The notes under the pieces were generated by a model. That model saw nothing but the letters and a program-made list of their open reading frames with translations, had not been told where the DNA came from and did no database searches. The translations under genes were made by a program, and so were the position numbers. A stretch of 63,193 nt of DNA, the filler included, from Globobulimina sp. (taxonomy: Eukaryota), in the NCBI GenBank assembly GCA_003354225.1. It is 27 parts of 27 records of this genome, joined end to end, with 100 filler letters (N's around TTAATTAATTAA, not from the genome) between each part and the next. Parts side by side here need not be neighbours in the genome. Positions count along the whole stretch, not along the records: positions 49,236 to 51,478 come from PIVH01007930.1; 26 more parts are not named here. The stretch is one strand, 5' to 3'. Each line of letters opens with the position of its first letter. Positions within the stretch are counted from its first letter, which is position 1. This document shows positions 1-63,193 of this stretch, in pieces.

Positions 1-1895
1 ATGGGCGACACATAGGAACGAAAATGGTCCAACAACTCAAAGAAGCCAGAGGTTATATGCTCCCACGATTCAGCGATGTTTAAAAACTCAAAACCTAAGG
101 ATAGGATGCCACAAATATAGATTTTAAACCACCAACATTGGTGAAAGTATAAGAGGAGCTCCGTATCGATATCGGTCATGTAAAACGTCAATAAGATGGA
201 CAAGACGCCGCTGAAAGTGTCCAATACCACACAGATCCACGCAAAGATGAAGGCGTATCGGTCTGTACGGGTAAATATCAAACACCAGGAATTGATCAAC
301 AACGTCAACATATTGATGAATAATATGAACACCATTATGATGTCATGGCTCTTATTCTGCGATAATATCATCATCAATACTTGTAAGAAGGTAAAGGGCA
401 AAGTAAAAGTTATGGAATGAATGGCAAAGCCCCAACAGGACGGTCGAATGGGCACATTTGCACTGAAATCATTTAAACTCGATTCGTCGATGTCGGCGCG
501 GATAAAAGAGACCAGTTTGTATTGCAAGCTCTTGCAATGGTAATGCAAGTATGCAAATAATGGGATTAAGAAACCAAACATAAAACCTATGATGAATATA
601 AGTACTAATTTAGTGGCGTCGATATTATCGCTGCGGCAGTATATTTTCACGAATTGATAAGTTAATAAGATATTTAGCAATAAAAATATGCACGAAAACA
701 GCACTGCAAAGGTGTATTGTTTATATATAAATGCGTATGCTATTAATATTAAATTGAAGATCAAATTAAAGGACCAGATCCAGGGAGATATGACCTCGAC
801 CCAGTACCATAAGAACGAGGCGTATTTGATGTTTCTCACACAATATTGCGTGTATTTCGTCTTCATTATGTGGCAGAAATTGTCATCCAATGCCACACCG
901 ATGGCTTTCTCGAATAATTCATTCACTGACGACTGTGTGGTGTATAATTTGTATACAATATCCTTGCACTGCAATAGAATGACACATACCATGCTGTATA
1001 AAGCGACATGTTTCACTTTGATGTCAGAGGAGTTTGAGATGTGATAACTGGAGGATTCGTCATCTAACTCATCCACCGCTTGTACGCAGGCGATGATGCG
1101 TCGTGATTTGGGATAATGTTTCGAGATGATATTGTTCCATTGGCCGTGGTATTTGGTATACCATGAGTTCATATCTGCATTTTCTGGCGACACCACAATG
1201 ATCCATACATTGATATCGATGTTATTCAAGTAATTCACCTGTAATTTCTCGGGCGACTCGCAAAAAGAGGTCAATTGGATTGGAATTAAACGCGTACGGT
1301 ATGGGCATTGGACGTCGTATTGAAAGAGAGTTTGTGGCAAAGAAGACAGTTCTGTCTCGGCGTCAGAGTGTAGAATATGACCCAATGAGATGCTGTGACA
1401 TAATCTCAAGACGTATTCGGAGCATTCGCCTACGATGGCTATGGAGATTGACTTCATGTCGCTATGGTCGATTAATAATTCATTGCCGTAACGGATTAAT
1501 GGGCGCGACGTCATTGTCATGTTTGTATTGTGGTGTTTGTGCTGGTTTATATGATTGTAATTATTGTTATCAATCCGGAGATTGTTGGTATTGGTTAAAA
1601 TATTATCTTGTTTATCAAGGTGAGTGCTGTCAATATTATTGGTATCATGGTTATGCTTTTCATTATCAATGTGATTCCTGAATATGTGAATGCAATTGAT
1701 TTGATTTTATTTGTGTTATTATACAATGTATACATACACTATAATGCTTTCAAGTGATGGTAGTTTGTGATATGAATTATTGGATTTGGGAGTGTCTTTG
1801 TCTGTTTCTGCATCATTGTCGTTGTTTATTAATTCCTCGTCTATTATTACAATGTCGTCCTGATCTAGCAACTGTTCATGTTGTTGCATTTCCAT
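1..1895 (-). CDS. Multi-pass membrane protein of unknown function; 2 exons, 3'-truncated at the window edge; absent from the ORF track
   Basis: Translated by hand. ATG at 1895 (MEMQQHEQLLDQDDIV), 60-nt intron 1737-1678 (GTATGT...TTCAG) containing in-frame stops, then an uninterrupted frame to position 1 with several hydrophobic segments (IWSFNLIFNLILIAYAFIY, FAVLFSCIFLLLNILL, IFIIGFMFGFLIPLFAY). Confidence 0.8.
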
Positions 1896-2024
1896 GCTTC
1901 AAAAATTCAAATGTTAGTAGAGTTTTTTTTTTAAAGTATCTTTTCCATTTTCTTCTCGTTTTCGTTTCAACTTTCATGCGCACTCTGGTGAATCAGTTGC
2001 ATATTAATATAAACACAATCTAAG

Positions 2025-2246
2025 ATGGCCAACGTCGATTATTCTGATTCTTCAGACGATGATCAACCACCAGCACCAGCACGAGGTGCACCGCCACCAC
2101 AAACATATCCAATTGCAAATAATCAAACAAATAACAGTAATAATAATAATACCAACAACGGATATGACTACTCCGAGTCAGATGAAGATGAAGAAGAAGA
2201 TACAACAACCAATCATCGATCAAATCCGCCACCGAATCATATGCAT
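2025..2246 (+). CDS. N-terminus of an acidic, Asn/Pro-rich low-complexity protein, truncated at the contig end
   Basis: MANVDYSDSSDDDQPP..., open to the contig end; divergent from the gene starting at 1895. Confidence 0.6.
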
Positions 2247-2346
2247 NNNNNNNNNNNNNNNNNNNNNNNNNNNNNNNNNNNNNNNNNNNNTTAATTAATT
2301 AANNNNNNNNNNNNNNNNNNNNNNNNNNNNNNNNNNNNNNNNNNNN
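2247..2346. other. Artificial contig spacer (44 N + TTAATTAATTAA + 44 N); first of 26 identical spacers recurring about every 2345 bp, the last at 60851-60950
   Basis: Identical linker with six-frame stops between contigs whose lengths fall steadily from 2246 to 2243 bp. Confidence 0.98.
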
Positions 2347-2469
2347 TAAGCTCAAACATTTCAATTTTCTTTTTTTCCAATTGCTCTCTTTCAAATATAT
2401 CTAATTTCTCATTTAATATAGATAAAGCTTGTGTTAATTTTGGTTCATCAGCTTCCAATTTTGGTTCAT

Positions 2470-4592
2470 TAGCTGCACCGCAAATAAAATTAGCCATAGA
2501 TCCCACGCAAATAAGTGCGGATAAGTCCGGTGCACAAGGAATGATTATGTGATTCGAAGGGGCGAGAGATCACATTATGAAAAACCCCGAAATGATAATC
2601 GTGCAGAAAGATTGGAGCAATTATTTCAACAATGTAAGCAGGGAAATCACATTGGATTTACTGCACAGTAAAGTCCCCACAATGTACCCTCAGGCCTTCC
2701 AACTTTATCACAAACCATATTACATTTATATGGCTACAAACGATTGGTTGGCTAACGAGGAAGGTCTGGGACAAGGCAGTACATCATCAAATACAATAAC
2801 TGCCGTAGTATCAAAGCATTTTAATGAAATTGTATTGCAGAAATGCCTCGAAATTAAGCCGGACTTTAAAAAACGTGGCGAAGCCGGTTATGTCGACGAT
2901 ACATTTGAATTATTAACTATCGCCGACGCAAATTTGTATATTAAAATAATCAAATTAATTGGACCGGTCTTTGGGTTCATTTTAAATGAGTCCAAAAGCA
3001 TTATAACGTGTGCCGGAAATAAAGACATTATTTGGAATCTATTATCCGATGATTTGAAACAATTTAAATTCAATGAAAATGGGAATTAGGAATGTCTAAA
3101 CATTCCAATTGGCACCGAAGAATACGTTATGTTGCAAATGGAGATCAAAATTGCGAACATCAAGAAAAGTATCGGTAAAATCGCAGGTTTAGATATCGTA
3201 CACTTACAAATGAAAGTGATGAAGGACTATGTAAATGTATCAAATATGATCTATTGGTTCAATTCCCTGCCACCGTACATCAGTCTAATTGTGGCAAGGA
3301 AGTACGACAAAATGCTGCGTGAATTATTGTCGATGATGGGAGGATTTATGCTGTCTGATAACGAGTTTTTGCATTGCAGTCTCTCGACGAAAAAAGCTGG
3401 CTTAGGTATGCGCACCGCAACAGATAAAATTAGCGCGATCTATTTGCCTTCGATATTCGCCGCGAAGCAGATTTGTAAGAAACTGTTGGATTCGGACATC
3501 GATGATGAACTCATGAAGACTATCGATGAACGCATGGCTTATGCTCTATCATTATACAATGCGTCAGTCACCGAACGATACCAAATCACAGCCTTTGACG
3601 CCTCTGTACATACTACCAAATGGATGATAAATGCCATTCAATCACGGCAACTGAATCAATTATTGGCTGCAGCGACTGGTAAACATAAAGCCGCACTGAA
3701 ATCGCAATGCAATCGCAACGCGAACGCGTGGCTAAATGCGTCGATGTCGAGTGGTTATGGCATGTTTTATAGCAATCCGGAATTCCGGATATTAATGAAA
3801 CGCAAATTGAGACATGAATTGATAATCAGCAATGATCGATGCATTTGCTGTGAAGAGAAGATTGATTCTTATGGCGACCATGGTGTAATTTGTAAACATG
3901 GACAAGGAATCATATACAAACATGATTTAATTGTTTATGGCATCTCAACATTACTCAAATCGGCCAAAATCAAGCATTCTATTGAAAAAAGACACATTTT
4001 TGATAATATCAATATGAAACCAGCAGATATATACATCAATAATTGGGGAGAGAACGGCGAATCCATTGCTATCGACATTGGCGTAACGTCAGTTGTATGC
4101 AACAGTCGTTTTACAACCGCCGCACTGAAGAAATTGAGTGCAGCGAACAGCTTCTTCCAACACAAAATAAACAAATACAACAACTACTTAGATGCAAATA
4201 GAGAGAAACTGAGAGATTTGATTTATTTGCCGATTATTTTTGAAGACTACGGTGGAATGCACAAACAAACCGTAAAATTCATTAAGAAATTAGCAAAGCT
4301 TCGTGCAGCGACTATCAATGAAGAGATTTCAATATCAACGGGATATTGTTTCGAATTCTTATCAGCGAAACTCCAAAAAGCCAATGCAGTCTCGCTATTA
4401 CATCATTATTCAATATACAATGATGAAAATAGAATAAATCAATAGTTAGTGAGGGAAATAGTATTTAAGTCGATTTTTATTAATGTTATTTACATATTTA
4501 TAATCATTATCACATCGGGACACCAGCTACAGTGTTATTTGCAATTGCTGACTTTGTACTTTTTTGTTTGAGTTTTTTCTTTTATTTGTTGT
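2470..4592 (+). mobile_element. Degraded, 5'-truncated non-LTR retrotransposon with RT plus C-terminal restriction-like endonuclease (CRE/R2-type)
   Basis: One reading frame with RT motifs (QKDWSNYFNNVSR, EEGLGQG, GYVDD, CLNIPIG), a CCHC knuckle (CICC...DHGVIC) and an RLE core (HDLIV...KPADIYI...IDIGV...KINKY...PIIFEDYG). In-frame stops at TGA 2550-2552 and TAG 3087-3089; ORF ends at 4445; T-rich 3' region. Confidence 0.88.
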
Positions 4593-4692
4593 NNNNNNNN
4601 NNNNNNNNNNNNNNNNNNNNNNNNNNNNNNNNNNNNTTAATTAATTAANNNNNNNNNNNNNNNNNNNNNNNNNNNNNNNNNNNNNNNNNNNN

Positions 4693-4937
4693 GGATTATT
4701 GTTGTAGCGGTATTCAAGCTGTTGATAATGATTATATTCGTTGACAAGATTTTGTAGTTCGTATTGAAGATTACGCCTTTTACGGACATTTAAAAGTGTC
4801 ATTTCTTTCTCATAATATCTTCCCCATCTAAGCTTATGCTTTGCATCGATGTTTGTGTGTTTATTTTTGAAACTTTTATCTATTGTCTTGTTCGAATATC
4901 GATTATATTTGCCATTATTTCTTGAAATGTGGTCCAT
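4693..4937 (-). CDS. N-terminal fragment of a basic hypothetical protein
   Basis: ATG-initiated ORF open to the contig edge; no recognisable motif. Confidence 0.35.
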
Positions 4938-5128
4938 ATTTAAAACTGTTTTTGAGTGAAGTGATGCAGTAGAAAGTTAAATTAAATTGTTCTGGTGGTG
5001 TCAATAGATTGCTGCTGAACAGAAATAATGGAAGTTGAGTGTGATCAAAATATACTCTACTGATTAAAATTGGGATTTGTTTTTTTTTCCAGATTAGCCG
5101 CATCGGAATTAATGTTGAAGATTCTACT

Positions 5129-5641
5129 TTGTACATTGAATATTGTTCAGAGGAGAACGTCAGAAAAGTAGAGTTAACGCAAGAATTATTATCACCACAT
5201 AATGTTGGCAAACTGGTTGAATATTTAAAGGAAAATAAAAGTGATTTATTCATTGATAATGTTGAGATTTTAGAAAGTAAATTGCTGAAATTGTTATCGT
5301 CAATAACTGAATATAAACGAGAGAAAATATTGAAATCAGGAGCAGCGTCCGCAGACTACGCAGAGAAAGAAATCGAAGCAGAGGAAAATAAGATGCATAA
5401 AACATTTGAAAAAAATGTGATAACTTCATCACATGCAAATTATGTGTATGATAAAACAGTTCCAATTGAATCTGAACAAAATGAGGAAATAACAAATGAC
5501 GAAATACCAAATGAATGGGACGAAGAAATTGATGAAGATATCGTGATAATGGATGACAGTGCAAATGAGGTTGACAATCTATTTTTTGACGATATTGTTG
5601 ATCAGTTCATTGATGACGATATTGACGAATTGACGAAATAA
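5129..5641 (+). CDS. Hypothetical protein with acidic C-terminus (probably a terminal exon)
   Basis: 170-aa ORF with an E/D-rich tail; a pyrimidine tract plus CAG near 5080-5093 suggests an upstream intron. Confidence 0.5.
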   Translation: MYIEYCSEENVRKVELTQELLSPHNVGKLVEYLKENKSDLFIDNVEILESKLLKLLSSITEYKREKILKSGAASADYAEKEIEAEENKMHKTFEKNVITSSHANYVYDKTVPIESEQNEEITNDEIPNEWDEEIDEDIVIMDDSANEVDNLFFDDIVDQFIDDDIDELTK

Positions 5642-6120
5642 CAAACTAAAATTAACTTATGTTGTGATTTTTGTTCTCCATATTATTTAAAGAAATAAGA
5701 CCAAAAAGTTTTCATTGTTGATATGTTGAAAACAGAGTTATTGGTCTTTGGATATGTTCGGCTTTTTGATCGAAAATAATGTGAATAATGTTATTGTTCC
5801 AAATGCAAATCCATGTATGTTGAGAAAGAAATAAACGTTTTATAATCACCACTGGAAATTTCCACGAGTGATGCAACTGTAATCTTCAAAAAAAATATCA
5901 CATTTCCCCTCAAAAAAAAAAGACGTGTTAGAAACAGTTCGTTTTGGAAAAATGAACCACTGATCTATCTTTTCTCCGATTCTTATAGGCCTTTGGCCTG
6001 CGGAGTTGTGTATGTGTGAATGGGCTAATTTCTAACACGTCCTATTCTAAAGTGTCTAGCTGATTCTGCGGTTTTTTTGTGTGTTGGAGAATTTGGTCAC
6101 TGCAGCTTTTTACAAGTATA

Positions 6121-6938
6121 ATGATGTCACACTGGTTTTTTTACGTTAACTGTAGTATATATTATGTAGTAAACATTCCATTATATATTTATTGTTTGTA
6201 TGAAGTGGTTAAACAACGAAAAGAGCTGTATTTCCATCATCGTCATATGACATTATCGATGGCAATGATTGGTGCTTTTATGTTTCTCGGATTCCGAGCG
6301 TCAGGTTTACATTTCCCCCATGCATATACCGTAAAAGATGGATTAGGAGCACATCAAACATGGTTTAACATGCCAGTATCAACAAATTGGTTTGAATTAA
6401 TAACAGTGCTCGCTTTATATATTGCAATATTTGCTGCAGCATTACGAGGATGGCATTTATTTTATGATTTAAATTGGGGCCAAGCCATAGCGAACCAAAC
6501 ATGGCTTAGAGCAGTCAATAAAAAATCATCGCAATCATTTTTTCTAAAATATAGAAAAACGATTGGTTCTGTTCCATTTACCATGAAACTAATGCTTATT
6601 TACGCTGCATTAATGATTATGCAGTCAACGGTTTTAATTGGTATTTTGGGGGATAATACAACATTATTTGATACATCGTATCGTATATTTTATGCTCATT
6701 CAACATCGTCGTTATTCGTTCAGCCTTATTTATTATATAAAGCTCCCTATGATACTCTCGCAATTAAATTAGAACTGATCGCCTTGCAAACAGTATGGAC
6801 TTTGCTATGCATTTTTTTTGCATTTACGGGCGTGACACATTTCCATTTACTCTATGAATGGGTGTTTCATATCCATTCCTTTTTAGCCATATTCGGATCT
6901 ACATTATTTATGTCCATCTCAGTGTTTTATCCAATGTC
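6121..6938 (+). CDS. Multi-pass (7TM-like) membrane protein, 3'-truncated
   Basis: About 270 aa with 6-7 hydrophobic segments, open to the contig end. Confidence 0.7.
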
Positions 6939-7038
6939 NNNNNNNNNNNNNNNNNNNNNNNNNNNNNNNNNNNNNNNNNNNNTTAATTAATTAANNNNNN
7001 NNNNNNNNNNNNNNNNNNNNNNNNNNNNNNNNNNNNNN

Positions 7039-7235
7039 ACGGCATTGATTGTGGTGATTTTTTACCCGATTTAACTGTTGTTGTGTTGCGAGAGAAACCA
7101 TTTAATATCACAAATTTTGGACATCGTAGGGATTTGGCAAAGCATTTTAAATCACTTCGCATTCCTCATCAACAAAGAAATAATAATATGGATAATGAAG
7201 GCGCTAGCACTCAATATCACGTTTTTGTAAATTAA
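7039..7235 (+). CDS. C-terminal fragment with a SAM-like domain
   Basis: Translated by hand: GIDCGDFLPDLTVVVLREKPFNITNFGHRRDLAKHFKSL, matching the SAM pattern I-x-G-x-x-L...GI-x-x-x-GHR; stop at 7235. Confidence 0.5.
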
Positions 7236-7519
7236 ATGCAAAACTTTCTTTGTTCATTTTATCTTCAAAACACTATGCGCAACAACAATAACAATTAATT
7301 AAAACGTGGATTGATGACAATTAAAACCTGACAAAATAAAATGAAGAAGAGAGCATAATATAACTGCAAAAAATATAAATATCCCATTCACTTATTATCT
7401 AATCAAAACATAAATTATCATCAACAACAACGCAATACGAGATCCAATAAAACACAAATAAACCAAAAAAAAACTAATAAAATAAAAAATGTAAATGTAA
7501 TATAACATATGAATTGGAG

Positions 7520-9284
7520 TTATTTATTCTCATCAATATCTATACCCATTCCATCTTCATCATGTGTTTCAACTTTAACATTCACACTTTGTTGTTGTGG
7601 TGGTTTTGATGGTTCACTGGCCACTATGTCACACTTTATATTTGCATTACTTTTATACTGACTCAACCATTGCAATATAATATTCCTATCCCGCTCATCA
7701 TTGATCATAAACTCCACCACCGAGGGGTCCAAATGCAACAACGCTTCCTTATTGATATTAAACTCCATAAAAATGCTATGATACTGTGTCAAATGCAACT
7801 GACACAACACCTGAAATACAAACGAGTCTCCCACCCCAACATTATTAATATGGCCGCTATGAAACCCAAACAAACCACCCACGCCAATGTTATTTATATC
7901 ACTTCCTTGCACCCCAACACCAACCCCAACATGTCCGACACCACCGATCTGTCCCTGACCATGGTGATGCTGTGGGACTGGTTCGTCACAATGTATCCGA
8001 TCAATATCATCATCGATGTCGTCATCCTCCACATCATCAACACCCACATCCACATCAACTCGATGCCGATCAGCATCAATCTCAATATCATGATCCATAT
8101 CATGCTCCTCCTGAGAATCACCACCCGTTCCGCCACCACACTGTACCTCTTCGTCCACGTTATCTTCCTCCGAGTCAATGCCATATATATTGCTGTCAGA
8201 TATATTGCTGTTGGTCATATGCGTCACATTGATCACTTTCTTGTGTATCGCATATGGATTATCCCTAAACGCTTGATATTTATCCATAGAAAACCTCGAC
8301 GTTTTGGTCATTTTATACTTAGTATCATTGTTCTGCGGATTGGACGAGGACTGCTCCAGCCGCGTAATGGTGAAACCACATTTAGTGAAACATTTGACTG
8401 CCTGCGTATTGACGGTCGGCACTAATACACCAAATTTGGTGCCTGACGGGAACGCATAGATCAGCGACTGCAATAATTGCGAACCAAAGCCTTTATTATT
8501 ATATTCACTTAAAATACATAAATCCGATACGTTTACAAACGAATCGCAGCGTACACCCGATTCGCGCAATAATTTCTGTCGCGAATATCTTTCATTTGCG
8601 TTGACATTCACATTATACACACTTTCCATGTCATAATCCTCCCAATCCGACTCCCTCCAGTCCCAGAAATTAAATTTCATCCATTCATAGATAATACAGC
8701 CCATCAGCACAAAGGAGGACATTTTCACTTTGAGATTACCCATTTCCTGCGGCAAAACCTCCTCCTCCATAGCAGCAACGCCAGTGTCTATTTGCATGAG
8801 TAAGGCATATTTATTGTCATTATGCATAAAATCGATATTGCCATAATGTTTATTATTACTCTCAGCTTTATGTGCTGTCGACATCAAAGTAAGTACACTC
8901 CGCGCATCATTCATACGGAAAGCTCGTATTTTAAACTGAAAGCACAGAGTCTCCGGCTTCACCGCATCGACATACGTACTCTCAATGCCGCACACATAGT
9001 CCTTACAGGCGTGCACATCCAAAGTGTCACTGATTCGCTGTGTCAAACCATGCGATATCAATGGGTCGACAGCCTCCAACTCATCGCACACTTTATTTAA
9101 TTTCGGAAAAGATTCGCCCTCAATGTACTGCAACGCTGTGTTCAATACATTGATTAACTGATCCTCCTCACTGTCAATGCATTTGTCCACTTTGCTTTTG
9201 CTGTCAGTGTCATCCTCAGCGGCTAATTTCATCCGATTATACTGCGCGAGCTGTGTATATTGACTGATGTTGCTATGGATGGAT
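7520..9284 (-). CDS. GNAT-family acetyltransferase domain plus C-terminal SAM-like domain, 5'-truncated
   Basis: GNAT motif A (VSDLCILSEYNNKGFGSQLL) and motif B (NTQAVKCFTKCGF); SAM-like segment VLCQLHLTQYHSIFMEFNINKEALLHL; frame is open to the contig end. Confidence 0.75.
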
Positions 9285-9384
9285 NNNNNNNNNNNNNNNN
9301 NNNNNNNNNNNNNNNNNNNNNNNNNNNNTTAATTAATTAANNNNNNNNNNNNNNNNNNNNNNNNNNNNNNNNNNNNNNNNNNNN

Positions 9385-10806
9385 CGAATAGATAGTATCC
9401 TCTGAATATCGTTGGCGTCCAATCCGTATGGCGTTCACAGCTGCGACGACCGCTAAAATGCAAACAAAACTCAATGACAAAGAGGCCAAAATTCTGCAAA
9501 AATATGCGCACTCAGATTTGTGATGTTCGATCAACATTCCATTGGTCCGCGAGATAGCAATCTTGCCATCAAAGGCTGAACGCGGTACTTCTGAAGATTC
9601 GACGTTGGTCATTCCCCATTTATATTGCAAACTACATTCGCGTCGATACCAAATCTCGATGCTGGCCGTACTCCAACAGATCGCCAACAATATCACCACA
9701 CTCGAACCATAAACAGCGATGTCGCCATAAATCAATTGCACCACAAACCAAATGCTGCCAACAATGGCCATTGGCCATAACCAAAAATTATAATGCACCA
9801 ACCACGCGAAATAAAATCCAATTGCTTCGCCATAATATGCGCGAATATCATCCACTCTGCGCTTCCAACTCATACTCTTTCCCATATACTGCGACTTTTT
9901 GATCCTTTTTTTGTGGTTGTTGTCGACGGAAAGCAAGTCAATAAATTCATTCATGTCTCGTTTTAAGCGATTTGTAGAGGGAATGACATGCGAAGTACTG
10001 TCAATTTTGACAATATGCTGCTTTCTGTATCGATCATGCAAAGCAAAAAAGGCAACCAATGGATGCGACTTATTCGTCAAATAACGTTGCATCATAATAT
10101 TACAACCGCCCAATTCCATGTCTTTCACTAATAATCCATACAAAATACGCAAATATATGCGGTTATTGACACAACCAAACGAGTCATCCATTTCTTTTTT
10201 GTAGATTTCGGTTAATCCCTTTTTATATGGAATATGCATTGATTCCCAACACGAAAATGATAATTTGCTATGTTTCGTATTGCCGAAAGATTCGATATTT
10301 TTGTTTTCTCCATTTTCGCCTAAATACGTTCTCTCTGCCAATAAAAATGTTGAATCGCGTCGGCCAAACTTGATAGTTTTATATGCATCGATTTCAAACT
10401 CAATTTCATATGTTTCAGCCCAAAATTCTGCAGTTTCCGCGCCAATCGAAACAATCAGATAAATATAACGCAGTTTGTCATCGCGTGAGTATAATAAAGT
10501 ATATTTAATGCCGATTTCATCAAAACGTGCTATCAATGACAATAATGACAATGCTATGTCTTTATTGTCATAATTAGCTGCATTCAGTTTAACTGTTAGT
10601 TCTTCTCTGCTTTTATCCCAAACAGACAACGTTTTCTTCTCTGTGATGTCTAATCGGAAGTATTCGTTTTCCCGTTCAAAAACAAGACAATATCCTTTCG
10701 TTGGGATGTTTGCGCCAGAAATTATATTTTTCATTAGGTTTATTGATGGCGTCGAAGCATGTCTCGCCAGACTCGGAAGAAGTAGCTCCGCCATGATCCA
10801 CAGCAA
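9385..10806 (-). CDS. Anoctamin/TMEM16 family channel or scramblase, 3'-truncated
   Basis: Signature segments FFALHD, VDDIRAYYGEAIGFYFAWLVHY, W...EIWYRRECSLQYKWG, PRSAFDG. Confidence 0.9.
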
Positions 10807-11770
10807 GGTTTTATTTTAATAATCTGAAAAAACTCTGAAGATAATAAAAACGGTCATCCTTTTGTTTCACAAACAGCAGCGCCTCAAATCCAACCAACAC
10901 ACTCAATACACTCACAATGTCCAAGAATTCGTCAACAATGCATTCCGCAAACTTAACCAATCAATATTGCTCAATCAGCAATGAGTGTGCAGTCATAAAG
11001 TACTGTCCCGGTCTTGCCACAACACCACACACATAATGATCAAAACAATGATCAAAATCCAACTTTTGCTCAAACGACATGTGTTTGCAAGACCACTATC
11101 CATAAAAACATGAAAGCCATCGACAAACACAGAGCAATTTGTAGATTCCAATGTATGCATTAATTAATTTATAGAATTTTCCACATTTTTTTCTCCTTAT
11201 TTTTAACACAAAAAATACGTAAAAATATGCAGTTTTTTGCTGTAAAATTTGTTGTGAGATATTTCCATCTCCAAAGGAATTGACTCAACATCAAATTGTT
11301 GAGCATGACACTTATAAATTAAATGCAAATATTCATTATAATTATAAACAATGCAATAACATATTGACAAATTATCGGTTTAATTATGAACATAGAAAAC
11401 GTATAAAATTACACCAATGCTCCTTCGCTGAAATCTGTCACAAAAGGGAAGCATGGTCGAAGGCACGACCGGATGAAGCATACCAAGATGAAATCAAGAC
11501 AACCAAACGCTACGTGCTCAAACCTGTCCCGGAGGGCAGCACACACGACTCCATCAAACAATTCCTCACGCAATTAGCATGGCAAGCGCTGCCAATCGCA
11601 CCTGCCGGCAGGAGGGGCTACATCGTTGGTNNNNNNNNNNNNNNNNNNNNNNNNNNNNNNNNNNNNNNNNNNNNTTAATTAATTAANNNNNNNNNNNNNN
11701 NNNNNNNNNNNNNNNNNNNNNNNNNNNNNNAATAATTCTAAGAAAATATCATAAAAAATGTGTTTTTTTG

Positions 11771-13328
11771 TCATTGTGCAATACAATAAGTTTTAATCAA
11801 ATATTTTTTAATATCCTCCGATTCAAATATTTCTTTTTCCGTATTTGGATCAATTAACAATGGAACTTGTATTAAATGCAATTTCTGTTTCCATTTTGGA
11901 TATTTTTTACCAAATCTTATTTCAAATTCCTGTCTCTTTTGTTGCGACCCAATCGCCACATTCTTTAAAATATACGCGATCTCCAAACTGCTTAATAGCT
12001 CTCTCACGCCAATACAACATGGCGCCGCCTCATAAGACCATAATTCTAACAAATTATTTGCCGAAACGGTTGAAATATATCTCTCATTCCCTTGTTCTGC
12101 TAAACAACGCAAAAAATATAAATAAAAATGTTGATAAAGCCACACCGACACCGTTTGATTTGCAATATAATATCTCATCCGTTCACATATTGTTTTATCC
12201 ACTTTATCACCATATTCGTCATATAAATATCCAATGATTTGCTGACTATTTAATAATATCAATGGTCCATCATCGCCATAATTCTCATCAATTAAAATGG
12301 GCAAATTCGCACTGCCACTCTTTCCACACAGCCTTTGCGCATCCACTCGATATCGAGAACGTAAATAATTATTATTGTCAGGACCTGGACATGGATATAT
12401 TATGCAATCTAAATCCAACGCACTCAACGTCTCACGAACTAATTTGCACTGCACATTGCCTTCATACTCGTATAATTTTAATAATTTATTTGGCGGTCTT
12501 TTACTGGAATTTGCGCCTCGAAATACACGGCGACCGGCTCCAAACCGCAATATGACACCAAACCATAATACGCATAAATCCAAATAATATCCAAGCAATG
12601 GCAAATTATAAATAAATGATAGTATCAACTGCCAAATGCTATAATTCGGCGTCGGTCTGTTTTTTGTTGGTCTCAATGCATTTACATTCGATCCTGGCTC
12701 GTTTCTGGTTTTGTTAATTTTGTTGTTGTTAATAAGCTCATTATTCTGCCGGCTTAAATTATCAATTTGCACATTTTGCTGATAAATGGTGTCTTTTTGT
12801 TGTAACGCAATGTTTTGTAAAGCAAACGGTAATAATCGGTGAGCCACAATGCGTACTTTAAGTGTTCCCTTTGTTTTCTTTTTGGTTTTGTTGTTTTTGT
12901 TGAATTTTTTTAATTTTAAATGGCCATTGAATGGTTTTGAGTCTTTGCAATTAAATTGTTCGTCTAAATTAAATTCGGCAAATCCGAATTTATAATCGGA
13001 GGTTTCGCCTTTATTTAAGATTTCAAATGAAATATTTTGGGGGTTTTTGAAAAATTTAAACGAATATTTGGCATTAAAAACGCGACAATCTGAATTTGAT
13101 TTTATTTCCGGATTTAAAATTGTTTCTTTTTCACGACCACCGATTTTTATTTTTACAAATATGTCGGATTTATCACCAATATCTTTTGATGCTAATCCAT
13201 GACAAGATATTACTTGCAATTCTACAAAATACACTTCTAATTCTACGTATTATTTATTATTATTATAACGTAAATACACAACGGAAACAAAAACTACCTG
13301 TCTTACACTCTAAATCTTGCATTGCCAT
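11771..13328 (-). CDS. C2 domain + coiled coil + tandem glutaredoxin-like (GST-N, 2GST_N type) domains; 2 exons
   Basis: Exon 1 MAMQDLECKT from ATG 13328, intron 13297-13243. C2 motif (LQVISCHGLASKDIGDKSDIFVKI); two thioredoxin-fold repeats (LYEYEGNVQCKLVRETLSALDL...YPCP and LWSYEAAPCCIGVRELLSSLEI...QVPLLIDPN). Confidence 0.85.
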
Positions 13329-13644
13329 TATAACTTAAAAAAGAGCTGCAAATACAAATAGCGCCAATTTCAGGTTGGATATATTCTTGAACCTTTTCAC
13401 GTTGACATTAACTTGAAACTGGAAAATTTAAAGAGTTTTTTTACTTGAAACTTACTGCAGATTTTACAAGAATATTTTCCTGAAATGGTTTGCAAAATAA
13501 ATTGTGAAATACTACTTTCGGATTTGTTTTAATTTATTTTGGAAAATATTACATATTTGCATTTCATTAAACCAAACGGCAAAAATTTTAGGTTTTATTT
13601 TTCTTGAAATAATTACTAATGTAGGAGGTATATATAAAGGCATT

Positions 13645-13975
13645 ATTGTTAATGCTATATTAATGCTATGTTAATGCTATTTTCTTATGTTAATGCTATA
13701 TTATTGCTATATTAATGCTAAAATGGTTACATAAAATGCTATTTTTCTAGCATTAACATAATTTATATTACTGCTAAATAGTATATTGGATTATGTTAAT
13801 GCTATGTTAATGCTATATTAATGCTAAATTATGCATTAACATTAATATTATGCATTAACATAGCATTAATAGCATGCATTTTTTTAGCATTAACATAAAA
13901 AAATAGCATTTTCAGTAACCATTTTATCATTAATATAGCAAAAACATAGCATTAACATAAGAAAATAGTATTAAC
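13645..13975. repeat. AT-rich fold-back element built from 11-bp TTAATGCTAT(A/G) units in inverted orientation; runs off the contig end
   Basis: About 13670-13746 is an imperfect reverse complement of about 13897-13975; TTAATGCTAT units on the left become ATAGCATTAA units on the right. Confidence 0.85.
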
Positions 13976-14114
13976 NNNNNNNNNNNNNNNNNNNNNNNNN
14001 NNNNNNNNNNNNNNNNNNNTTAATTAATTAANNNNNNNNNNNNNNNNNNNNNNNNNNNNNNNNNNNNNNNNNNNNTCACCACAAACCACAACAAAAACAC
14101 AAATTAAAACATTA

Positions 14115-15718
14115 TCATTTCAATTTATTATATCCACTTTGAACAGGCATAGGAAGCCAAATAGTTTTATCCGGATTGGCAGGCTTCAATTTAATATAAG
14201 GTATTTTCAGCAAATCCTGCACACATTTTACTTGATAGTTTATTTCGTCGGTCCAATTTTCCCTTTCTTGCCGACCATTACATTTAAATTGTATCCAATT
14301 GTTATCCCCATTCAATTGCAACATAAATTCGTTTGGATTCTTGCTTTTGTTCTTGTGCAATATCACATTTTGTATGGACGCAATGCTTAACAATTCATGT
14401 TGAAATAATAACGTTTCTTTGATACAGTTTGCTTGCGTTTTTTTGTCAAATAAAAACAAATTAAAATCCATCAACACCACATATTTCTTCATCCATTTCC
14501 CATTTTGTTTGTGTTTGATCCACGCACAATATCGCCCTAAACTCATCCGTGCGAAATCTATATATCGCCAGAGATCATTCACACACAAATTCGGCGACAT
14601 TGTGCCCGTTTTTTCTATTTTATTTAATAATTCTGACCATTTTTCCCATCCTTTGGCACGATCGATATATTCGGTGGGATATCGTTGTTTGATATACATT
14701 AATCTGTCGGTGTATTTTCGCCATGTTAACAATGCTTTTTTCTCACTTGAAATGTGTTTGGTTTTGGACTTTTTTTTAATTTTATGTCGTTTTTCGTGTT
14801 TTTTGTGTTGGAATTGTTGTGTGTTTGGGTTTGGAGCAGGTTGTGATTGGGTGTATAATGAGGGTATTATACGAACTTCGCGGCTTAAGCGAGATTCTCT
14901 GTTTTTGTTTGTAATTTGTAGTGTTTGTACAAACAATTAAAGTAAATATAAAGCAAACATATCTACAAATTTGTATAGCTTAACGAGGTATCAATGGTAC
15001 GTGTAATCGGTATTTGTGACGGTATATTTGCTTGAAATTGGATCATTTCTTGTTTCATTTGATGTAATTCATTGCGTTTGCTTTGTAATTCGTTTCTCAT
15101 TTTTTTTAATTGTGACTGTGACTCGGTATATTTTAGTTTGGTGCCTCTTATTTGTCGTTGCATTGTGTGGTTTGTATGATGTAACGAGAATATTTGCGAT
15201 AGTTTCCATTGACAGCAATGTGATATTTGTGTATCTAAATCAATTTGATTTAAATGGACATATTCAGTCAATTCGTTTTTGTTTTGTATGAAATATAAAT
15301 ACAATTTATTGCCAATAATCAGTGCTTCATTCGTGGTCTCTAAATTATGATAAATATCTTTTAATAAAACTGGATCGGGATTGCAATTTAATAAATATTC
15401 CAATGAGAGGTATACTAATAATTTATCTAACATTATATTATTAATTTTTAATTTTAAAATTTCTAAACGTTGTTCAAAAAAATCATGTTTTTCGTCTTGA
15501 ATGTAGCTATATGGTGTCACTAAACCTCCTCTGTTGTTGTTGAAGGTGGCGGAATATGACATATCATAATTTGATATACGCTCATCATTGTTGGTGGTGG
15601 TTGTTGAAGATATTTTAGATCCATAGGCCGGGTTATATGTAGATTTGGTGACTTCTCCACGATAGATTTTCAATTTGTTTTGCGCTCTTTCATCTGGTTT
15701 ACACTTTACTGACAACAT
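14115..15718 (-). CDS. Coiled-coil plus C-terminal PH-domain protein (two ORFs, probably one gene with an intron near 14900-14985)
   Basis: PH features WMKKYVVLMDFNLFLF...FKCNGRQERENWTDEI; coiled coil in the upstream ORF; same strand with a short gap. Exact splice sites are uncertain. Confidence 0.7.
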
Positions 15719-16853
15719 TGATCAAACTCAGAGCAAAGGAACAAATTCAAAAACATTAATTGACAAAAAAACTCAAGTAAAAAGAGTGAAATCAGTGGAT
15801 TGCTAAATGGCGAAAATTCGAATATAATTTACATTTTGGCTCTAATACAACAATACGAGATTTCAAACAACAATTAGCACGCTATACCAATGCAGAAACA
15901 TCAAATATAAAACTTGTTGGATTAAAAGTTAACATCGAATATAAAAATAAACTCAAAAAAATAACAAATAATACGTTAATCGTTCATTTACAGTGTATAT
16001 CAAAAACGAACAAGAAATATTTCAAAATGATCGGAACAGCCAAACATGAAATGATTATTTCCAACACAGTGATGTGTTAACACCATGAAAAATATAAGAA
16101 ACACTTTGTAGTTGTCCTTAATTCATGGAACAGAGCCACTGCTTTTGTGCCACAAGATGTTTTTGCCTTAATTTGGAAGTATTTTAATATCCGATTTTTT
16201 ACATTTTCAATACCAAATGATTTTGTAACTGATGCTGTGACTATTTCTGACGATTGTTTATGTTTAACGCATCATAAAAATGCGCAGAAAATTAATGGAC
16301 CAAACATATTTGGTCCAATTNNNNNNNNNNNNNNNNNNNNNNNNNNNNNNNNNNNNNNNNNNNNTTAATTAATTAANNNNNNNNNNNNNNNNNNNNNNNN
16401 NNNNNNNNNNNNNNNNNNNNATCGTACAATATTTCGAGATAATTATTATGTATTATATTCAACACAAAATTATTTGATTTTAAATATATTTGATTTATGT
16501 CAACAATTTAATCCCTATCAAACATTTGTTCATTCTTTATTTATTCATCACGATAATAACTGTCATATTTCACAATTGTTGTCATTCAATAAATGTCGCA
16601 CATTAATTGATCAGTTTTTATTTGAAAAATGTGTTAAAATGGTTGACAATAAATATTAAATAAGCAAAATGATGAAAATAAATCATTGTTTTTGTACGCA
16701 TATTCCTGCTGTTTTAGGGCGCTTTGAAAATCTATTTCGACATTTTTCATTACTTTATTTTTGATTTTCTTATTTTTTTTGCGTCACTTTATAATATTTT
16801 TAGTCGGTACTTACAAATTTGTACGCAACCTTTTCAACTTCAAACTACAAACC

Positions 16854-18665
16854 ATGCATAGACAGAACGGATACAATGAATTGAAAAATACGTTCAGTCG
16901 AATCAATGATTTAATCTCTCGAATGGACGATATCGTATTTAATCATGTCGATATTCACTTTACCAAACCATTAACATCAATATCGATGAATGATTTGTGT
17001 TGCACAGTATGCAAAAACGAGTCAAATAGCATAATGCAATGGACTCAATGTGGACACAAATATTGTGTGAAATGTCTGACAGACATAATCACAGAACACA
17101 TCTCATTATCAAACAAAATACCAAAATGTTTCTATAAAAACTGCAATCAATCATTAAATATACAACAACAAAAATCGCAATGCATATGGCCATATCCATC
17201 AAAATACAAAATTAAAATCACTTTTGCCGAATATAATAATATGAATAAATTAATCAATGGATATATGCGCCACGTTACAGTCCCAAATGCAATAATTTCA
17301 TTAATTTTTGATTATTATTATTTAAATTATATTAAAGTAATAAAATGCGATAAATGTCGGCCATATTCGCCAATTACAGTTAAAATCCCACCATCCCGAA
17401 ATATAACATCCTATCCCCCATTTTCACCATTTATCGATCATATGACTCTTTCACAAGCAGTAAAATTAAAAATCGGTGATAAAATCGACCATCGTGATAT
17501 TTTTGGAAAATTTATTGCAGCCACCATCATTGACAAAATTGGAACAAATGTACGCATTTATTGCAGCCAATGGGACAATTGGAGTGATTTTACCAATGAA
17601 TTATATCGATTTGCAAGCTATAAATCAATATCCAGCCGAGCCGCACATCGATTATCCACATTAAAAATTGGCCGATATATCGATGTAAATCCGATCCGTA
17701 AACATTATGGATGGAAATACGCAGAAATCCGACGGATTGATGGCAAATCTGGACAGATTGAAGTGTGCTATGAAGAGAATGATATACATTATGTATATTG
17801 GATGCATTTAGATAATAAATTAGAAATTGCGCCGTTTGGAACTATGTGTAAACACAAAGAGAAAAGACAATGTAAATGTGTATTAGCATTAGATTTTAAT
17901 AAATTATGTCAGAAGCAATCACTTTGTATGCAATGTAATGAATATTATCCCAATCAGCGCATAATTTATTGGTCCAAATGCAACCATGTTTTGTGCATAA
18001 AATGTGTTATTTCTGTGGCTAAGAATCAAGTGTCAAATCATAAAATCCCTATTTGTCCGGTAATACATTGCCAGCAAGAAATTGCGCAAAATGAATATGA
18101 AATGGATTCGCATAATATCTCATTTCTATGTCATACGTTACAAAACCGCATTGGTTATAATTTAAATGAATATCTTGACTATGATTTGAAAGCGAGATTA
18201 AAATTGTTATTATTTCGAAAAGATAGATTTCAATGTTCATATTGTAATAAATGGCATAAAAATATTAACTTATTTATGAATCAAATAACAAAATGTAATC
18301 ATAAATTTAGCAATGAATGTCATACGACGTTACTCCATAAATCGCATTGCGGACATTCTAATTCTGAGTGTTTGAAATGTTTATCACAATGCGAAGTTTG
18401 TCATACTTTTGATGAAAATCGATGTTTAGTTTCGTGGACAAAATGTGGTCATAAATACCATAGAAAATGTGCAAGGATATACATCGATGAATGGATTGCG
18501 AGGAAAGCGTCAATATTTGGTAACAATGATATGATTCCTTTGTGCATTCACAAACATTGTAAGCAATTATTAAATATTTTATGTGCTGAGATGATGGATG
18601 TTGCCCAATATCAACGTGACATATTATATTCGCTAAGACAGCAAAGTATTTTGATTGAAGGCAAT
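16854..18665 (+). CDS. Multi-RING zinc-finger protein with central Tudor/Agenet-like repeats (putative E3 ligase), 3'-truncated
   Basis: Repeated C-x2-C...CGHKYC-x2-C...P-x-C RING patterns (at least three); KIGDKIDHRD...W and KIGRYIDV...GWKYAEI repeats. Confidence 0.75.
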
Positions 18666-19116
18666 NNNNNNNNNNNNNNNNNNNNNNNNNNNNNNNNNNN
18701 NNNNNNNNNTTAATTAATTAANNNNNNNNNNNNNNNNNNNNNNNNNNNNNNNNNNNNNNNNNNNNTTATACTGTAAGATTTGGGAGAATGCGTCCAGTAT
18801 CCAAAAGGAACTAGGATTTCGGACTGGCTTTATATTGAATACTGCAAAACTGCATATGGTTATAATGAGAAAGATTGATTGCTAGCTATACACCTGCTGC
18901 GATGTCATTATATAATTATGTAACTTACATGATGTGATTGTAGCTAATACCAAACAAATTTTCGTTGTTATGATCGAGTTCAACTTTTGGTTGCTATCTC
19001 GCCACAGCAAAAGTAGGAATCTGATCGTGTATTTCCGCAGTAGCAGACTAGTGGCTGCATGTCAATAGTTGTGGCAGGATAACTTGAAGTTACTTCAACA
19101 CAACATTCTGCCATAC

Positions 19117-20265
19117 ATGACGTTAAGTGATGAGCTTTTAACCTTAGAAACAAAACTAAAACATAAAGAACTTGAATTAAGCATTGCATATCAAACATCA
19201 TTAGAATTTATTGAAACAAATAATGAATTACAACAGCAATTTGAAGAGCAATGCATTACAATCCACACTTTAGATGCAAATATTGTTGATTGTGAGATGA
19301 AGATTGATTTATTACAAGCGCAGAATATGGAATATCAACAAACCATTTTGCAAACCAATGATAAATATGAGCAATTATTGGGTGAATTAGCGGTAACAAA
19401 GGAACATTTAAATAATTCAAAAGGTGAAATAAATGAATATCAACATACCATTCAATTATTAAATCATTACATTATTCACAATACAAATGATAAGAAACAA
19501 ATACTAAATTATAGCAATCATAAAAATAAAAACAACGACAACAATAATGAAATGAAGGATAAATTATCAAAACAACAACATAAATACGACGAATTATTAC
19601 GAGAATGTGAGAGATATCACAGTGAATATCAACAATTGCTTGAAACGCAGATTGAAATTGGAACTATGAAAAATTCTGAAATTAAATATGAAAAAAGAGC
19701 AAAATTATTAAGCGCTCAAATTGTAGACTTAACGCATCGAAATGTACAGTTAGAAAATGAAATTAATGATTATAATTCAGATATAAATCAACAAAATCAA
19801 ACCATTCAATATCTACAAAGTGAAAATCAAAAATTAATTTATATTAACAATACAAAATCAACTTTCATCAATAACAATATTTCAGAGAATAATGATTTAA
19901 AACGGAGATTATCTGTTCGATTAAGAGATAATTTTGGTTATAATTCTAAATTAGTAATGTTTGCAAATAATATCGAGGAAAATGAAGCAATTAAAATCAA
20001 TCATAATGTCAATGATGAATGTCATTATAATGAGGGTGTTGAAGAGGGACACGATTTATTTACAATGGTACAAATGTATGGATATAATGAGGTATATAAT
20101 GATGACATGGATCGAGAAACACTCGCAATTGAAAAGGTGGAGTGCCACCAATCTCATCACAGAAATTATAATTTGGAGTTGGCGATGGAGGAAGAATTAT
20201 GGCTCGTTATTTATTATTTTGTGTTTATATATGTTGTGCATGTGTTGTTGTATGTTTTTGTATGA
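19117..20265 (+). CDS. Coiled-coil protein; the 3' end may be spliced
   Basis: Long heptad-rich E/Q/K/L ORF. Confidence 0.65.
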   Translation: MTLSDELLTLETKLKHKELELSIAYQTSLEFIETNNELQQQFEEQCITIHTLDANIVDCEMKIDLLQAQNMEYQQTILQTNDKYEQLLGELAVTKEHLNNSKGEINEYQHTIQLLNHYIIHNTNDKKQILNYSNHKNKNNDNNNEMKDKLSKQQHKYDELLRECERYHSEYQQLLETQIEIGTMKNSEIKYEKRAKLLSAQIVDLTHRNVQLENEINDYNSDINQQNQTIQYLQSENQKLIYINNTKSTFINNNISENNDLKRRLSVRLRDNFGYNSKLVMFANNIEENEAIKINHNVNDECHYNEGVEEGHDLFTMVQMYGYNEVYNDDMDRETLAIEKVECHQSHHRNYNLELAMEEELWLVIYYFVFIYVVHVLLYVFV

Positions 20266-20350
20266 ATATGAGCAGCAGGTGGTGTATTTTAGCAATTTAA
20301 TTTTAAGTTATATTTTTATTCTATCTCTTTCCAAAAATGAATTAAAAAAA

Positions 20351-21010
20351 TCAAATATGATATTTACTGTTTTTATTGTTAAATTGAATGGTTTGTGGTA
20401 AGGCCTTCATCTCCTTTACATTTATATTATCATTCAATAAAATAATCTCTTCATTCCATCCATCCACTTCATACATTGTATACTCCCCATTCTGCAATTT
20501 TAGATTCACTGTGGAATTATATTCCGAATTCACCGTCGATTGATTATCGGTGATATTGGCGAACCTCACCAAATAATAACACCTATTGCTATTAAAATAT
20601 ATAATTATAAATTGCAGGAACAATTTACGGAACGGTGGATGTATATTATTTGTCATAGACGCATAATAAAATTGAATTTTCCTATACGATTCACCTCGTA
20701 ATACATTGCCACTTGCATACCAACCGCAGTACACATCCAATACCGGTCAAATTCTTGCATTCCCCTCGAATTCCCCCACTGCGCACTCAAATTCCCCTCA
20801 TACTGTATTTCATCCAAAATTAAGGCTTTCGTCACATTATATTTCTCAAAGTATTTATAATCAACATTCTGATATCCCTGAATTGAGAAATGTGCCACCC
20901 AATTTTGTGAATGATTATACATAAATTCCTGATGGATGGACTTCTCTTTCAGAGGATTTGTATATGGATCATACTCCATTAATGCCTCAAAATATGAGTC
21001 CCAAATGCTG
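20351..21010 (-). CDS. C-terminal part of a DUF4038/DUF5605-like (apiosidase/GH140-related) protein; split between frames by an intron or frameshift
   Basis: SIH...YNHSQNWVAHFSIQ...LILDEIQYEGNLSAQWGN, and downstream YYLVRF...GEYTMYEVDGWNEEI, resemble this family (recognised from memory). Confidence 0.55.
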
Positions 21011-21110
21011 NNNNNNNNNNNNNNNNNNNNNNNNNNNNNNNNNNNNNNNNNNNNTTAATTAATTAANNNNNNNNNNNNNNNNNNNNNNNNNNNNNNNNNN
21101 NNNNNNNNNN

Positions 21111-22412
21111 ACTCCATCTCGTCCATTCCTTCGCCTTTATACCAATGCAAAAAGGCCTTTCTTTTGTACATTTTGGCAAATTGCGCAGAGATTCTCTGAA
21201 ATACGCCTTTAATAGAAATTATTTATATAGAAATTATTAGTGCGAATTTGCGTATATATTTATTATACCTTTAATGGCAGTGGTATTTGCCACAAACGTC
21301 CCAGATATTGTGCAGCCTTCTGGTGCTACGGTGATGATGGACGATTTGATATTGTTCGGGATCCACGTCACAAAGTCATCCGCCATCTTTTGCTGGATCT
21401 TCGCCACTTCGTCGTCCACTTCCTGCGTCGCGATGGGGCCGCGATAACCGCACGAAGCAGTTAAATATTTGCCATCTTCCGCCTTCACATTGGCTAAAAA
21501 GTTGCGCGAACTCCACATTTGATCCGTCAACTCCTGCACAGTCAATTTCACTTTGGAGCCCTGGCCAGGCGCAAATAATGGGGCTTGAGCCAACAAAAAG
21601 AAATGTAAACGCGGGAAGGGCACCAAGTTCACGCCCATTTTACGCAAATCGCCATTCAATTTGCCGCTGAAACGCAAAGAAGCAGTGATGCCGGACATCA
21701 CCATCGAAATTACCCAGTTCAAGTCTGCATACTTCGGCTCTTTCTGCTTCAACACATTGTGCGAGATACTGAATAATGCCTCGTTGTCAATCACGAAGGT
21801 TTCGTCCGAGTTCTCTAACAATTGATGGATGGATAAGGTGGCATTGTAAGGCTCCACCACCACATCCGACACTTTTGGCGATGGATAGACACTGAAAGTG
21901 GCCGTGATGCGATCCGGATAATTGTCCCTGATCTTTAATAGCAACAAGGTGCCCATTCCGCTGCCGGTGCCGCCGCCGATGGATTGCGTCAATTGAAAGC
22001 CTTGCGGACAATCACAGCCTTCGGTTTCGCGTCGAATAATGTCCACGGCTTCGTCAATCAACTCTGCGCCTTCGGTGTAATGGCCTTTGGCCCAGTTATT
22101 GCCGGCTCCCGAAGCACCAAAGCACATATTATCCGGCTTGAATAAGGCGCCCATCGGCGACGCTTTAATGACATCCATGATACCCGGCTCTAAATCCACT
22201 AAACAGGCTCGCGGCACAAAGCGTAATGTGCCCGCTTCCTGGTAATACACATCGATTTTGTCCAATCGTAATGCATCCTCTTTCTTCTCTGCCTTGCCTT
22301 TGAATTTGCCATCCTCCGCTAACTTGTGTTCTTTGCCCATCGTCGTCCAGAATGCATTGCCAATTTGGTTGCCACACTGTCCTACCTGCACATGAATGAT
22401 TTCTCGAACCAT
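21111..22412 (-). CDS. TUBB: Beta-tubulin, divergent foraminiferan/retarian type-2 isoform; 62-nt intron 21268-21207; 3'-truncated
   Basis: [55 protein letters not shown]. Splicing restores ...[37 protein letters not shown]. Confidence 0.97.
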
Positions 22413-22658
22413 TATTAAATGCTTCTTTTGCTACTTTTGCTACTTTTGTTACTTTTGTTACTGCTGCGCGGATAGGGAGAAAAGTAGGAATGTGTTGAGG
22501 AAGAAGTTTTTTTTGAGAGAACTAAATATAAAGTTTTTTTGAGTGACAATACTACTCTCTGATATATCACATTGGGTAACCACCCCCCTTTGTATATTTC
22601 AATTGTGCACAAATATTACAAAGATATAATTCAAGTTCTTTCTTTTCAGGTTAGTTTC

Positions 22659-23316
22659 TTAATTATTATGGACCAGTTCAATTTCATCATTATAAATGAG
22701 TGCAACAGCCATACAATACTGCCTATTTAGATCAATATTCCCTGCAAGTATTCCTTGACTCTCATTATTCTTTTTAAATGATAATACACCATGCTTCTTA
22801 TTATGAGTTTCAGTCATATCCAATTCCATTGTTACTATATCGTTCTTATCCCACTTTGCCCCGTATTTATTTCTACCATTTTCAGAGTGAAATTTATCTC
22901 CATTATATCCGTAATATGAATATGAAGATTTGTTTACTAAAGAACAAGGATCACAAAAAAAATTATCTTTAGATATATCTGCCACAGTTTTGACATCAAT
23001 GATACCGAACATAATCGCTCTGCTGCTGCCACCGCTATTCGTTATTCTTATGTTCCTATTGTATTATAAAAGATCCAAATGCGTTTATCCATGAACCGTT
23101 AAATAGTTCTTTCCTTATTTTTAATACATTTGTATTCTCATCGATGCTAAAATTACGATGTGATTTTTGTATATTCCAAGTATCGAATGCAATAAAGTAC
23201 ATTGAGAAACATAATTGTTTGAGTGCATCTGGCACAATACATGATGTGCAGTACAAACGGGTAAACCCATACACTAACAACTCTGCCAACTCACATCTAT
23301 TTGTGAACGCTGACAT
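22659..23316 (-). pseudogene. SPRY/B30.2-like protein gene with an apparent frameshift near 23056
   Basis: IMFGIID...SYSYYGYNG...YGAKWDKNDIVTMELDM...LSFKKNNESQG...YCMAVAL is SPRY-like. The two ORFs are in different frames and no GT donor lies between them. Confidence 0.6.
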
Positions 23317-23455
23317 CTTCCAAATTAACAAAAAAACTTTATATTTAGTTGTCTGNNNNNNNNNNNNNNNNNNNNNNNNNNNNNNNNNNNNNNNNNNNNT
23401 TAATTAATTAANNNNNNNNNNNNNNNNNNNNNNNNNNNNNNNNNNNNNNNNNNNN

Positions 23456-24168
23456 GTGTTTTGTTGCAGCATTATATCATTTTTAATATCATTGCCAGAG
23501 ACCGGCGTGTTGATACTGCCATACCATATATGTTGGATCAATTGCAAGTAAATGAAAATAAATCGCGCGCAAATATTATCACAGGAATATTTATATTATT
23601 GGTTGGTGCCGGAATGATCATATCAAATATTATTTTATTACCGTTACTAAAACGTAAATATACTGATTATCAGATAACAATTATCGGTTCAATTATAATC
23701 TCAATCTCAATGTTTTTATTTGCAGCTATTTCATGGATCCCATCCATTTTTACTGTATGTATCACTGCGTTGGTGTTGAGTTGCGGATTTATTACATTTC
23801 CATCCATTTATAGTATTGTGACCAAAGCCCTCTCTCCAAAAGAACAAGGCATTGGATTGGGAATCATCTTTGCATTCAGAGGGGCGACATATGCCATTGC
23901 ACCATTTACGTTTGGATATGCATACACTAAATTTAAATCAATTGGATTTCCATCGTTTCCATATTTATTCGCCACATTAATTTGTATTTCTGCAGTATTT
24001 GTAATTAAATTTAAATTAAAACCTATTATAGATTTAGTTGATTCATCACCTCATTGCTTTTCTTTATCTGCAACTGATTTAAATCGAAATTCTATATATA
24101 AACATCATGAAAATACTGAAAAATATAAAAATATTACATCTATAACTGATCTGGACAACAATCTATGA
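23456..24168 (+). CDS. MFS transporter (TetA/MFSD14-like), C-terminal half
   Basis: Several TM helices; FPSIYSIVTKALSPKEQGIGLGIIFAFRGATYAIAPFTFG. Confidence 0.85.
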
Positions 24169-24368
24169 CCTAATTGACCTTTGCCTTTCTTTTGCAACTT
24201 TCAATATATAATTTAAACGTGCTTGAAATTGTCATAAACATATTTAACAAAACTTTTCTAACTTTTAAATTCCAAACCCTTCAATATACTGTTAGTAAAT
24301 TAGCCATCTCTAGAAACAAACAGTCAAACACCTCAAAACAAGAACATATATTAACATCTTTAAATCAC

Positions 24369-25640
24369 ATGTGTTTATGGACCATATTGGCGATGTCAGT
24401 ATTGGCAAAAGTCAGAAAAAAATCTGCGAAATCTGTTGAAAATTCATTTTTAAAACTTGGTGAAATTACGTGGAACTTACCACAACTCCTCATGACAATA
24501 GGTGGCATATTCACAATTATTGGAGGATGTGGATGGATATTTTGCGAGGTTGAATTTGATGAAATGAATTTATGGCTATCCTCAGACAAAGACAATTATC
24601 AATACAAATCCTACAACTTTTTGCAATCCACATATCCGCGCGAATCAATCTCATATTCATCTCAACCTTTTTTCTCATTTATTGCAATGACAAATGATAA
24701 TAACAATGACAATATATTGCAATCAGATATTTTATCACAGATTTATGAATTAGAGCAATTATTATTTAATTTTACATCCAATACAACAACGTATTTTGAA
24801 GTTTGTCATTTACCGCTCGAAAACGCAACATTTTGTTCCTCCGAACTAATTAATTTATTTTATTTATTTAATTACACTCAAAAATATGTGCAAAATCAAA
24901 CAATAATTGACGACGTATTAAGCGAAGGAAATTACAAAATTGACATTGAAAACACATTCGATTATGCTGATTATTTGGAAGTATGGTTTGGTCAAAATAT
25001 TTGGGAAAATTATCCTCAAAATATCCAACAAAATCATTCTTTAAATTATGCAAAATATATTACATTTGTTTATCATTTTCATATTAGACCAGAAACTGAT
25101 GATTTTATATCTGTTTTAGGTGCGAATATGCTGAAAGAAGTTCAAACCAATCCAGCTTTGTCAGATATAAATATTGTGATTGGAAGTTCTTTTTTAGTCA
25201 AACAAGATTTGGTTAAATTAATTATTTGGGCATCGTATTTATTTTTGTTTGCAATTTGTTGTGTTTTTGTATGGGTTTTAATTATTCGCAGTGGAATAAA
25301 AGGTATTTTTCATAGACCATGCATTTGGTTCAGATTATATTTAGCGATATTTATTATATTTACTGTGTGCTGTTCAATATTATTTGGATTTGGTTTAACT
25401 TTCTATTCAAAGAGAAAATTTAATTATGTTTGTATTTTAGTTCCATTTTTGTTGTTGGGGATCGGTGTGAATAATATGATGATTCTAGTCGATACATTTA
25501 CGCATAGCAATATCCATTACAATAAAAATGACGATATAACCGATAAAGCAAGGTATGACAAAAAACGCTGTATATATACTTTAGATGCATTTATTTTCGC
25601 AGTGTACTTTATTTCGGTGATAATTAACTTTTTGTGCTAG
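24369..25640 (+). CDS. Patched/NPC1-like sterol-sensing-domain membrane protein, N-terminal half
   Basis: TM1, a lumenal domain with an 'LW' motif, then SSD helices ending VPFLLLGIGVNNMMIL. Probable intron donor (AAG/GTATG) near 25553. Confidence 0.8.
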   Translation: MCLWTILAMSVLAKVRKKSAKSVENSFLKLGEITWNLPQLLMTIGGIFTIIGGCGWIFCEVEFDEMNLWLSSDKDNYQYKSYNFLQSTYPRESISYSSQPFFSFIAMTNDNNNDNILQSDILSQIYELEQLLFNFTSNTTTYFEVCHLPLENATFCSSELINLFYLFNYTQKYVQNQTIIDDVLSEGNYKIDIENTFDYADYLEVWFGQNIWENYPQNIQQNHSLNYAKYITFVYHFHIRPETDDFISVLGANMLKEVQTNPALSDINIVIGSSFLVKQDLVKLIIWASYLFLFAICCVFVWVLIIRSGIKGIFHRPCIWFRLYLAIFIIFTVCCSILFGFGLTFYSKRKFNYVCILVPFLLLGIGVNNMMILVDTFTHSNIHYNKNDDITDKARYDKKRCIYTLDAFIFAVYFISVIINFLC

Positions 25641-25800
25641 GACCTTTTCTATTTTTTGCAAAACTTAAATAAAAAAATGAAAGCCCAAACAAAAATCATT
25701 NNNNNNNNNNNNNNNNNNNNNNNNNNNNNNNNNNNNNNNNNNNNTTAATTAATTAANNNNNNNNNNNNNNNNNNNNNNNNNNNNNNNNNNNNNNNNNNNN

Positions 25801-27266
25801 GTGTTCTGTTGTTGTTTGTTATTTGCTGGCTTTAATGAATACATATTGGACTGCTTGGGTTCGAGCAGAAAGTATATCCAAATATAAATACAATACGGAT
25901 TGCTGCACATTGGCAGACACAAAGCCCGCAACATACATTGCCGCAAACGGTATAATATCGATAAGAAATCGTGTTTGTTAAATTGCTTATCTTTTCTATG
26001 TAGATTGGTGCGTTTCTCTTTGTGTTTTTGGCGTTGCATTTTGGCATTTTGTACATTAAACCAGTGATTTTTTGGCATACTAGTAATAGGCTTACATTTC
26101 CGCGGTTTTATATCAATATCGGTTGTAAAAATATAAATATCCTCATTCTGATAAATATGCAGGATTCCTTTGATATATTCCTCCGGTTTCTTATATAGCA
26201 TATCCGCTCCATTTATTTTTGATTTTTTGATGCATATAAACACCACCGGCAATAATTCCTTCTCTTCATAGGCAGTGTATACAAATTGATGTTTGTGATT
26301 ATTTCCTTTTTTATACAATTTGGAATGGATATACTTATATAATGCATTTGCGTCATACTGTTCAAATTGCTCCACACTTAGTTGGTTTTTTTTAGTATTA
26401 CTGGGTAAATTTTGTCTGCTGTTGATCACCAATTCGTGAATGGAGGGTGGGAGGGATAAATACCGCGCACTCCATTGGGTCCACGCAGATTTCTGTGAGG
26501 AAGGGAATAATTTGGAGACTAAACGCACGCGAAATTTATATTTGTGGTTTGGCCATATATGGTGACGGATAATAAAGGGAGAATTCTCTGCAATGAATGT
26601 GGAATCATGATCGTTTAATTGTGTTCTGCCAATGCCGCCGCTTAAGCTGTGTGATTTTTTCATAAATGGCGCGTCGTCTGTTTTGTGGTCATATGTATGA
26701 ATCCGATGGATTTCTGTTTTTTGACTGCGTCTTTTGGTGTGGTTGATTTTAGAACGCTTGGATTTAGATTTTGAGTGCGGAGCAACCCGTTTTATTTGAT
26801 AATTAATGACATATTGGTTTTTGGTGATGATATCCGATGGATATTGAATATAACATTTGAAATAACCGTTAAATGAATCTATTTTCATATTCGTTGGTGT
26901 GGAGACTGTGTATTTGGAGTTGTGTGAATTGTTTGTGTTTAGTTGTTGTTCTTTCCATGCTTTATATTTTTGGGCGTCTTTGAATTTTACCAATAGTTTG
27001 AAATTTCGCTTCGACGTATTCTCATATACTGCGTTTTTTAACTCGCCGTTTGATTTTATGATAATGTATTTATTTTTGCTAACTTCAAAGCATACGTTCC
27101 AACCAATTGTACCGATTTCTAATGGTAAGTAATATTTTGAATGAGGTATGACTTTTTGTTGGATCTCACGTTTTAAATCAAAGATATTTAAACCACAAAC
27201 AATTTCATCCAATGCCTCCTTTTCATCAATCATTGCGATTTCAAAGTGGTATTGTTGAACCGCCAT
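25801..27266 (-). CDS. Hypothetical protein with possible PB1-like N-terminus and FN3-like segment, 3'-truncated
   Basis: Long ORF; IWPNHKYKFRVRL...SAWTQWS resembles the FN3 C-terminal pattern. Likely start is MAVQQYH at 27266. Confidence 0.6.
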
Positions 27267-27306
27267 GCAAGGAAGCTCGGAAATTTGAAAAACTTTGTTT
27301 TGTATC

Positions 27307-28044
27307 ATGTCACTAATTGCTTCTTTCTTGGATGATGTGACCAATGTAAGGAAACGTTTGAATATATTTCAACAGCGTTATATCTGGAATTTTCATGTTT
27401 TGTTCGGTCCATTGACTAACGACGACAAAGATCTTTACACTGCAAAATATTCAAAATATATTGCCACGAAATATATTGTACCGTTACAAAGAGTGATTGA
27501 AGACTGTTATCCCAATGAAATAATACCAAGAGAGATATATGGTAAAATTGTAAAATATCAAGTTGGTGAAATTGGTGACCATTACGAGAAATGCTTTCAA
27601 TTAATCTGTAAATCACATTTTTGTTTACCAATTATTTTGGGATACCTTCAAATTGCTGTCATCACATTATTTGTTATTGTAACAGTTTTCGGATCAAACC
27701 AATTGCAAAAACATTTACATTGTTATGCATACATTAAAAACGATAATATATTTATTCATACATCCTTTGCTATATTGATCGTCTCATTTATTATTTCATC
27801 TCTTCATTTAATTGGTATTTTTATTTCATATTATAAATGCAACAAATATTCCAAAATCATGCATGAATTTCAAATAGAACTTTTCCAAAAAAATAATTCA
27901 TTTTTTTTACAGAATGATTGCAACAACATTTTATTTGCTTATATCTCATTTCAAAAATGGTTAAATATAAAAAAATTAGAATTAACAAACTATCACTTTT
28001 TATTTCCGCATAAAAATGCACCGCTATTAATGTTAATTTTATCC
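27307..28044 (+). CDS. Membrane protein of unknown function, 3'-truncated
   Basis: ORF with two strong hydrophobic helices, open to the contig end. Confidence 0.6.
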
Positions 28045-28178
28045 NNNNNNNNNNNNNNNNNNNNNNNNNNNNNNNNNNNNNNNNNNNNTTAATTAATTAA
28101 NNNNNNNNNNNNNNNNNNNNNNNNNNNNNNNNNNNNNNNNNNNNATGGTGAAGATGAGGAATATTTTTGTGGCGTATG

Positions 28179-29732
28179 TTATAAGAATGTTCCAATTGGT
28201 GAGAATTTGAATTCCTCTGCTTTCATCCGGAAACTCCGCAAATCAAAGGCCACCATGGTCGAGTTAAAAGACGCTCGGTTATGTTCCACGACCATCGAAC
28301 CTTTTGTTAAATGCTCTTTTGAGCTCATTGTGTCATCATTGAACGTCGAAGAATGTGTATTTTCCTCTTCGCGAGCCACATTATCCAAAATCAATAAAAT
28401 ACTCCGTCGCTCTGCGTCCATTAAGTCGTCGTCAATGCGCAGTGTGTTGCCATCAAAAGTGGCAGCATTTGAGATGAGGTCACAGTCATCCTCTATGCCT
28501 TCAATTGTATTAATATCGTGTTGCATTTCTAAACTCAATGTGTTGTTGTTATAACTGTCTGCTATCACACTCACTGTATGCGGCACAGTGAAATCTGGCA
28601 CATCCAACGAATGCGAATTGGAATAGGGAGATATTAATCGACCGGGATCCAACGAGTTGTCTCTCTCCAAGGTATCATCGCGTTGTTCAACCGACGAAAA
28701 CTGCAATGTCGGAATATTGGCAGTCCTGTTTTTGGAGAAAGTAAACAATCCGTTTCTGACCACAATGCAATTAAAATATACACAAAGCCATACATAATTA
28801 TATAAAAACATATTTTGCACAGTACAGTACCTAAATTTATGATTAATATTTGAACTCTCAATGTAGGAAATATCCGTAATCTGCGTCTGTCCCAAAACCG
28901 AGCCACTCGAAGACATCCTTCGTTTCGATTTGTAATTCTTATACGATTTCCGTACCCGTAATAACAATATGCACGAAGACAAAACTAAGATAGCAATCAA
29001 TGCAAACTTCCAAAACGTGTCCAAATCTGATTTGGAGCCTAAACTCATACTGTTTGCGACGTGATTATTATAGTTTGTATCCGAGGTTTGAGGTACAAAA
29101 TGGTGTGGAAAATCGCTTGTGTTTGCTGCAGTGTTTCCGGTTTGTTCTGTATTATTTATGTCTGTCTTATGTATTTGTGTCGGTTTGGTTGGTTCCATTG
29201 ATTCTTCCTCGCTCACTTCAGTCAACGTGTTGTTATCAGCATATATGTCATCTTCTGCATCATTACAAATCCAAAAATATTTGTTTTCTCCATTTGTATC
29301 GTCCCATAATAAGCTCGCACTGCCTCCCCATAGCCTGACATAGCGGTCAGTGGAGGCACTTTCTGGTCGCTCATCAAACCATGGATATGCGAATGAAATC
29401 AAATCTGTTCCGAAATCGAATGGTGTGGAATCAGACCAGGTATAGTTTATATAGTTGGTATTTGTGGCTATATTTACTAAACCTATCCAAAAATTGTTTA
29501 CTTCCTGATTTGTGGCAATGATTTTCGTGCGTAGCTGTTGGAATGTTTGTGAATCGTGAATGCTTAATAAGTGACTGTTATATGTAGATAAACAATGCCA
29601 TTCTGCACCGTTCCAATCCAGTTTATTGTCGTCACTCAGATACTCTTCATCTGTGGGTAGAATGTATGACTGTGTTAGCATAAACAGCGAATGTACGGAC
29701 AGTATGATACATAACACAACATTATGTGTCAT
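28179..29732 (-). CDS. Single-pass C-type lectin domain receptor-like protein; probable in-frame 75-nt intron 28830-28756
   Basis: Signal peptide, CTLD (LDWNGAEWHC...HLLSIH...FWIGL...YTWSD...WDDT...FWICN), then TM helix FALIAILVLSSCILLL followed by a basic cluster. Confidence 0.88.
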   Translation of the reverse strand: MTHNVVLCIILSVHSLFMLTQSYILPTDEEYLSDDNKLDWNGAEWHCLSTYNSHLLSIHDSQTFQQLRTKIIATNQEVNNFWIGLVNIATNTNYINYTWSDSTPFDFGTDLISFAYPWFDERPESASTDRYVRLWGGSASLLWDDTNGENKYFWICNDAEDDIYADNNTLTEVSEEESMEPTKPTQIHKTDINNTEQTGNTAANTSDFPHHFVPQTSDTNYNNHVANSMSLGSKSDLDTFWKFALIAILVLSSCILLLRVRKSYKNYKSKRRMSSSGSVLGQTQITDISYIESSNINHKFRYCTVQNMFLYNYVWLCVYFNCIVVRNGLFTFSKNRTANIPTLQFSSVEQRDDTLERDNSLDPGRLISPYSNSHSLDVPDFTVPHTVSVIADSYNNNTLSLEMQHDINTIEGIEDDCDLISNAATFDGNTLRIDDDLMDAERRSILLILDNVAREEENTHSSTFNDDTMSSKEHLTKGSMVVEHNRASFNSTMVAFDLRSFRMKAEEFKFSPIGTFL

Positions 29733-29912
29733 GGCAGAGGTTAGGAAAACATCTCAAGTTTTTAAGTGAAATAAATTGAGAAAGGTTAAATAAATATATG
29801 TGATATCAAAATAATACTCAAACAAAAAATATATATTATTTTCATATCAAATTAAAAATGAGATCCTGTTGGTACACTTGATAAAAATATTAAAATTAAA
29901 CAAACAAAAATG

Positions 29913-30388
29913 TTAAACCTCAACTGACACACTTTTCATATTCGCGATCGGTGAAGCAACAAATTCATCATTCCATAGAACCAATGCATCATTTTCATCA
30001 TTTCTAACAAATCCATCTGTTTCCTTCCTATTAAAATCCGGTTCGTTATAAAATTCTTCATCAGAATCATTTCTATCGTAATTATATCGATTAGTATGCA
30101 ATGATTGTAATCCCTCTTTTGTTTCATTTCCAGTTCGACTGTTTATTCCGCCATCATCCACCTTCACAAAACCATTGGTTTCCATTCTACGGAATTGTTG
30201 TTTCTCCTCTACATCTTCCACATATTCATCATCAGATTGATCAGAATCAACATAATATCCATCCTCGTCTTTTTGCTCTAAGTTATCATGCAATATATCA
30301 CTTTCATCAACATTAAAATCTGTGATTTTCCTATCATAATATAGTCCGTTTACGACAACACCCTTTGTATTTTCAAAAGAGTCGCCAT
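29913..30388 (-). CDS. Acidic C-terminal fragment with internally repeated 'ETxGFV' motifs
   Basis: Acidic ORF with repeated RMETNGFV / RKETDGFV segments; probably extends toward the contig edge. Confidence 0.5.
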
Positions 30389-30841
30389 NNNNNNNNNNNN
30401 NNNNNNNNNNNNNNNNNNNNNNNNNNNNNNNNTTAATTAATTAANNNNNNNNNNNNNNNNNNNNNNNNNNNNNNNNNNNNNNNNNNNNTGGATAAAATTG
30501 AGATGTTATTGTTTTGTTTTTGATTTTTTCTGAATTCCAATAACATTGCTTTTAATTAAACATGAAACTCCATTACGTACTATACCTATACCTAAACATA
30601 TTATATTTAGTTTTTTATTTTATAAATAATGTTTATCACGTACTGTTTCTGTACAAAGTCCAATTGTGTTGAGTCGTGCAAGGATATATATATATATATC
30701 GACAACATGCATATAACACCGTGACTAGCGTTTGTTACCTGACATTCTCACGTTTTTCTGTTGATAATCTCTGAATGATATAGTATTTACGCGAAAGAAA
30801 AAAACAATTAATGAGCAAAAAAAAATAGTATATTATATCAT

Positions 30842-31747
30842 TTATATGGTATGATGGGTTCTATCCGCACCCATAACATCGCCTTTATCCCAATGTTTTT
30901 TATGTCTCTCTGAAAACTGATCAAATCCTTCCAAATGAACATATTTTTTCGATGAATGCACCGGATTCTGCTCCATATCAATCCGAACCACATTGCAATC
31001 CACAAACAACGATTTTGGTATAGTTTGAAGACAATTATTTCTCAAATTAATTATATGTAAACTTTCCATTCCCGTCCATGACACTGGTAACTGTTTCAAT
31101 TGATTCTCTTCGAAATTAACAACTTTTAACGACTTTAAATGCGTAAATTCCTCACATAAAACTTGCAATTTATTATAACTCAAACCCAGTTCACTCAATT
31201 TTTTAACGCCTTCAATTATTTGCAAACTACATTCAATAATTTGAATTTGATTGTTTTTCAGCGATAATTCCTTTAATTTTGGTAATTTAAACAAAACTGC
31301 TGGAAAATATTCAAAATGGTTTCCAATTAATTGCAAAGTTTGCAGATTTTGCAAATTTATAAATGACTGCGGTAAGGCTGATAATTTATTGTTATTCATC
31401 CGTAATAATTTAATTCCTTTATACTTTTTCTTTTTATGGTTTGCCTTTTTTTCATCATCCACCGTATCATCAAATGTAGGGATTGACTCTTCATCGATAT
31501 TTTTGATGTTGTTGTCGTTTAAGTTGACAATCTCTAAATTATGAATCATGAATAAATTGGGCGGTATTGAACTATATTTACATTTTTCTAAATTCAATGA
31601 TTTTGTGATTTTAACTCTGTCCAATTTAGATTGTGGTATTTGCGCTTTTCGTCCAAATTTTATTGGTTTTTTGCTCGATTGCTTTGATGTACGGGTGCCA
31701 CCTTTGCTTTTTTTTGATGGTGAAGCACCGCCGCTTTTGTTGCCCAT
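30842..31747 (-). CDS. Leucine-rich-repeat protein with N-myristoylation-type start (LRRC57-like)
   Basis: Starts MGNKSGG; repeated LxxLxLxxNxL units. Confidence 0.9.
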   Translation of the reverse strand: MGNKSGGASPSKKSKGGTRTSKQSSKKPIKFGRKAQIPQSKLDRVKITKSLNLEKCKYSSIPPNLFMIHNLEIVNLNDNNIKNIDEESIPTFDDTVDDEKKANHKKKKYKGIKLLRMNNNKLSALPQSFINLQNLQTLQLIGNHFEYFPAVLFKLPKLKELSLKNNQIQIIECSLQIIEGVKKLSELGLSYNKLQVLCEEFTHLKSLKVVNFEENQLKQLPVSWTGMESLHIINLRNNCLQTIPKSLFVDCNVVRIDMEQNPVHSSKKYVHLEGFDQFSERHKKHWDKGDVMGADRTHHTI

Positions 31748-31817
31748 TGTCTGCTTTGTTCAAAAAAACACTTATAATAAAGTATATTTTAAAACATTTT
31801 CAGAATTAAATCAATTA

Positions 31818-32732
31818 ATGGATTCTACGACGGAAATAACAAATATATATTTCATGGGCGCTCAAGAAGGTGTTGGATTATTTGCAAATATATTATTACT
31901 ACTGTTGCTATTCTGGACATGCATTGCATTCAATAATTATAAACATTCATTCACAGCCTCTGTACAAATAAAAACATTTTGTTTAATTAGTATTATGTCG
32001 TACCTGTTAATGTCTGTAATATCAGCTTTCATGTTCAACAGTTTTATTATTCACGACACCTCGCCTCGTGCCTGCAAAGCAGTGTATATGAGCTATATTG
32101 CCACCTACAACATTGGTAATATATGCATGTACATAACAACCTCATTCCATATACAATCTATATTCCCTGCGTCCATCAATAAACTCTTAGCGATATCAGC
32201 TGATACAATGAACATATACAGAATTTTTTGTATAACAATTCCAACTGTTTTATGGTCCATATACTTATATTCTGCATTTGAACATATTGTTGTCACTGAA
32301 ATGAATCAATACAAATACTGTTATGCTAAACCAATGAAACCATTAATTATTCAAAATATATTAGTCACAATTACTGTTTTTCACATCATATTTATATCGT
32401 TTATGTTATTTACAATTGTTGACAAATCAATCAGTAACACAACGATTATAATACAGTCAATCACTGCGAAAAAGCATCAATTTGTTAAACAGCTTTCAAA
32501 ATTTATCCGTAAAACTACTGTTCTATGCATTGTCAATATAATGTCTACAGCGATATTATTGTGTTGCAGTGCTTTTGTGTTGCAGCAGTTACTTTTGTTT
32601 TTGATCGTGGATGGCATAGTTAATGTTTTTTGTGTTATTTGTTTATTAGATATTGGCGATAAGTTTTATAGTAAAACATGTGGCAAAATCGAGAGTGTAT
32701 GCCAATGTGTATATTGTTTGGATAAACGTTTG
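31818..32732 (+). CDS. 7TM/GPCR-like membrane protein
   Basis: Seven hydrophobic segments, Cys before TM3 (RACKAVY), final helix VDGIVNVFCVICL. Confidence 0.75.
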
Positions 32733-32832
32733 NNNNNNNNNNNNNNNNNNNNNNNNNNNNNNNNNNNNNNNNNNNNTTAATTAATTAANNNNNNNNNNNN
32801 NNNNNNNNNNNNNNNNNNNNNNNNNNNNNNNN

Positions 32833-35075
32833 CCACTTTGTATGAAAAGAACACCAAATTTGTGGTGGATAATGAGTCCAAGTTTTGGTGTGGATTTGGC
32901 GAATATTTTCTGAGTGAGAAATCCGAGGAAAAGGCGGCTTTTTTATCCGATTATGTGTTATTGCCAACGGGCTCCATCAATGAGATATTGTTGGCATTGG
33001 CGGTGATTGGGTTACCATTCAAATCGGAGGGGCCGCAGTTCATTTATCCAAAGAATACGGCCCAATCCGACGAGAAACGAGACATTAACGACGAGCACCG
33101 AAATGAGTTGGTATTGCGGGCCAGTTCGCCGACGATTGTGTTTGCGAAACAGCTGAAAGAGTCTCAGAAAACAAACATGTCCCAGATCTCCATCCATATG
33201 CATTACTACGATGCTCTCGATCAGTTTGCGACGGATGAGAACGGCGAACGAGTCGACAAGTTTGTGAGTGAATTCGTGCCCGGTAAGGTCTATGCGGGCC
33301 GCTCCATACTAACCAATGTGTCGTCCATCGAGCAGCAGATCGAGATATTGTCGCAGATCCCGACTGGCGCCATCCCGGTGGACAACGGCTTTAAAACGAG
33401 GACCACGTTCATGCGGTTGCGGCCATACACCACCAACCAGTACAAATTCTATTTTTATTTCCCCGCCGTGGGCCGTTTCAAGCAGTTCCCGGTCACCGTG
33501 AGTAAGAAAGGCAAAATCTTGGGACAGTCGGCGATTGAGACTGGCAGCAATTTGGTGGTGGCGGTGCCGGACAGTGAGAAGGCGGTCGATGTGCTGTCGT
33601 GGAAAGACGTGTCGTTGAAAGGGAGCGATGTTGCGGTGCTGCGATATTTGGAGCAGAATAATGTTTTTGCCACGGATTTGTCGCGAATCTATTGGCGCAT
33701 CCAAGGGAATAGAAAGTTGTTCGTGGCTTTGTGCGCTGTGTTGGCTTCGCAGTTGAAATACGACGCCAATGTTTGGGGATATTGCTGCGAGTTTGCAGAG
33801 GACGCGGCGTTGAAGAAATATTTGTCGATGACACCGCAGTTTGTGGCCAAATTGGCGCCGTTTTTCAATGGCGAAAAGTGGCTCGGTTTGTATGACGATG
33901 CGCTGTGTGGCAAATACGCGCATTTGGAGTACATTCCGTTGGTGAACGCGAGAGCGCATTTATTGGGACAGAAGCGGCAAATTTTGAATGATAAATTGAA
34001 GAAACAGTACGAGTCCTTTTTGAAGCGGGTCTCTTATAAATCGAGCTCGTTAAACGACATTGCTTCCGACGACAAATTGGCTGCAATCTATTACTTATTG
34101 CTTCAAGACCGCATATCGGAGGCTTTGTATATGGAGAAAACATTGGACGTCGCGGATTGCGTCGAAAACTACGAGTTGACGTATGATTATTTGACGGCGT
34201 ATATGGCGCTGTACAATGACAGCGACGACGCGAAGGAGGTCGAGAAATGCGTGGAAATGGCGAGAGACATCGCGGCCAAATATGGAAAGAGGGCGTTGCC
34301 GAAAAGTAAGAAAAAGTTGTTTGAAGATATCGAGCTTTTATTGGATGATTTGGGCGATGGCGATTTTCGAAGAGAGGAAGATTTTTATTCGGATTCGGCG
34401 CACGAAAAGAAAGTGGAAATGCATGATTTGGGCGACAGAGACCGCAAAATGCAGAAATTAGCGCAGATTACACCGAGTTTGGAGTTTGAAATCAAAGACA
34501 GAAAAGTTGTTATTTCGTCTCAATTAATCAAGAAATGCACCGTCAATTTTTATACCATGAACACCGAAGTCTTGTTTTCTTTCAGTCCCTTTCTTTCGTC
34601 GTCGGCCGCAAACGAATCGATATTTAGCTACATTGCGCCAAATGAATCGATCAATATTTCAGATCTCTCGGAGTCAGCGTCGGAGTCAGCGTCCAATTCG
34701 ATGGCGGTCGACATTCCCAAATCGTTGCAAAACACGAACTTATTTATTCAAGTGCTGTCCGACACCGTTACGGAGTCCGCGCCGTACTATGACCACCAAC
34801 TCATTGTGCACTTAACAGAGAATTGCGGACATTTACGAGTGTTGGACAGGAAGAAGGCGGGCCAATATATTAAGAGAGCGTACGTCAAAGTATATGCCAA
34901 AATGGATAATGGCGAAAATGAGTTTTACAAAGATGGCTATACCGACATTCGGGGAGGATTTGATTATGCGGCCATCTCTACGGATCAATTGCAGCGCGCA
35001 CAGAAATTCTCCATCTTGATTGCCACCGAAAAGTATGGCTGTTTGGTCAAAGAAGCCGCCGTTCCAAAGCAGTGA
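32833..35075 (+). CDS. C-terminal about 745 aa of a large conserved hypothetical protein (family shared by bacteria and protists)
   Basis: Intronless ORF filling the whole contig; conserved-looking motifs HLEYIPLVNARAH, QIPTGAIPV and AYVKVYAK...FYKDGYTDIRGGFDYA; more GC-rich than most neighbours. Confidence 0.8.
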
Positions 35076-35423
35076 CNNNNNNNNNNNNNNNNNNNNNNNN
35101 NNNNNNNNNNNNNNNNNNNNTTAATTAATTAANNNNNNNNNNNNNNNNNNNNNNNNNNNNNNNNNNNNNNNNNNNNTTTTGCAATGGATATCCCTTTAAT
35201 ACCAATTTTGAAGCCGTATGATCATTAATTTAGTATATAAGCTCCGGTGGGTTTATTGGATTTAAAGTAAAGAAATCCAGTAATCCACTTGTTAGAAATT
35301 ATTTTTTTTGTGTGTTACAATGAATGTTAAGATTCATTGTAATTTGTTGTATTGGCAGATAATTATTAATAATTTTTAATTTTAATTTTATTTTGAAAAA
35401 TTAACATTTTGTTCAAGTGCAAC

Positions 35424-37420
35424 ATGTCAACGTTAAACACTTATTCTTGGGAAGAAGTTGCTAAGCACAATGCGATAACTGATTGCTGGGTTGTTATCAA
35501 TTTCACAGTATACGATGTCACTGCGTTTCTAACCCACCACCCAGGCGGCAAAAAAGCCCTATTTCAAGTAGCAGGCACCGATGCAACTCATGCATATTAC
35601 CATTACCATAAACATTCGCCGTCCACATTAAAAACCTATGCTAAGCAGTACATGATTGGAATAATAAATGCCAACGACAAAAATAACAAACCTAAAACAT
35701 GCGATTCATACTTATCCTGTGGCAATCCTCCAGGCAGACAAGCTCAAGAATTAGAAGAGCAGCCACAAGAACTGCCACACAATTACGGTCCCTCCAAGCA
35801 TCCAAAAGATATCATCCAACCCTCCACCATGTCATCCATTAAAAACACAGTGGTTGCCTCCACATTTGACATTGTTGGCAAAATGATAAATTTGGCGTCC
35901 ACCTGTATTGTTGAGCCGTTATTAGCGGCAGAAAAATATGTCCGTCCCATCCGAGGCATCCCTTTGAATGCGGATGGAAGTCCGACCCGCGTCGCTATCA
36001 TAGGCGCCGGCTGTGCAGGTTTGTGCATGTTTTAATTGTGCTGTGATGTGTTAATCAAATCATAAATACTAAACACGACAGGATTGAGTGCAGCGTATTT
36101 GTTGAACAAAACAGAAGGATTTGATGTGACTGTTTATGAGACGCAGCCTGTGTTAGGTGGCCATGCCTATACTTACGAGTATAACAGTTCTGCGCCAACC
36201 GGCAATCAGAAGATATATATCGATATGGGGTACATCTTCAGCGGTTATTACACCTATTCCAATATTGTCGAGTTGATGGCAGAAGTCGGCGCTTCCCCAA
36301 TCGACTCAGAATTGAGGTACTGCAGTTTTTGTGCGCTTTGCTTGATATTAAATTATCTATTTCTGACCGTGTATTTGCATGACAGTACGTTGGCGGATGT
36401 GGATGGTTATCAATATGCGTCTGACAGTGCGGGCATTTGCAAAGAAACCAACAGCGGTTTGCCCAAAGACCCAGTATGGATGCATCCGACCGGCAGATCG
36501 GAATGCATTCGCTTCCAAAAGCTATGCGAAAGATTTTATGGCAATCCCATGTTTAATCTGATTCCCTTCCATATATTTCTGAGCACATTTGGCTTCTCGC
36601 AGTCGTTTCGGAACTTATATTTGAAGCCGACATTGGTGCTATTATTCATTGGCGAACATATGGTGTTTGACATGCCCGCTCGTCTCATATTTAATATGTT
36701 TGCCGGCGACAACAAACAGGCTGACTTAATACATGGTTTTCCCTGTTTTACCATCAAGGATGGTACGAATGATTGGTTGCAGAAATTAGCAAAAACGTTG
36801 CCGGAAAACACGGTTTACTTAAATAGCGCGGTCAGACAAGTGATTCGGACCACTGTCAATGGCTCGAATACTGGCAAAGTCATTGTGATGGCGGAGGGTG
36901 AGATAGCAGATAAATATGGGCGCGGCACACAGATTTATGACCATGTTATATTTAGTTGCGGTGCCAAAGCCGCAGCATTGGTATTGCGGAAGAAATCGTT
37001 TTTGGAAAAATATATTTTCAGTCAAATTCGGTACGAGACTGGAGCTGTTTTGGTGGTGCACAAAGACCAGTCATTTATAACGCAATTTGGGGATAAAAAG
37101 AATTTGAGGAATTTTAATTATCGCAGTATTTCGTCGTCGCCACAGTGTGAAGTGACTGGTTTTATGCATCAAATATCACAGCAAAAAGCCACGGATGAAG
37201 CAGTTCAACCGATATTATCGTTGAATCCGTTACGGAAACCAAAAGGGGAGATTTTTCATGAAAAGTATTGTGTGATACATCAGGAGGACTTATGGCATTT
37301 GGTAGTGACACGGGTGCTGTTGCCGCAAATTCAAGGAAGTGGGAATGTGTGGTATGGGGCGACTTGGACCAATTGGATTGGACATGCAAGCGGCGTGGAT
37401 GCGGGAATGGTGATTTGCTG
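35424..37420 (+). CDS. Cytochrome b5 domain fused to an FAD-dependent oxidoreductase (COG2907/amine-oxidase-like); introns 36019-36081 and 36317-36385; 3'-truncated
   Basis: b5 heme motif (WEEVAKHN...DCWVVI...VYDVTAFLTHHPGG...AGTDAT); spliced Rossmann motif RVAIIGAGCAGLSAAYLL...VYE...LGGHAYT...IDMGYI; IQGSGNVWYGATW...GH. Confidence 0.88.
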
Positions 37421-37593
37421 NNNNNNNNNNNNNNNNNNNNNNNNNNNNNNNNNNNNNNNNNNNNTTAATTAATTAANNNNNNNNNNNNNNNNNNNNNNNN
37501 NNNNNNNNNNNNNNNNNNNNCTTAATAGCAAACTCACCAATGACAGCATCATTTTTTCTATCGGATAACTTAATATCTGCGGGCGCCTTACCA

Positions 37594-39687
37594 CTAATCA
37601 GCAGCTGTTGATAAGCGGGGGCCACGGTTTACAGTTGGTGGGAGTGATGATTGTGTATTCCAAGGAGGGGGGGTAAACAGGGGAGGTCCCATGGCACCGG
37701 GGGCGTCTGGTGATTGTATAGGTTCAGATTGTATAGTTTGACTTACTATAGGTTCTTGTGTTGGATCCGATACCGTATGTTGTTGTTGTCTTGTAGAAGA
37801 TCGTTTTGATTCAATAATAAGGTTCTTCTGAAGTGTAAATTCTGTTGTATATGAACTTTTTATTGATTCGTTGTTTTCGTATGGGTATTTTTCGTACGCA
37901 ATATTTGATGCTCGTATCGTTTCCGCTTTTGTTAAATTTTTCATCCAAGGGGCTTTCGATAAATCAAAATTTGGGTCATTTTGCATATCAGCAAATTCGA
38001 GGCGTTGTTTTCGTACAAGTGCATAGTTTCCCATATCTGTAACACGTTTATACCAAGCGTACAATTTGATAGTGTTTACTCGGTTCTTTATTTGATCATC
38101 GTTTTTTAGATCGGCAACGGACCATATATTTATGTATTGATTGAATTCGATATCGGCAATTCGTTTATTCGTATCAGTCGCATTCATATATTTCGGTATA
38201 AATTCTCGGCATAATTTCGTAAGCATAATACCCAATTTATTTTCGTGTTGTGTTCCACTTTCTAGATCAAGAGTGAAAATTTGTTTTGAATTGACTGTAT
38301 ATCCAATGCCTTGTTCTTTATCGGACATAAGAAATTTAATATTGTATTTTTCGGTTCCAATTTTTCCCATGAGTGCTGCTAACGTATTGTGTTCAGACGC
38401 TAAGGTCGTTATGAAGTCATAGTATTTATCCGTAATATAACCTCCTCGGAGCATAGATATATTTTCCGCATATCGATAGATGGGGCATTCTTGTAGTATT
38501 TGTTCAAAAAAGATTTTGTTCGATGTGTCGATAAGTCGATTTATTAGTTCATTATCGCAGCAATAGTTTGCCATACATGTCATTAGATAATGACTAAAAC
38601 TATGGAAGGTGACCAATTTTTCGGTTTCATTTATTCGTATTAATTTTCGAACGTTGACGTTATTATCCCAATGGAAAGGGCATCTTGTATCACCACCAAC
38701 CAAAATATCCGTATTTGTCCGGGGGGGTGATTGCATAATTTGTTCATTTGTTGTTGGAGCAATAGTATGTTCAGTATGTTGTATCGTACTGGGTATTGGA
38801 CCAATTCTTTGTTGTTTCGGTGTATCGTCCATCATTTTCTTCAATCGGGTGATTGTATAATGCTGTTGTTTCAATTCTTTCGTAACCTCGTCTAGTTCAG
38901 TTTTTAGTTCGGCATTTTGGTTCTGTAATCTGTTAGCGTATTGGTGGATTTTCGTACATTCTCGTTCTACAACAGCAATTGCTTTTACGTTACTTGTAAT
39001 TTCAATTTTTGATTCTTCCACTTGTTTTTCCATCTTATCTAGTTCATTTCCCATGATATTATTCGCATTTGTTAATGTATTGTTCGATGATATTAGCTGA
39101 AGCATTTTATTATCCATTTTTTGTTTAAAATCGTTCATTTTGATCCAGTTTTCAGCTTCTATACGAAATTGTCCGTCTAGATGGAATATCCATTGATTTG
39201 TCCCCAGTAATAGTTGTGACGTATCTTTCTGAAGTTTCACTATTTTCTCAAACGTATCGGTTCTTCTTAATTCTGAGATACAGTTCATTTTCAGAATACT
39301 TTTTAATGTAGTTCCGAGAGCCGTCGCATCTACTGGGGTCGTAGGGTTATTTTTACATGATTCGATATAATCTTTAATTTCATTCAATATGGAGCCGTTT
39401 TGTTGTCGATGTATTTTTTCTTCTTTTATTTCATAGCCCAACAAGATTGCCAAATTTGAAATATATTGGCATCGTTCATGTACCATTTGAATTTGTGTTT
39501 CGGTTCTAGCTTCTGGATTGATAATCCCTGACGTAATGTTTATAGTACCGTTTTGTTCAGTCGTTTGATCCAAATGTTTGTCTAATTCATGTATAAATTG
39601 TTGTAACATTTTTGGTAATTCGTATACGGCCAATAGATCAGGATATACTGACAAATCTTCTGCCGGTTCCGGTAACTCAAGTGACAA
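37594..39687 (-). CDS. Intronless hypothetical protein of about 690 aa with a central coiled coil and Pro-rich C-terminus; start uncertain
   Basis: Long ORF with no recognised domain; its 5' end overlaps a palindromic element. Confidence 0.65.
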   Translation of the reverse strand: MSLELPEPAEDLSVYPDLLAVYELPKMLQQFIHELDKHLDQTTEQNGTINITSGIINPEARTETQIQMVHERCQYISNLAILLGYEIKEEKIHRQQNGSILNEIKDYIESCKNNPTTPVDATALGTTLKSILKMNCISELRRTDTFEKIVKLQKDTSQLLLGTNQWIFHLDGQFRIEAENWIKMNDFKQKMDNKMLQLISSNNTLTNANNIMGNELDKMEKQVEESKIEITSNVKAIAVVERECTKIHQYANRLQNQNAELKTELDEVTKELKQQHYTITRLKKMMDDTPKQQRIGPIPSTIQHTEHTIAPTTNEQIMQSPPRTNTDILVGGDTRCPFHWDNNVNVRKLIRINETEKLVTFHSFSHYLMTCMANYCCDNELINRLIDTSNKIFFEQILQECPIYRYAENISMLRGGYITDKYYDFITTLASEHNTLAALMGKIGTEKYNIKFLMSDKEQGIGYTVNSKQIFTLDLESGTQHENKLGIMLTKLCREFIPKYMNATDTNKRIADIEFNQYINIWSVADLKNDDQIKNRVNTIKLYAWYKRVTDMGNYALVRKQRLEFADMQNDPNFDLSKAPWMKNLTKAETIRASNIAYEKYPYENNESIKSSYTTEFTLQKNLIIESKRSSTRQQQHTVSDPTQEPIVSQTIQSEPIQSPDAPGAMGPPLFTPPPWNTQSSLPPTVNRGPRLSTAAD

Positions 39688-39763
39688 AAAGTCACTTCAG
39701 TTACCAGATTTTCCGATTCCGGTAACTCAAGTGACTTTTTGCTACTTGAGTTACCGGAATCGG
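39663..39763. repeat. Tandem pair of hairpins with complementary loops (AAAAA vs TTTTT)
   Basis: 39713-39732 (CCGATTCCGGTAACTCAAGT) is the exact reverse complement of 39744-39763. A second imperfect copy at about 39667-39707 shares the left arm. Confidence 0.9.
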
Positions 39764-39863
39764 NNNNNNNNNNNNNNNNNNNNNNNNNNNNNNNNNNNNN
39801 NNNNNNNTTAATTAATTAANNNNNNNNNNNNNNNNNNNNNNNNNNNNNNNNNNNNNNNNNNNN

Positions 39864-40345
39864 CATATCAAGTAAAAAATATTGTGGTTGTTCCTCAACA
39901 TATTAATAGACAGTCCATGCTGATATGGAATATTAGTCCTAACTTATTAAATATTTTGAAATATTCGCAAAATAAAAGGAGATATTTTAGTGAAGGACTT
40001 TGGAATAACTGTTGGATGCTTAGTTGTAAACCAAATGGTGAAAATGATAATGTTTATTTGACATTACATTTAATTCGGTCGCCATTTAACTTAAAAGCAG
40101 TCAATGCGTCATACGAATTGCTGGTGGAAGCAAATAATATTTTGTTTCATTTTAATCATCAGAAAAATTTTAAACCAGAACCACATAAATTTATATTGGA
40201 TATGAAAGAAGGTTTTGATAGAAGTGAAGAAAGAATATATATCTGTTCTAGAAAATTATTACAAACCTTTACCACATTAACATTCAAAGTAAATATTAAT
40301 ATTAATCTTCGCCATATCATGCTGACCATCAAACAAAAGATATAG
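39864..40345 (+). CDS. C-terminal fragment with a MATH/TRAF-like beta domain
   Basis: LIWNI...YFSE...NCWMLSCKPNG...VYLTLHL...LTFKVNINI pattern. Confidence 0.5.
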
Positions 40346-40617
40346 TACGTTTGGTGCATTCATTGCGTTGCATTTTTCAAACAAAGTGTTGTCACTATTT
40401 TTACACATCATAATTCTAAAAATATATTTATAGATTCCTTGTTATTTACCTCATACTAAATCCCGCCATGCAGTCCATTACATGAGTCATTTGGTGCTAT
40501 TTATGTATTCTATTTTTTTTGAATTATTAAAATGTAGTTTATTTTTGGAACACTAACTCTATTTTTGCATACTCAGCTAACTTTTATACTAAATGACTGC
40601 ACTGCTTCAACAAAGAA

Positions 40618-42106
40618 ATGCGACATTTTGATCGGAATTTGTATCGATCAGTGCGTTCAACCTCAACACCCACATCATCAGATATGCTCGATGAAACTGC
40701 TGAAAATGAACATATGACACAACTTGAAATGTACCACACATTTATTCAACCGTCACCAATGAAAGCATCCCATCATAATGAATCTAAACAATTATTGTCA
40801 CCACACCATGAAAAACCAAAAAAGGAATTTAAAACACGTCATAATAATAAGAGGCAAAATGATCATGTTTTTATTTTTGATGTTTTTCGACGTTGTAAAC
40901 GAAATAGAAAAAAAATAATTGATAACAGAGAAAGAAGCATTCGTTACAACAATGGAAAAGCCATTAAAGTGTATCGAGAAAATAAGAAATATTCAGTTGG
41001 TAAATTTGCCAGAAATACAATAAACAATCAAAAATATTCGCTATTGACATTTTTGCCATTGTTCTTATTTGAACAATTTAACCAATTTTGGAATTTGTAT
41101 TTTTTGTTTGTGGCAATAACGCAATTACCAATCCCAGGGAGCATATTTGAAGATTTCTGGATCGGATATTGGTGGACCACAGTACTTCCACTTGTTTTTG
41201 TTGTGTCCATTTCAATGATTCGTGAGTTATTTGATGATTTGCAAAGAAAAAAAAGAGATTATTTAATAAATCATGAAAAATATCAAAGAATAAGTATTGC
41301 AAATGGTACTATTGAATCCGTAGCATCGTGCAACATTAAAATTGGTGATTTGATAATATTGAACGAAGGGGATCGCGTACCGTGTGATATGATATTATTG
41401 TATTGCGAGAATGAGAATGGTTCGACCTTTATTAAAACAGATCAATTGGATGGCGAAACCGATTGGAAATTACGAAGAGCCATACCATCCATACAAAAAT
41501 ATTACAAAAAAGCAAATTTATTTCAATTAAATGGCATATTAAGTGTAGAAGCACCACATTTAGATATTTATCAATTTATCGCTAAATTTGAACATTTCTC
41601 AGATAATACTAATGAAACCGTTGTCGATGCATTGAATTTAGAAAATTCACTGTGGGGATCCACAAGAATTGCATCCGAAGGAGTTTGTATTGGCTGTTGT
41701 GTGTATTTGGGAAAAGAGAGCCGTCAGCAATTAAATGCAAACGATAAAACCGTAAAAATTGGTCTCATTGATAAGGAATTAAACAAAGTCACAAAAATAT
41801 TAGTTTTCATGTTAGTTTGTATAGCATTCATATTAACAGTTTCAAAAGGTATTCATTTAAATAGTTATTTGTATTTTGGTCGCTTTTTATTGATCTTATC
41901 AGATATCATACCCTTATCGTTGAGGGTTTATATGGATCTGTCAAAAATATGGTTTTCTTTTATGATTCAAAGAGACAAATTAATTCCAAATACAACTGTT
42001 CGATGCACCACAATTCCGGAAGAATTAGGAAGAATTCAATATTTATTTAGTGACAAAACCGGCACGTTAACTAAGAATGAAATGATTTTCCAAAAACTTC
42101 AGTTAA
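40618..42106 (+). CDS. P4-type ATPase (phospholipid flippase), ATP9/Neo1 class, 3'-truncated
   Basis: NTINNQKYS, GDRVPCDMILL, FIKTDQLDGETDWKLRRA, IIPLSLRV, TIPEELGRIQYLFSDKTGTLTKNEM. Confidence 0.95.
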
Positions 42107-42248
42107 NNNNNNNNNNNNNNNNNNNNNNNNNNNNNNNNNNNNNNNNNNNNTTAATTAATTAANNNNNNNNNNNNNNNNNNNNNNNNNNNNNNNNNNNNNN
42201 NNNNNNACTGTTTGGCAAACAGTGTATTTACTGTTTGGTCCTGTTTTT

Positions 42249-43626
42249 TTATGTAAACACAGTGGAGTTGGATATTGCTTTTTTGATAGGCAAAACTTGG
42301 TGTACCCAAAAATGTGTTAACACGCCATGGTATAAGTGTGGCAAATTGTCATTTTCTTCAAATTGCGTTCCAAATATATTTGTGCTCATTTTTAAATACT
42401 GTCCCAAACAAAAAAACTCGTTGTGTCTCAATCCTTTATCCTGTCGATATGTTTTGGAAAATTCATATTGTAATTGATCCATATTACAATATACCATTAA
42501 TGATAAGATATGAGCAATTTTTATATGTGCAATTGCAATATTTCTATATTGATCCATTAATGGACGATACTTTTCTTTACAATGTCTTGAATTAAAATGA
42601 ATCTTTGCCTTTGCATAGGCACTGTCAAATTGCTCCATCGTAATACGTGATATCAGATTGTTTGTTAATTCATGTTTTAATGACTGCCATTTACGAAATA
42701 CACGAATAAAGTCTTTGTTATGCCAATCATGTCTTTGTTCGCAGTCATATCCATATTTGAAATGATAACCAAAATCATACATTTTGTTGGATTTCTCTTC
42801 ACTTTGCGAGCTCTCAACGTTTGCCAATATTTGAGTAAATCTGTCTGCTCTTCGCTGATTTAGAGCATTTTGTTTGAGTAAATCTGTCTGCTTATTTTGT
42901 TTGACACTTAATGTCTGATTTATTTTCAGTGCATATTTATCAATTAATTGATTGGTTATTTTATCTGTCACTAAATAATCATTTGTTTTTTCTTCTTTTT
43001 CATTTATCAAAGTTCTCTCCTTAATGCTTAATCGATATCCAATGTCATAAAGATGTAGGAAATAACAATGGATTTTATCCAATATTTGTGAAGCAACACC
43101 ATTCGCCATATTTACATTTGATTCATTCACCATATGATTCCTCTTAAGATAGTACGAAAATTACAAAGAATATAATTATAAATCATTATTATTTACATAC
43201 CTTAAATCTGACACATTCATTAATATTACAAAAACTAAATTGATTTGCAATATATTCAAATTCATCATCATTATCATGCTCAAACATTAAATGTTGATAA
43301 GCATTGAGCATATCCAATGTATTGATACCATTATCATCAATAAATTCATTCATTATTTCAATCATTCTCTGCAAATAAACACACTCTTTTACATTTTCAC
43401 ACTCATTCATCTGCATTGCCATTGATGTATTATCTGTACATGTGTTTGTTTGTGAATTTTGTAATTGCAATAAAAATTCATCTTCGTTAAAGCGATTAAA
43501 CGGCTCTATCTCTGGTATTTCATTAACGTCATAATCATTCAGATTTGCTTTGAATTCATTGGAGTTACTTTGATCGAATGTATCTACCAATGACGTGATG
43601 ATTTCAACGCAAGAGAGATGTGCCAT
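42249..43626 (-). CDS. Hypothetical protein (two ORFs, probably one gene with an intron near 43140-43201)
   Basis: Same-strand ORFs 43189-43626 and 42249-43133, with an AAG/GTATGT donor at about 43201; motifs LDKIHCYFLH and LMVYCN...FSKTYR...LYHGV. Confidence 0.6.
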
Positions 43627-43678
43627 GTTAACTTAAGTTACTAGCTAGTCATCAGTCATCTGTGTGCATAACACTAAC

Positions 43679-44449
43679 ATGTCGTATATGCTACCCAACC
43701 ACAAGCGGTACCGCAAAAAAAGATATAAACCCAAAAGAATATCATCAACAACCACCAAACAATCAATTTCCCCCAAACGAATATTATGCAACGATCAATT
43801 TTACGGTCGAACATTTAAATGGCAGTTGGATTCCGACAAATTGAGAACATTTCTTCAAAACAAAACAACAAAGAGCAAGAATCATTCTTTGAGCGGCCAT
43901 TTTGCCGTCAATGGCATTGAATTTCAATGTGTATTGGTGAACGAAGGCGAATTAACCTCAAATGCCGTTACAACATCCTTCCAAATCAAAGTAATATTAC
44001 CTCCGTATGCTGAAGCACTCCGATGTTACATCAAAATGCAATTAAACAATTCCAAGATTGCATTCAGCAAAACAGCAACACGCGGACGTGACACCAGCGA
44101 TAATTCCCCACGACCACGCTCGCAAAAACAATATTATTTATGTAACTATCACACAAATTGGGACGCTTTTTTCGAGTTCTCCCAGTTAGCTCAATCAACA
44201 TACATCAACTCCTATTTTGCTGCCATCAATGCTGGCTATAAGTGTTTTTGGTGCATTCCGAGCAATAATACGCGTCCCACGCAGTACGTGGCTTTTTTAT
44301 TGGCTCAGATCTCGCGAAACGAGCCGCTTTTAGTCGAAGCATTGCAAATCGCACGTTCCACCGCCTTGACCTATGGCGAGAGGAATATCGACTGGACAGA
44401 AATCCGAGAATGGATCGTCGAGCCGCTCAAATCGCAGCATCCGTTGGCA
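43679..44449 (+). CDS. Hypothetical protein with basic N-terminus, 3'-truncated
   Basis: ORF open to the contig end; composition becomes more GC-rich after about 44080. Confidence 0.5.
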
Positions 44450-44591
44450 NNNNNNNNNNNNNNNNNNNNNNNNNNNNNNNNNNNNNNNNNNNNTTAATTA
44501 ATTAANNNNNNNNNNNNNNNNNNNNNNNNNNNNNNNNNNNNNNNNNNNNATTACATTCATGCAATTATGGGATATACATAACAGTGAGAAT

Positions 44592-44662
44592 ATACACTAA
44601 AAACTGATGATGATTTATTGATTCCAATGTACGTAAAAAATCATCATCAGTTTTTAGTGTAT
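44592..44662. repeat. Short inverted repeat (about 25-bp arms), MITE-like or hairpin
   Basis: ATACACTAAAAACTGATGATGATTT ... AAATCATCATCAGTTTTTAGTGTAT. Confidence 0.85.
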
Positions 44663-45068
44663 CAATAGACGTATTGATTATTGATAATTTAATGATTTTT
44701 ACGAGAGTTGAGAGTCTTGACATGTTCGGAAAATATTATCCCATGAAACATAATGATATCATTGCTAAGCCAATTGCATTTTGTTTTGTTTCGATTGAAC
44801 ATTAAACTTCCTTTTTTTGTGTTGTTTGGATTATGTGTTGCCTTATAAATAAACTGTAATGGGATATTTTTGTATGATCCTAATGCAACCTGTCTAAGGC
44901 TAAAGAATTGGGATAGCATCGCCATTCGCCAAATACTACGATGATCATCAACCATTTATGGGTCATTTGTGGAATGAGATCCAACATCAATACTGTTCTA
45001 AAATTATCCACATCTTTTTTTTACTTTGTTTTCCGCACTAAGAGTGCAAGCAAGCAAGCTGTTCAGTC

Positions 45069-46115
45069 ATGTTTTCTGGCGCCACACCTTACGGATATGC
45101 AACATTGAATACATGGGTCATAGTCTTATTATTTTCATTAAATGGGATGATAGCTATTATTACTCTTTTCAATCTGTTGTATTTGCATAAAACATTCCCG
45201 AAAATTGAAGGTACACATAAAACAATGGAAAATATAGCACCTTTGGAGAGCCACATATATCGTAAATCAATTGAAAAATATTTTTATTTGATAACAGTGA
45301 TTCCTTTATTTGTATCAATAGCATGTCATTATGGAGCACAGTTTCCAGGTGAATCAATTTGGATATTTCCTGGGATGAATATCTCGATTGCTGTGGCATA
45401 CTTATTCTTTATTAGAATGATGATCATATCATGCGATGGATGGCAAAATGTTGAAAGTATTTTAATTCATCAAAAGGATGAATGTTATTCTTGTACAGAG
45501 AGACCAATTTATAATAACTGTTGCAAACATTCATTCTGTAAATTATATTTAAGGCAGAATGCTTACAAAGGGTTACAACAACGGATTTATTTTTGTTTTT
45601 TAATAATGTTGAAACCAATCATAAATTATGCGACTGCATACTTTGAATATGATTACGGTTCGCAATATAATCAAAAATATATGCAATATATAATACGGAT
45701 ATTGACCATCTGTACCACATTAATTCCGATGCAGAATATGAAATCTTTCCATTGCACGTTATTGCCATATACGAGATTAAGCAGATCAACAATAAAAAGA
45801 CAATTTGTGTCATTTTTGGCTCCAATGTGTCAAATACAACAAGCATTGGTAGGTTTGCTGTTTAATGTGTGGCATTTTGAAGGATTTGGTAATGTACAAC
45901 GTAAATACGAATGGTGTGTTGCATATGGAATTATTTTATGTTGTGAAATGTTAATATATTCATGGTTCATTACCAAAGCATTTGATCCAAAGGATTTGCA
46001 GTTATGGCAGTATGGTGGAAGTCTTGTAACAAAAGATGAGGATCAGTTTTTGTATGAGGACCAACATAAAGGTAACATAAATTGCAGTACCATTGACATT
46101 GCACATCGACATTGA
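45069..46115 (+). CDS. TMEM184/OST-alpha (Solute_trans_a)-like 7TM protein
   Basis: About seven TM helices; VIPLFVSI, a Cys-rich loop, RQFVSF...Q and ILCCEMLI...KAF, as in this family. Confidence 0.65.
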   Translation: MFSGATPYGYATLNTWVIVLLFSLNGMIAIITLFNLLYLHKTFPKIEGTHKTMENIAPLESHIYRKSIEKYFYLITVIPLFVSIACHYGAQFPGESIWIFPGMNISIAVAYLFFIRMMIISCDGWQNVESILIHQKDECYSCTERPIYNNCCKHSFCKLYLRQNAYKGLQQRIYFCFLIMLKPIINYATAYFEYDYGSQYNQKYMQYIIRILTICTTLIPMQNMKSFHCTLLPYTRLSRSTIKRQFVSFLAPMCQIQQALVGLLFNVWHFEGFGNVQRKYEWCVAYGIILCCEMLIYSWFITKAFDPKDLQLWQYGGSLVTKDEDQFLYEDQHKGNINCSTIDIAHRH

Positions 46116-46223
46116 CATTGCAAACACAAAACAAGTGCAGTATTTTTTATACGAAATATTTACTGCCATTGTTCAGAAAAAATTAAATAAAAAACGTTTT
46201 TTTTTGAATTTAAAATTAATGCA

Positions 46224-46655
46224 ATGTCAGCGTTGGAAGAACATAAATATGAGAGACAACCATTAAATGAGAAAAATGTGATACATTACGGTGACGACAT
46301 CAGTAAAAATACTACCAAAGGTATCGGCAATGATGATATTAACATTGATGTAGTATTAAACGACCCGTTGGTTGCTCAGTTACCAAAAGCAATGATTAAA
46401 TATGTCAGAACTCCCCAACAACACAAAGCGTATGTCATTGATTTACATTTAGCACACTTGCAAAGCACAAAAAAGTGAAAAACAATAACCAGAACGGTAA
46501 CGTTTGTAAATCGTGGCTTGATTTATACGGCCATTCACATGATAATGAGCTTATTGTGCAGTGTATGTTGTTTTTATTCCTGTTGTAGAATGGTGGTGGT
46601 ACGCAAAGGCGAGATAGGATTGACACAATTTTCTGACGAACCAGAGATATTACCT
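46224..46655 (+). CDS. 5' part of a spliced gene (intron 46430-46492), possibly SPFH/band-7-like, cut off by a chimeric junction
   Basis: Splicing GC/GTATGT...CCAG/A gives ...[59 protein letters not shown]. Confidence 0.6.
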
Positions 46656-46792
46656 CACTGTCGGTAGAGCCTTGTATTTGTGGCAGGACACATGTTAGAA
46701 TGAACAAAGTTAGTGGTAGAACCGATGATATGTTGATTATCAGAGGTGTAAATGTATTTCCTTCACAAATTGAAAGTGTTTTAATGAAATCA
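46637..46792 (+). CDS. paaK: Fragment of bacterial-type phenylacetate-CoA ligase; absent from the ORF track
   Basis: Translated by hand: [51 protein letters not shown], the PaaK C-terminal signature. A TGA lies immediately upstream in this frame. Confidence 0.88.
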
Positions 46793-46924
46793 NNNNNNNN
46801 NNNNNNNNNNNNNNNNNNNNNNNNNNNNNNNNNNNNTTAATTAATTAANNNNNNNNNNNNNNNNNNNNNNNNNNNNNNNNNNNNNNNNNNNNGTATTTCA
46901 CTGTTTATCAGATATTAGTTATAT

Positions 46925-47447
46925 TTTTTCCCACAAGTCAACCTTTCTGTTGATCAGTATATGTTTATATGGTTTTTTTTCTTTTCTCTTTTACCTAATA
47001 CTTTCCCTGTAGATTGGTTAGAAATGATTTGGTTTTAGAATCCGTACATTGATTCAGAAAATTTAGAAAACTAAAACGTAATCCTTTCGAACCAATCTAC
47101 AGGGAAAGTAATTGTTTGTTTGTTTTCTTCGGATTCAAAAATATATTTGTTTTTCCCAAACACACTGCAGACACAACTGTCACACAAGTCTTGAGCTAAT
47201 TTTCATTGTGGTGTTCGGATTTCAACTTTTGTGGAGTTAATCGCTCACCACAATAAATTAGGTGTGACTACAGTGGTGTCTGAGTGTGAGCGATTAACTG
47301 CAAAAGCTGAAGTCCGAACATCACAATGAAAATTAGCTCAATAGTTGAGACTGCAGTGATTCAAAGAAAACAAACAATTATTAGCGGTAAAAGAGAAGAA
47401 AAAAAAACATATACACTGATCAACAGAAAGATTGACTTGTGGGAAAA
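46925..47447. mobile_element. Compound fold-back (MITE-like) element with nested inverted repeats
   Basis: Outer arms TTTTCCCACAAGTCAA(C)CTTTCTGTTGATCAGT and ACTGATCAACAGAAAG(A)TTGACTTGTGGGAAAA; inner hairpins at about 46999-47110 and 47191-47340; followed by a (TA)n tract. Confidence 0.8.
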
Positions 47448-47528
47448 TATATATATATATATATTAGTAAACTAGTCATCGATTGCTTGTGCAAAAATTA
47501 ATGAAAATATGAGCATCCAAATACCAAA

Positions 47529-48656
47529 TCATTTAAAATAGGCAAGAATGCCATATTTATCTTGAACAACAAAATTATTTTTTTGATACAATTTTAATTG
47601 TTCTACAAATCCATCATTTGGCTCAATTATTTCTCTCCTTTGTTGTGTATATTTATAAGCATTTTCAAAACTCATTTCCCTTCTTTTCATTAAATATGCG
47701 ATAATCATGCTCGACGACCTTGAAACTCCAACTTGCAAATTGGATTATTAATTTGTCCAGATTTCACAGCACAGATTTCGCAAAATAATAAATGAAATCT
47801 ATACAAATTATTTATATACACTACCTTGGCAATGCACCAATACACGATTTTTGATATAATCATTCTTGTTTTCATCCAAAGCTTGAGAAATGAATGCAAT
47901 TCCTTTTTCAAAATATCTTTGAATCTGTACCTCCTCACTATCATATATTGGACATTGTAAATATTTTATTTTTAAGTCTTGATCAACATCAAATAGTTGG
48001 CACTCAAACACCGGCGTCATATTAACAATATGCGTTATCTTCAAATCAACCAAAACTTGTTTTGTTGTCGCATCCGACATATTTCCTAAAAATAACTCAT
48101 CCTCTAATATTTGGCTGGGATATTTCAACATGTCCTCACAACACAAAAATGGAAACTTTTCATAAAAAATACTGAATGGAACATTTAATGCAATGATTGG
48201 TACATCGGTATCAAATATATCCTTTAGAACACTTTGTAAATATTTATAAAATTTGATATCATCTTTGTGATCAATGCTTTGTTTGTTTGAGACTGCATAA
48301 ATAATATCAAATGTGTTTAATATTAATGTTTTCTTGGCAGTCATCAGCTGATTTATTAATTTTTCATCACAATCATCATCATCCAATATGTCACAAGGAA
48401 TATTTATAAATTTGGTAACTTTTACTTTTGCAAATTCTGACTTGGATCTTGTATCAATAAATAGTTTGCCCCAACAAAATTGTATCTGATTGAATAGTGT
48501 ATAAATATCACAATAAGTAAAATCATCATCCTTTACATTACAGTCGTTATCACCTTTTTTCACCTCCTTCTCGTCCTCTTCATCCTCTTCATCCTCTAGT
48601 GGCAGGTCTGGCAGATGATGATATTCGTGATAATCATCACTTTGTTGTTCAGCCAT
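47529..48656 (-). CDS. Dual-specificity protein phosphatase with N-terminal rhodanese-like domain (MKP-like); intron 47824-47732
   Basis: LFIDTRSKSEF, YPSQILEDELFLGN, CPIYD; splicing gives the catalytic motif VLVHCQVGVSRSSSMIIAYLM...RREIIEPNDGFVEQL. Confidence 0.92.
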
Positions 48657-48674
48657 TGCACCTTCACTCAAAAT

Positions 48675-49135
48675 ATGGTCAAGCAACACATCAAAGCCAT
48701 CCTTGCTTTTGTTTTCGTACTAACAGTTCTAAATTGGATATGTATTTTGCATAGATTCAGCTATAACATTGTTGCTGCAGTTAACATCTCATTTGTCGAA
48801 TCGCATATAGATGATCTAAAGTTGCAGCGACATGGTATGGATCATTATAAAGCCAATGTAACCGTATTAATTGGAATTGGGGCAATGAAGACTGCTTCAA
48901 CCTATTTCTTGGATGCGTTATCTATATCAAATTACGGAATTAATGATATTAACATCACGGAGCTCAAGAAACAAAATAATGAAAACATATTTACACAACG
49001 TCTCACGGATAATACTCAAACAATATCATTCTTGCAGCCAAAGGAGAACCACATCAAAAATGTGGGCGAATTGAAATATTGGACATGGTGTTGGACATCA
49101 AAACACCCGCAATTATTTTCAATTGTTTCCAGCAT
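48675..49135 (+). CDS. Type II membrane (Golgi-type) sulfotransferase, N-terminal part
   Basis: N-terminal TM anchor; 5'-PSB-like loop LIGIGAMKTASTY; downstream ELKYW motif. Confidence 0.7.
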
Positions 49136-49235
49136 NNNNNNNNNNNNNNNNNNNNNNNNNNNNNNNNNNNNNNNNNNNNTTAATTAATTAANNNNNNNNN
49201 NNNNNNNNNNNNNNNNNNNNNNNNNNNNNNNNNNN

Positions 49236-51478
49236 TCCCATAATATCGATACATTGCCATATTCCTTTAAAATTAAAGTTGGAAGCACAAATTGTATTGA
49301 TTTTGCCAACAATTCATTTACAATCTCATCAGATATGCGATTCATTCAATATTGGAATGATTTCTTGGATGAAGCAAAATTATTTGACCAAGAAACAAAA
49401 ACAGATAACAATCGAACCGAAGGGGAAATTCGTTATGATGGTACTTTAAAAGTTCAATTAAAAGAGAATGAAACATTGCGTATCGGAGATGCTTCAATCT
49501 CATTCCAACGGACATTACGCATTCCTGATGACAACAAAGTATATCCCTTACCGCCGGGTTTAGGTAGATTTGAAATTGTAAAAGTTCAGAATCATATAAG
49601 TAGTCAAGGAATGCCTGCGAGTTGGAAGAAACGCAAAGGATGTGTCATACCAATGTTACGTTGACGTTTTCGTCGTTTTTATAATTATATTCGTCTGATT
49701 TGTGTTGTTTGGTTTACAGGTGGCAGAAGGAAGCAATGTGGATCAGTTTGAGCACATTACGACCATGTTCAGTGTATATAGAATAATTATAAATAATATA
49801 TATGATTTTAATAATTAATCGCAATTTGTTTGTTTTAGGTGCTTTGAAAGTAGGTATTGGTAAAATTAATGCAGTGACTGGTGAAGAATGGAAATCACGA
49901 TATTTATCAAAAACAATTGCCGATCAAAACTATGTTGCTTTGCCTAAACAGTTATGGTTAGATGGGATAAATTGTGGCAATGGTTATATTCGACAATTTG
50001 TTGCCATGCCGTTAGGAAAAGGATATTCCGTCGAACATCAAGTTAAGAAAATATCAAAGGAGAAAGAGAAGAATGTTGCTGGCGATGATATGGATGGAGA
50101 TATTGGTATGAATGTGGATGAAGAAAACGAGAATAAAAATGAAGAAATATTTGAAGATGTTGGCGGTATTCAATTCGAAGTTTATCCGAAGTTTGACGAA
50201 AATATTCATGTTTCAACGGATGAAAAAACACAATATCCATCGGCATTTGCGCAGTCTCGATATAACAAACAATTATTAGATTTTACAGCAAATGATCAAC
50301 ATTTACAGCAAGGTGATAATATTTATCTTTTCAGTCATTCTGTTCCACGATCAATGTATCGAGATGTTAATGTTTCAGATATTAAATTTTTAAACGAATC
50401 AATCCAATCAAACAATGCTCATATTATCCAATTTAAGCCAGTTAACACAGATAAATTAAATGAAATTTATGCAAAATGGGTTGAATATGCATTGCATTGT
50501 AAGCAAATTAATGATGATCAAGATGTCGAAATGGAAAATAAAAATGAAGAGGATGTCGATTTAAAATACTTAATTGTCAAAAAAGGATCGTCATTTATTG
50601 TTGTAATGTTGGAAAATGGAGTTGATGATATTGTTAAGAGCTATGATAAAGATAAATTGTATCGCTTTGTTGATGACAATGATGAAAGTAAATTAACTCC
50701 AATCGATCAGCAACAAAGTTTATCACAACAAAATATTAAATATGGTGATATTTTATTTTTTAAAACACCCACTATCACGATTTTTGTTCGCTTGCCAAAT
50801 ATGAAAACATTATCCATTGAAATTGAAGAAGAAGGTACAATTTTAGATTTAAAACAGAAAATTCAAGACATACAACGACTTGAACCATCCAGACAGCGAT
50901 TAATATTTAATGGTTTACCGTTAGAAGATAATAAAACATTGTTTGATTATGAAATTGTAGATGGCGCACAACTTGATTTAATTGCGCGTATGGACGCAAC
51001 TAAAAGAGGCGGAACCGGCGGGATGTTGATTTATGTCAAAACATTAACAGGTAAAACAATCGAATGTATGGTTGAACCAAATGAAACCATACAAGACATT
51101 AAAGCATTGATCCAAGACATGGAAGGAATTCCGCCTGAGCAGCAGCGGTTAATTTTTGCAGGGAAACAGTTGGAGGACGGGCGAAGTTTATCGGATTATA
51201 ATATTCAAAAAGAATCAACTTTGCATTTAGTGTTACGTTTAAGAGGCGGTTGTTTTGTTAATGGGACCAAAGTTTTATTAGCAGATAATAAACAAATTAA
51301 TATCGAAGAGGTTAATATTGGCGATTATGTGTTAACATATAATTTAAACAAAAATATGCATGCAGCCCATCGAGTGTTTGATATTTTAAAATATAACGTA
51401 CATCACTTAGTTAAGATTACATTGAAAAAAGGAAATGATTATTCAAGCATTGTTTGTACGCCATGCCATCCTTTTTAT
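49236..51478 (+). CDS. Multidomain protein: conserved uncharacterised domain - Ubl - ubiquitin(LRLRGG) - Hint/intein-like domain; introns 49655-49719 and 49767-49838; 3'-truncated, start not defined
   Basis: Splicing yields [12 protein letters not shown]...[10 protein letters not shown]...[13 protein letters not shown]...[17 protein letters not shown]...QNYV...QLWLDG...[18 protein letters not shown]...[10 protein letters not shown]. Ubl at about 50771-51000; ubiquitin at 51023-51250; Hint from Cys codon 51251 ([12 protein letters not shown]...[10 protein letters not shown]...VCTPCHPFY). Confidence 0.92.
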
Positions 51479-51611
51479 NNNNNNNNNNNNNNNNNNNNNN
51501 NNNNNNNNNNNNNNNNNNNNNNTTAATTAATTAANNNNNNNNNNNNNNNNNNNNNNNNNNNNNNNNNNNNNNNNNNNNTTTTTAGTCACAAAACACGCCG
51601 GTAGTGTAATC

Positions 51612-53321
51612 ATGGTCTCGTTTTTCATTTTATACTTGTTTATAGAAGCTATGGCTGCTCAAAGTTCAGTCTATGCTGCAGAATATATAACAAATAGTAT
51701 ATACATGTACAGCAAACAACATAATAATAATATTTAGATACTAGTGTATGTGTCTGGGGAATAACTGCGGAGTATCCGGAATATACCAAAATAAATGGTG
51801 AATATTTATATTCTGGAATACATAATAACTATCCATATTACACTATGGCAGTTGATGCAACATGCTCCCTTACTGGTGAATTGTTGTTATATTATCATGA
51901 TTTTGAATGGCGCATTGCAGAGGAATTAGATTATTATATTATTTATGAATATTGTCAAAGCTCTAATGACCCATTAACCACTGGTGGCTGTCAGAATAAA
52001 TGGGTGCATGCAAATATGCAAGTTACCTCTGGTTCATGTCCTGAATGGGATTGTGATGCGATCACAACGTCATGGCCAAATACTCACAATTGTGGAGCCA
52101 CGTTTGATACTCATATTGCACCCAATGTATATATGGCATCATCTAATGGCGTATACCTTTATTATAACCATCATCTTGGTGAGTATTTTTGTGGTGATTA
52201 TATAATTGGTTGTCCCGGGAATCCAGGTCCTATATGGGATTTGTCACTGGATCCTTGGATGGAATTATTGAAAGGGTCAAGTATTGATGTATTATTTTCT
52301 GGTATTGGAGTTGATAAGACATTGTATTGTATGGGTATGTATGCATGTATTCATTCAAAACCAGTAACAATTTAATTATATATTTGTAAGGATATACCAC
52401 GTCGCCAACCACTAACTATCCAACAACGATGTTGCCCACTACAGCAATACCAACAACACATTTTCCAACTACAATAAATCCGACTTCATCACCAAGCACT
52501 GCAATGCCGACTACTCTAACTCCGACTTTTTTAACTCCGACTTTTTTAACTCCGACTACTTTAACTCCGACAACTTTAACTCCAACAACTGTGATACCAA
52601 CGACTAACACACCTACCACATCAATACTAACTATTATCCCGACACTTGTTCCAACGATTACCAATGAGCCAAGTACACACATTCCAACAACAGATTTTCC
52701 AAATACAGTAACTCCGATCACTAATGAAGGTATCTTACTTATCTCCTATTTTAAATATATTTTTGTGAATATTTGTGTTAAAATTGTTATATTAATCTTT
52801 TAGAGGAAGTATCTGATGAAGTTTCAACAACTATGCCATTTGATACACGATCCCATTCACAAAACAACCAAGAGCTTTTTCTACAAAGTCGAACATTTGT
52901 TATTATAATTATTTGTATTGTACTGATATTAATTTCCTGCGCAATATCAGTATCTGTATTTATTCAAAAACAAAAACAAAATAAAAACACAGCAACCGGT
53001 ACCAAAAATATATTAAATAATATTGAGTTGGCTCCGCAGGTAAACAATGTTACTAACATTGATGATATGGATAATATTACAGCTACAGCTCCAGTTAGGA
53101 TACGTGCTAAATCATTGAGTGATGATAGTAACGCTATAAGTTCAGTGGATAATGGTAATTTGTCAGAAAATTGTAATGTTGAAAATAATGGTAACGATGG
53201 TAATGTTATATTTGCTGAAGGTAATGGTAACGACAGTGATGGTGAAGATTTGTACCAACCAAATAATGACATTACGCCGCAAGGAACCACTGCTGGTAAT
53301 GATCAACCAACACGTCAATGA
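51612..53321 (+). CDS. Multi-exon single-pass surface glycoprotein with Cys-rich ectodomain and Thr/Pro mucin-like stalk
   Basis: Signal-like N-terminus (MVSFFILYLFIEAMAAQ), Cys/Trp-rich exon, PTTLT/PTFLT repeats, TM helix FVIIIICIVLILISCAISVSVFI. GT-AG gaps near 51663-51738, 52335-52390 and 52730-52803. Confidence 0.75.
52505..52590 (+). repeat. 15-bp coding tandem repeat (CCGACTxxxTTAACT) encoding PT(T/F)LT
   Basis: About five consecutive units visible. Confidence 0.85.
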
Positions 53322-54311
53322 GGTGGTTAACGTTCATGTGTTTCCCATTGTACATGTTACGATAATGTTGAATGTTATGTATTTTTCAATTTATGTGGCT
53401 TCTTTTTTAATTATTTGTGTGAATCACTCAAACCTCACTAAACGATATATTCAAAAAGATAACCCCCACCCCTGGTCGATAAGTTGTATTCAATTATCAT
53501 TATGTGAGAAACTTTGCTACGAAATTAACTTTGCTATAGGGTTGTCTTGGGTTTGTTCTGTGTTTGTTATAACTTTGTCTTTTTCAATATTCATCAAAGT
53601 CCCAAATCAAAGTTAAATATAACCATAAAACATAAGAAACAACAAAGCACAAAGCACAAAAATGTGAACTTGATTCGCTTGTCAAAATATAAAACCTCTA
53701 TTGATTTAATTTCATTTCAATGTTTCAATTTCTTTTTGCAATTTACTACATTTTGATTGTAATTGGTCAAACTTTTCTTGCCAGTCATCATTTATAGCTT
53801 TCTTAATATCCGATAATTGTTNNNNNNNNNNNNNNNNNNNNNNNNNNNNNNNNNNNNNNNNNNNNTTAATTAATTAANNNNNNNNNNNNNNNNNNNNNNN
53901 NNNNNNNNNNNNNNNNNNNNNATTAAACTTACCGCCTGTAAAACTACATTGTAGTATGTTGGCAGAGGATGGAATAAAAGCTGCCATTCAGGACTTACAA
54001 CAGAAAAAACAAGCAAAACAATTACAAGCGAATAAGGACATCGAAACAGGAAAACAATCCACATCTTCTTCGTAAAACGTTCTTAATTACAGTGTTTTAA
54101 TTTTATTTTTGTCACTTTCATAATTGGTTTTAATACCCCTCGCCTCGTCAATCTGTTGCGCTGCGCAAGGATATTTTAGAAGCAATCTGTAATCGGTGAG
54201 TATGGAGCCGGACTTTGTTTTATTTAAAATGAAAGAGAATAAAATAATCAATCTTGGAAAATGCGCACTTGATTATGAAAACCCATCAAAAACCTTGTAT
54301 CACTGTCAACG

Positions 54312-55691
54312 ATGTCACAAAGAGATAATGTCACAGATTTACCAGCCAGAGAAAAGAAAAAACGCAAACGAAAAAGTGCGACAAACGAGAACATTGTACC
54401 GCAATCACAACAGAATAACAACAATCACAACAAAGAGCAAATACTTGAGGCAATGAGTGATTTTCTGCTATATTCATTGAAAAAAAATACAGAAATTGAT
54501 TCAGAAAATAAAGATAATGAAAATGAAAATAATGAAAATAAAAAAACAGAAACAAACACAGAGAAAGATAATAATAAATTGACACAGAAAATTCATGAAT
54601 TCCATACAAAACCAGACAACAAAGAGAATGATACAGTGAAAGCCTCGCAATATATAAAAAAACTGCGAAATGAAAACAATGAGAATGAGAGTAACGATTC
54701 CTCAGATAATGAGAGTGATAATTCGCCAGTCGATGATCCATTATTGACCTTATTACAAATTGAGGCCACAACGAAAGATCAACCAACAACCATTGAATAT
54801 GACGATAGAGTCTACGATAAAGTAATATTTCAAGATGAAGAATTTAAGCAATATCGAAAAAATAATATTGCAATCAAACAAAATAAATTCAAATTCCATC
54901 GACATAATACGGATAAAATTATTCATTACACTAAAAAAACACATATGAATAATAATATATATATCACACAACATAAAAATAATAATAACGAAGCATATCA
55001 TCAAGAGGAAGATCATAACTTTGCGCCAAAAAGCATTGGTAAAATGAAAGCAAATTATTTTATTGCATTAAAAATCACAGACATGCGAATAAAACGGAAA
55101 CTAAAACAGGCGCAAAATATATTGCTGAAGGAGTTAAATGATAAAATATATGAAAGAGCGTTGATTGATGAAAGTATGTTTCATATCACAATAAATACAA
55201 TTTACTGCGCGAGTGATGATGAAATATTTTATTTAATAAATCAATTTGAGGAGTTTGGAAAGAATATGTTTCAGAAACTAATCCCAACAAAGTTGAGTGT
55301 GCGATTACATGTGAACGGGATTTATCATTTTAGACAGAAAGTGATTTATGGAAATATTGAAGATGATGGGAATAAAAGAAAAATAGAAAACGTATATCAT
55401 GCGTTACATTCACAATTTCAAAATGCAGGGATTGTTAATCAACAACATCGGTTTGATCCGCATTTAACTATTATGAAATTATCAAAGATTAAAAATAATA
55501 AGAAATTAAGTATTCCAATACATATTATTGAGAAATTAAATAACGAATATAATAAATCATTGGATTTTGGATATCAATATGTCAATGGATTGGAATTATT
55601 ATCAATGGTTGATGAGAGAAATAATAATAACGAGGATGTTTGTGATTATTACCAATGTATTTCAACCATTGCACCTTATAAACTTAGATAA
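54312..55691 (+). CDS. AKAP7-like 2H phosphoesterase (2',5'-RNA ligase-like fold) with a low-complexity N-terminus
   Basis: ANYFIAL, first 2H motif FHITI, second 2H motif FDPHLTIMK, FGYQYVNGLELLSM. Confidence 0.85.
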   Translation: MSQRDNVTDLPAREKKKRKRKSATNENIVPQSQQNNNNHNKEQILEAMSDFLLYSLKKNTEIDSENKDNENENNENKKTETNTEKDNNKLTQKIHEFHTKPDNKENDTVKASQYIKKLRNENNENESNDSSDNESDNSPVDDPLLTLLQIEATTKDQPTTIEYDDRVYDKVIFQDEEFKQYRKNNIAIKQNKFKFHRHNTDKIIHYTKKTHMNNNIYITQHKNNNNEAYHQEEDHNFAPKSIGKMKANYFIALKITDMRIKRKLKQAQNILLKELNDKIYERALIDESMFHITINTIYCASDDEIFYLINQFEEFGKNMFQKLIPTKLSVRLHVNGIYHFRQKVIYGNIEDDGNKRKIENVYHALHSQFQNAGIVNQQHRFDPHLTIMKLSKIKNNKKLSIPIHIIEKLNNEYNKSLDFGYQYVNGLELLSMVDERNNNNEDVCDYYQCISTIAPYKLR

Positions 55692-55837
55692 TTATTTTAT
55701 TACATTGTCCAATGTTCTTTAATGTTGTTGTGTGTGTCTGTTATGTGTAATGTGTAAGAAAGCATCTAGACATTATCGCAATAGGGTTTTGTTGCGCACT
55801 GTTATCTTCCAAAAGCTTCGGCAGCCTTTAACAAAAA

Positions 55838-56164
55838 ATGAACCATGCTGCCAGGAAAAGACGGCGGTCACAATTATTAGTAAGTGGATACGTTAGAAGG
55901 TACAAGTCTCAATACATCCATACGGGTGTTATTAATGTTATTCATGCATTCCATTATACAATTTTATTGGAATTATATTCTATTGGTAGCAACAGCTTAG
56001 GACAACAAGGAGACGGAGGAAATGAAGATATTAAAAAAATAACAAAAATAAAAACATTTAAAAAACAAATAAAAAATATTGTTACTTGTGGTGGTAGTTT
56101 TGGTTGTGTAGCAGCATATATTTTATTTGATGATGAAACATATGAATGTTGTGGTTATAATAAA
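55838..56164 (+). CDS. RCC1-repeat protein, N-terminal fragment
   Basis: LYSIGSNSLGQQGDG...IKNIVTCG...CCGYN. Confidence 0.75.
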
Positions 56165-56264
56165 NNNNNNNNNNNNNNNNNNNNNNNNNNNNNNNNNNNN
56201 NNNNNNNNTTAATTAATTAANNNNNNNNNNNNNNNNNNNNNNNNNNNNNNNNNNNNNNNNNNNN

Positions 56265-57211
56265 TGGATTCCTTTGAATCATTCAAAAATCCCAATTCCA
56301 GCCGAAAATTACCATTTTCATTGTTGACATTACGTCATATTTATTTTTCTTTTTTGTGCCATTTAATTTTGCAACATTTACAGTTTGAAAGTTTTGCAGA
56401 TAATAAAAATAACTCAAATAACTGCAGTAATAATGAGAATGATGAAGATGAGCACGAAGAAGATATTGATATGGAAGAAGAAGAAGAGAAAGCAATGACG
56501 ATCGATGATGACAAATTATATGGCAATACGCCGCAATATGAGAATAGCAATGATGCATTATATGATTCTTCAGCAATATCAAACGATGTGATTGCAACCA
56601 CAATAACCCGTTGCATGCGATATCATCGTCCATTTGATATGAATTACAAAGTAATATTACCAAATACCAATGGCAGAGACCTAAAACACATAAAAATAAG
56701 ATATATTTCCATGGAGCATTGTGCATTGATTGTTGTCAATGATAAACAATTATTAAATTGCAATTTGTCATCGCCAAAAGTCAAAATTACATTAAATAAT
56801 TATATGATTCAAGGGGGAGATGTCAAGAATTTATCCGGGCGGCACAGTTTAATTAAGTTATTATGTCAAAATATTGTGCGTAGAGCAAAAGATCCATTGG
56901 AAACTACCTCGCCAGCATTGGGCTTAATGAATTCGAAAATATTCTCATTGAACGTATTGCTTATTTTGTTTAGTTTTTTGGATTGGAGAGATTTATTACA
57001 TTTTGGTTATTGCTCACAGTTAGCATATAATATTAGTAAAGATGCCGGGATTTGGAAGTTAATGTATCAGAGAGAATTTGCTGTGGGGAATGCATCGAAT
57101 GCACTGTCTGTCTCAAACTGGAAAAATAAATTTCTTACACAATTCATTCAACAAAAAAGTGGAACAGATCGAGCGACACAAGACTTGATACAAAGACTGC
57201 TCGTACAGTGA
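56265..57211 (+). CDS. F-box protein, C-terminal part
   Basis: LNVLLILFSFLDWRDLLHFGYCSQLAYNISKDAGIWKLMYQREF...NWKNKF. Confidence 0.75.
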
Positions 57212-57231
57212 GGAACTAATTACTTCAAATG

Positions 57232-57828
57232 TTAGCAATACCACAGTTCAATTCTCCCGATAGAACTACTCGCACCTTCACCTATAGAACAATGCTTTTC
57301 TTTTGTATGAGGAATGGAAATGCAATTTGGCGAAGTTGTGACTCGAACCAATGTGATCTCTTTACCAAAAATATGTGTTTTATATGGCGCAGATATTCCA
57401 TTTGGAGTTCGATGATCCTGTCTATGGCCAATAATACCAACCGCTTCATTTTCATAGATTGGTATATTACAATTAATGATTTCCTCGTTAGATTCGCTTA
57501 AATGAAACACAGATATCCATTTACTGTCGCTATACGATGGGAATTGTTGTCTTTGAATATTCTCATTGCTTACCGTAAATTTTACAACCTGGACAGATTG
57601 TGGTCGTTTCAAATATGAATCATCCACTTTTAATGCTGTTATTGTAAAATTACATGGCGCAAAAAATCCATAACCACAAACATCACCTCGGTAATCACCA
57701 TCAACAGGACAATGTTCATCAAGTTTCATCTGTATTTCTTTGCAATATTCCATTATAATCACTGCAAATGGCTTTAATAAACAAGTATATTCAACAATTA
57801 CAACGACCATTTTATCCCATTTGTCCAT
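57232..57828 (-). CDS. Hypothetical protein (about 200 aa, beta-rich)
   Basis: Complete ORF, convergent with the F-box gene; no recognised motif. Confidence 0.55.
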   Translation of the reverse strand: MDKWDKMVVVIVEYTCLLKPFAVIIMEYCKEIQMKLDEHCPVDGDYRGDVCGYGFFAPCNFTITALKVDDSYLKRPQSVQVVKFTVSNENIQRQQFPSYSDSKWISVFHLSESNEEIINCNIPIYENEAVGIIGHRQDHRTPNGISAPYKTHIFGKEITLVRVTTSPNCISIPHTKEKHCSIGEGASSSIGRIELWYC

Positions 57829-57955
57829 TTTTGCGCTTGAGTTCAGTAAAACTTTCACTAATTTTAGTTTGAAATAATTAAATAAATTCATTCAACAAAA
57901 AAGTGACACAAGATTTAATTTAAATACATGCAAAGACAGCTTGTGCAATGAGGAG

Positions 57956-58507
57956 CTAATGATAGTGCTGCCATTTTTTACAGTCCTTTTTATGAGACTT
58001 CCAATGGTATTGTTGACAGTGTGTGCTGCAATAATAAACTCTTGAACATCCTCCACATTTCTTTCTGGAATGTTTAAAACTTTTTTTGCAATGGACACAT
58101 TTCGATGAATCAAATTGTTCTTTGTAAAACTTTCTCACTCGTTTCCATTGTTTGCTTTGCTGCACATCAAAAGGAGTTGCTTCATTTGCTAGTATTCCCA
58201 TCATTTTCTTTTCTGCTTTGCTAAAACTTTCGAAATCCGATGTAATTGACAACGAACAACATAGTGTTGGCAGGAAAATAGCATATTCCGTTCTGCAGCC
58301 AGCACAATTAAGTAATACACTGGTTGCAGGTGTTGCAGATTCGGAAATTAGTTTTTGTAGTCCTCGTTTTGTTTGACAGCTGACACATTGTTGAAATCCG
58401 CATTCTGCGCATCCCATACTGCAAGCAAATAAATCCCATTTTTCTTCGAAACAAATACCACATTTTGCAGAGGGATTTATCCAACGATTGAGTCTTATTT
58501 TGCTAAG
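57956..58507 (-). CDS. MYND-type zinc-finger protein, 5'-truncated
   Basis: CVHCKK...KKCGGCSRVYYCSTHCQQYHWKSHKKDC, with additional upstream CxxC pairs. Confidence 0.88.
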   Translation of the reverse strand, partial: LSKIRLNRWINPSAKCGICFEEKWDLFACSMGCAECGFQQCVSCQTKRGLQKLISESATPATSVLLNCAGCRTEYAIFLPTLCCSLSITSDFESFSKAEKKMMGILANEATPFDVQQSKQWKRVRKFYKEQFDSSKCVHCKKSFKHSRKKCGGCSRVYYCSTHCQQYHWKSHKKDCKKWQHYH

Positions 58508-59099
58508 NNNNNNNNNNNNNNNNNNNNNNNNNNNNNNNNNNNNNNNNNNNNTTAATTAATTAANNNNNNNNNNNNNNNNNNNNNNNNNNNNNNNNNNNNN
58601 NNNNNNNCAATCCTCTTAGACATAAGTAGACTTGAAATGTAACGGTCTCAAAAAAAACTTAGTTGGGCATAGTCTAATGGGAACTTTTTCGTTCGACATT
58701 TGATGCTCGATTTGTTCTATTTCAGATGTATGTGGCGCGCAAACTAAACTAAAATATACAGAAAAAGTATAGTTATAATTGAAGCGGAATTTGATGCACA
58801 TCAATTAATTATTATTAAGAATTTGCAAATATCGCATTGTACAGTTCATATGCGCGCATATTGGCATATTTTAATGCGAAAAACAAGCAGAAAAAACAAG
58901 CTGTAAAAATGATGAATTAAGTTAAGTTTTTTTTAAGCTTGACAGCCAACAAAAAACTGCATAACATTACAAATAAAGCACGTCGAAATTGGTTAAAATG
59001 AATATGCCGCAAATTATCTACGACGCTCTCTGTAATTTACGAGATAAACGCTATAAAATGAGGCAATTTTATCTGTAAACAATTATTGTATCTGGACAG

Positions 59100-60629
59100 A
59101 GATTAAATATTGATAAAAATGGCAAACAATCAAACAAAACTGATAAAAATAAGGATGCGTCCTATCTAACAATTGTGTCACTGAATGATTGCAGATTGAG
59201 CCATTTCGACATTTGCATGCTGATAAACGACGATTCAATGCGGGAATCCATCTCCGGCAATAATTTTAACTGCGACGACGAAGAGGAGATAACTGCGACG
59301 CAATTGTCTTATAATTTGATGCGCTTATTATCGACGGATGGATTGGGCGCACAGAATGGCGGTGATGTCGAGGCGTTGTCCTCTTATTTGATGCGGCAAT
59401 GTAAGCGCATATTGTTGCATTCCTTGGGTGTGTACCATCGAAAGATATCGCATGGCAATGTGTATCACGGCCGTGTTTTGTTGGAGATTTTGTTAAATAC
59501 ATGGCCGAAATCCTTGATCTCCGCCTTGGTGGAAGGCCATAACGGCAATCTGATGAATAATAACATCCACATCTTATTTAAGAACGCATTGTTCCGGAAT
59601 CTGCATCAAGGCAATTTGAATTCTTTTTTTTTGGATTTAATCTGTTATAAACCAGACAATGAGGAGAAATACAAAGAGATCTTGTCGTATAAGGTGCAGA
59701 TCATAAAGTTATTCAAACAATGGAAGTTTATGCGCTATTTATTGTCGACGAGCACGAGCAGCAATATAGGGATGAATGGCAATGACAGCGTACAGACCAA
59801 ATATGCCACGTTTTTTATAGATTTGGTGGCGCGCTCGGCAGCCATACCGGAGGTAGCTCCCTTGTTTGCGGGCTGTGAACATTTGATTATTGACTCGTTT
59901 ATAAATGGTTTATTAGACAAAGAGGGGACGCGGACGACGTGGCATCGCATGTTTTGTGGTCAGATTGTCATCCAATTCATGGACATTTGCTCGCGACCGA
60001 CCATCATGGATCCGACGCTGTTATTGGCGGCGGAGTCGGGTTTGATGGATATCGAGCCATCAGCAAATATCTTATATCCATTATTTGAGAAATGTTTGAA
60101 GAGATTGCATTCATATATACCCAAATTGAGTGCGTTAGTTATTAATTATAAATCAGATTATAAGTCGATTAAATTGAATCATTTTAATATTTCCAAACCG
60201 TTCGGGCAAATTCGATTGCATTGTTTGGAGTTATTAACTATTTCGGCGGATTTTGCACAGTTTGAATGCGGCAATGTTTTGGGCAAAATACCGATGAACT
60301 TTTGGGAGTATTTGATTGAAATGGCATTTATGCACAAAACTAATAATATTTTCTTGTGCCATTTTCGAAGATTGATACATTTAACGATGATTTTTAGGAG
60401 AAGGATATTGAAACATTTGTTTGTGGAGAAAAAGTTGTTGGATCGGTTTATTTCATTTTATGTGGAACCACATGATAAGACTGCTTTGCATGGCTATATA
60501 TTACAAATGGTTTATGATATTTGGCAGCATGATCAAGATATTGATGATGATGATGACAATAAGGATTTGAATGAGAATGATGATGAGGATAATGATTCTA
60601 TCAAACATATTGTGTCTCAATACTTGTAA
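59100..60629 (+). CDS. SAPS/SIT4-associated (PP6 regulatory subunit)-like helical protein; first exon uncertain
   Basis: KPFGQIRLHCLELL, HKTNNIFLCHF and ALHGYILQM resemble SAPS motifs (PLG..RL...EL, WNNFLH, GYMGHL); acidic tail. Confidence 0.55.
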   Translation, partial: RLNIDKNGKQSNKTDKNKDASYLTIVSLNDCRLSHFDICMLINDDSMRESISGNNFNCDDEEEITATQLSYNLMRLLSTDGLGAQNGGDVEALSSYLMRQCKRILLHSLGVYHRKISHGNVYHGRVLLEILLNTWPKSLISALVEGHNGNLMNNNIHILFKNALFRNLHQGNLNSFFLDLICYKPDNEEKYKEILSYKVQIIKLFKQWKFMRYLLSTSTSSNIGMNGNDSVQTKYATFFIDLVARSAAIPEVAPLFAGCEHLIIDSFINGLLDKEGTRTTWHRMFCGQIVIQFMDICSRPTIMDPTLLLAAESGLMDIEPSANILYPLFEKCLKRLHSYIPKLSALVINYKSDYKSIKLNHFNISKPFGQIRLHCLELLTISADFAQFECGNVLGKIPMNFWEYLIEMAFMHKTNNIFLCHFRRLIHLTMIFRRRILKHLFVEKKLLDRFISFYVEPHDKTALHGYILQMVYDIWQHDQDIDDDDDNKDLNENDDEDNDSIKHIVSQYL

Positions 60630-61759
60630 TAAAAAACAAAAACTTTTATCTATCTATTATTGTACAGATGTGTTTTTTGTTTTTGTTGTGAATGAATCTT
60701 TCTTGTGAATGAACCATTTTTGTGTTGTTTTTGATTGATGTGCGCAGTATTCCCTTTTTCCTCTGTCCCCTTTCGATCTCTTTTTTTTTTTTTTTTTTCT
60801 TGTTTTTTTTTAATTTTATTTAAATTTTTCTTGTTATTTTTAAAATATATNNNNNNNNNNNNNNNNNNNNNNNNNNNNNNNNNNNNNNNNNNNNTTAATT
60901 AATTAANNNNNNNNNNNNNNNNNNNNNNNNNNNNNNNNNNNNNNNNNNNNGCCCGGTTTGTTTATTGTTTATATATGTTTTAATAGGTAACGGATTTTGA
61001 TGTATATATTATAAACAATAACAGAGATTGCTATTGAAGTCACTGATATTGATATTGAAGCGCCTCACATTTATGTTGAACCAATTGGGCAAATATTTGG
61101 TGATTTAGAAGTTGTTGAAAATATTATCAGAAGAGTGATTTAGAAGTGGATAAAAGAGCTGAATCAGAATCAATTTCATTTAGGAATATGAAAAAAAAAG
61201 AATTATCAAATTCAATACCATATCGTTGAGCGATCAAAAAGACAAAAACGTTATTTAATATTTAATGACTGTTATTGACGAGAACCCTTGTTTTTTTTGT
61301 AATATTTTGTTGGTGAATTGCTTTTTGTTATTGCAAGCATTTGAAACTCATCTTGCAAGGTTTACGGTTGCCAGGGACATTGTCATTTGGCAGGGATTTT
61401 TTCAGCTTAAGGATTTTAGCTCAAGGGATTTTATTTTTTTTCACTACATTTAATTAGCCTTTGGGTTCACTTACTGGTGATAATGAGCCATTTACTGAGG
61501 AAAATGTGTTTTTTCAAGGAAAATTGTCGAAATCTAGAGACATTCTTGTTATGCCATTCTGAGTCAATGGTCTTAACCGTCCCGCAATATTAGAAAACAT
61601 TACCTTCATCTAAATCAAGATAAAATGTTTTTTTTGAACTGACTTCAGTCTCATTCAATGGCAGCTAAAAAGTGCTACAATCACAATCAACAAATAAGAT
61701 ATGTTTTTTATGTTTGTTTACCTTCAATGAGAATGTATTTAATGCATTACAGGCGCACA

Positions 61760-62150
61760 TATGAAAACACCAACGACAACACAAAGGACTGCACCAACGG
61801 CAAAAGGAAGCACTGCACCAACGACAAAGGAAAGGACGGCAACGGCGGCAAAGGAACAAGAAGAGAAACAAAAAAAGGACAGAAGGCGTAGTCGCTGCTA
61901 CACCAACGACAAAGGGGGCAAAGGCAACGAAGGCACTGCAACAACGAAGACAAAGGCAAAGGCAACGACTACAACGACTACAAAGGCACTGCGACAACGA
62001 AGGCAAAGACAACGACGGCAAAGGAACAAGAAGAGAAACAAAGCAAAGGACAGTACCAACCGCAACACAAAGCAGCCAAAGGGAACTAACAAGAAAAGGG
62101 AGAGAAGGAGGTGTAGCCACTGCTACTGCCACACCAAAGCAACCGTGGCC
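61760..62150 (+). repeat. Purine-rich, internally duplicated low-complexity tract (decayed coiled-coil-like coding repeat)
   Basis: Repeated GCACCAACGACAAAGG / GCAAAGGCAACG units; GGCAAAGGAACAAGAAGAGAAACAAA occurs at about 61846 and 62017 in different reading frames. Confidence 0.65.
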
Positions 62151-63193
62151 ATTTTTTGTGTGAATAAAATCAGCAATACAATATATTGTTTTATATATGG
62201 CTTTATGTTTTTAGTTTAATTTGTTTTTCGTTTAAATTCTATTTTACTCCACTAAGTGGGGTAAACGGCCCGGCCCAAAAGGAGTGGAGTAATTCCACTT
62301 TTACTGCGTTTTTTTGGGTAAAATTGAATACGTAGTTTTATTCCAAAAAATGACCATACAGTGAATTTTGTATCATCATAATAATAGAAACTAATATATG
62401 TTTTGAATTACAAACATTACATCTATCAATTCTCTCTATAATAATCCATCCATCCGACGAGACACAAACGATCGAGGACATTAAGCTCAAAGCAAAACTT
62501 TTTTGTCTTCGCAGCATCAAAAACAATGGATGCTCCGTAGCATATCGCGAGCGAGCTCGCCAATTTATTATGGTTATTATGGTATTTATGGCGGAGAAGC
62601 CGCCTCATTGTATTTATTATGGTATTTATTTGCGAGCCATTTATCGCAATCAGGGGAATCTATTTATTGTGATGGTAGCTCATTGAGAGCATCTTATTCA
62701 ATAAGATTTGGGTTCAAATCCCAATTATCACAGTTTTTTTGAAGTAAATTAAGGTTTTAGCTCATCGTGTGTGTTTTTTTAGTTTCTATTTTATTTGGTA
62801 TTTATGCAAGAAAGTGACTTTTATAGTAGTCAAATTAAAGTTTTTTATAGGCGTTTTTTGGAATAAATACCTTTAAAGGGTGTTGCAAAAGTCTGTGTAC
62901 CCTAACGGTAAATGCACTGTAACTTAATGAATATTTGAGCTTCATCAAAATAAATCATATCACAATAAACATAAACATTGTATATCCGAATGCCATTCTA
63001 TCTATTTATATTGAGCCAGACATTTCTATTGATCCTATTTAAAGAATGTGCCCTAGTTTTAATAATATCAATCATAATGGATTAATATTAACACACAACA
63101 AACATGTATCATAGATAAACAGTCACACACAAAATCAATATTGTACATATCATATATGAGAAGTTATGGAGCCATTATGGGGTACACAGACTT

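Follow-up and report, generated by a model that had tools for sequence, protein, structure and literature searches.

A putative BUBL-type ubiquitin-BIL module in a gene fragment of probable foraminiferal origin

Engineered ubiquitin-intein fusions, as made for expressed protein ligation, yield ubiquitin thioesters. In nature, the BUBL genes are the one reported case of an intein-like domain that activates a ubiquitin-like protein without E1 or ATP, and within the literature that we reached they have been described from ciliates only. Here we analyse a protist gene, probably foraminiferal, in which Gly76 of a near-canonical ubiquitin is joined directly to Cys1 of a Hint domain. What kind of Hint domain is this, what chemistry should it carry out at Gly76, and where would the activated ubiquitin go? 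On balance we think that the locus is a BUBL-type ubiquitin-BIL self-processing module lying within the foraminiferal gene of a widespread β-rich host protein.

The window (the whole stretch of DNA that was analysed, 63,193 nucleotides) consists of 27 contigs of about 2.24 kb each, spaced by N44-TTAATTAATTAA-N44. The gene lies on the plus strand, as do all of its features given below, at 49236..51478. It is partial: both ends are cut by artificial contig joints with spacers on either side, and the downstream spacer (51479..51578; N44, a six-frame stop linker, N44) is non-biological. Exon 1 (49236..49654), cut at its 5' end, encodes the N-terminal half of the host protein with an 18-residue motif. 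It is followed by intron 1 (49655..49719; 65 nt, GT..AG), by exon 2 (49720..49766), which is bounded by contig joints and whose translation aligns with MWQKEAMW..PCA of an orthologue, and by intron 2 (49767..49838; 72 nt, GT..AG). The first part of exon 3 (49839..50770) contains the remainder of the host N-half up to about 50190, including an acidic insert at about 50051-50150, and then a middle region that is common to related proteins in the alignment with P0008, P0019 and P0058. The spliced frame of 2106 nt (49236-51478) is free of stops; in translation, one frame stays open between 49793 and the N run at 51479.

Neither intron is found in contigs from three (X3, X6 and X8) of the four studies whose contigs span the ubiquitin-Hint junction; these contigs join 49654 to 49720 and 49766 to 49839; one X1 contig keeps intron 1 and another keeps intron 2. 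None of the matching sequencing runs listed is recorded as RNA. Among 40 differences listed against the X3, X6 and X8 contigs, 27 are synonymous (52 further differences exist). Contigs of X6 and X8 continue 443 and 917 nt beyond 51478. The other contigs of the window hold no family members (tblastn), and a word-index search with the Hint region found no near-identical copy of the gene (4 proteins among 12 candidates, 309-984 aa).

The product of exon 1 is 64% identical to residues 72-208 of the Nonionella protein P0008, and 626 residues are encoded on the contig up to Gly76. The host family is large: of 1157 candidates, 1029 are homologues at E≤0.001. Most of these are about 330 aa long and have no Pfam match, and wherever a source is named it is bacterial. 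All three bacterial 330-aa homologues that were aligned match both flanks of the cassette and not the cassette itself. In an AlphaFold model of one bacterial homologue (pLDDT 86.4), residues 181-196 are disordered, and these lie between the parts that correspond to the cassette flanks. As modelled, then, the Ubl-Ub-Hint-Ubl cassette is predicted to occupy a disordered loop of a widespread β-rich host protein. Foldseek found no match to the host fold in the PDB at E≤0.001 (best TM 0.17).

The ubiquitin itself occupies 51023..51250 (phmmer; PF00240 94.8 bits for P0002). With 76 codons, an LRLRGG end, the Leu8/Ile44/Val70 patch, Lys48 and Lys63, it is ubiquitin proper. An earlier note on this DNA had counted 62 of 76 residues identical to human ubiquitin, with Lys29 and Lys33 lost. 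The phmmer alignment with human polyubiquitin gives the same figures: there are 14 mismatches, position 29 is Leu and position 33 is Met, and Lys6, Lys11 and Lys27 are also kept. The divergent ubiquitin-like domain that the note placed upstream, ending KRGGTGG, is likewise borne out. This domain, Ubl1 (50771..51013), ends in KRGG and is followed by a Thr-Gly-Gly linker (51014..51022). It is only 35% identical to the ubiquitins of the orthologues, and we take it to be real because the Pfam ubiquitin family scores in two stretches (156.8 bits in total), Ubl1 and the ubiquitin. The linker site reads TGS in P0019 and is occupied by a Hint in the two-Hint paralogues P0008 and P0012. An ordinary polyubiquitin precursor is rejected by this arrangement, in which a Hint follows the ubiquitin and a divergent Ubl and some 520 non-ubiquitin residues precede it.

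The codon after Gly76 is TGT, for Cys (51251-51253), with FVNGTK next, so that the predicted scissile junction between Gly76 and Cys1 (51248..51253) is as the note described it. Could the junction be an artefact, a ubiquitin gene assembled onto an unrelated Hint gene? Ubiquitin is a conserved repeat that may mislead assemblers, and certain contigs agree with the ubiquitin in its conserved 3' part alone and then diverge, leaving loose ends within it at 51194 and 51228; we read these contigs as other ubiquitin genes. Against a chimera, contigs from four runs of four studies span 51250/51251 with at least 47 bases on either side (two such contigs measure 1556 and 1680 nt). Transcriptomes produced independently for three foraminiferal genera show the GG/Cys junction too, and of the 150 best representative clusters 29 have ubiquitin-GG/Cys-Hint junctions, the other 121 lacking an adjacent ubiquitin. 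Unless one error is common to all four data sets, the junction-spanning contigs refute a chimera, to which we give practically no weight.

The Hint assignment requires more care, as the contig ends in the middle of the domain. Its N-terminal 76 residues (51251..51478) begin with block A, and the final nine codons before the N run, VCTPCHPFY, supply the block B motif that had been read by eye: Thr-Pro-Cys-His at 51458..51469, with Thr at 51458-51460 and His at 51467-51469. The note's expectation of a Hint match in profile searches held in one respect and failed in another. Hint-clan Pfam families do begin exactly at Cys1, but on the half domain they stay below their cut-offs: Hom_end_hint scores 28.2 bits (cut-off 32.1) and Vint 23.9 (cut-off 27), with Hint at 18.7, PT-HINT at 15.2 and Hint_2 at 13.5. 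Complete relatives come from Nonionella, Bolivina, Ammonia and environmental data, and Hint domains are borne by complete relatives with 50-58% identity over the window fragment. The Hints of the Nonionella proteins exceed the Pfam gathering scores; PT-HINT and Intein_splicing score higher there than Pfam Hint (PF01079), which sets these domains apart from Hedgehog. All of the named relatives are Foraminifera, which agrees with the setting that the note had given.

Structural databases point to one particular kind of Hint. For the 76-aa fragment, the best match among PDB sequences is Tetrahymena BIL2 (6Y75/6TMM), with the fragment aligned from end to end (E 1.6e-4). A profile built from four Hints (three foraminiferal ones and the window fragment) again ranks BIL2 first (E 1.6e-19, positions 2-147), then a Clostridium thermocellum BIL (2.5e-11), then inteins. 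When the AlphaFold model of the Hint from a Nonionella orthologue (pLDDT 90.9) was compared by Foldseek, the top four matches were BIL2 chains (6TMM/6Y75; TM 0.88-0.90, rmsd 2.0-2.4 Å); the C. thermocellum BIL, second-best PDB match of the profile, gave TM 0.87. The Tetrahymena BUBL precedent invoked by the note thus provides the best match in both sequence and fold. Homology supports the view that the Hint half in the window is a BIL domain of a ubiquitin-linked clade. Cys1 and the block B Thr and His are invariant in the alignment A1 of Hints, and the His aligns with His69 of BIL2, which is catalytic according to PMC8616854. The same paper names H48 and H125 as zinc ligands of BIL2; in the profile alignment these positions are Tyr and Thr, and activation by zinc may therefore not carry over.

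Phylogenetic analysis agrees with this placement. In an IQ-TREE tree, the window Hint and the P0058 Hint are sisters (SH-aLRT 83), and the window Hint falls among the 'terminal' Hints, which precede Lys, Ubl3 and the C-terminal half of the host. The foraminiferal-type Hints form one clade (37 rows, SH-aLRT 89) and the ART-type Hints a separate one (5 rows, SH-aLRT 83), both inside an unresolved group. In FastTree, a branch with support 78 separates 37 of the 38 ubiquitin-adjacent Hints from the remaining one. A single origin of the foraminiferal-type and ART-type ubiquitin-linked Hints is allowed by these sequence trees.

What should such a domain do? In the complete relatives the Hint terminates with (H/K/R)-Asn; the next residue is Lys, Ala or another non-nucleophile, and after it comes a ubiquitin-like domain, which is present 3' of the Hint in P0019, P0058, P0092, P0004 and P0012. 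The end reads HN/K in P0004, P0011 and P0012. The three nearest orthologues carry another residue in place of the penultimate His: Lys in P0058, Arg in P0092 and Gln in P0019 (KN/K, RN/K and QN/K, the last read by eye). This loss may slow the cyclisation of Asn. Because Cys1 and the block B Thr-x-x-His are kept and the orthologues have a terminal Asn without a +1 Cys, Ser or Thr, the chemistry to expect is a thioester at Gly76, to be cleaved or handed on to an amine. We do not expect standard class-1 splicing, since close orthologues have no +1 Cys, Ser or Thr. Judging from sequence, we consider self-processing at Gly76 very probable. To that extent the note's proposal of a ubiquitin thioester made without E1 or ATP is supported by homology; its novelty is not supported, given that conjugation by BIL2 has already been published.

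The opposite view is that the Hint is an inactive relic and that the protein remains uncut or is cut by ordinary deubiquitinases. Both the missing penultimate His of the three nearest orthologues and the missing zinc-ligand His residues of BIL2 are what such decay might leave behind. We find this very unlikely, for Cys1, the block B Thr and His and the terminal Asn are kept throughout the clade, and in the ubiquitin-Hint part all three of the listed differences are synonymous. Inteins without a penultimate His can be active.

In the mechanism that we propose, Cys1 would begin with an N-S acyl shift, converting the Gly76-Cys1 peptide bond to a thioester. The terminal Asn would then cyclise, freeing the downstream part, and the thioester would be resolved by an amine, most likely that of the +1 Lys or of a Lys in the downstream ubiquitin-like domain. 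As a result, the Hint would depart, leaving the host's two halves linked via ubiquitin, with neither E1 nor ATP. Alternatively, the thioester could be hydrolysed, giving plain release, or transferred onto other proteins. Among these fates, intramolecular re-joining is a possibility that we take seriously while putting it at somewhat below even chances.

If hydrolysis prevailed, the Hint would be a self-removing spacer: together, thioester hydrolysis and Asn cyclisation would cut the precursor into host-N-Ubl-Ub with a free Gly76 and a Ubl3-host-C fragment. The free Gly76 could enter the normal E1 pathway, or the N-terminal part could bind the other half non-covalently. BIL domains without a +1 nucleophile reportedly auto-cleave. 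LRLRGG, Ile44, Lys48 and Lys63 are all kept, as would be expected were it to serve as ordinary ubiquitin once released; the Hint of poly-Ub-Hint arrays occupies the site where a deubiquitinase would otherwise cut; and in P0016, P0076 and P0082 the Hint lies at the C-terminal extremity, with 2-4 residues beyond it, an arrangement that permits N-terminal cleavage or transfer alone. What makes cleavage alone rather doubtful here is that the host halves form one predicted fold, so that a pure cut has no obvious purpose, and that BIL2, the nearest studied relative, makes isopeptides. Section 2.4 of PMC8616854 describes ATP-independent isopeptide formation by BIL2, both onto a Lys in downstream ubl5 and onto Ras GTPase.

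The Ras GTPase result raises a further alternative, in which the Gly76 thioester is passed in trans to a Lys of other proteins or to an E2 or E3 thiol, and targets become conjugated to the entire N-terminal part (host-N-Ubl-Ub). The authors of PMC8616854 describe BIL2 as a platform that dispenses single ubiquitins, and relatives in which the Hint is a C-terminal cap would give a Ubl thioester with no downstream acceptor. At this locus, E1-free ubiquitylation in trans seems unlikely. What it attached would not be free ubiquitin but a fragment of over 630 residues (626 plus the missing N-terminus), no target is known, and in all close orthologues a Lys-rich Ubl is tethered downstream beside the active site, which favours attack in cis.

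Does the residue after the Hint identify the acceptor? Among the 150 best representatives, Cys1 is found at 291 of 293 Hint starts, His-Asn at 252 of 277 Hint ends and Lys at +1 in 148 of 279. A +1 Lys is the norm across the whole BIL family, tandem Hint arrays without ubiquitin included, and because it is family-wide it is not specific evidence of attack by Lys. Terminal Hints have Lys at +1; most internal Hints have Ala or Met, and a minority have Ser or Thr. The family has at least four architectures: the host-loop cassette, poly-Ub-Hint arrays, Ubl-Hint with a Cys-rich C-terminal domain (about 150 residues, without a Pfam family) and Ubl-Hint as a C-terminal cap. The environmental proteins P0051 and P0054, with Ub-BIL repeats and a C-terminal ART domain, resemble BUBL1 and are among the top matches of the foraminiferal profile. 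At 80 metagenome loci, drawn from 577 relatives (586 stretches), no Hint was found at E≤0.01; the Ub+Hint query was dominated by ordinary ubiquitin. The ESM Atlas returned unnamed, mainly fungal clusters and a 'Ubiquitin-like domain-containing protein' cluster (score 0.89), which serve as leads only.

Another feature of these junctions is an extra Ala, Ser or Thr between the Hint and the next ubiquitin. It is present in 16 of 26 counted Hint-to-Ubl junctions (Ala 12, Ser 3 and Thr 1 by script; a Thr in P0090 was additionally seen by eye), among them all five from named foraminifera; none of the ART-type clade's five junctions (P0051, P0052, P0054) has it. Rhizarian polyubiquitin carries an insertion of one or two residues (A, S, T) at its monomer junctions, as reported in PMC3014934. 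Two linked readings follow, which we offer together as a speculation that is probably wrong. In the first, a genuine ubiquitin sits in a surface loop and the BIL uses it as a self-installing cross-link: Gly76 would form an isopeptide with either a Lys in the Ubl that follows or the +1 Lys, producing a di-ubiquitin-like branch without E1, E2, E3 or ATP, and the same Hint clade, spread across many foraminiferal genes, would be a general device for E1-free conjugation. In the second, because the Hint sits exactly between Gly76 and the extra Ala, Ser or Thr, the rhizarian signature would be the +1 footprint of an ancient Hint insertion into polyubiquitin. Hints with Ser or Thr at +1 could splice as true inteins and leave polyubiquitin of the rhizarian type.

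How much of this is new? That Tetrahymena BIL2 conjugates a ubiquitin-like domain without ATP is already on record in PMC8616854, which together with PMC9200820 forms our background on BUBL and BIL domains. Within the literature searchable here we found no publication on a Ub-Hint architecture in Foraminifera, and the word 'ubiquitin' is absent from Bürglin 2008 (PMC2362128). The novelty is the lineage and the host protein, not the kind of mechanism. The same module, with a near-canonical ubiquitin, now appears in a second protist lineage and is abundant there. It provides a wider set of natural proteins for testing E1-free ubiquitin chemistry, offers protein engineering candidate ubiquitin-thioester generators that evolved naturally, and raises the testable possibility of a connection with the insertion in rhizarian polyubiquitin.

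Several known systems resemble this locus in part. Hedgehog/Hog proteins share the Hint fold (TM 0.76; 6TYY, 1AT0) and pass a Gly-Cys thioester to an outside nucleophile. We reject sterol transfer of the Hedgehog type here: in the orthologues the Ubl starts 1-3 residues after the terminal Asn and there is no sterol-recognition region. The mini-inteins gp41-1, NrdJ-1 and DnaB have the fold (TM 0.74-0.81), the N-S acyl shift and the Asn cyclisation in common with it, whereas the close orthologues have no +1 Cys, Ser or Thr and no homing endonuclease, and the flanks are independently folded domains and not one interrupted motif. Type-A BIL domains such as that of C. thermocellum (PDB 2LWY) agree in fold, in Cys1, in Thr-x-x-His, in the C-terminal His-Asn and, commonly, in the +1 Lys; most of the family matches, unlike the locus, lack ubiquitin and often form tandem arrays.

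In rhizarian polyubiquitin, an Ala, Ser or Thr lies between monomers as it does here between the Hint Asn and the Met of the next ubiquitin, but there each monomer is linked to the next directly and deubiquitinases separate them, whereas here a Hint of 140-150 residues follows Gly76. Laboratory ubiquitin-intein fusions exploit the same bond and the same chemistry; they are engineered, and the present gene is natural, transcribed and conserved. The closest parallel is with the BUBL genes of ciliates. There, too, a ubiquitin or Ubl ending in (R)GG directly precedes Cys1 of a BIL, and a Ubl follows the terminal Asn without a +1 Cys, Ser or Thr, as in the orthologues described here; BIL2 of Tetrahymena thermophila BUBL1 (PDB 6TMM, 6Y75) is the top match in sequence and in fold. 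The differences are that the named relatives here are all Foraminifera, that the cassette sits in a loop of an unrelated host without an ART domain, that the His residues serving as zinc ligands in BIL2 have not been kept, and that the counted junctions from named foraminifera carry the extra Ala, Ser or Thr that the ART-type clade lacks.

A partial gene on the contig at 49236-51478 (+) joins ubiquitin directly to the first cysteine of a Hint domain. The open frame extends from 49793 up to the N run. Translation bears out the earlier note, made from sequence alone: a 76-residue ubiquitin starts at 51023 and ends in LRLRGG at 51250, and the codon after that specifies Cys, with FVNGTK next. A phmmer alignment to human polyubiquitin gives 14 mismatches and thus the proposed 62 of 76 identities; K48, K63 and the L8/I44/V70 patch are intact and K29 and K33 substituted, as claimed, and K6, K11 and K27 are likewise retained. 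The upstream Ubl (50771-51013), ending KRGG-TGG, is real, since a Pfam search detects two ubiquitin stretches. The Hint half (51251-51478) closes the contig frame with VCTPCHPFY. On the opposite strand, the ubiquitin-Hint region has short frames only.

The 63-kb window is not a single locus. It consists of 27 contigs of about 2.24 kb each (about 2243-2246 bp) separated by N44-TTAATTAATTAA-N44 spacers, so that genes on the two sides of a spacer are not genomic neighbours. Its G+C content is 34%, and 7 of the 10 longest frames tested in it matched no Pfam family at E<=1e-5. Pfam identified on other contigs a C-type lectin domain protein (28182-29753, -), the N-terminal part of a P4-type phospholipid flippase (40597-42105, +) and a protein with an AKAP7 2'5' RNA ligase-like domain (54279-55688, +). 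By eye, a frame on the next contig (52390-52803, +) has a Thr/Pro-rich repeat of TTxxPT units and then a likely membrane span; its product looks like a mucin-like surface protein.

Is the junction between Gly76 and Cys1 an assembly chimera? A single gene, truncated at either end, occupies the contig and has two GT-AG introns, first predicted from sequence and the Nonionella orthologue (P0008). Both introns are present in contigs of sequencing run X1. The predicted joints, 49654 to 49720 and 49766 to 49839, are seen exactly in contigs of runs X3, X6 and X8, from three studies; these intron-free contigs, from runs whose type is not on record, are most simply read as transcripts. Splicing leaves a frame of 2106 nt without a stop. 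A chimera is refuted, barring one error common to the four data sets, by contigs of all four runs, from four studies, that span the junction: X1 record 8, X3 record 16, X6 record 22 (1556 nt) and X8 record 28 (1680 nt). Those of X6 and X8 extend 443 and 917 nt past the contig end, respectively, so the gene continues there. Among the 40 listed differences between window and run contigs (there are 52 further), 27 are synonymous and 13 non-synonymous, and all three in the ubiquitin-Hint part are synonymous. Loose contig ends at 51194 and 51228, inside ubiquitin, are in our reading other ubiquitin genes sharing only the conserved 3' part.

The earlier note held that the Hint domain is cut off at the contig end. 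It is indeed incomplete there, though that end is the artificial joint of the contig. A Hint match to the half domain was only partly obtained: several Hint-clan families start exactly at the Cys, but all score under the Pfam cut-off (Hom_end_hint, 28.2 bits against 32.1; Vint, 23.9 against 27). The best PDB sequence for the 76-residue fragment, over its full length, is BIL2, a bacterial intein-like (BIL) domain from the Tetrahymena thermophila BUBL1 locus (6Y75, 6TMM; E 1.6e-4). A word-index search with the Hint region yielded four proteins out of 12 candidates, all from Foraminifera by cluster look-up (Nonionella stella, Bolivina argentea and Ammonia sp.) and all with complete Hint domains. 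Those of Nonionella exceed the Pfam gathering scores, with 60-64 bits for PT-HINT, 56-63 for Intein_splicing and 40-41 for Vint. Four Hints, the window fragment and three from database proteins, were combined in a profile; its best match is BIL2 at E 1.6e-19 (positions 2-147), ahead of a C. thermocellum bacterial intein-like domain at 2.5e-11, with true inteins ranking after both. Structure prediction agrees: with the AlphaFold model of a Nonionella Hint (pLDDT 90.9), the top Foldseek matches are four BIL2 chains (TM 0.88-0.90, rmsd 2.0-2.4 Å), followed by 2LWY, mini-inteins and Hedgehog.

The closest full-length analogue, environmental protein P0019 (1102 aa; 46% identity over 557 aligned columns), shows what lies around the junction. 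Read from the N-terminus, it consists of host N-part, Ubl, ubiquitin, Hint, Lys-Gly, third Ubl and host C-part, an order shared by two other near orthologues, P0058 and P0092. P0019 has an additional ubiquitin-like domain (residues about 255-330), set into another loop of the host N-half, which the gene under study lacks. The first two ubiquitins are separated by a further Hint in Nonionella P0008 and environmental P0012, but by Thr-Gly-Gly alone in our gene. A RanBP2/NZF-like zinc finger (W-x-C-x2-C..C-x2-C), of a type able to bind ubiquitin, stands at the C-terminus of some orthologues (P0004, P0012, P0017, P0092); that of P0004 is a weak Pfam match, at 15.7 bits where the cut-off is 27.

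Of 1157 candidates compared with the N-terminal exon, 1029 are homologous at E<=0.001, for the most part proteins of about 330 residues outside any Pfam family; wherever a source is named, it is bacterial. This host family (window 49236-50190; database proteins P0190-P0299) is marked by an invariant 18-residue motif. All three bacterial homologues tested align to the foraminiferal protein on both sides of the cassette, N-terminal as well as C-terminal. The AlphaFold model of one (77-sequence alignment; pLDDT 86.4, pTM 0.84) is a single β-rich unit whose disordered loop, residues 181-196, falls between the parts aligned to the flanks. The alignments and the modelled loop position thus argue that the host has a single fold, into a loop of which the Ubl-Ub-Hint-Ubl cassette is inserted. 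Foldseek of this model against the PDB gave no match at E<=0.001, and the predicted fold is an uncharacterised one.

How common are such junctions? Searched against 1.84 billion representatives, the four-Hint profile matches 8920 proteins at E<=0.001, including 63 at E<=1e-30. Among the best 150 of the 8920, a strict ubiquitin profile places ubiquitin directly before Hint Cys1 in at least 29 proteins (35 junctions), a lower bound because the profile misses divergent Ubls such as those of Ammonia proteins. Gly-Gly precedes the Cys at 26 of the 35, and the 30 visible Hint ends read His-Asn (28), Lys-Asn (1) or Arg-Asn (1). A second look-up, of ten proteins, again assigned 3 to Nonionella and Bolivina, and 7 to environmental sources. 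Across all Hints in the same best 150, Cys1 is kept in 291/293, a His-Asn end in 252/277 and Lys at +1 in 148/279. Many of the best matches string 3-7 BIL domains together in tandem arrays, head-to-tail via HN-K-G-G/A-C with almost no extein between them (P0037, P0039, P0050, P0057, P0070, P0175). In P0015, P0040, P0059 and others like them, two terminal Hints follow a domain of about 460 residues. A foraminiferal family of about 400 residues (P0005, P0006, P0007, P0009, P0013, P0014) has a divergent Ubl, then GG-Cys-Hint, and a Cys-rich C-terminal domain of about 150 residues with a CPGCK motif and no Pfam match.

The window Hint has the block-B Thr and His, the latter aligned to BIL2 His69, and orthologue Hints end in Asn with no +1 nucleophile. 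An N-S acyl shift would convert the Gly76 junction into a thioester, Asn cyclisation would release what lies downstream, and the thioester would be resolved by an amine or by water. The BIL2 authors report the same chemistry in Tetrahymena, with an ATP-independent isopeptide to Lys of the downstream ubl5 and, also independent of ATP, modification of a Ras GTPase (PMC8616854, PMC9200820). For our gene we favour re-joining in cis, because the two host halves would make one fold and because a Ubl starting with Lys would be tethered beside the active site; the +1 Lys itself is weak evidence, since it is the norm across the BIL family. Two differences speak against simple carry-over from BIL2: in the three orthologues nearest to our gene the penultimate His is replaced by Lys, Arg or Gln, and the His residues named as BIL2 zinc ligands align to Tyr and Thr.

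The downstream boundary may also be informative. Among the best 150 of 8920, the residue between the Hint Asn and the next ubiquitin Met is Ala (12), Ser (3), Thr (1, plus 1 by eye) or none (5, in the ART-type clade P0051, P0052 and P0054); named foraminifera have Ala or Ser at 5/5. Rhizarian polyubiquitin carries an insertion of 1-2 residues (A, S or T) between monomers (PMC3014934). The same residue classes thus place the Hint exactly at the rhizarian monomer junction. Direct ubiquitin-ubiquitin junctions, sought for comparison in the same Ub-Hint proteins (34), numbered 0.

The nearest known system is BUBL, the ciliate ubiquitin/Ubl-BIL genes. Environmental P0051 and P0054 combine Ub-Hint repeats with a C-terminal ART domain above the Pfam cut-off, in agreement with the depositor's BUBL1 protein name in the PDB. 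In a FastTree tree of 262 complete Hints, 4 changes account for the label 'ubiquitin-adjacent', whereas shuffling gives a mean of 36 (0/500 shuffles as low); a branch with support 78 has 37 of the 38 such Hints on the same side. A smaller but better modelled IQ-TREE tree of 87 rows (all 41 ubiquitin-adjacent Hints, the window fragment and 45 of 221 others at random) separates a foraminiferal-type clade (37 rows, window included; SH-aLRT 89) from an ART-type clade (5 rows; SH-aLRT 83). The window Hint is sister to that of P0058 (SH-aLRT 83), within the 'terminal' Hints. Both clades fall inside an unresolved group, so a single origin of ubiquitin-adjacent Hints is no more than compatible with the data. 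Our literature search found no link of intein-like or Hint domains to Foraminifera or Rhizaria, although the founding BUBL, BIL2-biochemistry or subscription papers may mention non-ciliate members. The ubiquitin-BIL module and its proposed chemistry are already known; what appears to be new is the lineage, how abundant the module is, the placing of a near-canonical ubiquitin in a loop of a host protein, and the link to the rhizarian junction.
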